Shown: positions 1-64,000 of the stretch, one piece after another
How the letters are laid out: every line of letters starts with the position of its first letter
Numbering within the stretch: position 1 is the first letter of the stretch
Source of the DNA: an uncultured Eubacteriales bacterium
GTDB lineage: Bacteria; Bacillota; Clostridia; Oscillospirales; Acutalibacteraceae
Length of the DNA stretch: 64,000 nucleotides
Direction of reading: 5' to 3'
Assembly (NCBI GenBank): GCA_934728355.1
Contig: CAKVEA010000001.1
Span: 412-64,411, forward strand
Translations under genes and position numbers: made by a program
Notes under the pieces: model-generated
The model's database searches: none
Told to the model about the DNA's origin: nothing
What the model saw: the letters and a program-made list of their open reading frames with translations, nothing else

Positions 1-28
1 TAACCTTAGCAGCATTTTAACCGATGAA

Positions 29-2386
29 ATGATTTCTAAACTTGGTTTAGAAAAAATGCAATATTACATTGAAAGAATATATGAAGAACGTAAAAAATGC
101 AATGACGATACTAAAATAACAATTGATAATAATATTAGAGAAATAAATGAAATAATAGACCAAAATACAACAGTTGCAGTATCTGAGTTTATAGGGTCAT
201 TATTAACTAACAGTAAATTTATTCATGTTATTGATAAAATAAAACAAATTGATAAAAAATTTGTAGAAAAATACTATACAGATCTAGAAGACCTTAAAAA
301 TGCTATAATCTATATTAAAAAGATTGACGATAATAATGAAAAATTAAAACTACTCACAGAAGAAGAAAAACAAGAAATAAACAAGTGGGGAAAATGCAAT
401 TATAGCTCAGATAAAGTCAAAGAATTTATAAAGGAGATTAATAAAATGTTTAATAATAATACATCTAGAGATAACATAGTGGATAACTTCAATAAAATTT
501 ATAATGAATGGAAAGAATATTGCGAGGAAAACCAAAGCATAATAGAAAAACTTGAACAAAGCTATAAAAATGATAAAGATAACATTGACAAACTATGTAG
601 TCTTTATGAAAAGGGTATTCAATACGAAGACCGTGAATTGGTAAATGGAAAAAGTATGGAATACCTCATTAAATCTATAAATCGTTTTAAATCAAAAATT
701 CAAGACATAAACCCTTCAGTAAATGAAAAAAAACAAAACAGCCGTGAAGATGAAACTTATTGGAATAATTTATATTACGACTCCAGTAGTTCCACTAAAT
801 ATCTTGAAGAGAGTAATAATGTGCTTGCGGAAGGTTTGAAATCAGTTTCTAATGAGTACAGAAATATTATTAAAAAATACGATACTGCACACAATAAATT
901 TATTTTTGGTAGAAATAAGCCTACTGAACATTTTATTAAAAAGAAACTTAAAGAACTGAAAGAATTGTCAAATATGGCATACAAGGCCAATTTGTCTAAA
1001 AATCCATCAACGGTAGAGAAACTACCAGAGAAAACTACAAATGCAATTTTAGATACAGATGCATGCTTAGAATCTCTTGATTTCATGAACTACGGTCTTA
1101 GATTTCTTTCTGAAATAATTTCATGCTCTTTTATGAGTAGATTAAATGAAGAAACATATGAAAAAATTTATAATGACTTTTTAGAAAAATTAAAAGCTAA
1201 TGCTCAATCTCGCAATCTCAGTTCTATTGACGAGGAAGATTTCGCATCACAAATGTTCTTGGAACTTTACTATAAAATTTTAAAATCAACTAACTATAAA
1301 AGTTTATTGAGAAATAGAACAGAATTACAAGAACTTGAAAGAATAAGAGCAGCAGATGCCACAAAAGAAAAACATAGTCAAAAAGAATACGAAGAAGAAG
1401 ATGATGATGATGAAGAGTTTAAAGAAATTGAAAACAACTTTACTTCTGAAACCGAAACAATTGAATCCGAAGAAGATGATGATGAAGAGTTTAAAGAGTC
1501 TGAAAATGAACATACTTCAAATGGAAAAGAGGTATTAGCAAAAAGAGAAGAATTACTCGCAAAAACAGTCAATGAAAAGAATCTTATAGCAAAAAAAATG
1601 TCTAAAAGCCAAAAACTAAAGGATATACATTCACTTTACAAAAAGCTTTTAGAGGGCTATCGCTCTTCTAAAAAAACATCAACTATAAGATTTAACATTG
1701 ACAGCAAAAAAGGCATAATAGACTGTTTAAAAAGCAATGTCTTAAAAGAAAGATCGAAAGATAGTTTTTTCTCTAAATCAAATTTCTATGCTAAATTAAT
1801 AATAGCGCATTTAGAAAAAGCTTTGGCTCTTAGCAAAGAAGGAGATCAAATTTTTAAAAAGTATAGTGATAAAGATAAATTAAAGAATTTAGAGCCCAAA
1901 GTAAAAATTGCTAAAGAGGAAATGAAAATTGCAACAAGAAAAGTATACTCTATTAATAATGAAAACTATTTCAAGACTATCATTCCTAAATCGGAATCAG
2001 TATGTAAGGAATTAAAACACTATCTAAAAAAGTATGCCGCTACCGTTAAGAAATCAAAAAATAAAAATGCTCAGTTAGCTGCAAAGAAATATCTTAGTCT
2101 TTTAGACAAAGTAGTTAAATCTAATCAAAAAGCCGACTATATTAATACCAATCTCGAAAAACTTATGTTAAACTATAAAGGTAAAGATATAAAATCAGGG
2201 GTACCCATGTTTGCAGAAGAAGGCTTAAATAAAATTTTACGTGCAATCGTATCTGACACAAGCTTTTCTCTTGCAATAGGAATGCATAGTTGTATCCATT
2301 TTTACTTCAGTCAAATTGAAGAAATCAAAACCGAAGAAACAAAACTTAAAGAACTTAAACCTATAGACGATGCTATAAGTCAATAA
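29..2386 (+). CDS. Hypothetical K/E/N-rich coiled-coil protein with an internal acidic repeat. The frame is open back to base 2, so it may be 5'-truncated by the window edge.
   Basis: 785-aa ORF with no catalytic motif recognised. Heptad-like K/E/L/I composition and a duplicated EEDDDEEFKExEN block. A terminator hairpin follows at 2403-2427. Confidence 0.6.
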   Translation: MISKLGLEKMQYYIERIYEERKKCNDDTKITIDNNIREINEIIDQNTTVAVSEFIGSLLTNSKFIHVIDKIKQIDKKFVEKYYTDLEDLKNAIIYIKKIDDNNEKLKLLTEEEKQEINKWGKCNYSSDKVKEFIKEINKMFNNNTSRDNIVDNFNKIYNEWKEYCEENQSIIEKLEQSYKNDKDNIDKLCSLYEKGIQYEDRELVNGKSMEYLIKSINRFKSKIQDINPSVNEKKQNSREDETYWNNLYYDSSSSTKYLEESNNVLAEGLKSVSNEYRNIIKKYDTAHNKFIFGRNKPTEHFIKKKLKELKELSNMAYKANLSKNPSTVEKLPEKTTNAILDTDACLESLDFMNYGLRFLSEIISCSFMSRLNEETYEKIYNDFLEKLKANAQSRNLSSIDEEDFASQMFLELYYKILKSTNYKSLLRNRTELQELERIRAADATKEKHSQKEYEEEDDDDEEFKEIENNFTSETETIESEEDDDEEFKESENEHTSNGKEVLAKREELLAKTVNEKNLIAKKMSKSQKLKDIHSLYKKLLEGYRSSKKTSTIRFNIDSKKGIIDCLKSNVLKERSKDSFFSKSNFYAKLIIAHLEKALALSKEGDQIFKKYSDKDKLKNLEPKVKIAKEEMKIATRKVYSINNENYFKTIIPKSESVCKELKHYLKKYAATVKKSKNKNAQLAAKKYLSLLDKVVKSNQKADYINTNLEKLMLNYKGKDIKSGVPMFAEEGLNKILRAIVSDTSFSLAIGMHSCIHFYFSQIEEIKTEETKLKELKPIDDAISQ
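1388..1510 (+). repeat. Imperfect direct repeat encoding two acidic blocks (EEEDDDDEEFKEIEN / EEDDDEEFKESEN) inside the first CDS
   Basis: The string gatgatgatgaagagtttaaaga occurs twice about 75 nt apart. Confidence 0.8.
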
Positions 2387-2402
2387 CTATGCACAAACTA
2401 AA

Positions 2403-2427
2403 AGCTCTCTCAACTTATGAGAGAGCT
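2403..2427. terminator. Bidirectional rho-independent terminator between the convergent hypothetical CDS and spoIVA
   Basis: agctctctca-actta-tgagagagct forms a 10-bp perfect stem, followed by gattttttta on the + strand. Confidence 0.75.
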
Positions 2428-2434
2428 GATTTTT

Positions 2435-3913
2435 TTATAATATTATGCACACTAAGCCGTTACATCCTTCATTAATTACTTTTTCTATAGTTTCTTTAAT
2501 TTTGTCTCTTGCTTCCGGAGGCATTCTATAAAGTTTATTGTGAAGACCCTCATTAACCAACTCATGAAGTGATTTCCCAAAAATATTTGATTCCCAAATT
2601 TTAGAAGGATTTTCTTCAAATTCACGAAGTAAATAACTAACTAGCTCTTCCGATTGCTGTTCTGAACCAACTATAGGTGTAACCTCGGTTTCTATTGTTG
2701 TCTTCATCATATGTACTGAAGGAGCAGATGCTTTTAAACGTATACCGTACTTTCCGTTTTGTTTTATTATTTCCGGCTCGTCAAGATGAAGTTCCTGCAT
2801 TGTCGGCATAACTATTCCATAACCACTTTGATCTACTTCCTCATATGCTTCAGCAATTCTTTCGTATTTTTGTTTTGTTTTAGAAAGATCCATCATGCAC
2901 TGCATAAGCGAAGTTTCATCTTTAACGATTATTCCCGTTTTTTCGCCCAAAACTTTAAAAAACAGTGATGGATTCAAAGCAACATTAATTCTTATAATTC
3001 CCTTTCCGAGGTCAACCGAAGATACTGCTGCAGAATCTATATATTCACATTCAAGCATATTATCTACCATTTCTTGAATTTGACTTATTTTGGAAATATC
3101 TTTTGCTGTATTTTTTATACATGAATAAACCGAATTTCTAAGCCAATGATCTTTTTCAAGAGGACTAAGCCATTTTGGCATATCTATTTTAATTTCTTTA
3201 ATAGGGAACTCAAAAAGTAGCTCCGCTAAAATTCTTTTTATTTCATTTTCATCCATTTCGCTACAATTAACAGGCACTACAGGAACACCGTACTTGGTAG
3301 AAAGTTTATTTGAAAGCTCTTTTACTTGATCACTGTAAGGATAAGTACTGTTAAGTAAAATTATAAAAGGTTTATTTATTTCTTTAAGTTCATTAACAAC
3401 TCTTTCTTCAGCCTCTTCATATTCACTTCTGTCTATATCACTGATGCTTCCGTCAGTTGTGATTACAAGGCCGATTGTAGAATGATCGGTTATAACTTTT
3501 TTCGTTCCTATTTCTGCTGCCATATTAAAAGGTATTTCCTCTTCATACCACGGAGTCATGACCATTCTTGGTTGATCATCTTCTATATAGCCGAGAGCAC
3601 TTGGAACTATATACCCAACACAATCAATCATTCTAGCTTTAAAGCTTGCAGCATTATCAATATTAACTTCAACCGCATCTTCGGGAATAAATTTAGGCTC
3701 GGTAGTCATGATTGTTCTTCCTGCAGCAGATTGCGGAAGTTCGTCAATGGCTCTTTCTTTTTGAACATCATCTGAAATATTTGGAATAACCAAAGTATCC
3801 ATAAACTTTTTTATAAACGTGGATTTTCCTGTACGAACCGGTCCGACTACCCCAATGTAAATATCCCCTCCGGTTCTTTGCGAAATATCTTTATATATGT
3901 TACGTTCTTCCAC
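2435..3913 (-). CDS. spoIVA: Stage IV sporulation protein A (spore coat morphogenetic ATPase)
   Basis: 492 aa. Walker A GVVGPVRTGKSTFIKKFM. Colinear over the whole length with B. subtilis SpoIVA as I recall it, including DELPQSAAGRTIMTTEPKF and the C-terminal NEGCNGLVCIIL. Confidence 0.95.
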   Translation of the reverse strand: MEERNIYKDISQRTGGDIYIGVVGPVRTGKSTFIKKFMDTLVIPNISDDVQKERAIDELPQSAAGRTIMTTEPKFIPEDAVEVNIDNAASFKARMIDCVGYIVPSALGYIEDDQPRMVMTPWYEEEIPFNMAAEIGTKKVITDHSTIGLVITTDGSISDIDRSEYEEAEERVVNELKEINKPFIILLNSTYPYSDQVKELSNKLSTKYGVPVVPVNCSEMDENEIKRILAELLFEFPIKEIKIDMPKWLSPLEKDHWLRNSVYSCIKNTAKDISKISQIQEMVDNMLECEYIDSAAVSSVDLGKGIIRINVALNPSLFFKVLGEKTGIIVKDETSLMQCMMDLSKTKQKYERIAEAYEEVDQSGYGIVMPTMQELHLDEPEIIKQNGKYGIRLKASAPSVHMMKTTIETEVTPIVGSEQQSEELVSYLLREFEENPSKIWESNIFGKSLHELVNEGLHNKLYRMPPEARDKIKETIEKVINEGCNGLVCIIL

Positions 3914-3966
3914 TTTTGCTCCTCCTGAAAAATATTGTTTTTATTATAAAATCAAGACTCAAAAAT

Positions 3967-5502
3967 TTATTTCATAGGAATTAAAAGCATGCAATCGCTT
4001 TTTATTTTGTCTTCTGAAAGATCATTTTCTTCTTTAACCATACTTGCCGATGTATGATAATTTCTTGCAATATCCCAAATATTTTCATCTTTTGAAGCAT
4101 AATAAACAGTCAAACATGCACTGTCTTTTTCTATAGCTTTGGATTCATCCGCAGTAACATCTTTAACCATATTGCATTTTTGGCATGAATATACTTCACC
4201 AGAAAACTCAAATTCAAAATTCATTTCAATACTGTTTGAACTCGAAATGCTACAGTTAACCGCCAAAGGAATTATTTCGCTTTCACATTCCAAACAGCCT
4301 GAAAAATTTTCATATGATTTAGAATGATTAAATTCAAAAATTCTTTCTATAAATATAGGGATGCCTTCATTGTCAAGAGCTAAAACACCTATAGTGACTT
4401 TAAATTTAAAAACAAGCTTTCCATTTTCTTCGGTAGTATTTACATTGCAGTTGTCGCTCCAAGAATCTATAATTTTCGAAATATTCATATCCGATAAATT
4501 TATATTATCTTTATGATTCAAATTTTCTTTGAAAATATCTATAAGATAATTTAATTTCAAAGGATGCTTGGAAACTTCAAGATTGTAATCTGTTGAATAA
4601 ACATCTGAAACTACAGAAATATCTTTGTCGCTATAAGCCATTACCATTGCGGATATCTTTATTTCGCTTGATATATATCCCGGATTATCATCATTTTCGG
4701 TACAAACTTGTTCATCATGACTAAGAACCGCTCCGTCAATTATACATCTTGATTCTTCGGTGATTCCAGGGACGTCTATTATTTGGCTTATAGGTATAGA
4801 GCAATTTAAAGCTTCTGTTTCACCCGAAGATATATTGCTTATATAGAGAATTTTTAGTATGGCTTCACCTTTGATAACTGTTTTTCCTGCCATATTTTTG
4901 TAGTCTTTTAAAACTAAATAAACATCTGAATTTATTATTGATTCAGCAGGTTTTCCTTCTTCTGTTTCTATTATTTCACTAATTGAAAATTGCTGCTGAC
5001 CTATTCCTGCAAGACTATTTAATTTCATATCCGATATTTTTTGTTGAATATCATTTCCGTTTACATTTGAAGAAATTTCTAGATTTTCTTTTTTATAGAT
5101 TTTTGCACAAATTGAAATTGCCCCGTGAATGTCAAGCTTTCTGGGACTTACAGCTCTACAGTTAACATAATCGACTTTTAAAGCGGTGACTGCAAATGCA
5201 TTTTCCGGGGTTGATCTTATATCTATTGAACAAGAAAAAGGAATAGCATTTTCACAACACCTTGTCTTTTTATTTTCCGAATCAACATATATAACTCTTA
5301 TTTTAGAAACTCCTTCAATATTTAAGCGATCACCGGAAATATTTTTAGAAGTTATGTTTGGGCAAACACGGCATTTTAAAATTCTTTGTATATCAGGGCA
5401 ATAATCAGGAAGGGAAAAATCTAAATCTACAGGGATTTCCTTATTTCCTTCAAACACCAATCCTCTAACCGACAACGCATTTTTACTGACGTCATAATTC
5501 AT
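3967..5502 (-). CDS. SipL/SpoVID-like spore morphogenetic protein (SPOCS/DUF3794 repeats plus C-terminal LysM)
   Basis: 511 aa. DUF3794-type signature (LPDYCPDIQRILKCRV...VIYVD) and a C-terminal LysM-like segment (LTVYYASKDENIWDIARNY...LLIP). Immediately downstream of spoIVA on the same strand. Confidence 0.6.
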   Translation of the reverse strand: MNYDVSKNALSVRGLVFEGNKEIPVDLDFSLPDYCPDIQRILKCRVCPNITSKNISGDRLNIEGVSKIRVIYVDSENKKTRCCENAIPFSCSIDIRSTPENAFAVTALKVDYVNCRAVSPRKLDIHGAISICAKIYKKENLEISSNVNGNDIQQKISDMKLNSLAGIGQQQFSISEIIETEEGKPAESIINSDVYLVLKDYKNMAGKTVIKGEAILKILYISNISSGETEALNCSIPISQIIDVPGITEESRCIIDGAVLSHDEQVCTENDDNPGYISSEIKISAMVMAYSDKDISVVSDVYSTDYNLEVSKHPLKLNYLIDIFKENLNHKDNINLSDMNISKIIDSWSDNCNVNTTEENGKLVFKFKVTIGVLALDNEGIPIFIERIFEFNHSKSYENFSGCLECESEIIPLAVNCSISSSNSIEMNFEFEFSGEVYSCQKCNMVKDVTADESKAIEKDSACLTVYYASKDENIWDIARNYHTSASMVKEENDLSEDKIKSDCMLLIPMK

Positions 5503-5585
5503 TTTACAACTCTCCCCTTGGCTATTTATATAGTATTAAATTTTATTCATTCAATTCATTATTTATTACTTCACAAATTAAATTT

Positions 5586-6344
5586 TTATTTATTGACTTT
5601 TTGTTTACCGGTAGAATCCATACTGTAATTTTCTTTATAAATAATTTGAGAAATAGGAATTATTTCATACCCTTCGGATTTAATTGTATCTATAATTTTT
5701 GGCAAAGCTTCCGGAGTATTTTTAGCTCCGTTGTGCATTAAAATAATTGATCCGGGTTTTAATTTTGATTTTATTCTTTTAACCATATCATCCGGGGTAG
5801 GATCTTTCCAATCTAAACTATCTACATCCCATTGAATACAATGCATTTTAAGTTCATTTGTAGATTCAACAACACAGTTATTGTAGTCACCGTACGGCGG
5901 TCTGAAAAGAATAGGTCTCGGTGCTCCTGCGGCTTCTATTTTTTTATTGCAATCCTCAATTTGAGAAATTACTTTTTCTTTAGGAAGCTTCGGTAAATGA
6001 GGATGAGTATCCGAATGATTTCCTACATCATGACCGGCATCTGCAATAGCTTTAACTGATTCCGGATATTTTTCCGCCCAAAATCCAACCAAAAAGAATG
6101 TAGATTTTACTGCCTTCTCGGCTAAAATGTCAAGAAGTGTTTGAGTTTGCTCATTTCCCCATGCTGCATCAAAGGAAATACTTACAACTTTGTCTTCTCT
6201 GTCTACACAATAAATAGGTAGTTTTCTTTCGCTTGCTTTAAAAATCTGACCACCTGTCATTAAAGTAGTAACACCTAGAAAAGTCATTGTTAAACAACCT
6301 ACAAGAATCATTAATTTTTTTCGATTTAATATCCATACTTTCAT
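5586..6344 (-). CDS. Polysaccharide deacetylase, NodB homology domain (PdaB-like, sporulation-associated)
   Basis: 252 aa. N-terminal TM/signal segment and NodB motifs FDAAWG, HSDTHPH and FRPPYGD. Confidence 0.8.
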   Translation of the reverse strand: MKVWILNRKKLMILVGCLTMTFLGVTTLMTGGQIFKASERKLPIYCVDREDKVVSISFDAAWGNEQTQTLLDILAEKAVKSTFFLVGFWAEKYPESVKAIADAGHDVGNHSDTHPHLPKLPKEKVISQIEDCNKKIEAAGAPRPILFRPPYGDYNNCVVESTNELKMHCIQWDVDSLDWKDPTPDDMVKRIKSKLKPGSIILMHNGAKNTPEALPKIIDTIKSEGYEIIPISQIIYKENYSMDSTGKQKVNK

Positions 6345-6404
6345 ATTTTTATCCCCCTTGGTAAAAATTTATATGTAAATAAATAAAATATAGAATATGA
6401 AGAA

Positions 6405-9038
6405 TTAAAAATGTTTTTCCTTTGAATTCCAAAAATGTTTTTCTAACTCAGAAACAAGAATAGGTGATGCGGCTAAAACAAAAACTATAAGCCATTCAAA
6501 CAAATTGAGAGGTGTAGTTCTGAAAAATCCGTTTAAAGAAGGAATGGCTATTGAAGCTATTTGTAAAAAAATACAGAAGAAAATAGAATAAACCAATTTC
6601 ATATTGCTTGTAAATCCCGTAACAAAAAGCGATTTTTTACTTTGAACATTAAACGCATGCATAAGTTGACTAAGTCCTAAGGTTGCAAATGCCATAGTTC
6701 TACCCACAATAGGATCTTGTGGATTTAAATCAAAAAACACTCTTCCGACAGTATAAGAAAGGAATCCGATAGACGCTATAAAACAACCTTCAATTAAAAT
6801 GTTATACCTCATGGTACCCGAAAAAAAGTTTTCTTTACTGAAAATAGGAGGCCTTTTCATTATGTCGGGATCTATTGGGTCGACACCTAATGCAAGTGCC
6901 GGAAAAGCATCAGTTACCATGTTTATCCACAAAAGATGAACAGCAAGTAGCGGAGTAGGCACCTTTATTAAAAAAGCAATTAAAACCACCATTACTTCTC
7001 CGATGTTAGTTGAAATCAAAAAATGTATAGTCTTTTTTATATTCTCAAACATTCCTCTTCCCTGTTTAACTGCTTCAACTATTGTTGCAAAGTTATCATC
7101 TGCTATAACCATATCCGATGCGGATTTTGCGGCATCAGTGCCGAATTTTCCCATAGCACACCCTATATCTGCGGATTTGAGCGCCGGTGCATCATTCACT
7201 CCATCTCCCGTCATTGCAACAACATATCCCTTGCGTTGAAAGGCTTTAACTATTTTAACTTTATGTTCCGGAGATACTCTTGCAAAAATGCTGTAAGAAT
7301 CTATTTTTTCATAAAGTTCATCATCAGTCATTTTAGAAATTTCCGGTCCTGTTATAAACTTAGAATCATCATCAAAAAGATCGATGGATTTTCCTATTGC
7401 AATAGCGGTTTTTGCATGGTCTCCCGTAACTATAACAGGTTTTATACCTGCTTTTTTACATTCCCGTACTGCCAATTTTGCTTCAGGTCTGATAGGGTCT
7501 TCCATACCTATGACCGCACAAAAAATCAAATCGTTTTCTAAAGAAGATTCTTCTTTTTCTAAAATTTGAGTATCTTTGTATGCGATTGATATTATTCTTA
7601 ATGCTTTTGAGGACATTTCATTTGTAATTTGTTCAATTTTTTTCAGTACATCACATGTTATAGGAACCAGCTTACCATTGTCTACATACCACCTACACTT
7701 TTTAATAACAACATCTGCCGCACCTTTAGTTATGATTTTATACTTATCTTTCTTAACCTTATGTACAGTAGTCATTAATTTTCTCGAAGAGGTAAAAGGT
7801 ATTTCAAAAATTCTTTTGAATCTGCGATTTAAATCGGATTTATCAATTTTTGATTCCATAGCCGCAGAAAAAAGTGCATTTTCTGTCGGCTCGCCTTTAA
7901 CCTCCGAGCCTATCATTACAGAATTATTGCAAAGCATTCCTAGGCTTAAAATCTTTTTTGAAAAATCACTTCTTAAATTTTCTTCACCTTTAACAGAGTA
8001 AATTTCTTTGACTTTCATCTTATTCATTGTCAGTGTTCCTGTTTTATCAGAGCAAATAACCGCTGTATGCCCCAATGTTTCAACTGCAGGTAAATTTCTT
8101 ACTATAGTATTTCTGGCAGCCATTTGCCTGACTCCGCCCGCAAGGACTATAGTTACCACTGCAGGAAGTCCTTCGGGGATTGCCGCAACCGCTAAGCTTA
8201 TTGAAATCATAAACATTTCCATAAAATCAACATCTTGAATTATTCCCAAAACAAAAACTACAATACAAACGATTATTATGAATATTCCTAAAATTTTACC
8301 TGTAGCTTCAAGACGTTTGCTAAGTGGTGTTTTGAAACTTTTCTCATTGTTTATAAGACATGCAATTTTACCGACTTCTGTATTCATTCCCGTACTTGTA
8401 ACAACTGCTTTTGCATGACCTCTTGTAACTATGCTCCCAGAAAAAACCATATTTTTCATATCTGAAATGGATCCGCTTGAATTGCAAGAATGTTCATTTT
8501 TTTCTATACTGAACGATTCTCCTGTTATCGTAGACTCTTCAATAAAAAATCCGGCAGATTCTATAATTCTCGCATCTGCGCAAACAAAATCCCCCGTTTT
8601 AAGTATCAAAATGTCTCCTGGGACTAAATCTTCGGAATTTATCTTTTGACCACGAGAATTTCTAAATACCTTTGCATGCGGAGAAGAAAGCTTTTTAAGA
8701 GAGTCTATAGCTTTTTCTGCTCTGCTTTCTTGAAGTATTCCTATTACGGTGTTCAAAATAACTATAAAAAGAATAATTAAAGCATCTATATAATCATTAC
8801 TTCCCTTTATATACGAAATAACAAGTGAAACTATAGCTGCAACAAGTAAAGTCACAACCATAAAGTCCGAAAGTTGTTTTAAAAGCTTTTTCATGAATCC
8901 ATTATTTTCCTCATGTGTAAGTTCATTTTTCCCGAACTTCATTCTTCGTTTTTTTACTTCAATGTCCGAAAGACCAAAATTTGAATCAACACTAAGTTTT
9001 TTTAACACTTCACTTACAGACATCTGACTAAAATTCAT
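6405..9038 (-). CDS. Cation-transporting P-type ATPase, type IIA (Ca2+-ATPase-like)
   Basis: 877 aa. Motifs TGES, CSDKTGTLT, PEGLPAVVT and TGDGVNDAPALK, with multiple TM segments at both ends. Confidence 0.9.
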   Translation of the reverse strand: MNFSQMSVSEVLKKLSVDSNFGLSDIEVKKRRMKFGKNELTHEENNGFMKKLLKQLSDFMVVTLLVAAIVSLVISYIKGSNDYIDALIILFIVILNTVIGILQESRAEKAIDSLKKLSSPHAKVFRNSRGQKINSEDLVPGDILILKTGDFVCADARIIESAGFFIEESTITGESFSIEKNEHSCNSSGSISDMKNMVFSGSIVTRGHAKAVVTSTGMNTEVGKIACLINNEKSFKTPLSKRLEATGKILGIFIIIVCIVVFVLGIIQDVDFMEMFMISISLAVAAIPEGLPAVVTIVLAGGVRQMAARNTIVRNLPAVETLGHTAVICSDKTGTLTMNKMKVKEIYSVKGEENLRSDFSKKILSLGMLCNNSVMIGSEVKGEPTENALFSAAMESKIDKSDLNRRFKRIFEIPFTSSRKLMTTVHKVKKDKYKIITKGAADVVIKKCRWYVDNGKLVPITCDVLKKIEQITNEMSSKALRIISIAYKDTQILEKEESSLENDLIFCAVIGMEDPIRPEAKLAVRECKKAGIKPVIVTGDHAKTAIAIGKSIDLFDDDSKFITGPEISKMTDDELYEKIDSYSIFARVSPEHKVKIVKAFQRKGYVVAMTGDGVNDAPALKSADIGCAMGKFGTDAAKSASDMVIADDNFATIVEAVKQGRGMFENIKKTIHFLISTNIGEVMVVLIAFLIKVPTPLLAVHLLWINMVTDAFPALALGVDPIDPDIMKRPPIFSKENFFSGTMRYNILIEGCFIASIGFLSYTVGRVFFDLNPQDPIVGRTMAFATLGLSQLMHAFNVQSKKSLFVTGFTSNMKLVYSIFFCIFLQIASIAIPSLNGFFRTTPLNLFEWLIVFVLAASPILVSELEKHFWNSKEKHF

Positions 9039-9161
9039 ATTTTCATCTCCAACGACCTTACTTTATTTTTTACTTTTTCTTACTTAGATAAATATATAAA
9101 TTTTTAGTGGTACATATTACTCACTTTTTCAATATATCTTGAGAACATTTCATAAAAGTAT

Positions 9162-9189
9162 TTGAAAAACCGTAAAGTTATGATAGAAT
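9162..9189 (+). promoter_or_regulatory. Sigma-A type promoter for the SCIFF operon
   Basis: TTGAAA, a 16-nt spacer, then TGaTAGAAT (extended -10), about 35 nt upstream of the scfA ATG. Confidence 0.55.
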
Positions 9190-9224
9190 ATAGAGTGAAA
9201 TTTTTATGTAAATGGAGTGAAATT

Positions 9225-9365
9225 ATGAAACACATTAAAACAGTCACAACTAAGGACCTCAAAAAAACAGTTTTAACCGGTGGTTGCGGTGAATGTCAAG
9301 CTTCTTGCCAAACAGCTTCTAAGGTTGACAATACCGTTAATAACCAAAAATGTGAATGCAAATAA
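9225..9365 (+). CDS. scfA: SCIFF-family ranthipeptide precursor (six-cysteine peptide family), variant with only five Cys
   Basis: 46 aa, MKHIKTVTTKDLKKTVLTGGCGECQASCQTASKVDNTVNNQKCECK. It has the hallmark MKHIKT...GGCGECQxSCQ core. GGAG lies 8 nt upstream of the ATG at 9225. The longer TTG-initiated ORF in the track is rejected. Confidence 0.85.
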   Translation: MKHIKTVTTKDLKKTVLTGGCGECQASCQTASKVDNTVNNQKCECK

Positions 9366-9390
9366 CTAAAAAGAAAAGATAGGTGAATTT

Positions 9391-9428
9391 TCGGCTTCTT
9401 TCTTAATGATAGAAAGCCGACATTTTTT
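9391..9428 (+). terminator. Imperfect hairpin plus T-run between scfA and scfB (candidate leaky terminator/attenuator)
   Basis: tcggctt(c)tttct...agaaagccga, followed by cattttttATG. The T-run abuts the scfB start codon. Confidence 0.45.
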
Positions 9429-10793
9429 ATGATACATAAATTTAAATTTGAAAATACTAATTTTGTAATAGACGTAAATAGCGGATCAATTCATATAGTT
9501 GATGACGTTTTCTATGATATTCTTGATTTAATTCCCGGAAATTTTTTTGACTATACTAAATCATACATAATAAAAAAATTAGAAAATAAATATCCTTTAT
9601 CCGAAATAGAGGAAGCATATCAAGAAGCTTTTTCTCTTTATAAAGATGAAAAACTTTTTTCTAAAGACATCTATGAAAAAATTGTTTCTGAAAAAACAAT
9701 TTTATCTCCTATAAAAGCAGTGTGTTTAAATGTTGCTCATGATTGCAATCTAAAATGCAGTTATTGCTTTGCATCAAAAGGAGATTTCAAATGTAAAAGA
9801 GAATTAATGAGCCTCGAAACCGCAAAAAACACAGTAGACTTTTTAATTGCCAATTCAGGGAATATAAAAAATCTTGAAATGGATTTCTTTGGCGGTGAGC
9901 CTTTAATGAATTTTGAAGTAGTAAAAGAAACAGTAAAATATGCCAGAAGTATGGAAAAAATTCACGGAAAAAATTTCAGATTCACAATAACAACCAACGG
10001 TATACTTCTTGATGATGAAAAAATAGATTTTATAAATAAAGAAATGTATGATGTTGTTCTTTCTTTAGACGGGAGAAAAGAAATAAACGACCTTTTCAGA
10101 TTAACAAAGGTCGGTACAGGATCATACGATTTGATTATTCCAAAATTTAAAAAACTAGTTTCACTAAGAGGTGAAAAACAATACTACGTAAGAGGAACAT
10201 ACACAAAGAAAAATCTAGATTTTTCTAAGGATGTCTTTCATATTTATAATTTAGGATTTAGTCAAATTTCCATGGAACCCGCACTTTCAAAAGAAGAATT
10301 TGGATTTGCAATAGATGAAAACGATTTACCCAAAGTACTCAAAGAACACGAACTTCTTTGCAAAAAACTTATAGAAATGAAAAAAAGTGGCAGCGACATA
10401 AATTTCTTTAATTTTAATATCAGTATAAATAACGGCCCTTGCATTTCAAAAAGATTGAAAGGATGCGGTTTCGGAAACGATTATATAGCGGTTACTCCAA
10501 GCGGAGATATATATCCTTGTCACCAATTAATAGGTGAAAATAACTTTTTAATGGGAAATGTAAATAAGAATTACTTTAATAATGAGCTTAAAAATGAATT
10601 CCTTAATTTAACTGTTTATCACAAAGAAAAATGTAAAAACTGCTGGGCTAAATTTTATTGCTGTGGAGGTTGCAGCTCTAAAAATTATCAATTCAACGGA
10701 AATTTAAAATCTCCGTTCAGTATTACGTGCGAACTTCAAAAGAAAAAAATAGAATGTTCCATTGCGTACAATGTTTTAAGCGGTAATGTTTAA
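9429..10793 (+). CDS. scfB: Radical SAM/SPASM peptide maturase of the SCIFF system
   Basis: 454 aa. N-terminus MIHKFKFENTNFVIDVNSGSIHIVDD is typical of ScfB. Radical SAM CNLKCSYC. Cys-rich C-terminal SPASM region (CGFGN..., CKNCWAKFYCCGGC). Confidence 0.9.
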   Translation: MIHKFKFENTNFVIDVNSGSIHIVDDVFYDILDLIPGNFFDYTKSYIIKKLENKYPLSEIEEAYQEAFSLYKDEKLFSKDIYEKIVSEKTILSPIKAVCLNVAHDCNLKCSYCFASKGDFKCKRELMSLETAKNTVDFLIANSGNIKNLEMDFFGGEPLMNFEVVKETVKYARSMEKIHGKNFRFTITTNGILLDDEKIDFINKEMYDVVLSLDGRKEINDLFRLTKVGTGSYDLIIPKFKKLVSLRGEKQYYVRGTYTKKNLDFSKDVFHIYNLGFSQISMEPALSKEEFGFAIDENDLPKVLKEHELLCKKLIEMKKSGSDINFFNFNISINNGPCISKRLKGCGFGNDYIAVTPSGDIYPCHQLIGENNFLMGNVNKNYFNNELKNEFLNLTVYHKEKCKNCWAKFYCCGGCSSKNYQFNGNLKSPFSITCELQKKKIECSIAYNVLSGNV

Positions 10794-10799
10794 AATCAT

Positions 10800-11567
10800 T
10801 TATTCTTTAATTTTAGATATTGCATTTTTTTCAAGTCTTGAAACCTGTGCTTGACTGATTCCTATTTTATTGGCAACTTCAATTTGAGTTTTTCCCTCTA
10901 AAAATCTTAGTGTAAGTATGCTTTTTTCTCTGTCGTTTAAATCATTTAGAGCTTGTTTTATAGATATTTCATCTATCCAATTTATATCATCGTTATTGTC
11001 TCCTATTTGATCCATAACATAAACAGTGTCTCCGTTGTTATCTGAAAAAATCGGTTCATCAAGAGAAATGGGCTCAACTATAGATTCAAGTGAAAGAACA
11101 ATAGATTCTTTGGATACACCCATTTCAACCGCTATTTCTTCTATTGTAGGTTCTCTGTTTTTATCATGTGTAAGTCTTTCTTTAATTTTCATGGCTTTAT
11201 ATGCAGTATCACGCATAGAACGACTAACCCGTACGGAGTTATTGTCTCTTAAATATCTTCTTATTTCCCCTATTACCATTGGTACTGCATATGTTGAAAA
11301 TCTAACATTTTGATTTACATCAAAATGATCAATTGATTTTATTAATCCTATACATCCGATTTGGAATAAATCTTCAAGAGCTTCCCCTCGACCGGTAAAT
11401 CTGTGTACTATACTTAAAACAAGTCTTAGATTGCCATTTATAAGTTTTTCTCGTGCGTATTTGTCTCCGGTTTTAACTTTTTTCAGAAGTTCAATTTTTT
11501 CTTTTTCCGGCAAAAGTTTTAAATCAGAAGTATTTACTCCGCAAAGCTTGACTTTACTATATTGCAT
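10800..11567 (-). CDS. sigG: Sporulation sigma factor SigG (forespore, late)
   Basis: Near-colinear with B. subtilis SigG as I recall it (KVKLCGV..., REKLINGNLRLVLSIVHRF, FSTYAVPMVIGEIRRYLRDNNSVRVSRS, ISQAQVSRLEK). Start set at MQYSKV (ATG 11567) with GGGGGA 10 nt upstream. Confidence 0.85.
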   Translation of the reverse strand: MQYSKVKLCGVNTSDLKLLPEKEKIELLKKVKTGDKYAREKLINGNLRLVLSIVHRFTGRGEALEDLFQIGCIGLIKSIDHFDVNQNVRFSTYAVPMVIGEIRRYLRDNNSVRVSRSMRDTAYKAMKIKERLTHDKNREPTIEEIAVEMGVSKESIVLSLESIVEPISLDEPIFSDNNGDTVYVMDQIGDNNDDINWIDEISIKQALNDLNDREKSILTLRFLEGKTQIEVANKIGISQAQVSRLEKNAISKIKE

Positions 11568-11739
11568 GATTATTTTATCCCCCGCTTCCAATGCTTTCCA
11601 TATCATTATTGACAGAAAAATAAAAATTCATTCAGTATAGTAAAAATTAACTTTATAATTTTATCCTTTTTCAATAAAGTACCGCATATAGTTTATAGAA
11701 ATAAAATTTTAAAGAAAAAGGAGCAAGCGGACACAACCT

Positions 11740-12897
11740 ATGAGGAAGATCATTAATTTTAAAAAAATTTATAAAAGTTTACTTATCTCTATTATTTTTA
11801 TTTTTATATTAAAATCAGATGTAAAATCGATTGATGTTTCAGCAAAATCGGCAATTTTAGTTTGTGCTGACTCAGGGTGCCAAGTATGGAGCAAAAACGA
11901 AAACGAGCCTCTTCCAATGGCAAGTACAACAAAAATCATGACTTCTATATTAGCACTTGAAGAATGTAGTGCTCACGGAAATAAAGAAATAGAAATTACT
12001 CCCGAAATGATTAGGGTAGAAGGTACTTCAATGGGTCTTCAAGCAGGAGACATTGTTAGTTTAGAATCTCTTGCAAAAGGTATGCTTTTATGTTCCGGAA
12101 ACGATGCTGCAAACGCTGCATCAATAGCAATTTCGGGTGATACAAAACAATTTGTAAATCTAATGAATGAAAAAGCTAAACTTCTAGGAATGAAAGACAC
12201 AAAATTTTCAACTCCTTCAGGACTTGATAAAGACAATCATCATTCTACCGCAAGAGATATGGCTTTGTTAGGTGCTTATGCTATGGAAAATGAATCTTTT
12301 GCAAAAATAGTATCTCAAAAAAGTATGCCTGTAAAATTTATAAACCCTTCAAAAACAGTAAATTTTAAAAATCACAATAAACTTTTACGACTTTATCCAA
12401 ACTGTATCGGAATAAAAACCGGATTCACAAAACTTGCAGGAAGATGTCTTGTTTCATGTGCTCAAAAAGACGGAATTAAACTTGTTTGCGTTACTCTTAA
12501 TGCCCCAAACGACTGGGATGATCACATTTCTCTTTATAATTATGGATTTCAAAATACAAAAATAAAAACTTTTAACGATAAAAATTTTAAATCACTTATT
12601 AAAATTACAAATGGCGAGAAAGAAGATGTCTCTGTAGAAGCTTTAAAAGACTTTTCAATTAGTTTAAATTCAGAAAAAGAGAATCTTATTGAAAGAAAAG
12701 TAGATATTCCTCAGTCTCATGATGCACCGATTGAAAAAGGTCAAGTAGTAGGAAAAATAATTTATTATTTAGAAGGTAAATCTATAGGAGAAAACGACAT
12801 AGTAGCATCTGAGACAGTTAGTGAAAAAAAGATTGAAAAAAAAGGAATAATAGGCAGTATAGTTGAATTTTTTAAAAATTTTTTCAAAAAACAATAG
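11740..12897 (+). CDS. Serine-type D-alanyl-D-alanine carboxypeptidase (PBP5/DacB/DacF family)
   Basis: 385 aa. Signal peptide. SxxK (ASTTK), SxN (CSGND) and KTG (IKTGFT) motifs. C-terminal PBP5_C-like region. Confidence 0.85.
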   Translation: MRKIINFKKIYKSLLISIIFIFILKSDVKSIDVSAKSAILVCADSGCQVWSKNENEPLPMASTTKIMTSILALEECSAHGNKEIEITPEMIRVEGTSMGLQAGDIVSLESLAKGMLLCSGNDAANAASIAISGDTKQFVNLMNEKAKLLGMKDTKFSTPSGLDKDNHHSTARDMALLGAYAMENESFAKIVSQKSMPVKFINPSKTVNFKNHNKLLRLYPNCIGIKTGFTKLAGRCLVSCAQKDGIKLVCVTLNAPNDWDDHISLYNYGFQNTKIKTFNDKNFKSLIKITNGEKEDVSVEALKDFSISLNSEKENLIERKVDIPQSHDAPIEKGQVVGKIIYYLEGKSIGENDIVASETVSEKKIEKKGIIGSIVEFFKNFFKKQ

Positions 12898-12917
12898 AAA
12901 GAGAGAAGTAAAAAATA

Positions 12918-13625
12918 ATGGATAAAATAGTTCTTCAAAAATTCATGGCAAATGCAGGTATTAATTCAAGAAGAAAATGTGAAGAATTAATATCCCAAGG
13001 AAAAGTAAGAGTAAATGGAAAAGTTGCAAGTTTAGGTACTCGAGTTTCACCTTCATCGGACACAATAATATTTGAAGGAAAAAAAATAGAGCTTAAAAAC
13101 ACAAATAAAATCTATATTATGATTTATAAACCCCGTGGGTTTATAACTACTTTAAGTGATGAACATGGCAGAAAATGTATCCTAGAACTCGTTAAAGACA
13201 TTCCGGAAAGAATCTTTCCAGTAGGAAGACTCGATAAAAATTCCGAAGGTTTACTTTTAATGACTAACGATGGAGATTTTGCAAATAAAGTTATTCATCC
13301 TTCAAAAAATATAAGAAAATCTTATCGTGTAACTATAAAATCAAATATAACAGAAGATCAGTTGATAAATTTATCATCTCAAACAGATCTAGATGGTGAA
13401 GAGATTCAACCTGCAATAATTGAAGTTTTATCTAAAAGTCCGGAAAGAACAGTGCTTAAAATTTCGATTAAAGAAGGAAAAAACCGACAAATCCGCAAAA
13501 TGTGCGAAAAAGTCGGTTTAGAAGTTGCAAGACTTAAAAGAATTTCCATAGGTCAACTAAAGCTTGGTATGCTCTCACCAGGTAAATGGAGAAATCTAAC
13601 AAAACAAGAGATAAATTACTTTTAA
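12918..13625 (+). CDS. rluB: rRNA pseudouridine synthase, RsuA/RluB family
   Basis: 235 aa. N-terminal S4 domain (LQKFMANAGINSRRKCEELI) and catalytic PVGRLDKNSEGLLLMTNDG. Confidence 0.85.
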   Translation: MDKIVLQKFMANAGINSRRKCEELISQGKVRVNGKVASLGTRVSPSSDTIIFEGKKIELKNTNKIYIMIYKPRGFITTLSDEHGRKCILELVKDIPERIFPVGRLDKNSEGLLLMTNDGDFANKVIHPSKNIRKSYRVTIKSNITEDQLINLSSQTDLDGEEIQPAIIEVLSKSPERTVLKISIKEGKNRQIRKMCEKVGLEVARLKRISIGQLKLGMLSPGKWRNLTKQEINYF

Positions 13626-13631
13626 TTTACT

Positions 13632-15692
13632 TTATTTTTTTATTATTGCACCAAACTTTTCTTCAAGTGATTTTATAAACTTTTCTTCTACCGCTTCAAC
13701 TTCTTCGGAAGTTAAGGTGGTATTTTTATCGCAATAATTTACCTCATAAAGAACAGCATGAACATTTTCAGGCATATTTTTATCTATATAAACATCTTTA
13801 ACTTCTACTTCTCTTATTATTTCAGATGTATTTTTAATATTTTCTGAAATTTGTTTAGAAGAAACATTTTTATTGTGAACAAAGTTATAAAGTCTTTTAA
13901 CAGGAGGAAATTTAGATTCAAATTTAAGTTTTTTATCTTTTAGTTCTAAGCCTGCTATACTGAATTCACAATAAAAGATATCATCTTTAATTAATTTAAT
14001 ATTTTTTATTAAACTAAATCTTTTTTTGTTGAGTTGGGCAACAAATCCAATTCTTTTACCATTAACCATTATCTCAAATGCTGTTTTATCGACGGCAAAA
14101 TCGTATTTTACTTCTTTTAATTCATATTTTTGTCCCAAAGAATTCATGAGAGTATCTAAATATGAAATAAGATCATAGTAATCATATTTTATATCCTTGG
14201 ATTGACCCCAACCTTTAGGAATTTTTATCCCAGACATTATGAATCCGCAATTATCTATTTCTTTGTATCCCGTATCAGTAGTACTGTCTTTGAAATAAGT
14301 CCTTCCAATTTCAAAAATAGCTAAATCAGTATTTCTTATAGAGTAATTGTAGCTAAGGCAGTTTGCAAGCGAATAAACAAGGGTTGGACGCATAAGACTA
14401 TAAGCTTTTGAAATGGGATTTTGAATCATAACACTTGAATTTATTAAATCTTGATTTCTTATCCCAAGCTCGCTAATAGTATTTTCAGGAATAAAAGAGT
14501 AATTTATGGTTTCTGAAAATCCAAGATTTAAAAGAAGATTCCTTAATTTGCTTATTTTATTCCAAATTTCATTTTTTTTGCGGGTTATCTGAATTGTAGG
14601 CATAACAATTGGAATATTTTCATAACCACAAATTCTGGAAAGTTCACTGATTAAATCAATTTCTTTACATGTTGTAATTCTATAACTCGGAATAGTTACT
14701 TCTATATTCTCTTTGTTTAGAATATTACATTCAAATCCATATTTTTCAAGGTATTTTAAAACTGCTTCCATTTCAAGATTAGTTCCTAAAACTGAATTTG
14801 CTTTTTCTAAGTTTAAGTTTATCTTATTAAGCTCTTTTGGATTAGGATAATAATCGAAAGCTTCCGAACAAATTTCTCCTCCGCAAATTTCAGTTATCAT
14901 TTTGGCACAATGATTTAAAACGTTAATTGTGTTTTCAATGTCGACTCCTCTTTCGAATCTAAAAGACGAAGGAGTTGAAATTCTAAGTCTTCTTGAAGAA
15001 AGTCTGACACTTACAGAATCAAAAACCGCTGCTTCAATTAAAACATTTTTAGTCTCTGAAGAAACACAAGCAGAACTCAAACCAATTATTCCCGCAACGC
15101 AAACTGCTTTTTCATCATCAGAAATAATTATATCACCTTTTTTAATTTCTGCATTTCCGGTTAAAGTTTCCATTTCAAAATCTCTTTCAGACTTCGATAC
15201 ACTTAATTTTTCCCCTTTGACATTATCTAAATCATAGCAATGCAGAGGTTGATTCAAATCAAGCATAACATAATTAAGTATATTTACAACCGGGTTTAAA
15301 GTGTTTATCCCCAAAGCTTTTAAACGAGATTCTATATACGAAGGAGTTTCAACATTATTATTAACATTTTTAATTTTTATAGCTGTAAATCTTTGGCAAA
15401 TATCGCTGTTTTCAATATTTATATCGTATTTACTATTGTCAATTTTAAAGTTGGATTTTTCAACAGAGGGTAATACTTCATTTTTGTATGCACTTATTTC
15501 ACGTGCAATTCCCATATGACAAAGCATATCCGGGCGATCTGCTTTAACCTCGATTTCTGTAACTGTATCGTCTCCTACTTTTTCTTCTCCTTGAAATTCA
15601 AATCCTTGAAGTTTCAAAATATTTAAGATTTGTTCTTTGCTAATATCTTTACCGCAATAATCTTTAAGCCAATTAAGTGAAAATTTAAACAT
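13632..15692 (-). CDS. pheT: Phenylalanine-tRNA ligase beta subunit, short form lacking the B2 OB-fold tRNA-binding domain
   Basis: 686 aa. N-terminus MFKFSLNWLKDY. B3/4, B5, core and C-terminal FDX-ACB-like regions are present. Immediately downstream of pheS. Confidence 0.9.
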   Translation of the reverse strand: MFKFSLNWLKDYCGKDISKEQILNILKLQGFEFQGEEKVGDDTVTEIEVKADRPDMLCHMGIAREISAYKNEVLPSVEKSNFKIDNSKYDINIENSDICQRFTAIKIKNVNNNVETPSYIESRLKALGINTLNPVVNILNYVMLDLNQPLHCYDLDNVKGEKLSVSKSERDFEMETLTGNAEIKKGDIIISDDEKAVCVAGIIGLSSACVSSETKNVLIEAAVFDSVSVRLSSRRLRISTPSSFRFERGVDIENTINVLNHCAKMITEICGGEICSEAFDYYPNPKELNKINLNLEKANSVLGTNLEMEAVLKYLEKYGFECNILNKENIEVTIPSYRITTCKEIDLISELSRICGYENIPIVMPTIQITRKKNEIWNKISKLRNLLLNLGFSETINYSFIPENTISELGIRNQDLINSSVMIQNPISKAYSLMRPTLVYSLANCLSYNYSIRNTDLAIFEIGRTYFKDSTTDTGYKEIDNCGFIMSGIKIPKGWGQSKDIKYDYYDLISYLDTLMNSLGQKYELKEVKYDFAVDKTAFEIMVNGKRIGFVAQLNKKRFSLIKNIKLIKDDIFYCEFSIAGLELKDKKLKFESKFPPVKRLYNFVHNKNVSSKQISENIKNTSEIIREVEVKDVYIDKNMPENVHAVLYEVNYCDKNTTLTSEEVEAVEEKFIKSLEEKFGAIIKK

Positions 15693-15710
15693 TAATATAC
15701 TCCTCCTTTC

Positions 15711-16712
15711 TTAAAGCTGACGCCATAAACTGATGTCATTTTCATAAAATTTACGAATTTCGGTAAGACTATAATATATAAGTGCTAATCTGTTAAGACC
15801 TAGACCAAAAGCAAATCCTGTATATTTTGAAGAATCATATCCAACACCTTCCAAAACATTTGGGTGGACCATTCCTGAGCCAAGAACAGTAATCCATCCG
15901 GAATTTTTGCAAACGCGACATCCTTTTTTCCCGCAAGAGGGGCAAGATATATCTACTGCTGCACTCGGTTGAGTATAAGGATAATAACTTGGTCTGAATC
16001 TAACCTGAATACTTTCACCGAAAACCTCTTTCATTAAATTTATTAAAACAGCTTTCAAATTAGAGAATGAAATTTTTTCAGCTACCATAAGACCTTCAAC
16101 CTGATAAAACATAGGTGTATGCTGAGGATCTATATCATCAACTCTGTAGACCGTACCGGGAGATATTACTTGTATAGGGGGGTTATCTTTTAGCATAGTT
16201 CTGATTTGAACAGAAGAAGTGTGAGATCTGAGTAAAATATTCGGTACATTAATATAGAAAGTATCTTGCATATCTCTTGCCGGATGGTGAGGAGGCATAT
16301 TAAGCATCTCAAAATTATATTTATCCAGTTCTATTTCAGGTCCTTGAACAACAGAAAATCCCATCGAAACCAATATTTCTTCTATTTTTTTATAAAACTT
16401 CATTAAAGGATGTTCAGAGGCTAAATTGATTGTGTTTTTGTGAATAGTAACATCATATGAAGAAAAATTTTCACCAATTTGGAATTTAGCCTGTGCATCC
16501 GAAATTTTTGATTCTGCATTTTTTTTGAAATCATTAATTTTCTTTCCTAAAGACTTTTTTTCTTCTGCATCGGAAATTTCTTTTAACTGAGAATAAAGTG
16601 ATTTAACATATTTTTTTAAATATGAATCTTTTATAGCTTCTAAATCTTTTGAATTTTTAACTTTTTCTAACTCGTTTGAAAGTAATTCGAGTTTTGAATC
16701 TAAATCTTTCAT
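15711..16712 (-). CDS. pheS: Phenylalanine-tRNA ligase alpha subunit
   Basis: 333 aa. Class II motifs (HPARDMQDTFY, FRPSYYPYTQPS, GFAFGLGLNRLA). Confidence 0.95.
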   Translation of the reverse strand: MKDLDSKLELLSNELEKVKNSKDLEAIKDSYLKKYVKSLYSQLKEISDAEEKKSLGKKINDFKKNAESKISDAQAKFQIGENFSSYDVTIHKNTINLASEHPLMKFYKKIEEILVSMGFSVVQGPEIELDKYNFEMLNMPPHHPARDMQDTFYINVPNILLRSHTSSVQIRTMLKDNPPIQVISPGTVYRVDDIDPQHTPMFYQVEGLMVAEKISFSNLKAVLINLMKEVFGESIQVRFRPSYYPYTQPSAAVDISCPSCGKKGCRVCKNSGWITVLGSGMVHPNVLEGVGYDSSKYTGFAFGLGLNRLALIYYSLTEIRKFYENDISLWRQL

Positions 16713-16755
16713 TTTACCTCCTAATTTACGTATATTTTAAAAAAATACTATTATT

Positions 16756-17943
16756 TTAATTTTTTGAAATTACTTCTTTAAGATCTTCCACCTTATCAAG
16801 CTTTTCCCAAGCAACATCCAAATCCTCTCTACCCATATGACCATATGAAGAAAGCTTTGAATATATCGGTAAATTAAGATTAAAATTCTTGATAATCGAT
16901 GATGGTCTTAAATCAAATACTTCTGATAGTACTTCTGATAAATATTCATCGGAAAAAGAAGATGTTCCAAAAGTGTCAACCATGACCGAAACAGGCTTAG
17001 AAACACCAATAGCATATGCTATTTGAACTTCACATTTATCAGCTATTCCTGCTGCGACTATATTTTTAGCAACATATCTCGCAGCATATGCACCTGACCT
17101 ATCCACTTTAGTTGGATCTTTACCAGAAAAAGCTCCACCTCCATGACGTGCATAACCACCATATGTATCAACTATAATTTTTCTTCCTGTGAGTCCGCTG
17201 TCTCCTGCAGGGCCGCCAACAACAAATCTTCCGGTTGGATTTACAAAAATTTTTGTTTTTTCATCAATTAAATTTGAAGGTATAGTTTTAAGAATAACTT
17301 TCTCGGTTATGTCGGATTTTATTGTTTCCAAATCAACATCATTTTTATGCTGAGATGAAACAACCACTGTGTCAATACGTACCGGTAATCCATCATCATA
17401 CTCAACTGTAACCTGAGTTTTGCCATCAGGTCTTAAATAATCTATAATATTTTCTCTTCTTACTTCCTCAAGTCTTTTAGCAAGTTTATGTGCAAGAGAA
17501 ATAGGAAGCGGCATAAATTCAGGAGTTTCTTTACAAGCAAATCCGAACATCATTCCTTGGTCTCCTGCTCCGATTAAACTCTCAGGGCTTTCATCTCCGT
17601 TTTTGCTTTCAATAGAATTGCAAACACCCATTGCAATGTCAGGAGATTGAGAATTTATTGAAATTATAACTCCGCAAGTATTTCCGTCAAATCCTGCATC
17701 AGAACTATTATATCCTACACTTTTAACAGCATTTCTAACTTCTTTTTCTATATCAACGTAACAATTGGTTGTAATTTCTCCCATAACATGTATAAGCCCC
17801 ATGGCTGCGGTTACTTCACAAGCAACATGAGCATTCGGATCTTTTTTTAAAATAGCATCAAGAATACTGTCGGATATTAAATCACAAAGTTTATCCGGGT
17901 GACCACAGGTAACAGATTCCGATGTAAATAATTTTTTTATCAT
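16756..17943 (-). CDS. metK: S-adenosylmethionine synthetase
   Basis: 395 aa. [20 protein letters not shown] and [19 protein letters not shown]. Confidence 0.97.
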
Positions 17944-17990
17944 CTTTAAGTAACCTCCATTTTAAAATTTCTACTTCTTATTATCTATTA

Positions 17991-18019
17991 ATTCTAACTC
18001 AAAAAGGAGCAATCGTCAA
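17991..18019 (-). promoter_or_regulatory. Sigma-A type promoter of metK(-pheST)
   Basis: On the minus strand, TTGACG, a 17-nt spacer, then TAGAAT. This leaves only about 40 nt of leader before the metK ATG. Confidence 0.55.
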
Positions 18020-18086
18020 CAAGAGCATAAATAAATATGCCCTACTGTGAGGTATAATTAAAAATATATATTTTTATTAATTTATA

Positions 18087-18114
18087 TTGACATATTTTAT
18101 TTAATATGTATAAT
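18087..18114 (+). promoter_or_regulatory. Near-consensus sigma-A promoter of the GG-leader peptide array
   Basis: TTGACA (18087-18092), a 16-nt spacer ending in TG, then TATAAT (18109-18114). Confidence 0.65.
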
Positions 18115-18148
18115 ATAGTAGTGAATTTAATTTTAGGAGGTATAAAAA

Positions 18149-18436
18149 ATGGAAAAAAACAAAAATTCAAGAGAAAAATTAAATGAACAACAGTCAGAAA
18201 AAATTTCCGGAGGATTCATTCGAAACCGAGAGGATGGAATATTTATAGATAAGGAAAGTGGAAATAAATATAAATCATACTGCGATTTTTGCGGTAGAGA
18301 AATAGAAGGCCGAGGTGCGTTTTTAGTACCCGGAAGACGAACTGCATGTATATATTGCTATGAGAAACTTAATAAAATGAATCCTAATGATTTCAAAGCT
18401 GACCTTTCTGACCTTTCTAACAACGAATTCGCATAA
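18149..18436 (+). CDS. Double-glycine-leader small protein with a CxxC-x18-CxxC core (copy 1)
   Basis: 95 aa. Leader MEKNKNSREKLNEQQSEKISGG. Core has YCDFCGREIEGRGAFLVPGRRTACIYCYEKL. AGGAGG lies 8 nt upstream. Confidence 0.8.
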   Translation: MEKNKNSREKLNEQQSEKISGGFIRNREDGIFIDKESGNKYKSYCDFCGREIEGRGAFLVPGRRTACIYCYEKLNKMNPNDFKADLSDLSNNEFA

Positions 18437-18453
18437 ATAAGGAGGAAAATAAA

Positions 18454-18741
18454 ATGATAGAAAACGAAAACTTAAAAAAAGAATTAAATGAGGAAGAAAT
18501 GGATAAAGTTTCCGGAGGATTCACTAGAAACAACGATAATGGGGTATTTATAAACGAAGATGGAAAGAGATATAATTTATATTGCGATTATTGCAATAGA
18601 AAAATAAAAGACCGAGGTGCGTTTTCAACACCCAAAGGAAAACATGCTTGCATACGTTGTTATGAGAAACTTCACAAAACAGATGATGAATGGTTTGAAG
18701 GTTACCCTCATAGTCTGATTGACGACGAACTCGCATACTAA
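18454..18741 (+). CDS. Double-glycine-leader small protein with a CxxC-x18-CxxC core (copy 2)
   Basis: 95 aa. Leader MIENENLKKELNEEEMDKVSGG. Core has YCDYCNRKIKDRGAFSTPKGKHACIRCYEKL. AGGAGG lies 8 nt upstream. Confidence 0.8.
   Translation: MIENENLKKELNEEEMDKVSGGFTRNNDNGVFINEDGKRYNLYCDYCNRKIKDRGAFSTPKGKHACIRCYEKLHKTDDEWFEGYPHSLIDDELAY
18459..18491 (+). repeat. 33-nt segment identical to 18748-18780 (leader-coding DNA of copies 2 and 3)
   Basis: agaaaacgaaaacttaaaaaaagaattaaatga is present in both genes. Confidence 0.85.
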
Positions 18742-18742
18742 A

Positions 18743-18952
18743 ATGGAAGAAAACGAAAACTTAAAAAAAGAATTAAATGAAAAGGATACACAAAATGTTT
18801 CAGGAGGATACACCTATACCACCAAAGATGATTGTGACTTCTGTGATAGAAAAAATTGTCGTGTTATAACAACAGATTCTTTAAATCATGCTTGTTTAAA
18901 ATGTTATTCGAAAATTTGTAAAATAAATAGAAAATATAATAAAGACATATAG
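18743..18952 (+). CDS. Double-glycine-leader small protein, shortened core CxxC-x16-CxxC (copy 3)
   Basis: 69 aa from ATG 18743. Leader MEENENLKKELNEKDTQNVSGG. Core has DCDFCDRKNCRVITTDSLNHACLKCYSKI. It starts 1 nt after the copy-2 stop and has no SD. Confidence 0.65.
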   Translation: MEENENLKKELNEKDTQNVSGGYTYTTKDDCDFCDRKNCRVITTDSLNHACLKCYSKICKINRKYNKDI

Positions 18953-18970
18953 TCATTATAATACAAATAA

Positions 18971-19000
18971 GAAAGACTACTCCTTTTGGAGTAGTCTTTC
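18971..19000. terminator. Bidirectional rho-independent terminator between the peptide array and tuf
   Basis: gaaagactactcc-tttt-ggagtagtctttc forms a 13-bp perfect stem. Confidence 0.85.
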
Positions 19001-19011
19001 CTACTTTAAAA

Positions 19012-20214
19012 CTATTCGATAATTTCTGTTACAACACCTGAACCAACTGTTCTGCCGCCTTCACGAATAGCAAAACGGAGTCCTTCTTCAATTGCGATAG
19101 GAGTAATTAGTTCAACTTCCATTACAACGTTATCGCCAGGCATGCACATTTCTGTACCTTCCGGAAGTTTGATAACACCTGTTACGTCTGTTGTTCTGAA
19201 ATAGAACTGAGGACGATAATTGTTAAAGAATGGAGTATGACGTCCGCCTTCATCTTTGGTCAATACATAAACTTGACCTTTGAATTTGGTATGAGGATGA
19301 ATTGTTCCTGGTTTAGCAAGAACTTGACCACGTTGAATTTCATCTCTTTGAATACCACGTAAAAGAACACCTACGTTGTCGCCTGCTTCAGCATAATCGA
19401 GAAGTTTTCTGAACATTTCGATACCTGTAACAACAACTTTTTTCTTTTCTTCTGTAAGACCCACTAATTCTACTTCTTCACCCATTTTGAGTTGTCCACG
19501 TTCAACTCTACCTGTAGCAACTGTTCCACGACCTGTAATTGTGAAAACATCTTCAACAGGCATAAGGAATGGTTGATCTGCTTTTCTTTCAGGTGTAGGA
19601 ATGAAGTTATCAACAGCTTCCATTAATTCAATAATGCATTTGTATTCTGGAGCTGCAGGATCTTTTGAAGTACTTTCAAGAACTTGAAGAGCCGATCCAC
19701 GAATAATTGGGGTATCGTCACCCGGGAATTCGTATTCATTAAGAAGTTCACGAATTTCCATTTCTACGAGATCTAAAAGTTCAGGATCGTCTACTTGGTC
19801 AACTTTGTTCATGAAAACAACAATTTTAGGAACACCAACCTGACGTGCAAGTAAGATGTGTTCACGAGTCTGAGGCATAGGACCGTCAGCAGCTGAAACA
19901 ACAAGGATTGCACCGTCCATTTGAGCTGCACCGGTAATCATGTTTTTAACATAGTCAGCATGGCCTGGGCAGTCAACGTGTGCATAGTGGCGAGATGCTG
20001 TTTGATATTCAACATGTGAAGTATTAATTGTAATACCACGTTCTCTTTCTTCAGGAGCTTTGTCGATATTTGAGTAATCAACAAATTCAGAATCTCCTTT
20101 AAGGTTAAGAACTTTAGTAATTGCAGCTGTAAGGGTTGTTTTACCGTGGTCAACGTGACCGATAGTACCAATGTTTACATGTGGCTTACTTCTTTCAAAT
20201 TTTGCTTTTGCCAT
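19012..20214 (-). CDS. tuf: Elongation factor Tu
   Basis: 400 aa. [17 protein letters not shown] and NKVD. Confidence 0.98.
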
Positions 20215-20260
20215 TATATTTTCCTCCCTTAAAAATTAAATAATCTAAATTACATGCTCA

Positions 20261-20289
20261 AGTGTAACATTTAAAATCTAAAAAGTCAA
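20261..20289 (-). promoter_or_regulatory. Candidate internal promoter for tuf
   Basis: On the minus strand, TTGACT, a 17-nt spacer, then TACACT, in the fusA-tuf spacer. Confidence 0.4.
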
Positions 20290-20356
20290 TTAAATTTTAA
20301 ATGATTAAGCAAAAAATTCATGTTTTAAAATTACTACGACGGTAACTTAACTAAAA

Positions 20357-22435
20357 CTAGTCTTTCTTGCTACGAGATGCAATAATTTGCTCAGAAACAG
20401 ATTTCGGAACTTCAGCATAATGACTTGGCTCCATTGTATATTGTCCTCTTCCCTGAGTTTTAGAACGCATATCTGTAGCATATCCAAACATTTCAGAAAG
20501 CGGGACCTGAGCATTGATTCTTTGAGCTCCGGAAACAGCTTCCATACCTTGAATCATACCACGACGAGAGTTAATATCTCCTATAACATCTCCCATGTAC
20601 TCTTCAGGAACAGTTACTGTGACTTTCATAATTGGCTCGAGAAGAACCGGGTCAGCTTTTCTCATTGCTGATTTAAATGCCATAGAACCGGCAATTTTAA
20701 ATGCCATTTCAGATGAGTCAACTTCATGATAAGATCCATCATAAAGAGTTACTTTTACATCGACAACATTATATCCTGCAAGAACTCCTGAAAGCATAGC
20801 ACCTTTAATACCGTTATCAACGGCAGGAATATATTCTTTCGGGATAGCTCCTCCGACGATTTCATTGACGAATTCGTAACCTTTTCCCGGATTTGGATCA
20901 ACTTTAATCTTAACATGACCATATTGACCACGGCCACCTGACTGTATGGCATATTTTTCTTCAACGTCTGCACTCTTACGAATGGTCTCTTTATATGAAA
21001 CTTGAGGTTTACCAACGTTTGCTTCAACTTTAAATTCACGAAGAAGTCTGTCAACGATAATTTCAAGGTGAAGCTCGCCCATTCCGGCGATAATAGTTTG
21101 ACCTGTTTCTTCATCTGTGTAAGCTTTAAATGTTGGATCTTCTTCTGCAAGTTTAGCAAGTCCCAGACCCATTTTTTCTTGTCCTGCTTTTGTTTTAGGC
21201 TCAATAGCAACACGAATAACAGGCTCCGGAAATTCCATAGATTCAAGAATTACAGGATGTTTTTCATCACAAAGAGTATCACCGGTTGTTGTATTTTTAA
21301 GTCCAACTGCAGCTGCAATGTCACCTGCATAAACTTTTTCTATATCTTGTCTATGATTTGAATGCATTTGAAGAATTCTTCCCATACGTTCATTGTTATC
21401 TTTTGTTGAGTTGTACACAGTAGATCCTGCAGACACAGTACCGGAGTAAACTCTAAAGAAACAAAGTTTTCCAACAAATGGGTCAACAGCGATTTTAAAT
21501 GCAAGCGCTGCAAAAGGCTCTTCATCAGATGAATGTCTTTCAACTTCTTCTTCAGTTTCAGGATCGAATCCTTTAACCGGAGGAACATCAGTAGGTGAAG
21601 GCATAAAGTCAACTATAGCATCAAGAAGTTTTTGCACACCCTTGTTTTTATATGAAGTACCACAAGTTACAGGCACTGCAGTATTCGCAATAGTTGCTTT
21701 TCTTAAGCAAGCTTTAATTTCTTCTACACTGATTTCTTCGCCTTCAAGATATTTTTCCATAATGGATTCATCTTGATCTGCTATGCATTCTATCATTTCT
21801 GCACGATATTTTTCAGCAAGTTCCTTCATATCTTCAGGAATTTCTTCAACTCTTACGTCTTTTCCGAGATCATCATAATAGACATCTGCTTTCATTTCAA
21901 TAAGGTCGACAATACCTTTAAAGGTATCTTCTGCTCCTATCGGAAGCTGAATCGGAACGGCATTACATTTCAAACGTTCTTTCATCATTTTTACAACATT
22001 ATAAAAATCTGCACCCATGATGTCCATTTTGTTAACATAAGCCATGCGAGGAACACTGTACTTATCAGCCTGACGCCAAACAGTTTCAGACTGAGGTTCA
22101 ACTCCGCCTTTTGCACAAAGAACAGTGACAGAACCGTCAAGTACACGAAGTGAACGTTCAACTTCGACTGTAAAATCAACGTGACCCGGGGTATCAATAA
22201 TATTTATTCTGTGATTTTTCCAGAAACATGTTGTAGCAGCAGAAGTGATTGTAATACCACGTTCTTGCTCTTGGACCATCCAGTCCATTGTTGCTGCACC
22301 GTCATGAGTTTCACCAATTTTATGATTTATACCGGTATAAAACAAAATACGTTCTGTAGTTGTTGTTTTACCAGCATCAATGTGAGCCATGATTCCTATG
22401 TTTCTGGTCATCTCCAGAGACACTTTTCTTGACAT
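20357..22435 (-). CDS. fusA: Elongation factor G
   Basis: 692 aa. [17 protein letters not shown] and NKMD. Confidence 0.98.
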
Positions 22436-22522
22436 AATATCCTCCTTTTCAAAAAATTTAGTTTTATTTTAAGCATAAATAAATGTTTTATACCTAAATT
22501 AAGGAAAATTTAGGCACAAATT

Positions 22523-22993
22523 TTACCAACGATAATGTGCAAATGCTTTGTTGGCTTCTGCCATTTTGTGTGTATCTTCACGTTTCTTAACGGCTCCGCC
22601 TGTGCTCTTAATAGCATCGAGAATTTCTCCGGAAAGTCTTTTTATCATGGTTTTTTCTGAACGAAGTCTTGAATATTTTGTGAGCCATCTAAGACCAAGT
22701 GTTTGTCTTCTGTCTGCTCTTACTTCGATCGGAACCTGATAGGTAGCACCTCCAACACGGCGTGCTTTAACTTCGAGTGTAGGCATTATGTTTTCCATAG
22801 CCTCTTCAAAAACCTCTAAAGGCTCTCTTCCTGTTTGTTCACGCACTATATCAAATGCTTTGTATACCACTTTTTGGGCTACTCCTCTTTTTCCGTCGAG
22901 CATGATGTTATTGATTAAACGAGTAACCAATTTTGAATTATAAATAGGATCTTGTAAAACATCACGTCTTGTAATTTTACCTCTTCTTGGCAT
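22523..22993 (-). CDS. rpsG: 30S ribosomal protein S7
   Basis: 156 aa from [13 protein letters not shown] to HYRW. The upstream extension of the ORF is discarded. Confidence 0.95.
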
Positions 22994-23145
22994 GTTTCTT
23001 CCCTCCCTCATAGTAGATGATATCATAGGTACTCGAAAGTAATTCAGCTTCCGTTTGCCAACACAAGAGAAATTTCTTAAAGTAATATACAAAACACTCT
23101 TGCATTTGCGTAACTAAAAAGATTTATTTACTTTCTTGATTAATA

Positions 23146-23574
23146 CTATTTCTTAGCTGCTCCGGCTTTTGGACGTTTTGCACCGTATTTAGAACGAGCC
23201 TGCATACGTTTTGCAACACCTTGAGCATCGAGTGTACCTCTTATAATGTGGTAACGCACACCAGGTAAGTCCTTAACACGTCCACCTCTTATAAGAACAA
23301 CACTGTGCTCTTGAAGATTATGTCCTATTCCCGGAATATAAGAAGTTACTTCTAAACCGTTTGAAAGACGAACCCTTGCAATTTTTCTAAGTGCTGAGTT
23401 AGGTTTCTTAGGAGTTGCTGTTTTAACAGCTGTACAAACCCCTCTCTTTTGCGGAGAGTTCTGGTCTATAGACTCTCTTTTCTTAGAGTTCCATCCCTTT
23501 AAAAGTGCAGGAGCCTTTGCTTTTCTTTCTTGGCTTTTTCTTCCTTTACGGACTAACTGATTAAATGTTGGCAT
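23146..23574 (-). CDS. rpsL: 30S ribosomal protein S12
   Basis: Starts at [12 protein letters not shown]. Contains the KKPNSALRK signature. The 5-codon upstream extension is discarded. Confidence 0.95.
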
Positions 23575-23646
23575 ATCACACCTCCTCATTAAAGTTAAAA
23601 AATATTAGTGAATCGAGTTTAATTTAAAATCTCGACACACTGCATT

Positions 23647-23676
23647 ATTCTAACACATATTGAATTAATTTGTCAA
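23647..23676 (-). promoter_or_regulatory. Candidate promoter of the rpsL-rpsG-fusA-tuf operon
   Basis: On the minus strand, TTGACA, an 18-nt spacer, then TAGAAT. Confidence 0.5.
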
Positions 23677-23797
23677 GAGATATCTTGAAAACACAAGTCT
23701 TTACTTTGAATTACTTATTTTAATACTATTATTCATTCTTTAATTCAATCGATGAAATACCACTTGTTTGTAAAAATTTTTCTCTCGAAAATATATC

Positions 23798-23828
23798 AAA
23801 AGCTTGTATCACAAAGACACAAGCTTTT
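23798..23828 (-). terminator. Candidate terminator downstream of the AAA+ gene
   Basis: aaaagcttgt-(11-nt loop)-acaagctttt forms a 10-bp stem whose 3' arm ends in TTTT. The loop is large. Confidence 0.4.
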
Positions 23829-23860
23829 ATTAGTACTTAAATTATAAGTATGGTGGAATA

Positions 23861-25801
23861 TTAATAATATTTTATAATTTTTTCTATATCTCTCTTATAA
23901 AGAACTATGTCGGATAAAAATGAAGCTCCACTATCAGTCATTCTTTGTTGAACAGCCAACTCAACTGCTCTTGTAATGTCTGCTCCTGTTTTACCTCGGA
24001 ATTTAGCAGCCAAAGAGCTTGCCATTGATTCTATTGTTTGTCCTTCTTCAAATCTATAACCTTTCAAATTAGCCATCAATATTTTCTTTAAATCCGATTC
24101 CGAAGGAATAGCAACCTCAACAGATTGCTCAAGTCTTTCTGAACGTTTCACTGCAAGATCAACTGCCAAAGGTAAATTTGTAGTTGCAAGAATTACAACA
24201 CCATCTGACGGTTTTAATTCATCCAGTTCACTTAAAAGGGTTACTGTTTCTTTAGTTGTAGCAGGATCGCCTGACGGAGAATCCTGTCTGTGTCCTCCTA
24301 AAGCATCTATTTCATCAATTAAAAGAACTACTATTGCATCTTTTTTGAACTTATTTCCGTTTTCATCAACTTCATTACGTCTGTTTACTGCCAAATCTTT
24401 TGCATATTTAAATTTGCTCTTGATTTCCGAAACCATATTGTCATTTCCATTTTCAGTGTGCTTTTTAAGAACAACTATATCACATTTTTCAGCAGCAGCC
24501 ATAGCCTTAACCATTGTAGTTTTCCCTGTTCCGGGTTTACCGTACAAAATTATTCCTTTTGAAGGTTTTATTTTATTTCCCATTCTGACTGCTTTTCGAT
24601 GTTGTTCCAATAGATTGTGAATATCGCTCTTTATATTGTCATATCCACCAATAACCTCATCAATTGAAAGCTTTCCTTCTCTTAACATATCACATTGCTT
24701 ATCGAAATCATGCATATCTACTAATTTACGTTCATCTTCTATTTTTTTCTTGTGTTCACTAACAATCTTATTTTTTATTGAGATATTTCTTTCGCATTTT
24801 TTTTCAAATAAACGTTTTGTTGTTTGAAAACGTCCGACTTGCTCAATTCTAGTTATTTGGTTAATCTTTTCTCTAAGAGGCTCCATCTCTTTAAATAGTT
24901 CGTTCTTTATAGAATCAACTTTTTCTTTTGCTTCATTATTTCCGTCCAAATCACACATAGCAAATTGTTCTGAAATACTTTTTTTCTTTTCCTCGAGCCA
25001 ATTTTTAAACTCTTCTTTAGCATCATCTATGTATTTTTGTTGAATATCTTTCTTTGTTTGAATTATAGCATTAATCAATTCAGTAATTTGAGCTTCAAAG
25101 TGAACTATTTCTTCCCTAATATCATTAAAAACACCCTCGATGTTTGATGAAAGTATGCTAAAATCTTCACTTCTTAATTTAGCAGGAAAAATCACATTAC
25201 AAATACTGTTTTTAATTCCCAATGCTTTGTTTTTAACAGTAGTTACTTCTCCTTCAAAAATTTGAGATTCTTCACCTAAGTCTTTTAAATAAGACTCTAA
25301 TTGTTCCATTTTTCCGTCAACTGATTTTATAAGACTTTCTTTATATTCCAAAAATTCTTTATTCTGTTCCGCTTCAATTTCCTGTGAACCTTTTGGGTTA
25401 GTTTTTTCTTGCAATTCTTTAATGTACCTGTCTATCTTTTTATCTAATTTTTCAACAAGTTTCATATCATCTTCATAAGCATGAAACTTTCCGTTTGAAA
25501 AAAATGACCCATTTACTTTCGACTGAACTGTTAACTCAAGATTGTCAACCTTATCTTCAAATTTCGAAAGTTGCCTGTCCTTAGAATCAATTTTTCTGCC
25601 TTCGTCAATCTTCTTTCTGCATTTTTTAATTCTCAAGTCAAATTCTTTTTTTATTTTTGCAACGTCACTTGCAGTATAAATCAGACCGATGAGCGGTACA
25701 TTGACAGACGCACTAACATTTGGAGTAAAACAAGTCGAACTCAAAAATGTAGCACTGCATAATAATAAAGCAGCTATTTTATTTTTAGAATTTCTGACCA
25801 T
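23861..25801 (-). CDS. AAA+ ATPase (classical AAA clade) with an N-terminal signal-peptide-like/hydrophobic hairpin and a long coiled-coil region
   Basis: 646 aa. Walker A GKPGTGKTT, Walker B VVLLIDEIDALG and an SRH-like ATTNLPLAVDLAVKRSERLEQ. N-terminus is MVRNSKNKIAALLLCSATFLSSTCFTPNVSA followed by VNVPLIGLIYTA. Confidence 0.8.
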   Translation of the reverse strand: MVRNSKNKIAALLLCSATFLSSTCFTPNVSASVNVPLIGLIYTASDVAKIKKEFDLRIKKCRKKIDEGRKIDSKDRQLSKFEDKVDNLELTVQSKVNGSFFSNGKFHAYEDDMKLVEKLDKKIDRYIKELQEKTNPKGSQEIEAEQNKEFLEYKESLIKSVDGKMEQLESYLKDLGEESQIFEGEVTTVKNKALGIKNSICNVIFPAKLRSEDFSILSSNIEGVFNDIREEIVHFEAQITELINAIIQTKKDIQQKYIDDAKEEFKNWLEEKKKSISEQFAMCDLDGNNEAKEKVDSIKNELFKEMEPLREKINQITRIEQVGRFQTTKRLFEKKCERNISIKNKIVSEHKKKIEDERKLVDMHDFDKQCDMLREGKLSIDEVIGGYDNIKSDIHNLLEQHRKAVRMGNKIKPSKGIILYGKPGTGKTTMVKAMAAAEKCDIVVLKKHTENGNDNMVSEIKSKFKYAKDLAVNRRNEVDENGNKFKKDAIVVLLIDEIDALGGHRQDSPSGDPATTKETVTLLSELDELKPSDGVVILATTNLPLAVDLAVKRSERLEQSVEVAIPSESDLKKILMANLKGYRFEEGQTIESMASSLAAKFRGKTGADITRAVELAVQQRMTDSGASFLSDIVLYKRDIEKIIKYY

Positions 25802-26448
25802 ATTATCTTCGGCAACACACTTACAATTAAATTTATAAAATTTTTCCTTTGTTGCCTTAAACCCCCTAAATATTTATTTAAAACTTATTGTTAAAGTTTC
25901 ACAGACCGATAGTATCACAAGGAAATTACTTTGTAAATAGTTAAATTAAAAAAGTTTAAAGAAATATATTATTTTCCAAATGTTTGTCTACAATAAATAA
26001 TTTTTTAAAAAATCAACTGTTTTTTACCATATTTCTTGCCATCAAATTTAATATTTTATAATTAAATCTGTCATTATAATTATTTTGAACATCAAATAAT
26101 ATTAAAAATGCTCTGGGTAATTATGTTTTTAAATAAGTTTTAAATAAATACATTATTAACCTAAAATATTTTATTTTGAAGTATTTTAGAACAAAATATA
26201 TAATTAATTATTTTATTTGTTAATTTTTAAATATAATATATGGTATATTTTCTAATTATATTGAGGTATATAACTTCAATAATCCAAAAATAAAATTTTT
26301 ATTCTTAAAATGGTTTAAGATTATAAAATTAAAATTTATGAAATTCTTTTCATGTCATAACTTGTTTAATCTAAAAATAATTATTATAATAAGTTTTACT
26401 GGCTTTACAAAAAAACAGATAATCTAAAATTTTGGCGAGGTGTAAAAT

Positions 26449-28674
26449 TTGGCAAAAGGTACATCAGTAAGAATGCAGAGAAGATCAATGATAGTTTTAT
26501 TTATGATTGTATTTCTCGGATTCCCATTACTCATTTTAAGATTGATAAACTTGCAGATATTTCAAGGTGAATATCTTCAAAAAATGGCTTCTAATCAACA
26601 ACTCACAGATACTAAATTAAACTCCAAAAGAGGTAGTATATTCGACAGAAATATGGTCCCTCTTGCCCAAAGTGCAAGTGTTTGGACAGTTGCTTTAGAG
26701 CCTACAAACATAGATAGTGACGAAAAAAGAGAGTTAATCTGCAGTGGAATGAGTGAAATACTCGGTATGGATAAAGAAAAATTGCAGGAACTTTCTAAAA
26801 AAAGATCATGCTATACTATTGCAAAAAGAAAAGTAGAAAGCGATGTAAAAGACAAAATAATTGAATTTAAAACAAAAAATAAAATTACCACAGGAATACG
26901 ATTAATTGAAGACTATAAAAGATATTATCCGTTGAAGGATTTTGCAGCACCGGTTTTAGGATTTACCGGAGCTGACAGTCAAGGGCTTGCAGGAATAGAA
27001 GCCTTTTATGAAAAAACTTTAAGAGGAGAGCCTGGTAGAATCTTAACCGCGAAAAACGCAGTCGGAAAAGAGATGCCTTTTGAATATGAACAACTTGTAA
27101 ATCCGGTACCGGGTCATAGTGTAAAGCTTTGTATAGATCAAAATATTCAAAGGTTCATGGAAAAAGCTCTTGAAGACGGAATAAAAATGCATAAAGTCAA
27201 AAACAGAGCAACCGCTATTGCGATGGATGTAACAAACGGAGAGATTTTAGGTATGGCTGTTAAAGGAGATTTTGATCCAAACGAGCCGTTCAAAATAGCA
27301 GATCCTGAAAAGCAAGCTGCCATAGATGCTTTACCGGAAGAAGAAAAGGTAAAAGCAAAAAATGAAGCTCTTAGTCATCAATGGAGGAATAAAGCAGTCA
27401 GCGATACATATTATCCGGGATCTGTGTTTAAAATGGTAGTGGCTTCTATGGGTCTTGAACTCGGAGTTGTAGATGATAATTCAACATTTAACTGTAACGG
27501 TGCAATAAAACCATATGAAGGAGCAAAACCTATAAAGTGTCATAAACACAGCGGTCATGGAAGTCAAAACTTTGTGCAAGCACTTTGTCATTCATGCAAC
27601 CCTGCATTCATAACTCTTGGTCAAAGAATAGGAACAGAAAACTTTTTTAATTTTTATAAATCTTTCGGATTTCACAGCAAAACAAACATAGACCTCCCCG
27701 GAGAATCCACAGATTTATTTTTCAGTGCAGACGGAAGCATGGCTTTAATTGACCTTTGTGTTGCATCTATAGGTCAAAATTTCGGAATAACACCTATCCA
27801 AATGATAACAGCTGCGGCAGCAATCGCAAATGGAGGAAATATAGTTCAGCCTCATGTGGTTAAAGAAATACTTGATGAAAACGGAAACGTAATAAAAAAA
27901 ATAGAACCTGCAATAAAAAGAAGAGCTATTTCAGAATCAACTTCTAAAAAAGTTTCTTCAATGCTGTATGAAAATGCAACTCACGGCGCAGCCAAAAATG
28001 CTTATATACCCGGATATCGAGTAGCAGGAAAAACAGGAACGTCAGAAAAAATCGGTCTATCCGCTCCCGGAGAAAAAGACTATATTTCTTCTTTCTGCGG
28101 CTTTGCCCCTGCAGATAATCCCAAAATAGCAATGCTTGTATTTTTTGACACTCCTAAAGGAGATTACTACTACGGAAGTGCAGTGGCAGCACCTGCTTTC
28201 GGAGCCGCAATGAAAGATATTTTACCGTACATGGGGATTGAAAAATCTTACTCTGAAGAAGAACTTGAAAAAATCGATACTGTTGTTCCCGATTTGGTAG
28301 GAAAAAATATCGGAGAAGCAAAAAATGCGGCATCTTCACTTTCTTTGAATGTTATGGTTGTAGGAAATGGAGAAAAAGTTTTATCTCAAATTCCTGAAGC
28401 ATCAAGCCATATACCAAAAGGAGGAACTATTATTTTTCATACTGATTCAAATCAAGAAGCAAATGTAAAAGTTCCCAAATTTATAGGCCTTTCGATTTCA
28501 GATGCAACTAAAACCGCTTCCGGTGCAGGTTTAAATGTAAAATTGATAGGAACAGAAATAAATGATTCTGAAATAATCGTTTCTTCGCAAAGTATAGAAG
28601 AAGGAAAAGAAGTCTTGGCAGGAACAGTAATAGAGCTTAACTTTTCTCATAACGACACAAATACAGGCGATTAA
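26449..28674 (+). CDS. Class B penicillin-binding protein (FtsI/SpoVD/PBP2x-like) with two C-terminal PASTA domains
   Basis: 741 aa, TTG start with GAGGTG 6 nt upstream. N-terminal TM segment. SxxK (SVFK) and KTG (GKTGTS). Two PASTA-like repeats (VPDLVGKNIGEAK..., VPKFIGLSISDAT...). Confidence 0.85.
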   Translation: MAKGTSVRMQRRSMIVLFMIVFLGFPLLILRLINLQIFQGEYLQKMASNQQLTDTKLNSKRGSIFDRNMVPLAQSASVWTVALEPTNIDSDEKRELICSGMSEILGMDKEKLQELSKKRSCYTIAKRKVESDVKDKIIEFKTKNKITTGIRLIEDYKRYYPLKDFAAPVLGFTGADSQGLAGIEAFYEKTLRGEPGRILTAKNAVGKEMPFEYEQLVNPVPGHSVKLCIDQNIQRFMEKALEDGIKMHKVKNRATAIAMDVTNGEILGMAVKGDFDPNEPFKIADPEKQAAIDALPEEEKVKAKNEALSHQWRNKAVSDTYYPGSVFKMVVASMGLELGVVDDNSTFNCNGAIKPYEGAKPIKCHKHSGHGSQNFVQALCHSCNPAFITLGQRIGTENFFNFYKSFGFHSKTNIDLPGESTDLFFSADGSMALIDLCVASIGQNFGITPIQMITAAAAIANGGNIVQPHVVKEILDENGNVIKKIEPAIKRRAISESTSKKVSSMLYENATHGAAKNAYIPGYRVAGKTGTSEKIGLSAPGEKDYISSFCGFAPADNPKIAMLVFFDTPKGDYYYGSAVAAPAFGAAMKDILPYMGIEKSYSEEELEKIDTVVPDLVGKNIGEAKNAASSLSLNVMVVGNGEKVLSQIPEASSHIPKGGTIIFHTDSNQEANVKVPKFIGLSISDATKTASGAGLNVKLIGTEINDSEIIVSSQSIEEGKEVLAGTVIELNFSHNDTNTGD

Positions 28675-28716
28675 AATTTTTCAAATAAACGATAAATAAT
28701 AAAACGGAGGTAAACT

Positions 28717-29760
28717 ATGAATAGTTACGGAATCTCGGCAACTATTGCCGCTACTCTTTCATTTTTAATAACTGCAATTTCAGGAAAGTATTTAATACCT
28801 TTTCTTCATAAATTGAAATATGGTCAAACAATTTTAGAAATTGGACCGTCATGGCACAAAAATAAACAAGGAACACCTACCATAGGCGGTATTATGTTTA
28901 TAATCGGAATAACAATTTCAACTTTTATTTGCATTCCTCTTTACTATAAAATTTCGGAAATCTGCGGCTTACATGTTTTTGAAACTCCCTTGATGATATC
29001 AAAAATTTTTGCAGGACTCGGAATGGCTATAGGTTATGGAGCAATCGGATTTATAGATGACTATTTGAAAGTAAAGAAAAAACAAAATCAAGGTTTGACC
29101 CCAAAGCAAAAGTTAATACTTCAATTCACAGTTGTTATATTTTATTTTATCTCGGTTTATCTTGTCAATAAATCAATCGGAGGAGAAAGTTTAACAAAAA
29201 TAAATTTGCCATTTTTGGGTTCTTTTGATATAGGCTTTTTTTACTGGATATTTTTTGCTGTAATAGTTGTCGGCATTGTAAATGCAGCAAACTTAACAGA
29301 CGGAGTAGATGGCCTCTGCACTTCAGTTACATTTTTCATAGCATTGTTTTATATGATAATAACCAACTTACTCGGAATGTTCGGGCTCAGTATTGAATCG
29401 GCAGCTCTAGCAGGAGGATGTCTTGGATTCTTAATATGGAATCTTCACCCCGCAAAAGTTTTTATGGGTGACACAGGTTCACTATTTCTTGGAGGAATGG
29501 TATGTTCATTGGGTCTTAGTGCAGGACTTCACGTTCCAATGATAATTTTATCTTTGATTTACATTTTTGAAATGTTTTCAGTTATATTACAAGTTCTATA
29601 TTTTAAATTAACAGGCGGAAAAAGACTTTTCAAAATGAGTCCTATACATCATCATTTTGAAATGATTGGTTGGAGTGAAACTAAAATATGTACGGTATTT
29701 GGATTGGGAACAATTATATTGGGAATAATTTCTGTAATTCTAGTTTCTTCTAATGTATAA
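28717..29760 (+). CDS. mraY: Phospho-N-acetylmuramoyl-pentapeptide transferase
   Basis: 347 aa. NAANLTDGVDGL and SPIHHHFE. Confidence 0.95.
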   Translation: MNSYGISATIAATLSFLITAISGKYLIPFLHKLKYGQTILEIGPSWHKNKQGTPTIGGIMFIIGITISTFICIPLYYKISEICGLHVFETPLMISKIFAGLGMAIGYGAIGFIDDYLKVKKKQNQGLTPKQKLILQFTVVIFYFISVYLVNKSIGGESLTKINLPFLGSFDIGFFYWIFFAVIVVGIVNAANLTDGVDGLCTSVTFFIALFYMIITNLLGMFGLSIESAALAGGCLGFLIWNLHPAKVFMGDTGSLFLGGMVCSLGLSAGLHVPMIILSLIYIFEMFSVILQVLYFKLTGGKRLFKMSPIHHHFEMIGWSETKICTVFGLGTIILGIISVILVSSNV

Positions 29761-29783
29761 AAACGCAATATAAGGAGTTAAAT

Positions 29784-30989
29784 ATGAGAGCCAAAGGTAT
29801 GAGAAAATTTTTTGACAAATCTTCTCAGGAAAAAGAAAAAACAGTATCAAAAAATAAAAATAATTTAATTTCAAGAATAATTTTAATGAGTGCAGGAATT
29901 GATATCCCTTTTTTGCTTCTTGTGCTGACAATACTCATAATAGGTCTTGTTATGATGTTTTCAGCAAGCTATCCATATGCTATGTATCACAATCACGATA
30001 GTTTTCACTTTATAAAAAGTCAACTTTTATTCGCAGTTTTAGGCGTGGTTGCAATGATTTTCATTTCACATATTGAATACACATTGCTCCATAGATTTTC
30101 TATCCCATTAATAATAACTTCTTTTATACTTCTTGTTTTAGTTCTTTTAATGCCTCCAATGAATGGAGTTCACAGATGGATTCATTTTGGAAGTTTTTCA
30201 TTCCAAGCTTCGGAAATAACTAAATTTGCAATTATTTTATCTTTTTCACACTTTATAAGCTTAAACCTTAATCGAATGCATACTTTTAGATATGGTATTC
30301 TTCCATACCTTATAATTTTAGTCCCAACTATTGCTCTACTGGCACTGGAACCACATATTTCTTGTTCCGCTATAGTCGTTTTGCTTGCTGCAGGAATGCT
30401 CTTTATTGGTGGAATACAGCTCAAATGGTTTGGAATGGTTTTAGGAGCAATAGCTTCCGCACTTCTCTACTTAGTAATTTTCACAGATAAATTAACATAC
30501 GCAAATAATAGAATCTCCGGTTGGCTAGACCCGTTTGGGGCTTCCTCAGGAGTTGATACTTGGCAAACAAGACAAGGACTTTATGCTATAGGATCAGGTG
30601 GAATATTAGGTCTTGGACTTGGAAATTCAAGACAGAAATATCTTTATATTCCAGAGCCTCAAAATGATTTTATTTTTTCAGTAGTATGTGAAGAACTTGG
30701 ACTTATTGGTGCAGTAGTCATTTTACTTTTATTTGCACTTCTCGTTTGGAGAGGAATGATTATATCAATAAGAGCAAAAGATAAATTCGGCATGCTTTTG
30801 GGAATCGGACTGACAGCACAGGTAGGACTACAGGTAATTCTAAATATATCTGTTGTAACAAATACCATACCGAATACAGGAATAAGTTTGCCATTTTTCA
30901 GCTATGGAGGAACTTCTTTAATGATGCTTCTGGCACAAATGGGAGTAATCCTTTCTATTTCAAGATCTTCTCACTTAGAAAAAAGTTAA
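29784..30989 (+). CDS. SEDS-family peptidoglycan glycosyltransferase (FtsW/SpoVE)
   Basis: 401 aa polytopic protein. PEPQNDFIFSVVCEELG and PNTGISLPFFSYGGTS. Confidence 0.9.
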   Translation: MRAKGMRKFFDKSSQEKEKTVSKNKNNLISRIILMSAGIDIPFLLLVLTILIIGLVMMFSASYPYAMYHNHDSFHFIKSQLLFAVLGVVAMIFISHIEYTLLHRFSIPLIITSFILLVLVLLMPPMNGVHRWIHFGSFSFQASEITKFAIILSFSHFISLNLNRMHTFRYGILPYLIILVPTIALLALEPHISCSAIVVLLAAGMLFIGGIQLKWFGMVLGAIASALLYLVIFTDKLTYANNRISGWLDPFGASSGVDTWQTRQGLYAIGSGGILGLGLGNSRQKYLYIPEPQNDFIFSVVCEELGLIGAVVILLLFALLVWRGMIISIRAKDKFGMLLGIGLTAQVGLQVILNISVVTNTIPNTGISLPFFSYGGTSLMMLLAQMGVILSISRSSHLEKS

Positions 30990-31014
30990 AAAATACCATT
31001 AAGGAGTTTTAAAA

Positions 31015-32121
31015 ATGAAAATATTATTCGTTGGCGGAGGAACAGCCGGACATATAAATCCTGCACTTGCACTTGCAGAATATGCAAGAAAAAAAGACCC
31101 CAAAAATGAAATCCTTTATGTAGGTGCAAAAGGCGGAATGGAAGAAAAATTAGTTGAAAAAGCCGGGTTTAAATTTAGCCCTATAACCATTTCAGGATTT
31201 TCGAGGAAAATGAATTTAAGTTCCTTAAAGAAAAATATAACAACAATAAAAAACATAATAATTTCGAGTTTCGAGTCAATAAAAATACTAAAAGATTTTA
31301 ATCCGGATATCTGCGTAGGAACAGGTGGCTACGTTTGTGGACCTCTTTTAAGAGAAGCTTACAGATTGAAAATTCCTTTTATTATTCATGATTCAAATTC
31401 ATACCCGGGATTAACAACTAAATTACTTTCGAAAAAAGCAACTAAAGTTTTAGTCTCATTTGAAGATATAAAAAATCGATTACCAAAAAATATTGACATA
31501 ATTTTAACAGGTACACCAGTCAGAGAAAAAATACTTTGTCTAAACAAGCAAGCTGCAAAACAAAAACTTGGATTAAATGAAAACCCTACTGTTTTATCTT
31601 TCGGCGGAAGCTTAGGGGCAAGATCAATAAACGAAGTTATGGCAAAAATAATAATATCAAAAGAAAATAATTTTAACTATATTCACGGATTTGGAAGAAA
31701 AGGAAAATCATTTGTTGAAAATCTTGAAAATTCTAAAATTGATATTTCAAATTCAAGATACATAGTAAAAGAATATATAGAAAATATGGACGAATGTCTT
31801 GCAGCAGCTGATGTCGTAGTTTGCAGAGCGGGTGCAACAACTTTAAGTGAACTACAAGCTTCTAAAGCTCCTGCTATATTAATTCCTTCTCCAAATGTAG
31901 CGGAAAATCATCAATATTACAATGCTTTATCTTTAGTAAATGCAAAAGCATCAAGTATGGTAGAAGAAAAAAATTTAACGCCCGAAACTTTATACAATGA
32001 AATAACTAAAATAATAAACAGTCCAGATAGACTTAATTATCCACAAAATTTAGAAAAAATGTCAATAAAAAATTCTTGTGAAATAATTTACAAAATAATT
32101 GAAGAATCTGCTAAAAAATAA
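31015..32121 (+). CDS. murG: UDP-N-acetylglucosamine-N-acetylmuramyl-(pentapeptide) pyrophosphoryl-undecaprenol GlcNAc transferase
   Basis: 368 aa. GGGTAGHINPALA and CRAGATTLSEL. Confidence 0.93.
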   Translation: MKILFVGGGTAGHINPALALAEYARKKDPKNEILYVGAKGGMEEKLVEKAGFKFSPITISGFSRKMNLSSLKKNITTIKNIIISSFESIKILKDFNPDICVGTGGYVCGPLLREAYRLKIPFIIHDSNSYPGLTTKLLSKKATKVLVSFEDIKNRLPKNIDIILTGTPVREKILCLNKQAAKQKLGLNENPTVLSFGGSLGARSINEVMAKIIISKENNFNYIHGFGRKGKSFVENLENSKIDISNSRYIVKEYIENMDECLAAADVVVCRAGATTLSELQASKAPAILIPSPNVAENHQYYNALSLVNAKASSMVEEKNLTPETLYNEITKIINSPDRLNYPQNLEKMSIKNSCEIIYKIIEESAKK

Positions 32122-32133
32122 GGAGGAATTTTT

Positions 32134-32826
32134 TTGAATTATTCATCAAATTTAGAAAATATGTGTGAAATAAACAGATGTCCACATCATGGCCCCTCAC
32201 CTATTCCTGAAGAAGGAAATTGGGTACAAGCATATGAAATTAAAAATATTTCGGGGCTTTCTCACGGAGTTGGAAAATGTGCACCGCAACAAGGGGCATG
32301 CAAACTAACTTTAAATGTTAAAAACGGAGTCATAGAAGAAGCTTTAGTCGAAACAATAGGGTGTTCAGGAATGACTCATTCGGCAGCAATGGCAGGAGAA
32401 ATTTTACCGGGGAAAACAATACTTGAAGCACTTAATACCGATCTTGTGTGTGACGCAATAAATGATGCGATGAAACAAATCTTTTTACAACTTGTTTATG
32501 GAAGATCTCAAACGGCTTTTTCTAAAGGAGGATTACCAATAGGATCAAGTCTTGAAGATTTGGGAAAAAATAAAACTTCTCAGGTAGGAACTATTTTTGG
32601 AACAAATCTCAAAGGTGTCAGGTATATGAACACAACTGAAGGGTATATTATTTCCCTTGGACTTGACGAAAATAAAGAAGTAATCGGATATAAATTCATA
32701 AATGCATTTTCAATGATTGAAAAAATCAAAAAAGGAATTTCACCCCAAAAAGCATATGAAGAAAGTATAGGAACATACGGTAGATATAATGAAGCCACAA
32801 CATTCGTAGACCCCAGAAACGAATAA
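32134..32826 (+). CDS. NifU/IscU N-terminal-like domain protein, the usual partner of GGGtGRT proteins
   Basis: 230 aa, TTG start 7 nt after AGGAGG. Cys motifs CPHHG, GKCAPQQGAC and GCSGMTHSAAMAGE resemble an Fe-S scaffold fold. Confidence 0.6.
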   Translation: MNYSSNLENMCEINRCPHHGPSPIPEEGNWVQAYEIKNISGLSHGVGKCAPQQGACKLTLNVKNGVIEEALVETIGCSGMTHSAAMAGEILPGKTILEALNTDLVCDAINDAMKQIFLQLVYGRSQTAFSKGGLPIGSSLEDLGKNKTSQVGTIFGTNLKGVRYMNTTEGYIISLGLDENKEVIGYKFINAFSMIEKIKKGISPQKAYEESIGTYGRYNEATTFVDPRNE

Positions 32827-32830
32827 TTTT

Positions 32831-33847
32831 ATGAAAGAGATGAATAAAATGGTATCCTTCGAAGGAAAAGAAAGAAGAATAAAAAATATAGAAAAATTTT
32901 TAAAAAACCAAAATATTGAAAACTTGGAAACTGCAAAAAAAATATGCTTAGAAAACAAAATAGACGTAGAGAAAATAGTCAGAGATATACAACCTATAGC
33001 TTTTGAAAATGCAGTTTGGGCATATACTTTAGGATGTGCAGCAGCTATTAAAAGCAATCCTAAAACAGCTTCGGAAGCAGCTGAGATTATAGGTAAGGGT
33101 CTGCAAGCTTTTTGCGTTTCCGGATCAGTGGCAGACGCAAGAAAAGTAGGAATAGGTCACGGAATGCTTGCTTCAAAACTTCTCAAAGAAGAAACTTCAT
33201 GTTTTGCTTTTATTGCAGGACATGAGTCATTTGCAGCCGCAGAAGGTGCAATTGGAATAGTAAATTTTGCAAATAAAGTCAGAAAAAAACCTCTTAAGGT
33301 AATTTTAAATGGTCTTGGAAAAGATGCAGCATATATAATTTCAAGAATAAATGGGTTTACTTACGTTCATACAAATTACAATTTTGAAAAAAGAAATCTC
33401 GAAATTATTTCTGAAAAATCTTTTTCCACAGGTCCACGTTCATCAATAAAATGTTACGGAGCAAACGAAACTTTGGAAGGAGTTGAAATTTTAAAACATG
33501 AAAAAGTTGATATATCTATAACCGGAAATTCAACTAACCCAACAAGATTTCAACATATTGTAGCAGGAATATATAAAAAATGGATTAATGAAAATAACTA
33601 TAAATATTTTTCTGTTGCTTCAGGAGGAGGCACCGGAAGAACTCTTCATCCGGACAATATGGCAGCAGGTCCGGCATCTTACGGGCTTACTGATTCTATG
33701 GGAAGAATGCATAGTGACGCACAATTTGCAGGATCCTCTTCCGTTCCGACACATGTTGATATGATGGGATTTATCGGTATGGGAAATAACCCAATGGTAG
33801 GTGCAACTGTTGCGTGTGCAGTAAAAATTTCTGAATTATTCAAGTAA
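32831..33847 (+). CDS. GGGtGRT family protein (conserved, function unknown)
   Basis: 338 aa. Contains the eponymous SGGGTGRTLHPDN motif. The start codon is uncertain (ATGs at 32831, 32840 and 32849). Confidence 0.75.
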   Translation: MKEMNKMVSFEGKERRIKNIEKFLKNQNIENLETAKKICLENKIDVEKIVRDIQPIAFENAVWAYTLGCAAAIKSNPKTASEAAEIIGKGLQAFCVSGSVADARKVGIGHGMLASKLLKEETSCFAFIAGHESFAAAEGAIGIVNFANKVRKKPLKVILNGLGKDAAYIISRINGFTYVHTNYNFEKRNLEIISEKSFSTGPRSSIKCYGANETLEGVEILKHEKVDISITGNSTNPTRFQHIVAGIYKKWINENNYKYFSVASGGGTGRTLHPDNMAAGPASYGLTDSMGRMHSDAQFAGSSSVPTHVDMMGFIGMGNNPMVGATVACAVKISELFK

Positions 33848-33947
33848 TATTATTCACCATTCAAATTTATTTATTTTTAACATTTTTTAAAATTCATAAG
33901 CATTTTAAATTTTAAAATTTTTTAATTTTTTTTATGTAAAATTACTC

Positions 33948-33976
33948 TTGATTTAGACATTACAGTCTGATAAAAT
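33948..33976 (+). promoter_or_regulatory. Candidate sigma-A promoter in the GGGtGRT-spoVAD spacer
   Basis: TTGATT, a 17-nt spacer, then TAAAAT. A second TATAAT lies at 33984-33989. Confidence 0.35.
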
Positions 33977-33995
33977 TCAGTAGTATAATAATAAG

Positions 33996-34187
33996 TTGGT
34001 GGGTGATATTTTGGAAGATAATAAATCAGAAAAAAATCAATCCTCTTTCCAATTGAATACATTTATGAAAGAAAAGATACTTAAAATGTATGGAATAAAA
34101 AATGATCCTGCATTAAATGAAAAAAATTACAAAGATCAAAATAAGGCCATTTCAAGCCTTTTTCCTTATGATAATGATGATGTTTAA
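33996..34187 (+). CDS. Doubtful small ORF (63 aa, TTG start, no SD)
   Basis: The ORF is bounded by a candidate promoter and a downstream hairpin. It has no family resemblance and no ribosome-binding site. Confidence 0.25.
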   Translation: MVGDILEDNKSEKNQSSFQLNTFMKEKILKMYGIKNDPALNEKNYKDQNKAISSLFPYDNDDV

Positions 34188-34216
34188 AAATCGCAAATAT
34201 TTCCACTGAAATGCGA

Positions 34217-34250
34217 AATACTAAGAAAGAAATGATTCTATCTTAGTATT
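34217..34250 (+). terminator. Hairpin plus T-run 26 nt upstream of spoVAD
   Basis: aatactaaga-(14-nt loop)-tcttagtatt forms a 10-bp stem, followed by tttaatttttt. Confidence 0.5.
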
Positions 34251-34276
34251 TTTAATTTTTTAGGAGTGATTATCAT

Positions 34277-35287
34277 ATGGCAAAAAGAATAGGAGAATTC
34301 ACAGTAGAAATGCAAAACTACCCTACAATAAAAGAATTTGCCGCAACAGCAGGAAGAAAAGAATCGGAAGGCCCTTTAGGAGAAGAATTCGACAAATGTT
34401 TTGAAGATACTACTTTAGGTGAATCTTCATGGGAAAAAGCAGAAAGCAGTCTTCAAACAGAAACAGTAAAAATACTTTTAAAAAAATGTAAAATGGATAC
34501 ATCTGAAATAAATTACATTTTTGCAGGTGATCTTCTTAATCAATGTATGTCTTCGGCATTTGGACTTCGTTCCCTAAACATACCGTTTCTAGGTCAATTT
34601 GGGGCATGTTCAACAATGGCTCAATCTCTTTTTTTAGCGGCGACTAGTGTAGAGGCAGGAATAGCAGATTACTCAGTAGCAGTTACGTCTTCGCATTACT
34701 GTTCATCTGAAAGACAATTCAGATTTCCCCTTCAATATGGTGGGCAAAGAACTCCAACAGCTCAGTGGACAGTAACCGGATCAGGAGCAATCCTGGTCTC
34801 AAGAAAAGATAGCGGCCCAAAAATAAAATACTGCACAATAGGAAGAATTACAGATCTTGGAATAAAAGATGCTAACAACATGGGAGCAGCAATGGCACCA
34901 TCTGCAGCAAAAACTATTATTTCATTTTTTAAAGATACAAAAACTCGTCCTGATGATTATGATTTAATTTTAACTGGAGACTTAGGAGAAGTCGGATCAA
35001 CACTTTTAAAACAGCTACTGGAAAAAGAAGGTATAAAACTCAAAGAAAATTATAATGATTGCGGTCTTATGATTTATTACAAAGAAAAGCAAGATGTTCA
35101 TGCAGGAGGCTCAGGTTGTGGATGTTCAGCATCAATTTTATGTTCTCATATACTAAGCAAAGTAAAAAGAAAAGAGCTTAAAAATATTCTTTTTATTGCC
35201 ACAGGAGCTTTAATGTCGCCTACATCTGCTCAGCAAGGTGAAACTATTCCCGGGGTTGCTCATCTTATAAATATAGTTTCAGAGTAA
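34277..35287 (+). CDS. spoVAD: Stage V sporulation protein AD (thiolase-fold, DPA channel component)
   Basis: 336 aa. Colinear with B. subtilis SpoVAD as I recall it (GDLLNQ, GACSTM, TSSH..ERQFR.P..YGGQ, DYDLILTGDLG, NDCGLMIY, GGSGCGCSA). Confidence 0.9.
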   Translation: MAKRIGEFTVEMQNYPTIKEFAATAGRKESEGPLGEEFDKCFEDTTLGESSWEKAESSLQTETVKILLKKCKMDTSEINYIFAGDLLNQCMSSAFGLRSLNIPFLGQFGACSTMAQSLFLAATSVEAGIADYSVAVTSSHYCSSERQFRFPLQYGGQRTPTAQWTVTGSGAILVSRKDSGPKIKYCTIGRITDLGIKDANNMGAAMAPSAAKTIISFFKDTKTRPDDYDLILTGDLGEVGSTLLKQLLEKEGIKLKENYNDCGLMIYYKEKQDVHAGGSGCGCSASILCSHILSKVKRKELKNILFIATGALMSPTSAQQGETIPGVAHLINIVSE

Positions 35288-35355
35288 AATAAAAAGCAAA
35301 AATTATACCACTCTTTTTTGGTAAAGAGCGGTATTTTAATTTAAAAAAGTTTAAA

Positions 35356-36573
35356 TTAGCCTTTTAAAATTTCTTTTGGAAAACATTTATTTTCCATCGC
35401 ATATGTAAGATCCAAAACTTCTACATCGCAGTTTTCTTCACTTACATCAATTTTTTTATCATAAGGGACAGAAATTACAAAACGATCCCTTTCATTAACA
35501 TATACTTTTTTCTTTTCCCCATTTTCGGTACAAAACTCATTTTCTTTCCACAGGTTTTCATCAAAATTAAATTCTACTTCATTTGATGTAAAAATGCCAC
35601 TAATTTTTTTTAAATTATTGTCACTACAAAAATAAGGTGAAATTGTTCTCTTTTCTCCGCCGAGTTCTTTTAAAGTTATTCCTTTGTTATTTAAAGAATA
35701 CAACCATCTTGTGAAAGAATATTTTATTCCGCCGCAGCTATCGACTGGTATTTCACGACTGCACCAAATCACAGGTCTTTTTTCGCATAAAAATTTTTTA
35801 AATTTTGCTTTACTTTCTATTGCATATGATATTCCACATTTTTCCTTTACAATGTTTGCAAAAGAAATCTCTTCAGGAGTGCTTTTGGAATCTAGTGCCA
35901 TTGCTGCATAAATTCTAGCATCAGCAACTGTCAATAATCCTTTTTTTAATGAGAATACTAACTTATTTTTTGCATCAATATAATAATCTTTTCCTGAAAC
36001 GTTGACTTTTTCTAAATCGCTTTTTCCTTTAAGATTTTCATCTTCGCAATTTTTATCTAGCAAAACTACATTATCCAAATCAATACGTAAACCTTCATTA
36101 AACTTTAAAGTAGCAACTGAACCTGTACAACTTATATCCAAATTATCAATATCATTAGTAATTTCATTAAGTGGTACAAATTTCTCTTCCTCAACACCAT
36201 CTTTGTTTTTTTCAATTACCTTTAAGATAATCATATCTTTTATTTTTTTAACAAGTTCATCCTCATTACCTGCAAAAGAATCATAAGTTCTTTCCCACGC
36301 AGCTATTTTTAAAATATTATCAGGGGTTTCTTTAATTCTACTAGGAAAGATTAGTGGTCTATTAACGAGATACTCAAAATCTCTTACTTTGTCTACAAAT
36401 CTTTCATGTGGTAAAACAACTTTTTTCTCCCAAAAGTATGGGTCCCATTTCGGCGGATAAATTCCTGCTGTTACAATACTATCCGGATTATATGCATATG
36501 TCGGAACGACTGCACCGGAAATTGATAAAATAGAAAGCATTGCTGCTATAGATTTTGAAAATTTCTTATTCAT
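35356..36573 (-). CDS. Hypothetical secreted protein
   Basis: Start set at MNKKFSK (ATG 36573) with GGAGGAG upstream. Signal peptide ...SISGAVVPTYA. No family recognised. Confidence 0.6.
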   Translation of the reverse strand: MNKKFSKSIAAMLSILSISGAVVPTYAYNPDSIVTAGIYPPKWDPYFWEKKVVLPHERFVDKVRDFEYLVNRPLIFPSRIKETPDNILKIAAWERTYDSFAGNEDELVKKIKDMIILKVIEKNKDGVEEEKFVPLNEITNDIDNLDISCTGSVATLKFNEGLRIDLDNVVLLDKNCEDENLKGKSDLEKVNVSGKDYYIDAKNKLVFSLKKGLLTVADARIYAAMALDSKSTPEEISFANIVKEKCGISYAIESKAKFKKFLCEKRPVIWCSREIPVDSCGGIKYSFTRWLYSLNNKGITLKELGGEKRTISPYFCSDNNLKKISGIFTSNEVEFNFDENLWKENEFCTENGEKKKVYVNERDRFVISVPYDKKIDVSEENCDVEVLDLTYAMENKCFPKEILKG

Positions 36574-36879
36574 AACTCCTCCTGAAATTACATAAAATTT
36601 TTCGTTTGAAATATTGATAATCAAACCTATATCCAATGTTTTTGTAATGATTTATTACATAATATATAATACTGCTTTGAATGTATATTTTCAACCCCTT
36701 TTTACATAAAATTAAAATATTCTTATATAATTAATAAAAGCATTTATATTTAAAAGTATAAATTATATAAATTAAATAAATAAAATTCAAAATAAAAAAT
36801 AGAAGTATTAAAAAAATAATACCTCTATAGATTTTTAATTTAATGTATCAGACTAAAATCAATTGTATTTTATTAAATA

Positions 36880-36905
36880 AAAATGTGGCTTTTATAAGCC
36901 ACATT
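36880..36905 (-). terminator. Rho-independent terminator after the ACP gene
   Basis: aaatgtggctt-ttat-aagccacattt forms an 11-bp stem with a T-rich tail on the minus strand. Confidence 0.75.
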
Positions 36906-36914
36906 TACTTAATT

Positions 36915-37166
36915 TTAAGAAAGTCCGGTAACATCTGAAACATAATTTACTATATCTCCAACTGTTGTTATAGATTCCATAATATCGTCATCGGATTCTA
37001 TATCAATGTCGAATTCGTCTTCAACAGAAGCCAAAAGATCTGCTAAATCAAGTGAATCTGCCTCCAAATCATTAAATAAGTCCGTTTCCAGAGTAATTTC
37101 AGACTCATCTATGTCAAATTGTTCACTTAAAATTACTTTCAATTTTTCTAAAACCATTTTAATCAT
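36915..37166 (-). CDS. Acyl carrier protein (orphan, very acidic)
   Basis: 83 aa from MIKMVLEKL. Has the phosphopantetheine site LEADSLDLADLLASVEDEFDIDI. AAAGGAAG lies upstream of the ATG at 37166. Confidence 0.75.
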   Translation of the reverse strand: MIKMVLEKLKVILSEQFDIDESEITLETDLFNDLEADSLDLADLLASVEDEFDIDIESDDDIMESITTVGDIVNYVSDVTGLS

Positions 37167-37353
37167 CGCTTCCTTTCTTAAACTCACAGTTTCTAAATAA
37201 TATTAATAATGAAAATGAAATTGTTTGTCAAGTAATAATGTTTCAACTTGCTACTTCACTCATACTACCATATAAAATTTTATTGTCAATACATATTTTT
37301 TTACTTTAAAAACTCACACCGTTTTAAAATTAAAAAATGGTGCGAGCTCAGAA

Positions 37354-38097
37354 TCAACTAGATTCCCCAACTATAAACCTTGAAAGAAATTGTTGAGTTC
37401 TTTCATTTTTCGGATTAACTAAAATATCCTCAGGAGTACCTTCTTCACAAATAACTCCACCATCCATAAAAGAAATTTTAGTAGAAACTTCTTTCGCAAA
37501 TGCCATTTCATGCGTTACTATTATCATGGTAAGACCAAAATCAGCAAGCTCTTTCATAACCTTAAGAACCTCACCGACTGTTTCAGGATCAAGTGCTGAA
37601 GTAGGCTCATCGAAAAGCAAAACTTTAGGATTCATTGCTAAAGCTCTTGCAATAGCTACTCTTTGCTTTTGACCTCCTGAAAGTTGTTTAGGCTTTGCAT
37701 CTGCAAATCTTAACATCTGAACTTGATCTAAAAATCTTATAGCATCTCTGCGTGCTTCATTTGAATTTCTTTTCAAAACACGTACAGGTCCGACCATACA
37801 ATTTTCAAGAACACTTAAATTACTAAATAGATTAAATTGCTGGAAAACCATTCCTACTTCAGAACGATATTTATCGATATTATAGCCATTTGAAAGTATA
37901 TTCTTACCACCATAAATAATTTCACCTGAATCGGGTCTTTCAAGTAAATTTATACATCTCAAAAAAGTAGATTTACCGGAACCCGAAGGTCCTATTATGC
38001 AAGAAACATCTCCTTCTCTAATGCTGTAATTAACACCTTTAAGTATTTCGTTATTTCCAAAAGATTTTCTAAGTCTTTTAACTTCTATAATACTCAT
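37354..38097 (-). CDS. Polar amino acid ABC transporter, ATP-binding protein
   Basis: 247 aa. [24 protein letters not shown] and [11 protein letters not shown]. Confidence 0.92.
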
Positions 38098-38109
38098 TTT
38101 ATTTCCACC

Positions 38110-46685: not shown

Positions 46686-48137
46686 ATGAATTCAATCCAG
46701 CGAGATTTTCGCAGCTTGTCATTGGATACAAGTCTTTTCAGAAAAGTATATATAATGCTTATTTCTTTTGAGATGATAGCTTTTTTAGATGTCATCTCTC
46801 TTGTATGTAAATCCATTGTTCTAATATGGGGACTTTTCATACTTATACATAATTTTTTTATACAAAAAATAGCTTTCAAAATCCGTTATAAATATCTTTT
46901 ATGGTCATTTCTAATTTTAATGATTATAACTTCAGTTGTTCATATGTCGATATGGTTCATACCGAATTTAGTAATAACTTATTTTACAGCTATTTGTTTT
47001 TTCGTTTTTTATGGAATGTACAAAGAAAAAAATCATGAAGATTTAGAAAAAGAAATGGTTTTTATTTTAAAATTTTTTGTAAATTTCAGCCTTATTTTCG
47101 GAACACTCTCATTAATATCTTTGTTTTTAGGTCAAGATTCGTCATATTTAGGTTATTACCTTGGAATATTTAAAAATCGATTGATAGGTGTATATACAAA
47201 TTCAAATATTTTGGCTTTTTCTATGATTGAAGGAATTGTATCCTGCGATATTTTATCGGACTTATATATCAAAAATAAATTTAAATCAGATAAATTGCCT
47301 TCCTGGAAATTAATAGTTTGCCCTATTGTGAACTGTCTTTGTTTGTTTCTTTCAGATTCAAATGCTTCATTTGTATTTTTGATAATATACTGGACTATAC
47401 GGGTATTTTGCAATTTATTTTTCAAATGCCAATTTCAATATACAATAAAGCTTTTTAGAAGTATACTTATGACATTCGGATTTTGCTTATTAATGATGTC
47501 TGCTTCATTTGCACTTAGAGACTGTTGTCAAAATTTTATAAACATCGTTATCACTGACGTGTATAAATTAGAAAGTTCTTCTAGAAAATCAGAAGAAAAT
47601 TTAAAAGAAAGTTCTAAAAATAATACCAAAAACAACTCTGTTTCTTCTGAAAACACTTCTGATTTTCATATTGGTCGAGAACATTATGAAGTAAGTAGTG
47701 GAAGAATAACACTTTTTAAACAAGGATTAAAAATTTTTAAGCATCATCCATGGATAGGAATTGGAAGAGCAAATTTAAAAACATACGGAAAAAAATATAT
47801 AAAAGGTGGACTCATACATCCTGATCTTCACAACGGTTATCTCACAATTTTAGTTTCATGTGGAATAATAGGTTTTTTGATTTTCGCAGTATTTTCTTTT
47901 TTAGTTTCATTAGACATCTGCAAATATATTTTTATTTGTCTCGGTCAAAATAATTTTGGAGTTTTTTGCAAACTATTTTCAGCTTTGGTATCATACTGCG
48001 GATACTGTTTATTTGAAAAAGCAATTCTTTTTGATATGACATTCATGGTAGGATTTTTCTGGTCCATACTTGGTTACACTATATCATATATTCACAGTGT
48101 CGAAAGTTTAACTCCAAATAAATATTTAAAAACTTAA
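46686..48137 (+). CDS. O-antigen ligase/polymerase-like (Wzy_C) polytopic membrane protein
   Basis: 483 aa with at least 10 hydrophobic segments and a large loop with GIGRANLKTYG...HPDLHNGYL. AGGAGG lies upstream. Confidence 0.65.
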   Translation: MNSIQRDFRSLSLDTSLFRKVYIMLISFEMIAFLDVISLVCKSIVLIWGLFILIHNFFIQKIAFKIRYKYLLWSFLILMIITSVVHMSIWFIPNLVITYFTAICFFVFYGMYKEKNHEDLEKEMVFILKFFVNFSLIFGTLSLISLFLGQDSSYLGYYLGIFKNRLIGVYTNSNILAFSMIEGIVSCDILSDLYIKNKFKSDKLPSWKLIVCPIVNCLCLFLSDSNASFVFLIIYWTIRVFCNLFFKCQFQYTIKLFRSILMTFGFCLLMMSASFALRDCCQNFINIVITDVYKLESSSRKSEENLKESSKNNTKNNSVSSENTSDFHIGREHYEVSSGRITLFKQGLKIFKHHPWIGIGRANLKTYGKKYIKGGLIHPDLHNGYLTILVSCGIIGFLIFAVFSFLVSLDICKYIFICLGQNNFGVFCKLFSALVSYCGYCLFEKAILFDMTFMVGFFWSILGYTISYIHSVESLTPNKYLKT

Positions 48138-48163
48138 CTTAAAAAACAAGGAGTTTAAAATCT

Positions 48164-49015
48164 ATGATAAATATAGGATGTCATCTTTCTTCCTCTAAAG
48201 GATTTACAACTATGGCTGAAAACTGCAATAAAATAAATGCTACAGCTTTTCAATATTTTACAAGAAACCCTCGAGGCGGAAAACAGAAAAAAATAAACCC
48301 AACGGATATTAAAAAGTTTTTTGAAATGAAAAAATCATTAAATTATTCTGTAGTTGCTCATGCACCTTATACAATGAATTTATGTTCACATTCCGAAGAT
48401 ATAAGAAACTACTCCGTACATCTACTAAAAGAGGATATAAAAATATGCGAAAACATACCCGGTACGTACTACAATTTTCACCCGGGAAGTCACACCGGCC
48501 AAGGAATAGAAAAAGGAATAAATCAAATATCAACGGCTTTGAATGAGGTTCTGAAAGAAAATCAAAACACCATAATTTTACTCGAAACAATGACAGGAAA
48601 AGGAACTGAAATCGGCGGAAAATTTGAAGATATAGCAAAAATCATAAATAACATAGAAATAAAAGAAAAAATAGGAGTTTGTTTTGATACTTGTCATGTT
48701 TTCGATGCAGGGTACGATATTATAAACAATTTGGAAAACGTTTTAGAAAATTTTGATAAGGTTATAGGAATTTCCAAATTAAAAGTAGTCCATCTAAACG
48801 ACAGCAAAAATATTTTAGGTAGCAAAAAAGATAGACATGAGCAACTCGGGAAAGGAAACATCGGGCTTAAAGCTATAAAAAATATAATTAATAACAAGTA
48901 TTTAAAAGATTTGATTTTCATTTTAGAAACTCCTCAAGAAAATTTAGAAGGATATGCAAAAGAAATATCATTAATTAAATCTTGCTACGAAAGCAGTTTG
49001 AATTATGAAAAATAA
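48164..49015 (+). CDS. nfo: Deoxyribonuclease IV (endonuclease IV)
   Basis: 283 aa. HAPY, NFHPGSH, CFDTCH and HLNDSK...KDRHE. Confidence 0.9.
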   Translation: MINIGCHLSSSKGFTTMAENCNKINATAFQYFTRNPRGGKQKKINPTDIKKFFEMKKSLNYSVVAHAPYTMNLCSHSEDIRNYSVHLLKEDIKICENIPGTYYNFHPGSHTGQGIEKGINQISTALNEVLKENQNTIILLETMTGKGTEIGGKFEDIAKIINNIEIKEKIGVCFDTCHVFDAGYDIINNLENVLENFDKVIGISKLKVVHLNDSKNILGSKKDRHEQLGKGNIGLKAIKNIINNKYLKDLIFILETPQENLEGYAKEISLIKSCYESSLNYEK

Positions 49016-52000
49016 AGAAATTACAGAAATAAAATACAAAGGAGGAGAATTAAGCGAAGCAATTATTACTTTGCTTGATCCTTTTTTCGAAAAATTATCT
49101 AATAACGGCATAAAAAATACTGTAAAAGAATTTGCCCCGGATATAGATTTAGATGATTTTGTTTTAAAAAAAATAAAAACTCAACTTTCAAAGCAAAGAG
49201 TTATAGAACTTAATAATATATATCTCGACAAAGTTTATATACAATACAGATTCAGCGGCATTCAAATAGAGCCCTCCGGAATAATGAGATTTGCCGTTAA
49301 AAAAATAACTATAACTGATAATCAAATACTAAAATCATTTGAAAGTATATTAAAACAAATAGAAGAAAAATATATTCTAAATAGAGAATATATTTTGCGT
49401 AAAATAGATGAAATAGTTGTAAGTCTTTCAAGCATGGAAATATACAAACCAAAAAATTCAAGAGAAAAAACTCTATATGATTTAGCTATGCTTATTTTGC
49501 TTAACTATTATGAATCAAATAAAAATTCATCGCTTCCAAAATGGATAAACAGTGCAATCAAAAATGTAAGTAAAGGTAAATTTTTAAACTCCTGGATAAA
49601 AATTTTAATAGAATATATTTCCGAAGTTATAGCAGATGTCAGTGAAAATATATTTTTCAATTTCAAGGTTACTTTTGACTCTCTAATGGTAAGAATCATA
49701 TTAGATAAAAAAACAAATAACGGTCAAATTTCAAAATTACTTAAAATACTTAATATAGATGTCCGAAAAATAATTTATAATTTTGCAAAAAGTTATATAA
49801 GTCCAAGCTTTATAAAAGGTATCGGAGAAATTCTTGCAGATGTTTCCAGTTATTTTTTGAGTACAGTGGAAAATAAAAAGATTATTTATGACGAAGCCAG
49901 TCCGGATCCTTTTAACATAACTGTTTCTGCCGGTAAAAATTTTAATACGGAAAGAGCTTTCAGATGGTACACTTCCTCAAAAATAAAAAATTATTTTCTT
50001 TATTACTCTCAAGATAAAGAATTTAAAAACTTTAAAAGAATAAAATCTGTTTGTGAAGAAGTACCCAAAACCTTTCCTTTCATAAATCTGGGATTAATAT
50101 CTGGATATAAAATATCTAAAATAAATAAACATTCTGCATGCATAGAAAATTTAAATCCCGGAAAGCTTTATTACAAAATATGTACCGAAGATAAAACAGA
50201 TTCGCCAATTTATACTTTAGATATTAAAGATCCCAATAATCACACAGCAAATTTCATAATATTTGCAGATTCACAAGGGATGATAAAACAAGACTACGAA
50301 ACATTTTTAAAAGCAGCAAATACAAGTCTTTCGAAGAACAAACCTGACTTTATAGTACATTTAGGGGATTTTGTAGACGACGGAAATAATGAAGAATACT
50401 GGAAATGGGTTTTAGATTCTAAGTTTTGGAAAGAAAATGTATGTATCCCACTCGCAGGAAATCATGAATCACACCGCAATGCTTTAGCAGTTCGTGAGGG
50501 AGTAGAAAACTCTGTTTACAGTCATTTTAATGTTCAAAATTTACCTTCCCAAGACACATCTAAAGGTATTTATTATTCTTTCGAATATAAAGATGCAACA
50601 TTTGTTGTGTTAAATACAAATACTTCCGAGTCTGGGATTGACGAAATACAGTATCAGTATGCATTAGATATTTTTAGAAAATCTAAAAGCAAATGGAAAA
50701 TACTCTTTACCCATAAAAGTCCTTATTCAAACGGCCCTCATTGCAAAGACCCTGATGTAAAAAATATAGGAAATCAAATAAAAGAACTTGCTTACCAAGG
50801 AAATGTAGATTTAGTTTTCGGAGGTCACGATCACGTTTATGTAAGAACAAAAATTTTATCTTATGAAAAAAATGCAGGATGCGAAGAAGTAATAAAATCA
50901 AAAGAAGAAACTATATTCTTGAATCCTTTCGGAACAATATTTATAGTACCCGGGACAACAGGAGTTAAAAATTATAAACAAAACCTAAAGATTTCTATTC
51001 CTGCCGAAAAAGTCGAAAATCCAAAGGGCCAAGTATATTCAGAAGTAAGTTTTTCTTCATCTGATCTCAAATTCAAATCATATTCGGTAAATACAAATAC
51101 TCAAAAAATCGAGCTAATTGATTCCTTTTCAATTAGGAAAAAAAATCGGAATACTGACAGTCGCTATGTTTCTAAACTAATGAACAGTGTTTCAAATGTT
51201 CCTTGGATAGATGATACTGAAAAAATAAATAAAATTCTAAATGATTACAAATCTCTAAGATATCAAGAAAAAATAAAAATTAAAAATTCTGATAAGTTCT
51301 TTAGAAATCTTAAAATAAAAGAAAAGTACCTTAAAATAACTACAAGTCAAATCTGTAGAGTAAAAACAAAAAAAGAATTTATTGCAGCACTTGAAAATCA
51401 AAAAATCGGAACTATAATAACAGAATGCGAAGAAATAAAATTCAGCGAAAATATTTTCGGAAAAAGTCAAATAGTAATAAACAGACCCCTTTGTATAAGA
51501 GGCTGTGCAAAGATTTCAAATATAAATTTTGTTTTGGAAAAATATTCATTACTTCTAATCTCAGATAGCATTTGCATAGACAACACTAGGAAGTTTCTCT
51601 CTTTTTGCAAATCAAAAAGCATATTCGAGCTTCTAGACAATTCTTGCTTAATTATAAATAACAATGCTTCTGTTAATTCTTCTTTTGGAATGAAACCAAA
51701 AGAAAAAGGAATTAAAATTTCGGGAGAAAATTGCACATTATATTTAAACAGTTCAAGCTGTAATTTTGTTCAAAACGGATTTATAGAATCCTTGTCCCCA
51801 TCTTCAAAAATAATTATAAATTCCGGTAAATATCTTTCTTCAAAAGAAACCATTTTAGCAAATTGTAATCTCGAAGTGAATGGCGGATTTATAAATAGTA
51901 TAAAAGGTTTAGAAAAATCTAAAATAAAAATAAGCGGTGGTATAATAGGTAAAAAAAATCCACAAAAAAATGATTATCTCCCAATAGAAACAAAAGGAAA

Positions 52001-52136
52001 ATTAATTTTAAATTCTGGAACAATAAGATCTTGCGGGAATGTTTCGGTTTCAATCAGCGAAGAAAAAAATTTAATAGTGAAAAATGAAAACAAGTTAATA
52101 AAAGTTGATATTGAAGGAAAAATTATATATAATTAA
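49005..52136 (+). CDS. Large multidomain protein with a central purple-acid-phosphatase-like metallophosphoesterase domain
   Basis: 1043 aa. PAP N-terminal-like strand pattern (RAFRWYTS...LNPGKLYYKI), then FADSQG, LGDFVDDGNN, AGNHES and GGHDHVY. The N-terminal (about 300 aa) and C-terminal (about 330 aa) regions are unassigned. Confidence 0.7.
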   Translation: MKNKEITEIKYKGGELSEAIITLLDPFFEKLSNNGIKNTVKEFAPDIDLDDFVLKKIKTQLSKQRVIELNNIYLDKVYIQYRFSGIQIEPSGIMRFAVKKITITDNQILKSFESILKQIEEKYILNREYILRKIDEIVVSLSSMEIYKPKNSREKTLYDLAMLILLNYYESNKNSSLPKWINSAIKNVSKGKFLNSWIKILIEYISEVIADVSENIFFNFKVTFDSLMVRIILDKKTNNGQISKLLKILNIDVRKIIYNFAKSYISPSFIKGIGEILADVSSYFLSTVENKKIIYDEASPDPFNITVSAGKNFNTERAFRWYTSSKIKNYFLYYSQDKEFKNFKRIKSVCEEVPKTFPFINLGLISGYKISKINKHSACIENLNPGKLYYKICTEDKTDSPIYTLDIKDPNNHTANFIIFADSQGMIKQDYETFLKAANTSLSKNKPDFIVHLGDFVDDGNNEEYWKWVLDSKFWKENVCIPLAGNHESHRNALAVREGVENSVYSHFNVQNLPSQDTSKGIYYSFEYKDATFVVLNTNTSESGIDEIQYQYALDIFRKSKSKWKILFTHKSPYSNGPHCKDPDVKNIGNQIKELAYQGNVDLVFGGHDHVYVRTKILSYEKNAGCEEVIKSKEETIFLNPFGTIFIVPGTTGVKNYKQNLKISIPAEKVENPKGQVYSEVSFSSSDLKFKSYSVNTNTQKIELIDSFSIRKKNRNTDSRYVSKLMNSVSNVPWIDDTEKINKILNDYKSLRYQEKIKIKNSDKFFRNLKIKEKYLKITTSQICRVKTKKEFIAALENQKIGTIITECEEIKFSENIFGKSQIVINRPLCIRGCAKISNINFVLEKYSLLLISDSICIDNTRKFLSFCKSKSIFELLDNSCLIINNNASVNSSFGMKPKEKGIKISGENCTLYLNSSSCNFVQNGFIESLSPSSKIIINSGKYLSSKETILANCNLEVNGGFINSIKGLEKSKIKISGGIIGKKNPQKNDYLPIETKGKLILNSGTIRSCGNVSVSISEEKNLIVKNENKLIKVDIEGKIIYN

Positions 52137-52175
52137 TGAAAGCTTATAATTAAAAGTTCTACACTAGGAGGAAAA

Positions 52176-53111
52176 ATGTTTAAAGAATACAAACATTTAA
52201 ATATAAGAGACAGAAGAAGACTAGAATTCTTCAAAAAATCAAGAAACTTTACAAAAAAAATTTTAAAATTAATTTTACCATCAATAGGAATAATTTTACT
52301 ATTCATAATAGGGATGTTTTCATTTTACAAATTCCTCGATGAAACTAATTCGTCTAATAAGTTTAAAAATTTTTCAAATAAAATAAATTCTAAATTTAAA
52401 GTTCAAAATGAAAATTCGGATTTAGATGAATTGGGCAAAAAAGAAATAGATAGAGAAGCCGAAAAAGAGTCTTCTATATCCAATTCTTCCAAAAAAGAAG
52501 ATTACGAATTTGAAACAAATCCATATGATTTCTCTGAATGGAACAAAAATGCTCCTGAAGAATTAATGGTAGTAAATTTCAAAAATTCTATTTCTGAAGA
52601 CTATAAAATAAAAACAAAAAATTGTCGGGGAAAAGAAATTAATACTATTGCATGCCAAGATTTAGAACAAATGATAGCAGATGCTCAAAAAGACGGCGCT
52701 CGTCTTTGGATATCTTCGGGTTACAGAGATATAAAACGTCAAACAATGCTTTTCAAAAGACAAGTCGAAAGAGAACTTTCAAAAGAAGTAATAAGTCAGG
52801 AAGAAGCTGAGCTTCGAGCATCTAAAATAGTTGCAAAACCATGCACGAGTGAGCATAACACAGGGCTTGCAGTGGATTTTGACGGCGTATGTGGTGATTT
52901 TTATAAAACAAAAGAATATAAATGGTTAATGGATAATGCTGATAAGTATGGCTTTATAGAAAGATATCAAGAAAAATGGAAAGAATTGACCGGTATTATA
53001 TATGAACCTTGGCATTTCAGATATGTTGGAAAAGAAGAAGCACCAAAAATTAAAGAAAGCGGAATTTGTCTTGAAGAATATATAAAAAATAAAATAGGAG
53101 GAAAAATATGA
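52176..53111 (+). CDS. VanY/M15B family D-alanyl-D-alanine carboxypeptidase, membrane-anchored
   Basis: 311 aa. TM segment, SGYRDIKRQ, SEHNTGLAVDF and EPWHFRYVG. Confidence 0.85.
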   Translation: MFKEYKHLNIRDRRRLEFFKKSRNFTKKILKLILPSIGIILLFIIGMFSFYKFLDETNSSNKFKNFSNKINSKFKVQNENSDLDELGKKEIDREAEKESSISNSSKKEDYEFETNPYDFSEWNKNAPEELMVVNFKNSISEDYKIKTKNCRGKEINTIACQDLEQMIADAQKDGARLWISSGYRDIKRQTMLFKRQVERELSKEVISQEEAELRASKIVAKPCTSEHNTGLAVDFDGVCGDFYKTKEYKWLMDNADKYGFIERYQEKWKELTGIIYEPWHFRYVGKEEAPKIKESGICLEEYIKNKIGGKI

Positions 53112-54550
53112 ATTCAACAGTAAGAACAAGATTTGCACCCAGTCCCACAGGATATATGCATATAGGAAATTTAAGGACCGCTCTTTATGAGTACCTTATA
53201 GCAAAATCGCAAAACGGAAAATTCATCTTAAGAATAGAAGATACTGACCGTTCGAGATTCGTTGAAGGAGCAGAAGAAGTTATATACAGAACACTTAAAA
53301 AAGTCGGTCTTAATCATGATGAAGGACCGGATATCGGCGGTGATTATGGTCCTTATAAGCAAAGTGAAAGAAAAAATAATTATTTAAAATACGCAGAAAA
53401 ACTTGTCTCTGAAGGAAAAGCTTATTATTGCTTTTGTGAAAAAAATGAAGAAGAATCTCAAATTTCAGGGCATAGTGATAAGTGTAGAAGCATACCTTAT
53501 GAAGAAGCAAAAAAACTGATTTCAGAAGGTAAAAAATATGTTATAAGACAAAAAATGCCCAAAGAAGGAACTACATCTTTTGAAGATATGGTTTTCGGTA
53601 AAGTGACAGTTGAAAATAAAGAACTGGAAGACCAAATTCTTATAAAAAGCGACGGATTTCCTACTTATAATTTTGCCAATGTTATAGACGACTATGAAAT
53701 GAAAATAACTCATGTTGTGAGAGGAAGTGAGTATCTTTCATCGACTCCAAAATACAACATCCTCTATGAAGATTTCGGTTGGGAAATACCAAAATATATT
53801 CATCTTCCATTAATAATGGGGAAAAATGAAGACGGTACAACATCTAAACTTTCTAAAAGGCACGGAGCGGTAAGCTTTGAAGATCTTCTTAACCTAGGAT
53901 ATCTTCCTCAAGCGATAATAAACTACATAGCTTTTCTTGGTTGGTGCCCTGAAAGCAATGAGGAAATATTTTCTCTAGAAAAGTTGGAAAAAGAATTTTC
54001 AATAAACAGAATAAGTAAATCTCCTTCGATTTTTGATTACAAAAAACTTGATTGGTTTAACTCAGAATATATGAAAAATATGTCTGATGAAGAATTTTTA
54101 AACTTATCTATACCATATATAGAAAAATCCATAAGTAAGGAATTTATAGATAAAAAATTAATTTCAAGTTTACTCAAAAGCCGTATTTCAACCTTGAATC
54201 AAATCCCGGAAATGATAGAATTTTTAGAAAATATTCCATCGTATGAAATTGAATTATTTCAAAATAAAAAAAGTAAAAGCACATTAGAAAGTTCTCTTGA
54301 AATACTTAAAATAATAAAAGAAAAACTAAATTCTATTCCTTCTTGGGATTATCAAACAATTCACGACATTTTAATAAATACCGCTACTGAATTAGAAATT
54401 AAAAACGCAACTTTAATGTGGCCTGTTAGAATAGCGATTTCAGGAAAAACCGTAACTCCAGGAGGAGCCGTGGAAATACTTGAAATTCTCGGAAAAAATG
54501 AATCTATAAACAGAATTGAAAATGCAATAAACATGCTTTGTAAAGAATAA
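53108..54550 (+). CDS. gltX: Glutamate-tRNA ligase
   Basis: 480 aa. HIGNLRTALY and KLSKRHG. ATGA overlap with the vanY-like stop. Confidence 0.95.
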   Translation: MNSTVRTRFAPSPTGYMHIGNLRTALYEYLIAKSQNGKFILRIEDTDRSRFVEGAEEVIYRTLKKVGLNHDEGPDIGGDYGPYKQSERKNNYLKYAEKLVSEGKAYYCFCEKNEEESQISGHSDKCRSIPYEEAKKLISEGKKYVIRQKMPKEGTTSFEDMVFGKVTVENKELEDQILIKSDGFPTYNFANVIDDYEMKITHVVRGSEYLSSTPKYNILYEDFGWEIPKYIHLPLIMGKNEDGTTSKLSKRHGAVSFEDLLNLGYLPQAIINYIAFLGWCPESNEEIFSLEKLEKEFSINRISKSPSIFDYKKLDWFNSEYMKNMSDEEFLNLSIPYIEKSISKEFIDKKLISSLLKSRISTLNQIPEMIEFLENIPSYEIELFQNKKSKSTLESSLEILKIIKEKLNSIPSWDYQTIHDILINTATELEIKNATLMWPVRIAISGKTVTPGGAVEILEILGKNESINRIENAINMLCKE

Positions 54551-54574
54551 TTTTTAAGGAAAGAGTGAATTCAA

Positions 54575-56254
54575 ATGGATTGCTTAGAAAACAGCAACGA
54601 AAAAATGGGAAATTTTATATTTGAAACAATAAAAAAAGATATTTCTGAATCGGGTAGATACGAAGGACAAAAAGTGCATACAAGATTTCCTCCCGAGCCA
54701 AACGGATATCTTCACATAGGTCACGCAAAAGCAATTTGCATAAATTTCGGTGCAGCAACAACTTTTAACGGTATTTGCAATCTAAGAATGGATGATACAA
54801 ACCCATCAAAAGAAGATACTAAATATGTAGAATCTATAAAAAAAGATATAAAATGGCTTGGGTTTGATTGGGAAGACAGATTCTATTATGCTTCCGATTA
54901 TTTTAATGAAATGTTTGAAAATGCTTGCCGTTTGATAGACAAAGGACTTGCATATGTATGTGAACTAACTGCAGAAGAGGTTAAGTTAAACAGAGGAGAT
55001 GCCTCTACACCCGCTAAAAGTCCTTACAGGGACAGACCTATTTCAGAAAGTAAAGAGCTTTTTATAAAAATGAAAAATGGAGAATTTCCTGACGGATCTA
55101 TGACCTTAAGAGCTAAAATAGATTTAAGTTCCGGTAATTTCAATATGCGTGATCCTGTTTTATATCGCATAAATCATTCATATCACCATAAAACCGAAAA
55201 TAAGTGGTGCATTTACCCTATGTACGATTATGCTCATCCAATTGAAGATGCTATGGAAGGAATCACACATTCTCTTTGCTCTCTTGAATTTGAAGATCAT
55301 CGTCCTCTCTATGAATGGGTTGTAAACAATATGGAAATAAATCAAAAACCTCGACAAATTGAATTTGCAAGGTTAAACTTGACAAATACAGTTATGAGTA
55401 AAAGAAAACTAAGAAAACTTGTGGAAGAAAATTATGTCGACGGTTGGGACGATCCCAGACTCCCTACTTTGAGTGGTCTTAGAAGAAGAGGTTATACTCC
55501 CGATTCAATAAGAAATTTCTGCGAAAAAATAGGAGTTTCCAAAGTAAACAGTACAGTAGAATACTCATTTTTGGAACACTGTTTACGTGAGGATTTAAAT
55601 TTAAAAGCAAAAAGAGTAATGGCTGTTTTAAATCCCGTGAAATTAATAATCACAAATTATCCAGAAAACAAAGAAGAATATTTTACAGTTGAAAATAACC
55701 CAAATGATGAATCATCCGGGTCACGAAAAGTCAGATTTTCAAGAGAAGTTTATATAAACTCAGATGATTTCATGGAAACACCTATAAAAGGATATTTCCG
55801 TATGTTCCCTGAAAATGAAGTTCGTTTAAAATCGGCATATGTTGCTAAATGCACAGGTTGTAAAAAAGATGAAAACGGAAAAGTTATTGAAATATATGCA
55901 ACATATGACCCTGAATCTTCAGGAGGAAACCCAAAAGACGGTAGAAAAGTTAAAGGAACTATTCAATGGGTAGATGTTTCTTCTTCAGTTGATATATCGG
56001 TAAACATGTATGAAAATCTATTTACATGCGAAAATCCAGAGGAAGGTAATGACTTCACATTAAATATTAATAAAGATTCCCTTATTACACTCAAAAATTG
56101 TAAGGCTGAAAAAGCTATTGAATCTGCTAAAGTAGGTGAAAGTTATCAATTTATGAGAATAGGATACTTCACTCCAGACTGCAATAATTTTTCAAAAGAA
56201 AACTTAGTATTCAACAGAAGTGTAAGTCTTAAAGACAGTTTTAAAAAGAAATAG
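54575..56254 (+). CDS. glnS: Glutamine-tRNA ligase
   Basis: 559 aa. [14 protein letters not shown] and VMSKRKL. Confidence 0.95.
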
Positions 56255-56345
56255 CAAATAATGTTGACTTGCATTCGGACATTGTGATAATATCTTGATG
56301 TATATAATCATGTTTAATTTAAATAATATTTGGAGGGGTAAAATA

Positions 56346-57350
56346 ATGTTTGGGTTTAAAAGATCTAAAAAAGCAACCATTTTAGCCGGTCTAATATTGT
56401 GTTCATCTTCAATTTGTAAAGTAAATGCTGACTTTTCAAGTGATTATCCGAAAAATATAAATGAGCCAAGTCAGTACACAAAAGAATCCGATTTTGAAAT
56501 AACTGCCGACGGCACTCTTAAAAATTATAAAGGTCATGAAAAAAGAGTAGTTGTTCCAAATTCTGTTAAACAAATAACTTTTGGTACCTTTATGAATAAA
56601 TCCGAAATTGAAGAGATAGTTTTACCTAATTCGCTGGAAAAAATAGACGAATATGCTTTTTATTCCTGCACATCTATGGAAAAGATAAACATTCCAAATA
56701 GTGTTAAACATATTGGCAGACTTGCTTTTGGAAATTGTACCAAATTAAAAAAAGCTACTATCGGTAAAAGTCTGGAACACATCGAAGAATTTATTTTTTG
56801 GGGATGCGATTCTCTTGAAAATATATCTATTTCAAGTGAAAACAAAAAATTCGCATCTCTTAACGGATTACTCTACAACAAAGATTATTCAAATTTAGAA
56901 ATTTGTCCTACAGGATTAAAGGGTATGGTATCTATTTCTGAAAAAACTAAAAATATTTCGAACTATGCATTCTTTAATTGTAAGGGGATAAAAGAAATAC
57001 AAAGACCGGGAAGTGAGCCGATTTCAATTGAAGAAGCTGCATTTTATGGTTGTGAGAGCCTGAATACTATCGGGTTTACTGATTTCATTGAAAGTATAGA
57101 ATCATGTGCTTTTGCAAAATGCACATCTATTCAAAAATTTACAATAGGAAAAAATATGAAAAGCCTAGGTAGTTCAGCATTTTTAGGATGTAAATCTTTA
57201 AAAACAGTAATTAGTTTAGCTGAGAATTTCAAAATTGGACATAATATTTTTAATTCATGTCCTCAAATAATAACTGTTTCCGCATCTAAAAACTCAAGTA
57301 TGGGAAAATATGTTTCAAAGCATCCTGAAAAACTTGTGTTGGTAGTTTAA
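56346..57350 (+). CDS. Secreted leucine-rich-repeat (BspA-type LRR) protein
   Basis: Start set at MFGFKRSKK (ATG 56346) after GGAGGGG. Signal peptide ...SSSICKVNA. Repeated I(P/G)xSVxxIgxxAFxxCxxL units. Confidence 0.75.
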   Translation: MFGFKRSKKATILAGLILCSSSICKVNADFSSDYPKNINEPSQYTKESDFEITADGTLKNYKGHEKRVVVPNSVKQITFGTFMNKSEIEEIVLPNSLEKIDEYAFYSCTSMEKINIPNSVKHIGRLAFGNCTKLKKATIGKSLEHIEEFIFWGCDSLENISISSENKKFASLNGLLYNKDYSNLEICPTGLKGMVSISEKTKNISNYAFFNCKGIKEIQRPGSEPISIEEAAFYGCESLNTIGFTDFIESIESCAFAKCTSIQKFTIGKNMKSLGSSAFLGCKSLKTVISLAENFKIGHNIFNSCPQIITVSASKNSSMGKYVSKHPEKLVLVV

Positions 57351-57368
57351 ATAAAAAAATATATTTTG

Positions 57369-57402
57369 TCCGCGAGAATCAAGAGATTCTTGCGGATTTT
57401 TT
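57369..57402 (+). terminator. Rho-independent terminator ending the 44.7-57.4 kb co-directional gene string
   Basis: tccgcgagaatc-aaga-gattcttgcgga forms a 12-bp stem with one G-U pair, followed by tttttt. Confidence 0.8.
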
Positions 57403-57473
57403 AGTATAAATTTGCACTTACCAGGAAAAAATAAAAGCTAAGAGTTATACATTGTTCAAGGAAGGGAAATTAA

Positions 57474-64000: not shown

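What the first reader, a model, noticed from the sequence alone, without database searches (positions are those of the whole stretch)
9225..9365. SCIFF precursor lacks two of the six canonical cysteines, including the recalled crosslink donor Cys32
The peptide is clearly SCIFF-like (MKHIKT...GGCGECQxSCQ) and is followed by an apparently intact ScfB radical SAM/SPASM maturase. Against the canonical core GGCGECQTSCQSACKTSCTVGNQxCE, this one reads GGCGECQASCQTASKVDNTVNNQKCECK. That gives Ser at position 32 and Asn at position 36 in place of Cys, with an extra Cys at 45. From memory of the CteA/CteB and Tte1186a/Tte1186 work, the only characterised thioether is Cys32-Thr37. Thr37 is retained here but its sulfur donor is not. 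There are three possible explanations: the maturase uses another Cys, it forms a different link (for example an ether from Ser32), or the system is decaying.
Basis: partly seen in the sequence, partly recalled or inferred. Interest (0 to 1): 0.65.

Follow-up and report, generated by a model that had tools for sequence, protein, structure and literature searches.

The report
Conserved four-cysteine SCIFF peptide lineage
This small peptide gene is a real, strongly conserved variant of the widespread clostridial SCIFF peptide that lacks the only cysteine ever shown to be cross-linked, so its intact partner enzyme must modify it at a different site, probably one repeat further upstream.

Summary
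Window 9225-9365 encodes a 46-aa SCIFF precursor, followed by an intact ScfB radical SAM/SPASM maturase (9429-10793). The peptide has Ser32 and Asn36 where the family has Cys. It also has Val34 where every sampled six-Cys SCIFF has Thr.

It is not decay or sequencing error. The same core, CGECQASCQTASKV(D/E)NTVxNQxCE, occurs in about 25 protein clusters and in 16 GTDB species of uncultured gut Clostridia. Core pN/pS is 0.014, and Ser32, Val34, Thr30 and Thr37 each use all four synonymous codons.

The partner ScfBs form one clade (100/100 bootstraps). They keep every Fe-S cysteine. They carry fixed changes at six positions that are invariant in 60 canonical ScfBs, plus a new Cys122.

Two reviews report that in vivo work assigned Cys32-Thr34. 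Neither link can form here.

All 412 SCIFF domains I sampled keep at least one in-register Cys-x-Thr unit. This clade lost Cys32-Lys-Thr34 and gained the otherwise rare Cys28-Gln-Thr30. My best guess, which is inferred and not shown, is a relocated Cys28-to-Thr30 thioether.

Cys32 loss is not unique: other independent Ser32 SCIFF groups exist. I rate this a new variant of a known kind, of moderate interest.

The parts
9162..9189 (+). Promoter-like site upstream of scfA: TTGAAA, 16-nt spacer, TG-extended TAGAAT.
   Evidence: It matches 10 of 12 consensus positions. This is a consensus match only; the count of such sites in the region is not above the shuffled expectation.
9214..9217 (+). GGAG Shine-Dalgarno, 7 nt before the scfA ATG.
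   Evidence: Read directly from the sequence.
9225..9365 (+). scfA, the SCIFF precursor (46 aa plus stop). The leader is codons 1-20 (9225-9284) and the core is codons 21-46 (9285-9362).
   Evidence: TIGR03973 scores 62.8 bits against a cut-off of 50; PF13165 scores 59.3 against 27.
9306..9314 (+). Cys28-Gln29-Thr30, the only in-register Cys-x-Thr unit left in this core and the predicted relocated thioether site.
   Evidence: Thr30 occurs in 1 of 45 distinct six-Cys cores but is fixed in this clade, encoded by all four ACN codons.
9318..9332 (+). Ser32-Lys33-Val34-Asp35-Asn36, replacing canonical Cys32-Lys-Thr34-Ser-Cys36. The published donor Cys and the Thr34 acceptor are both lost.
   Evidence: Across 17 clade members Ser32 uses four TCN codons, Val34 uses four GTN codons, Asp35 is D in 16 and E in 1, and Asn36 uses both codons.
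9333..9335 (+). Thr37, the retained residue that is the in vitro-assigned acceptor.
   Evidence: Thr37 is not conserved family-wide: it is Gly in 14 of 45 six-Cys cores.
9357..9359 (+). Cys45, an extra C-terminal Cys restricted to a subclade.
   Evidence: It is present in the window, L001, L002, L012, L013 and L015. It is absent from L003-L011, L016 and L066.
9391..9428 (+). Stem-loop (9391-9420, about -12.7 kcal/mol) followed by a U-run that abuts the scfB ATG. It is a likely attenuator or terminator that lowers scfB expression relative to scfA.
   Evidence: One search gives a weak z-score of -1.6 for this locus alone. A hairpin plus U-run in the scfA-scfB spacer recurs in nearly all variant and canonical loci despite different sequences.
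9429..10793 (+). scfB, the radical SAM/SPASM maturase (454 aa). The CX3CX2C motif is at 9744-9767 and the SPASM cysteines C338-C443 lie in 10440-10757.
   Evidence: All 13 conserved Cys columns are intact in the clade.
9792..9794 (+). Clade-specific Cys122 of ScfB, in the loop after the radical SAM motif.
   Evidence: Cys is present in 18 of 18 clade ScfBs and in 0 of 60 canonical ScfBs.
9864..10748 (+). Span holding the six clade-fixed ScfB replacements at canonically invariant positions: I146 (9864-9866), D208 (10050-10052), N328 (10410-10412), D351 (10479-10481), K418 (10680-10682) and K440 (10746-10748).
   Evidence: The canonical residues are R, N, H, E, N and R in 59-60 of 60 sequences.
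6405..9038 (-). Ca2+-type P-type ATPase, divergent from scfA. It is a conserved neighbour within the variant clade.
   Evidence: The ATPase-scfA-scfB order is seen in 12 related loci. It is not part of the RiPP system as far as can be told.
10800..11606 (-). sigG (sporulation sigma factor), convergent with scfB. This is chromosomal sporulation and housekeeping context.
   Evidence: NF006071, 393 bits against a cut-off of 372. Synteny is kept in L001-L003.

Best explanation
This is a functional, lineage-specific four-cysteine SCIFF (ranthipeptide) system in a clade of uncultured, sporulating, low-GC gut Clostridia.

scfA is transcribed from its own promoter. A hairpin and U-run in the scfA-scfB spacer probably let only part of the transcription or translation continue into scfB.

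ScfB keeps its RRE domain, its radical SAM cluster and both SPASM clusters. It therefore still binds the MKHIKT leader and performs radical chemistry on the core.

The published Cys32-to-Thr34/Thr37 thioether cannot form, because Cys32, Thr34 and Cys36 are all replaced. I infer that the cross-link has moved one four-residue repeat upstream. In this model Cys28 ligates auxiliary cluster 1 and is joined to the side chain of Thr30, in a Cys-x-Thr unit equivalent to canonical Cys32-Lys-Thr34. The enzyme would have co-evolved to accept the new register and the new downstream segment (SKVDN).

Shown here: the sequence, its conservation, purifying selection, the monophyly and intactness of ScfB, and the clade-fixed enzyme changes. 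Inferred: that a thioether is still made, and where.
For: Family membership and intact partner:
- Both genes pass their curated family cut-offs and are adjacent.

The variant is a conserved clade:
- 25 protein clusters at 90% identity carry the same core, with diverged leaders.
- 16 GTDB species loci plus the window carry it. Every ScfB that is at least 65% identical to the window's is paired with it.
- All 55 more distant ScfBs with a visible peptide are paired with six-Cys cores, apart from L061 and L063.

Purifying selection:
- Pooled core pN/pS is 0.014 at pS 0.70, against 0.335 for the leader.
- Ser32, Val34, Thr30 and Thr37 each use all four synonymous codons.

The enzyme has co-evolved:
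- The variant ScfBs are monophyletic in 100 of 100 NJ bootstraps.
- All Fe-S cysteines are kept.
- 6 of 101 canon-invariant columns are fixed to a different residue, and Cys122 is new.

The Cys-x-Thr pattern:
- All 412 sampled SCIFF domains keep at least one in-register Cys-x-Thr unit.
- Other Cys32-less types keep Cys24-x-Thr26.
- This clade has Ala26, so its only ancestral unit was Cys32-Lys-Thr34. It alone carries Cys28-Gln-Thr30.
- Among 45 distinct six-Cys cores, Thr34 is present in 45, Thr30 in 1 and Thr37 in 30.
- P0030, an independent one-repeat deletion variant that lacks Thr34, also has Thr30.
- The only peptide with no Cys-x-Thr unit (L063) sits next to a frameshifted scfB.

Literature:
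- The fourth Cys is the donor and the ligand of auxiliary cluster 1, and the in vivo acceptor was assigned to Thr34.
Against: - No chemistry was measured. The native product of any SCIFF is unknown, and the reviews say it is open whether other Cys are cross-linked.
- The Thr30 gain together with the Cys32/Thr34 loss is essentially one evolutionary event (two counting P0030). The Cys-x-Thr rule was found post hoc in a sample biased towards the top hits of three searches. It therefore has no real statistical weight.
- The Thr34 assignment is known to me only through two reviews. The primary papers were not available.
- The strict conservation of Asp35, Asn36 and Thr37 is not explained by a Cys28-Thr30 link. 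It could mean that those residues are the real acceptors.
- The six enzyme substitutions could not be placed relative to the active site. R146 and N208 precede beta-strands and may be structural.
- A second, canonical scfA elsewhere in these genomes was not excluded.
Confidence: 0.45

Rival explanations
1. A thioether is still made, but with different partners. One of the four universally conserved Cys (Cys28 or Cys43) would be joined to one of the residues newly fixed in this clade, or to a nearby one: Asp35, Asn36, Thr37 or Asn40. This would resemble PapB or QhpD (Cys to Asp/Glu) or NxxcB (Cys to Asn).
For: - Asp35 and Asn36 are new, strictly conserved, and of the residue types used as acceptors by related ranthipeptide enzymes.
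- The only substitution seen at position 35 is Asp to Glu (L003). I recall, from memory and not checked here, that PapB tolerates this exchange.
- ScfB is related to the PapB and QhpD families (273 and 262 bits).
- Asn40-Gln-x-Cys43 is an NxxC motif that is invariant in all SCIFFs.
- Clade-fixed changes at invariant enzyme positions fit a changed acceptor.
Against: - The spacings Cys28-X6-Asp35 and Asp35-X7-Cys43 do not match the strict CX3D rule reported for PapB.
- The NxxC motif is not specific to this clade.
- This reading does not explain why Thr30 became fixed.
Confidence: 0.2
2. The Cys32 cross-link is an accessory feature of SCIFFs. The essential function, and possibly other ScfB-dependent modifications, would rest on the four invariant Cys (21, 24, 28, 43) and on Asn40/Gln41. 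This clade would simply have dispensed with the accessory link, and residues 30-39 would be conserved for another reason such as target binding or peptide conformation.
For: - Cys21, Cys24, Cys28, Cys43, Asn40 and Gln41 are invariant in every SCIFF sampled, including all Cys32-less groups.
- Cys32 has been lost independently at least twice more (L061 and the Ser32/Cys36 group; the Ser32/Ser36 group).
- Only one cross-link has been seen, and only in heterologous or in vitro systems. Reviews flag the native product as unknown.
Against: - It does not explain the Cys-x-Thr retention pattern.
- It does not explain the clade-specific changes at invariant ScfB positions.
- No modification other than the Cys32 link has ever been observed.
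Confidence: 0.2
3. Ser32 replaces Cys32 as the donor, and ScfB makes an ether (Ser32 O to a carbon of Thr37 or a neighbour). This would be analogous to the Thr-O to Gln C-alpha ether made by the radical SAM enzyme TqqB.
For: - Cys to Ser is the isosteric replacement, exactly at the donor position. It is strictly conserved and encoded by four codons.
- Thr37 is retained.
- Radical SAM ether formation from a side-chain alcohol has precedent (TqqB).
- Most Cys32-less groups have Ser at position 32, and L063 has Thr.
Against: - The donor Cys acts by ligating the open iron of auxiliary cluster 1. A Ser hydroxyl is a poor ligand for that iron.
- Ser is the commonest single-step replacement of Cys in any case.
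- The few clusters with Arg, Phe or Tyr at position 32 show that position 32 need not carry a nucleophile.
- The ScfB paired with the Ser32/Cys36 peptide in L061 shows none of the six clade-specific enzyme changes.
Confidence: 0.08
4. The locus is decaying, or the two non-Cys codons are sequencing or assembly errors.
For: - The sister lineage L063 has a different degenerate core and a frameshifted scfB. Decay does therefore occur near this clade.
Against: - Core pN/pS is 0.014 with saturated synonymous change.
- The same core occurs in 25 clusters and 16 species loci.
- The identical protein is found on four contigs.
- scfB is full length with all catalytic Cys.
- The promoter-like site, the Shine-Dalgarno and the attenuator hairpin are all present.
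Confidence: 0.02

Closest known systems
CteA/CteB (thermocellin, Acetivibrio/Clostridium thermocellum; PDB 5WGG) and Tte1186a/Tte1186
   Same: - The two-gene layout is the same.
- The MKHIKT leader and the GGCGECQxSCQ start of the core are the same.
- The maturase aligns over its full length with CteB (E 1.7e-158).
- The radical SAM and SPASM cysteines are all present.
   Different: - The core lacks Cys32 (the published donor), Thr34 (the in vivo acceptor) and Cys36.
- The core has Thr30, Val34, Asp35 and Asn36.
- The enzyme differs at six positions that are invariant in 60 canonical ScfBs including CteB, and it has an extra Cys122.
Other Cys32-less SCIFFs found here (Ser32/Cys36 'CQSASKTSC[S/G/A]V', Ser32/Ser36 'CQSASKTSSGV', and tandem-fused forms)
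   Same: - The donor Cys32 is replaced by Ser.
- They still match TIGR03973 (71-79 bits).
- The Ser32/Ser36 type also has only four Cys.
   Different: - They keep Thr34 and Thr26.
- They have an independent origin. The one such ScfB in my set, L061, branches far from this clade and keeps all six canonical residues.
PapA/PapB (freyrasin), QhpC/QhpD and NxxcA/NxxcB ranthipeptide-type thioether systems
   Same: - They are related radical SAM/SPASM enzymes (273 and 262 bits to the PapB and QhpD models).
- Their acceptor residue types (Asp, Glu, Asn) are the ones newly fixed in this core.
   Different: - Scores are below those families' cut-offs.
- The peptide has no CX3D repeats.
- The peptide leader is SCIFF-type.
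TqqA/TqqB (aliphatic ether rotapeptide)
   Same: It offers a possible chemistry if Ser32 were the donor: a side-chain oxygen joined to a carbon by a radical SAM enzyme.
   Different: TqqB belongs to a different enzyme family (Twitch type) and acts on an unrelated peptide. Nothing here supports this link beyond the Cys-to-Ser change.

Membership tests
SCIFF precursor (TIGR03973 / PF13165) | Profile score above the curated cut-off. | tested here: met
   TIGR03973 scores 62.8 bits against a cut-off of 50. PF13165 scores 59.3 against 27. This is about 20 bits below canonical members, which score 82-86.
SCIFF precursor (TIGR03973 / PF13165) | A peptide of about 45 residues with an MKHIKT-type leader and a GGCGEC start to the core. 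| tested here: met
   The peptide is 46 aa. It aligns to 24 other SCIFFs with no gap in the core.
SCIFF precursor (TIGR03973 / PF13165) | Six cysteines at core positions 21, 24, 28, 32, 36 and 43. | tested here: not met
   Cys is present at positions 21, 24, 28 and 43 only. Position 32 is Ser and position 36 is Asn. The extra Cys45 is not conserved in the clade.
SCIFF precursor (TIGR03973 / PF13165) | Encoded immediately upstream of an ScfB maturase. | tested here: met
   scfB starts 63 nt after the scfA stop codon.
SCIFF precursor (TIGR03973 / PF13165) | A thioether from the fourth Cys (Cys32) to Thr34 or Thr37. | tested here: not met
   The sequence has no Cys32 and no Thr34, so this link is impossible. 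Whether any cross-link forms cannot be tested with these tools.
ScfB maturase (TIGR03974) | Profile score above the cut-off, and not the 'not_ScfB' exception family. | tested here: met
   TIGR03974 scores 645 bits against a cut-off of 425. NF040492 scores 559.7, below its cut-off of 855.
ScfB maturase (TIGR03974) | The CX3CX2C radical SAM motif and the full set of SPASM cysteines. | tested here: met
   C106, C110 and C113 are present, as are C99, C338, C346, C364, C402, C405, C411, C415, C434 and C443. Each is conserved at 100% in the clade.
ScfB maturase (TIGR03974) | An N-terminal leader-binding (RRE) domain. | tested here: met
   Residues 1-90 align with the CteB N-terminal domain. Leader binding itself was not tested.
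ScfB maturase (TIGR03974) | The residues that are invariant across canonical ScfBs. | tested here: inconclusive
   95 of 101 canon-invariant columns are kept. Six are fixed to another residue: R146I, N208D, H328N, E351D, N418K and R440K. Their structural location was not determined.
Ranthipeptide class (radical non-alpha thioether peptides) | A Cys sulfur linked to a beta- or gamma-carbon of another residue. | not testable with these tools
   This needs MS/MS or NMR of the modified peptide.
SCIFF locus with the TIGR04086 membrane protein | A TIGR04086-family gene next to scfA, as seen in relatives. | tested here: not met
   The gene is present directly upstream of scfA in 21 canonical relatives. 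It is absent from the variant loci and from the whole 64-kb window.

The most novel reading that the evidence does not exclude
In this clade ScfB no longer makes a Cys-to-Thr thioether. It would instead perform a chemistry new to the SCIFF family: an ether from Ser32, or a Cys-to-Asp/Asn thioether onto the newly fixed Asp35 or Asn36. The six replaced invariant residues and the new Cys122 would have retuned the active site. That would be a natural example of a radical SAM/SPASM maturase switching bond type or acceptor within one orthologous lineage.
Probability: 0.25. Interest if true: 0.75.

Novelty: new variant of a known kind. Interest (0 to 1): 0.52.

Why it matters
SCIFF is one of the most widespread RiPP systems in Clostridia, with at most one per species (preprint 10.1101/2025.02.12.637840). 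Its native product and function are still unclear. Only one thioether has been seen, and its acceptor assignment is disputed (Thr37 in vitro, Thr34 in vivo).

A conserved lineage that lacks Cys32, Thr34 and Cys36 but keeps a co-evolved maturase is a natural experiment on three questions:
- Which residues are truly required. Cys21, Cys24, Cys28, Cys43, Asn40 and Gln41 are the universal set.
- Which acceptor assignment is right. Thr34 is invariant in 45 of 45 six-Cys cores, Thr37 in only 30 of 45.
- Where to look in this peptide. The pattern gives a concrete, cheap prediction: a -2 Da link at Cys28-Thr30.

The six diagnostic enzyme positions are candidates for determinants of substrate register in ScfB-type enzymes, which are being developed as peptide-cyclisation tools.

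There is also an annotation consequence. These four-Cys peptides pass the equivalog cut-off and so would be labelled 'six-cysteine ranthipeptide SCIFF'.

Tried and rejected
- **Primary papers.** Hudson 2019, Bruender 2016, Grove 2017 and Haft & Basu 2011 are not held. The cross-link assignments therefore rest on two reviews and one 2023 paper.
- **50%-identity representative library.** It reported 1,437 SCIFF representatives but lists only the 150 best. Nearly all of those are six-Cys peptides with mis-called N-terminal extensions. It gave no unbiased census of positions 32 and 36.
- **L063 as convergent evidence.** I first read L063 as an independent loss of Cys32/Cys36 with convergent enzyme changes at positions 208 and 328. 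The tree shows it is the sister of the variant clade (96/100), and its scfB is frameshifted. I dropped the convergence argument.
- **Cys45 as a compensating donor.** Rejected, because it is not conserved in the clade.
- **Terminator scan.** The simple scan found nothing in 8900-11000. Folding gave only z = -1.6 for the window's hairpin. The feature is supported by its recurrence across loci and not by its energy.
- **Other scans.** The Rfam and tRNA scans of the window found nothing.
- **First tree attempt.** It timed out and I redid it with my own distance code.

Full report
**1. What is at the coordinates**

Window 9225-9365 (+) is an ATG-started 46-codon ORF. It is preceded by GGAG (9214-9217) and by a promoter-like TTGAAA-16-TG-TAGAAT site (9162-9189). 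It encodes MKHIKTVTTKDLKKTVLTGGCGECQASCQTASKVDNTVNNQKCECK.

The peptide matches the SCIFF models above their curated thresholds:
- TIGR03973: 62.8 bits against a cut-off of 50.
- PF13165: 59.3 bits against a cut-off of 27.

Canonical members score about 20 bits higher, at 82-86.

Sixty-three bases downstream, 9429-10793 encodes a 454-aa protein. It scores 645 bits on the ScfB model TIGR03974 (cut-off 425) and does not reach the 'not_ScfB' exception model. It aligns end to end with CteB, PDB 5WGG (E 1.7e-158).

A gap-free alignment with other SCIFFs places Ser at position 32 and Asn at position 36, where the family has Cys. Thr37 is retained and there is an extra Cys45. Two further differences were missed: Thr34 is Val and Ser30 is Thr.

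**2. What the literature actually says**

Two reviews (PMC8326336, PMC8172795) report the following:
- In vitro, Tte1186 and CteB each make a single thioether, Cys32-Thr37.
- Co-expression of CteA and CteB in E. coli gave Cys32 linked to the gamma-carbon of Thr34.
- The discrepancy is unresolved.
- It is open whether the other cysteines are ever cross-linked.

A 2023 study showed that the selenocysteine analogue of this same (fourth) Cys binds auxiliary cluster 1 of Tte1186 (PMC10177961).

The fourth Cys is therefore the donor in every account. In the window peptide it is Ser. The in vivo acceptor Thr34 is also gone. I could not read the primary papers.

**3. It is a conserved clade, not an accident**

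A protein search with the peptide returned 30 clusters at 90% identity. Twenty-five of them carry the same core, CGECQASCQTASKVDNTVxNQxCE, behind clearly diverged leaders.

A scan of one genome per GTDB species with the window's ScfB returned 80 loci.
- **Close relatives.** In all 17 loci whose ScfB is at least 65% identical (L001-L016, L066), the upstream peptide is the variant wherever it is visible (16 loci).
- **More distant relatives.** Of the remaining loci with a visible peptide, 55 have six-Cys cores. The exceptions are L061 (Ser32 only) and L063.
- **Source organisms.** These are uncultured 'Ruminococcaceae/Eubacteriales/Clostridia' MAGs from human (UMGS, Hadza) and goat guts.
- **The window itself.** It is 31% GC and lies on a metagenome scaffold.

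Across 17 variant genes the core is invariant, apart from D/E at position 35, N/S at 39 and K/E at 42. Synonymous sites are close to saturation. Ser32 uses all four TCN codons, Val34 all four GTN codons, and Thr30 and Thr37 all four ACN codons.

Pooled Nei-Gojobori values are pN/pS 0.014 for the core (pS 0.70) and 0.335 for the leader. Decay and sequencing error are excluded.

**4. The maturase co-varies**

In an NJ tree of 75 ScfBs (with CteB), the variant-associated enzymes form one clade in 100 of 100 bootstraps. The clade is nested among Oscillospirales-type ScfBs.

All radical SAM and SPASM cysteines are kept.

Of 101 alignment columns that are at least 98% invariant in 60 canonical ScfBs, six are fixed to a different residue in the clade: R146I, N208D, H328N, E351D, N418K and R440K. 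Cys122 is present in 18 of 18 clade members and in 0 of 60 others.

L063 is the sister of the clade (96/100). Its peptide, CQSATKTEPDTANQKCE, also lacks Cys32 and Cys36. Its enzyme has I208 and S328 but keeps the other four canonical residues. Its scfB carries a frameshift in the RRE region on a 3.3-kb contig. This could be decay or an assembly error. I therefore treat the loss of Cys32 and Cys36 as one ancestral event, not as convergence.

I could not determine where the six positions lie in three dimensions.

**5. How rare is it?**

Profile searches found at least 7,995 SCIFF clusters with one query (capped at 8,000 candidates) and 5,635 with another. The 50%-identity library holds 1,437 representatives.

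Against that, about 25 clusters carry this core. That puts it on the order of 0.3% or less of SCIFF sequence clusters. This is a rough figure, because only the best hits are listed.

Loss of Cys32 is not unique to this clade:
- A separate group has CQSASKTSC[S/G/A][V/I]ANQxC (Ser32, Cys36). At least 30 single-domain clusters were listed, some of them seen on dozens to over a hundred contigs.
- A Ser32/Ser36 four-Cys type exists (P0037-P0039, P0291).
- A few clusters have Arg, Phe or Tyr at position 32.

The one ScfB of this kind in my set (L061) branches far from the variant clade and keeps all six canonical residues.

**6. A pattern that suggests the mechanism**

The SCIFF core is a four-residue repeat: C24-Q-T/A-S, C28-Q-S-A, C32-K-T-S, C36-T-V-G.

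In all 412 SCIFF domains I could inspect, at least one in-register Cys-x-Thr unit is present:
- Canonical cores have Cys32-x-Thr34, with or without Cys24-x-Thr26.
- Every other Cys32-less type retains Cys24-x-Thr26.
- Only this clade has Cys28-x-Thr30.

The clade and its nearest canonical relatives have Ala26. Their only unit was therefore Cys32-Lys-Thr34. The clade lost Cys32 and Thr34 and fixed Thr30.

Among 45 distinct six-Cys cores:

| Position | Residue | Distinct cores |
|---|---|---|
| 34 | Thr | 45 of 45 |
| 37 | Thr | 30 of 45 (Gly in 14) |
| 30 | Thr | 1 of 45 |

A separate one-repeat deletion variant (P0030, CQASCQTACKVANQPC) also lacks Thr34 and has Thr30. The only peptide without any such unit is L063, next to the frameshifted scfB.

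This favours the in vivo Cys32-Thr34 assignment for canonical SCIFFs. For this clade it predicts a relocated Cys28-to-Thr30 thioether.

The argument rests on one or two evolutionary events and on a biased sample. It is a lead, not a demonstration. It also leaves the strict conservation of Asp35, Asn36 and Thr37 unexplained. For that reason I keep substantial weight on two alternatives: different partners, or an accessory link.

**7. Locus anatomy and context**

A stem-loop plus U-run lies between scfA and scfB (9391-9428; -12.7 kcal/mol). Equivalent hairpins occur in nearly all variant and canonical loci despite unrelated sequences. This fits an attenuator that keeps the precursor in excess over the enzyme.

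In the window the U-run abuts the scfB ATG. The only purine-rich stretch upstream lies in the 3' arm of the stem.

The neighbours are chromosomal sporulation and housekeeping genes: spoIVA, a PdaB-like deacetylase, a Ca-type P-type ATPase, sigG, a D-Ala-D-Ala carboxypeptidase, a pseudouridine synthase and pheST. There is no protease or exporter.

The ATPase-scfA-scfB order is conserved in the clade. The TIGR04086 membrane-protein gene sits directly upstream of scfA in 21 canonical relatives. It is absent from the variant loci and from the whole window.

**8. Verdict**

- 'Decay' is rejected, 'another Cys' is favoured, and 'ether' is possible but unlikely.
- The locus is a new, conserved variant of a known system, and it is not the only SCIFF lineage without Cys32.
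- Its value is as a natural experiment on what ScfB really does, with a specific prediction that can be tested by routine co-expression and mass spectrometry.

Noticed in passing
Proteins P0298-P0398; locus L061 about 3558-3730: A second, independent and apparently more abundant Cys32-less SCIFF group has the core CQSASKTSC[S/G/A][V/I]ANQxC (Ser32, Cys36, no Thr37). A few further clusters have Arg, Phe or Tyr at position 32. All keep Thr34 and Cys24-x-Thr26. Sources still name them 'six-cysteine' SCIFF.
   Followed up: partly
Proteins P0031-P0043 and P0063: Precursors of 85-108 aa contain two complete SCIFF units (leader plus core) fused in tandem. Many are of the Ser32 type, and P0037-P0039 are Ser32/Ser36, giving four Cys per unit.
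   Followed up: no
Six-Cys cores in all fetched proteins: Thr37, the in vitro-assigned acceptor, is Gly in 14 of 45 distinct six-Cys cores. Thr34, the in vivo-assigned acceptor, is invariant in all 45. This bears on the unresolved discrepancy in the literature.
   Followed up: yes
L063 315-1787: In the sister lineage of the variant clade the peptide is MKHIRTLSKPILKESIIKGGCGECKSSCQSATKTEPDTANQKCEK, with no Cys32 or Cys36 and no Cys-x-Thr unit. Its scfB has a frameshift in the RRE region. This could be a decaying system or an assembly error on a 3.3-kb contig.
   Followed up: partly
Proteins P0005 and P0030: P0005 is a variant-clade precursor with an internally duplicated core (…CECQASCQTAPKVDNTVSDQECECCK). 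P0030 is a SCIFF with one four-residue repeat deleted (CQTACKVANQPC); it lacks Thr34 and has Thr30.
   Followed up: no
Window 9792-9794 (ScfB Cys122): A new cysteine lies in the loop after the CX3CX2C motif. It is present in all 18 clade ScfBs and in none of 60 canonical ones. L063 has a Cys two residues upstream. Its role is unknown.
   Followed up: partly
Relatives L017, L024, L027-L032, L034-L038, L040, L041, L043, L054, L055, L064, L074 and L076, just upstream of scfA: A TIGR04086-family small membrane protein gene (67.5 bits against a cut-off of 30) directly precedes canonical scfA in 21 loci. It is missing next to variant scfA and from the whole 64-kb window.
   Followed up: partly
Window 9411-9431: The scfB ATG (9429) directly follows the U-run of the scfA hairpin. 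The only purine-rich candidate Shine-Dalgarno (AGAAAG) lies inside the 3' arm of the stem. This suggests that scfB translation is limited by the same structure. The window, L001, L003 and L012 share this tight arrangement.
   Followed up: partly
Window 29-2386 (+) and 3967-5502 (-): Two large ORFs (785 aa and 511 aa) have no NCBIfam match at E 0.01 or better. The second lies between spoIVA and the PdaB-like gene, and that position is conserved in L008 (53% identity).
   Followed up: no
Window 1-64000: No tRNA gene and no Rfam family at gathering score were found in the whole 64-kb window.
   Followed up: yes

Follow-up and report, generated by a model that had tools for sequence, protein, structure and literature searches.

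The window, that is, the whole stretch of 64,000 nucleotides that was analysed, carries between metK and tuf three consecutive small genes coding for proteins of 95, 95 and 69 residues, and their coordinates agree with those of a preliminary description of the sequence (Table 1). As stated there, the first 22 residues of each product form a leader ending in EKISGG, DKVSGG and QNVSGG, respectively, and the core that follows has the pattern CxxC-x16/18-CxxC, with 18 residues between the cysteine pairs in copies 1 and 2 and 16 in copy 3, which has two more cysteines beyond this pattern. The copies are homologous to each other in tblastn comparisons (1 and 2, E = 1.6e-25; 2 and 3, E = 2.9e-12; 1 and 3, E = 1.2e-7), and the best-conserved repeat within the array is the leader-coding 75 nt. 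A fourth member of the family, absent from the preliminary description, lies upstream of efp on the same strand; it matches copy 3 (tblastn, E = 4e-4) and has a visible GGAGG SD sequence. The possibility that the reading frames are spurious was ruled out by protein conservation across lineages together with the invariant residues considered below. A search for Rfam RNA elements gave no match across the 64 kb.

Table 1. Position of the family genes, their expression signals and the neighbouring genes in the window.
Feature	Position	Strand	Description
SCIFF precursor	9225-9365		beside its own maturase; reads ...VLTGG-CGEC
SCIFF radical-SAM maturase	9429-10793		TIGR03974, 645 bits
metK	16756-17943	-	one flank of the array
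Array promoter, TTGACA-16-TATAAT	18087-18114	+	perfect sigma-70-type, scores 12/12
Copy 1	18149-18436	+	95 aa; 22-aa leader ...SEKISGG, then 73-aa core CDFC-x18-CIYC; AGGAGG SD 8 nt upstream
Copy 2	18454-18741	+	95 aa; leader ...EEMDKVSGG, then core CDYC-x18-CIRC; AGGAGG SD
Copy 3	18743-18952	+	69 aa; leader ...DTQNVSGG, then 47-aa core CDFC-x16-CLKC
Hairpin in the convergent gap between array and tuf	18971-19000	.	13 perfect pairs, dG -21.8 kcal/mol, z = -6.15; probable terminator
tuf	19012-20214	-	other flank of the array, convergent with it
efp	40358-40915	-	downstream of the fourth member
Fourth member	41148-41354	-	68 aa; 15-aa leader MNLNDNKIDEKVSGG, then core CEIC-x21-CLSC
Promoter of the fourth member, TTGACA-17-TATAAT	41408-41436	-	perfect sigma-70-type, scores 12/12

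Perfect TTGACA-N16-18-TATAAT sites occur twice in the 64 kb, once in front of each family locus, the chance expectation being 0.18. The array promoter had been described as a near-consensus TTGACA-16-TG-TATAAT; its hexamers and spacing are in fact perfect, but the TG directly abuts the -10 hexamer, so that there is no canonical TGn extended -10 element. The strong SD sequences reported for copies 1 and 2 are present as AGGAGG in both cases. Copy 3 has no SD sequence and starts 1 nt past the stop codon of copy 2, and it is therefore probably translated in a coupled manner with copy 2. The hairpin in front of tuf had been described as a perfect 13-bp terminator: the stem is indeed perfect, but only a weak T-tract follows it, and the site was not called by the consensus terminator scan. 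We regard the hairpin as a probable terminator and possibly a bidirectional one.

When 1.84 billion proteins were searched exhaustively with HMMER, about 17 related small-protein clusters emerged, and those with a named source are labelled "hypothetical protein [Clostridia bacterium]". The family is a small, unnamed, lineage-restricted group of ribosomally made, putative precursors of about 70-100 residues in an uncultured lineage of gut Clostridia. Its clusters are found in the same two chromosomal slots or in tandem arrays, both slots are syntenic beside housekeeping genes even between organisms with no more than 73% identity in MetK, and in other MAGs the place in front of efp is taken by homologues of group b. 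Stable housekeeping synteny is unusual for bacteriocin loci, and in weighing whether the products are exported, a question taken up below, the stable synteny of both slots was counted against export. The protein encoded by copy 1 (P0002) is present in identical form on 10 contigs, and a homologue of copy 3 was also found (P0009). A scan of JGI metagenomes yielded, besides the L095 array known before, only unrelated zinc-finger proteins, and a scan of genome contigs with window-type patterns gave no further contexts. A mobile, phage or plasmid origin received no support, there being no match among plasmids, phages and viral contigs. A role in anti-phage defence was rejected because the PADLOC matches were at chance level only. 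No curated family exceeded its threshold in Pfam, NCBIfam, PHROGs or PADLOC, where the matches were confined to zinc-finger and leader models of a generic kind. The core had not been recognised earlier as a described bacteriocin or RiPP class, and a clear hit to a characterised family, one of three points on which the preliminary description had staked its proposal, did not appear above threshold.

Another of these points was the conservation of the Gly-Gly pair and of the cysteines in homologues, and here too the proposal passed. The pair occupies positions -2/-1 in all four copies of the window and in about 32 of the 33 sequences of the family, the exceptions being one sequence with AG and one sequence from a short contig that has no leader; the four cysteines are invariant in all 22 aligned members. 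The leader as a whole is a charged segment of 15-25 residues ending in [VI]-[SA]-G-G, which is modelled as disordered by AF2 and is probably helical or disordered. Val or Ile occupies -4 in 33/33 members and Leu -12 in about 31/33, and acidic residues predominate at -8. At -7, 29/33 members have a polar residue (T, E or S) and the other four (4/33) a hydrophobic one; among the window copies, Leu at -12 and Ile/Val at -4 are found in each copy of the array, as had been noted, and a hydrophobic residue at -7, Met, in copy 2 only. A hydrophobic residue at -7 belongs to the recognition consensus of C39 peptidases (PMC6363468, PMC6959990), and L(-7)A mutations strongly lower recognition by PCAT1 and LahT (PMC6959990). 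The Glu(-8)-Leu(-7) pair of the ComA/PCAT1/LahT consensus is not matched by the family. The TIGR01847 model (bacteriocin_sig, cut-off 15.7) gave 17.6 bits for copy 3, 15.3 for copy 2 and no match for copy 1, and 6 of the 22 family members match it at E <= 0.1. The proposed fit to the consensus LSxxELxxIxGG stands for GG, -4 and -12, with TIGR01847 scores at or near the cut-off, but fails at position -7, and the sequences partly support the view that the leader may behave as a double-glycine leader. The polar -7 in 29/33 members was counted against export; if export does occur, it would suggest a C39 peptidase whose preference for leaders has changed, an enzyme of potential use for removing leaders.

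The leader is also the more constant part of the protein. In 70 of 75 within-group pairs conservation is higher in the leader than in the core (in group a, identity of 0.90 for the leader and 0.42 for the core), and in P0007 and P0015 the same leader is joined to unrelated core N-termini. This organisation resembles that of the GG-leader substrates of PCAT/AMS systems, such as ComC, BlpC, class II bacteriocins and LahA peptides, whose N-terminal leaders of 15-30 residues close with Gly-Gly (or Gly-Ala/Ser) and with which the family shares a short GG leader, Val/Ile at -4, Leu at -12, a mostly acidic -8 and conserved leaders with variable cores; tandem multi-copy arrays are common to both, alleles are replaced between strains, and one family copy, copy 3, exceeds the TIGR01847 cut-off. 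The differences are the mostly polar -7, the lack of a linked transporter, immunity gene or two-component receptor, the position of the family loci in fixed housekeeping slots (metK/tuf, efp), and a cargo domain of 47-88 aa that is hydrophilic and resembles a Cys4 zinc finger.

The preliminary description had mentioned as a loose parallel the cargo of the PCAT1 transporter of Clostridium thermocellum, CtA, a protein of 90 aa with a 24-aa leader that is translocated unfolded (PDB 6V9Z; PMC6959990). The parallel holds for size and architecture, which are nearly identical to those of the 95-aa copies with their 22-aa leader, for the host (Clostridia) and for a cargo of function unknown, but it does not extend to sequence similarity: with copy 2 as the phmmer query, CtA was absent at E <= 10 from the matches among all PDB chains. 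In addition, CtA is encoded with its own transporter and has Leu at -7, whereas the family has the invariant Cys4 motif.

The likeness of the core to a zinc ribbon, pointed out earlier, is borne out by the invariant cysteines, the weak matches and the core model. The cysteine pairs are separated by 16-29 residues, the first knuckle is often CxxCG, and the cores are hydrophilic (GRAVY -0.2 to -1.1) with a pI of 4.6 to 9.6, many of them being acidic or neutral. Weak sequence and fold matches of the family go almost only to zinc-finger domains, and no member scores above the threshold of a curated zinc-finger model. The best Pfam match, zf-dskA_traR, reaches 22.6 bits (P0013) against a GA of 24.9, with two of 22 members matching; the best values are 18.0 against 22.9 bits for LIM, 13.9 against 27 for TRASH and 13.4 against 27.3 for DZR. 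NCBIfam DksA/TraR matches four members and the DksA-like PHROG five, while the ClpX ZBD and Gin turn up in PDB searches. The AF2 models are of low confidence (pLDDT 56 and 65); that of the core shows strands, a knuckle and a helix beginning at the second CxxC, and the top Foldseek matches are all zinc treble-clef domains, none of them significant (E >= 0.2). Fold assignments are thus no more than indicative, the likeliest being a treble-clef or zinc-ribbon fold in which the invariant CxxC...CxxC would bind one Zn(II). The C4 treble-clef and zinc-ribbon modules (LIM half-domain, DksA/TraR, ClpX ZBD, L24e/TRASH) share with the family two CxxC knuckles, 16-24 residues apart and the first often CxxCG, and a predicted beta-hairpin followed by a helix beginning at the second CxxC; they differ in being intracellular and having no GG leader, and the family remains below every curated threshold. 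An L24e/TRASH identity was rejected, the matches being sub-threshold and the second Cys pair wrongly spaced (CxxxC in TRASH and L24e). The hydrophilic cores with a pI of 4.6 to 9.6 were counted against export, as were the Cys4 zinc finger and, separately, the low confidence of the structure models and their lack of a significant match.

A Cys4 zinc finger is typically an intracellular module, and it can be supposed that the proteins remain in the cytoplasm as C4 zinc-finger mini-proteins, for example regulators in the style of TraR/DksA, ClpX-ZBD or an anti-sigma factor (Gin/CsfB), with the N-terminal segment as an uncleaved binding motif for a conserved partner and its likeness to a GG leader due to convergence. 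We consider this rather unlikely. The zinc-finger-like core with its invariant Cys4, the recurrence of weak matches to intracellular zinc fingers (zf-dskA_traR, DksA-like, ClpX ZBD, Gin), the polar -7, the fixation of both slots beside translation and housekeeping genes and the absence of export machinery from the regions searched agree with it, but no zinc-finger family reaches its curated threshold, and no TraR/DksA chain is among the best 60 of 97 PDB profile matches (E up to about 1.5). An identity as a TraR/DksA RNAP secondary-channel factor proper was rejected (22.6 bits, below the GA of 24.9, and no support among the best 60 PDB profile matches) and is kept solely within the cytoplasmic alternative. 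It is also hard to explain under this alternative why a disordered tail should be more conserved than the folded domain, end in [VI]SGG and match a bacteriocin-signal HMM. If the proteins are nevertheless cytoplasmic, a motif resembling a GG leader can evolve for another purpose, which calls for caution in automated bacteriocin and RiPP mining.

No C39 peptidase/ABC exporter was found in the 64-kb window, in accordance with the preliminary description, or in the approximately 8 kb by which the window was extended on its 3' side, the contig ending on the 5' side. Likewise, no immunity-like or receptor gene adjoins the family loci in the window, in keeping with the earlier remark that an immunity gene is missing, and in six other contexts the +/-10 kb around the homologues yielded no gene of the C39/PCAT, immunity or receptor type. 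The lack of a linked C39/ABC exporter and of an immunity or receptor gene was counted against export.

The statement that the 64 kb contain no modifying enzyme proved incorrect: a SCIFF radical-SAM maturase lies 7.3 kb from the array. The genome has at least one rSAM/SPASM peptide maturase, and the GG-type leader with invariant cysteines would also suit precursors of Cys-crosslinked RiPPs, whose four cysteines would be turned into thioether bridges by an unlinked enzyme, of the radical-SAM type (sacti-, ranthi- or SCIFF-like) or of another, before cleavage at GG and export. Weak matches to RiPP precursor models point in the same direction (TIGR04149 GG_sam_targ_CFB, 14.9 bits against a cut-off of 25; plantaricin C, 16-18 bits), but all of them are below the cut-offs. 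The maturase, the only one of the rSAM type in the window, is a SCIFF equivalog, next to which lies the SCIFF precursor that belongs to it, and no rSAM maturase adjoins any family member in the contexts examined. SCIFF and other Cys-rich GG-type RiPP precursors (TIGR03973/PF13165; TIGR04149; CcpM targets) resemble the family in being small and Cys-rich, with a leader ending in GG, and in belonging to the same phylum; however, these precursors have about 45 aa and lie beside their rSAM maturase, whereas the family proteins are twice as long, have zinc-finger spacing and have no adjacent enzyme. With cores of 47-88 aa, zinc-knuckle spacing, CxxCG and a predicted beta-hairpin plus helix, they are more reminiscent of a folded domain than of a peptide that serves as substrate, and a RiPP nature appears improbable.

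Comparison of strains adds a further line of evidence. Between L088 and L092, EF-P is identical (dS 0.008) and the flanks are 98-100% identical, whereas the small ORF is only 87% identical, with a dS of 0.30, and the divergence is limited to this ORF. The dN/dS ratio is 0.34-0.49 for the core, 0.06-0.16 for the leader and 0.045 for metK, and dN = 0 for efp and tuf. In strain L001, copy 1 is replaced by a different allele, which is frameshifted; in L001 and L007, the copy 2 core bears a leader of the copy 3 type, so that in sister strains leaders are swapped between cores. The content of the cassette varies by strain, and one copy is a pseudogene. The small ORFs behave as an allelic hot spot in which cores differ sharply between near-identical strains. 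Such a hot spot, with cassette shuffling and pseudogenisation, would be unexpected for a partner of conserved core machinery, as the cytoplasmic alternative supposes, and a secretion-type leader on a core that varies sharply between near-identical strains suggests an exported factor of strain interaction, although the regions searched contained no exporter.

Strain polymorphism, a GG-type leader and tandem multi-copy arrays also speak for a narrower form of the export model, in which the proteins would be classical unmodified class II bacteriocins, which permeabilise target membranes and against which an immunity protein guards the producer, and in P0007 and P0015 a short hydrophobic stretch directly follows GG. 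Gut class II cores of the GG type have about 40 aa and are hydrophobic (bioRxiv 10.1101/2024.07.15.603639). The family cores are hydrophilic with variable pI and are therefore not typical class II bacteriocins; moreover, there is no small membrane-protein ORF fit for immunity in or beside the arrays, and beyond the leader no bacteriocin family was matched. We regard this explanation as very improbable.

To the reading in which the family consists of exported, strain-polymorphic zinc-ribbon proteins with a GG leader that are processed by an unlinked PCAT, we assign a probability of about one half. The leader features, the modularity, the diversification of the core, the strong promoters, the CtA-like size and the zinc-finger core were counted for export. 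In this model, strong transcription would proceed from the consensus sigma-A promoters, and an ABC exporter of the PCAT type, its gene lying at another place in the genome, would recognise the leader through its C39 peptidase domain and cut after GG. The core would leave the cell unfolded and would fold once in the gut lumen, where conditions are reducing, either around zinc or as a mini-protein rich in thiols. Once outside, it may target other cells or strains, be it for competition, recognition or signalling, and this would explain a core that diversifies beside a constant leader.

It is possible, although more doubtful, that the family represents an undescribed class of exported strain-polymorphic zinc-finger mini-proteins, with a GG leader, an unlinked PCAT and fixed, strongly promoted housekeeping slots but no linked immunity or receptor gene; they would be factors of a new kind through which strains of uncultured gut Clostridia recognise one another or compete, and would give the GG/PCAT route its first zinc-finger cargo. 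If export is true, the known GG/PCAT cargo, so far short hydrophobic peptides, would come to include mini-domains that are hydrophilic and bind metal, and an uncultured lineage of gut Clostridia would be seen to have a surface or secreted factor that is hypervariable and strongly expressed, one that could be used as a strain marker and may mediate competition or recognition at the strain level.

It should be noted that the expression signals of the array can be followed into strain L001, where the -35 hexamer of the promoter is kept and the stem of the hairpin is retained with an altered loop.

The three same-strand ORFs reported between metK and tuf are present (table), and their first 22 residues do end in EKISGG, DKVSGG and QNVSGG. 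In the cores that follow, the two cysteine pairs were found with the spacing described, CxxC-x18-CxxC in copies 1 and 2 and CxxC-x16-CxxC in copy 3, which has two additional cysteines. Judged by sequence, the copies are true paralogs (pairwise tblastn E = 1.6e-25, 2.9e-12 and 1.2e-7).

Features of the window and of related contigs (coordinates refer to the window unless a contig is named)
Feature	Position	Strand	Remarks
785-aa ORF	29-2386	+	
SCIFF precursor	9225-9365	+	46 aa, MKHIKTVTTKDLKKTVLTGGCGECQASCQ...CECK; PF13165 in identical contig
SCIFF radical-SAM maturase	9429-10793	+	TIGR03974 645 bits, cut-off 425
metK	16756-17943	-	divergent from array
Space upstream of metK	17944-18148		
Array promoter	18087-18114		TTGACA-16-TATAAT
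Copy 1	18149-18436	+	95 aa
Copy 2	18454-18741	+	95 aa
Copy 3	18743-18952	+	69 aa
Hairpin	18971-19000		13 perfect pairs
tuf	19012-20214	-	convergent with array
426-aa ORF	35356-36636	-	
ABC ATPase	37354-38097		amino-acid importer component
CD1247-domain protein	39824-40318	-	164 aa; NF045650, 68 bits
Fourth member	41148-41354	-	68 aa; tblastn vs copy 3 E = 4e-4
399-aa ORF	41490-42689	-	
225-aa ORF	42722-43399	-	
Copy 1 of strain L001	L001 2025-2277		Logan SRR29133671
P0015	L094 601-930		
Distant tandem array	L095 1-1221		JGI metagenome 3300024345, Ga0255062_10118903
1891-aa ORF	L104 526-6201		~3.8-9.5 kb past window 3' end

Copies 1 and 2 carry the strong Shine–Dalgarno sequence noted earlier (AGGAGG, 8 nt ahead of ATG); copy 3, which has none and starts 1 nt past the copy-2 stop codon, is probably translationally coupled. 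The array promoter matches both hexamers at 12 of 12 positions, but the TG taken for an extended -10 element abuts the -10 hexamer and is thus not canonical. The proposed terminator forms its hairpin in full (dG -21.8 kcal/mol, z = -6.2), but the T-tract is weak, which is why the terminator scan did not call it.

A fourth member, overlooked in the preliminary description, is encoded upstream of efp in the same orientation and has the layout of copies 1-3 (MNLNDNKIDEKVSGG-NGSTENGICEICGRK...CCLSCRSKL). It is preceded by a GGAGG Shine–Dalgarno sequence and by a perfect promoter, TTGACA-17-TATAAT. A pattern search of both strands of the 64 kb returned two perfect TTGACA-N16-18-TATAAT sites, both at loci of this family, against 0.18 expected by chance; on this basis, very strong transcription of both loci by the housekeeping sigma factor is expected.

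The word-indexed search of 5.8 billion proteins returned strain variants only. When 1.84 billion cluster representatives were searched exhaustively with a HMMER profile, 23 proteins reached E <= 1e-3. Some 17 of them are small and share the leader/core layout; the others are repeat proteins matched through composition. Further members were gained by a third profile search. No member has a Pfam domain, the two with a source name are called "hypothetical protein [Clostridia bacterium]", and the family is nameless in every library searched, in line with the earlier view that the core falls outside described bacteriocin or RiPP classes. The four cysteines are invariant and the GG is kept in at least 90% of the 22-sequence alignment. 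The family is real and conserved, and an uncultured lineage is its only known home.

The published recognition consensus is Leu(-12)-x3-Glu(-8)-Leu(-7)...Gly-Gly (PMC6363468), and the mutations L(-7)A and L(-12)A strongly weaken binding by PCAT1, a peptidase-containing exporter (PMC6959990). The fit to a double-glycine leader claimed for the array holds across the family at -12, -8 and -4, but usually not at -7: all 33 leader-bearing sequences have Val or Ile at -4, nearly all have Leu at -12 and most an acidic residue at -8, while -7 is hydrophobic in only four, the rest having T, E or S there. With the NCBIfam model TIGR01847 (bacteriocin_sig, cut-off 15.7 bits), copy 3 scores 17.6 and copy 2 15.3 bits, and a match at E <= 0.1 is seen for 6 of 22 members. 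Weak matches also come from further models that respond to the leader (ComC, class IIb, plantaricin C, TIGR04149, CTB family). The PCAT1 cargo CtA, a protein of 90 aa with a 24-residue leader that is translocated unfolded (PMC6959990), had been named as a loose parallel; it agrees in size and leader/cargo layout, but has no sequence similarity to the family.

Sequence models match the core weakly, all below threshold, and nearly all are zinc-finger modules (TRASH, L24e, DZR, LIM, DksA/TraR, ClpX), the best scores being 22.6 bits for zf-dskA_traR (GA 24.9) and 18 bits for LIM (22.9). The best 60 of 97 matches in a PDB profile search include LIM, C2H2, S26e and L24e at E >= 0.003. AlphaFold2 with a 21-sequence alignment gave a pLDDT of 56 for the full length and below 50 for the leader, which is thus modelled as disordered; the copy-1 core reached 65 (~70-80 for residues 21-60). 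In its model, beta-strands run up to the first CxxC, a beta-hairpin is present and the second CxxC opens a helix; this predicted arrangement resembles a treble clef. Foldseek found no significant match (E >= 0.2), the top matches being nearly all zinc treble-clef domains (RING, ZZ, LIM, ClpX ZBD, B-box). That the family consists of cytoplasmic zinc-finger proteins whose N-terminal motif binds a conserved partner is a reading that we consider doubtful.

Of 75 pairs within four groups, 70 have a leader that is better conserved than the core (0.90 vs 0.42 identity in group a), and the best-conserved repeat of the array is the 75 nt that encode it. dN/dS is 0.34-0.49 for cores, 0.06-0.16 for leaders and 0.045 for metK, and dN = 0 for efp and tuf. 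Leaders are swapped between cores among sister strains: protein P0001 and the L007 copy join a copy-2 core to a copy-3 leader, and P0003 joins a copy-1 core to a copy-3-type leader. The MAGs L088 and L092 encode identical EF-P proteins (dS 0.008) in flanks of 98-100% identity, while their small ORF is 87% identical (dS 0.30, dN 0.11), the divergence being limited to this ORF and its immediate upstream region. Between the window and strain L001, conversely, DNA identity is 89% in metK and 98% from the copy-2 core to copy 3. Taken together, these comparisons show an allelic hot spot with recombination, in which a constant leader precedes a rapidly diversifying core. Such a combination is typical of secreted peptides in which a common machinery acts on the leader.

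Two fixed slots harbour the family, one between metK and tuf and one directly upstream of efp. The first holds three copies in the window species and in L001, and a single copy in the group a MAGs (P0012 in goat-jejunum MAG RGIG2532; P0013 on four contigs). Copy 1 of L001 is a different allele, of P0005 type, with a leader ending in SSG, not SGG; a 38-nt deletion shifts the frame and removes the second CxxC from it, so this copy is a pseudogene. The DNA of L001 copies 2 and 3 is still ~98% identical to that of the window. The second slot holds the fourth member and group b (P0025, P0030, P0033), co-directional with efp; group b has gatCAB to one side, and efp, the CD1247-domain gene and an amino-acid ABC importer to the other. 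On L094 the cassettes come in yet another order, with a copy-1-like gene after P0015. Arrays are also found beyond the window lineage: L095, a 1.2-kb contig too short for neighbour genes, carries at least four members, which share a leader of their own, MSEKEVKxLEnExxEVAGG, and have very different cores (77, 94 and 77 aa; further copies are cut off at the two contig ends).

The reported lack of a C39/ABC exporter in the window was borne out by a Walker A/signature scan and by Pfam/NCBIfam searches of the unassigned ORFs, the sole ABC ATPase belonging to the importer. The contig ends at the 5' side of the window; the ~8 kb that follow its 3' end encode a PBP, a PG-binding protein, a 1891-aa unknown and an M14 peptidase. 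No C39 peptidase, ABC exporter, radical-SAM enzyme, histidine kinase or small membrane ORF adjoins the family genes in any context examined. The best-supported reading, with a probability of about one half, is that the family consists of GG-leader precursors. An unlinked C39/PCAT exporter, possibly with altered -7 specificity, would recognise and remove the leader, and what leaves the cell would be the hydrophilic Cys4 core. The variable-core hot spot behind a constant leader, the tandem amplification and the very strong promoters point to an extracellular, strain-discriminating role.

A classical pore-forming bacteriocin is unlikely, since the cores are hydrophilic, often acidic, and lack an immunity gene; gut GG-type class II bacteriocin cores are reported to be ~40 aa long and hydrophobic (bioRxiv 10.1101/2024.07.15.603639), whereas those of the family have 47-88 aa, a GRAVY of -0.2 to -1.1 and a pI of 4.6 to 9.6. 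A classical pheromone is not supported because no receptor is linked to the family genes. The statement that the window has no modifying enzyme proved wrong: it encodes a complete SCIFF system, a precursor and its thioether-forming radical-SAM maturase. This system is probably unrelated to the array, and a Cys-crosslinked RiPP precursor is a quite improbable identity for the family. No relatives were found in plasmids, phages or viral contigs, and PADLOC gave no signal. As exported GG-leader cargo, the family would have an unprecedented zinc-finger-like core and be unusually placed in the genome; a new mechanism is not demonstrated by it.

The genes for SpoIVA, SipL, GerA/B/C and SCIFF in the window mark the host as a spore-forming member of the Clostridia. 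Human-gut metagenome contigs (Hadza and other cohorts; up to 206 kb) encode proteins identical to those of the window. Among GTDB species representatives, MetK has no closer match than 73%, in uncultured Clostridia MAGs.

In P0007 and P0015, a window-type leader is followed directly past the GG by a short hydrophobic stretch (FIIPLAAIATKK and FGPLGFLLTTQL), which replaces the hydrophilic beta-hairpin region ahead of the Cys4 module; these may form a membrane-interacting subtype. The protein encoded immediately downstream of efp has a CD1247 N-terminal domain and a Cys/Asp-rich run, CGCGCDCDCGCDCED, starting near residue 76. In MAGs L088, L090 and L092, the small-protein gene, efp, the CD1247-domain gene and the amino-acid ABC importer follow one another as they do here. 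Four ORFs (399, 225, 426 and 785 aa) have no Pfam/NCBIfam match at E <= 1e-3; the N-termini of at least three resemble signal peptides. Two of the four adjoin the fourth member on its upstream side, where other MAGs have gatB instead. The 1891-aa ORF on L104, with no Pfam match on record, neighbours a PG_binding_1 protein and the M14 peptidase.

At gathering thresholds, Rfam found no element in the whole 64 kb, and thus no SAM riboswitch ahead of metK or T-box ahead of pheST. Many other Clostridia metK loci have a perfect TTGACA-N-TATAAT ~200-290 nt upstream of metK, a distance that would suit a riboswitch leader; in the window, the space upstream of metK is taken up by the array promoter.
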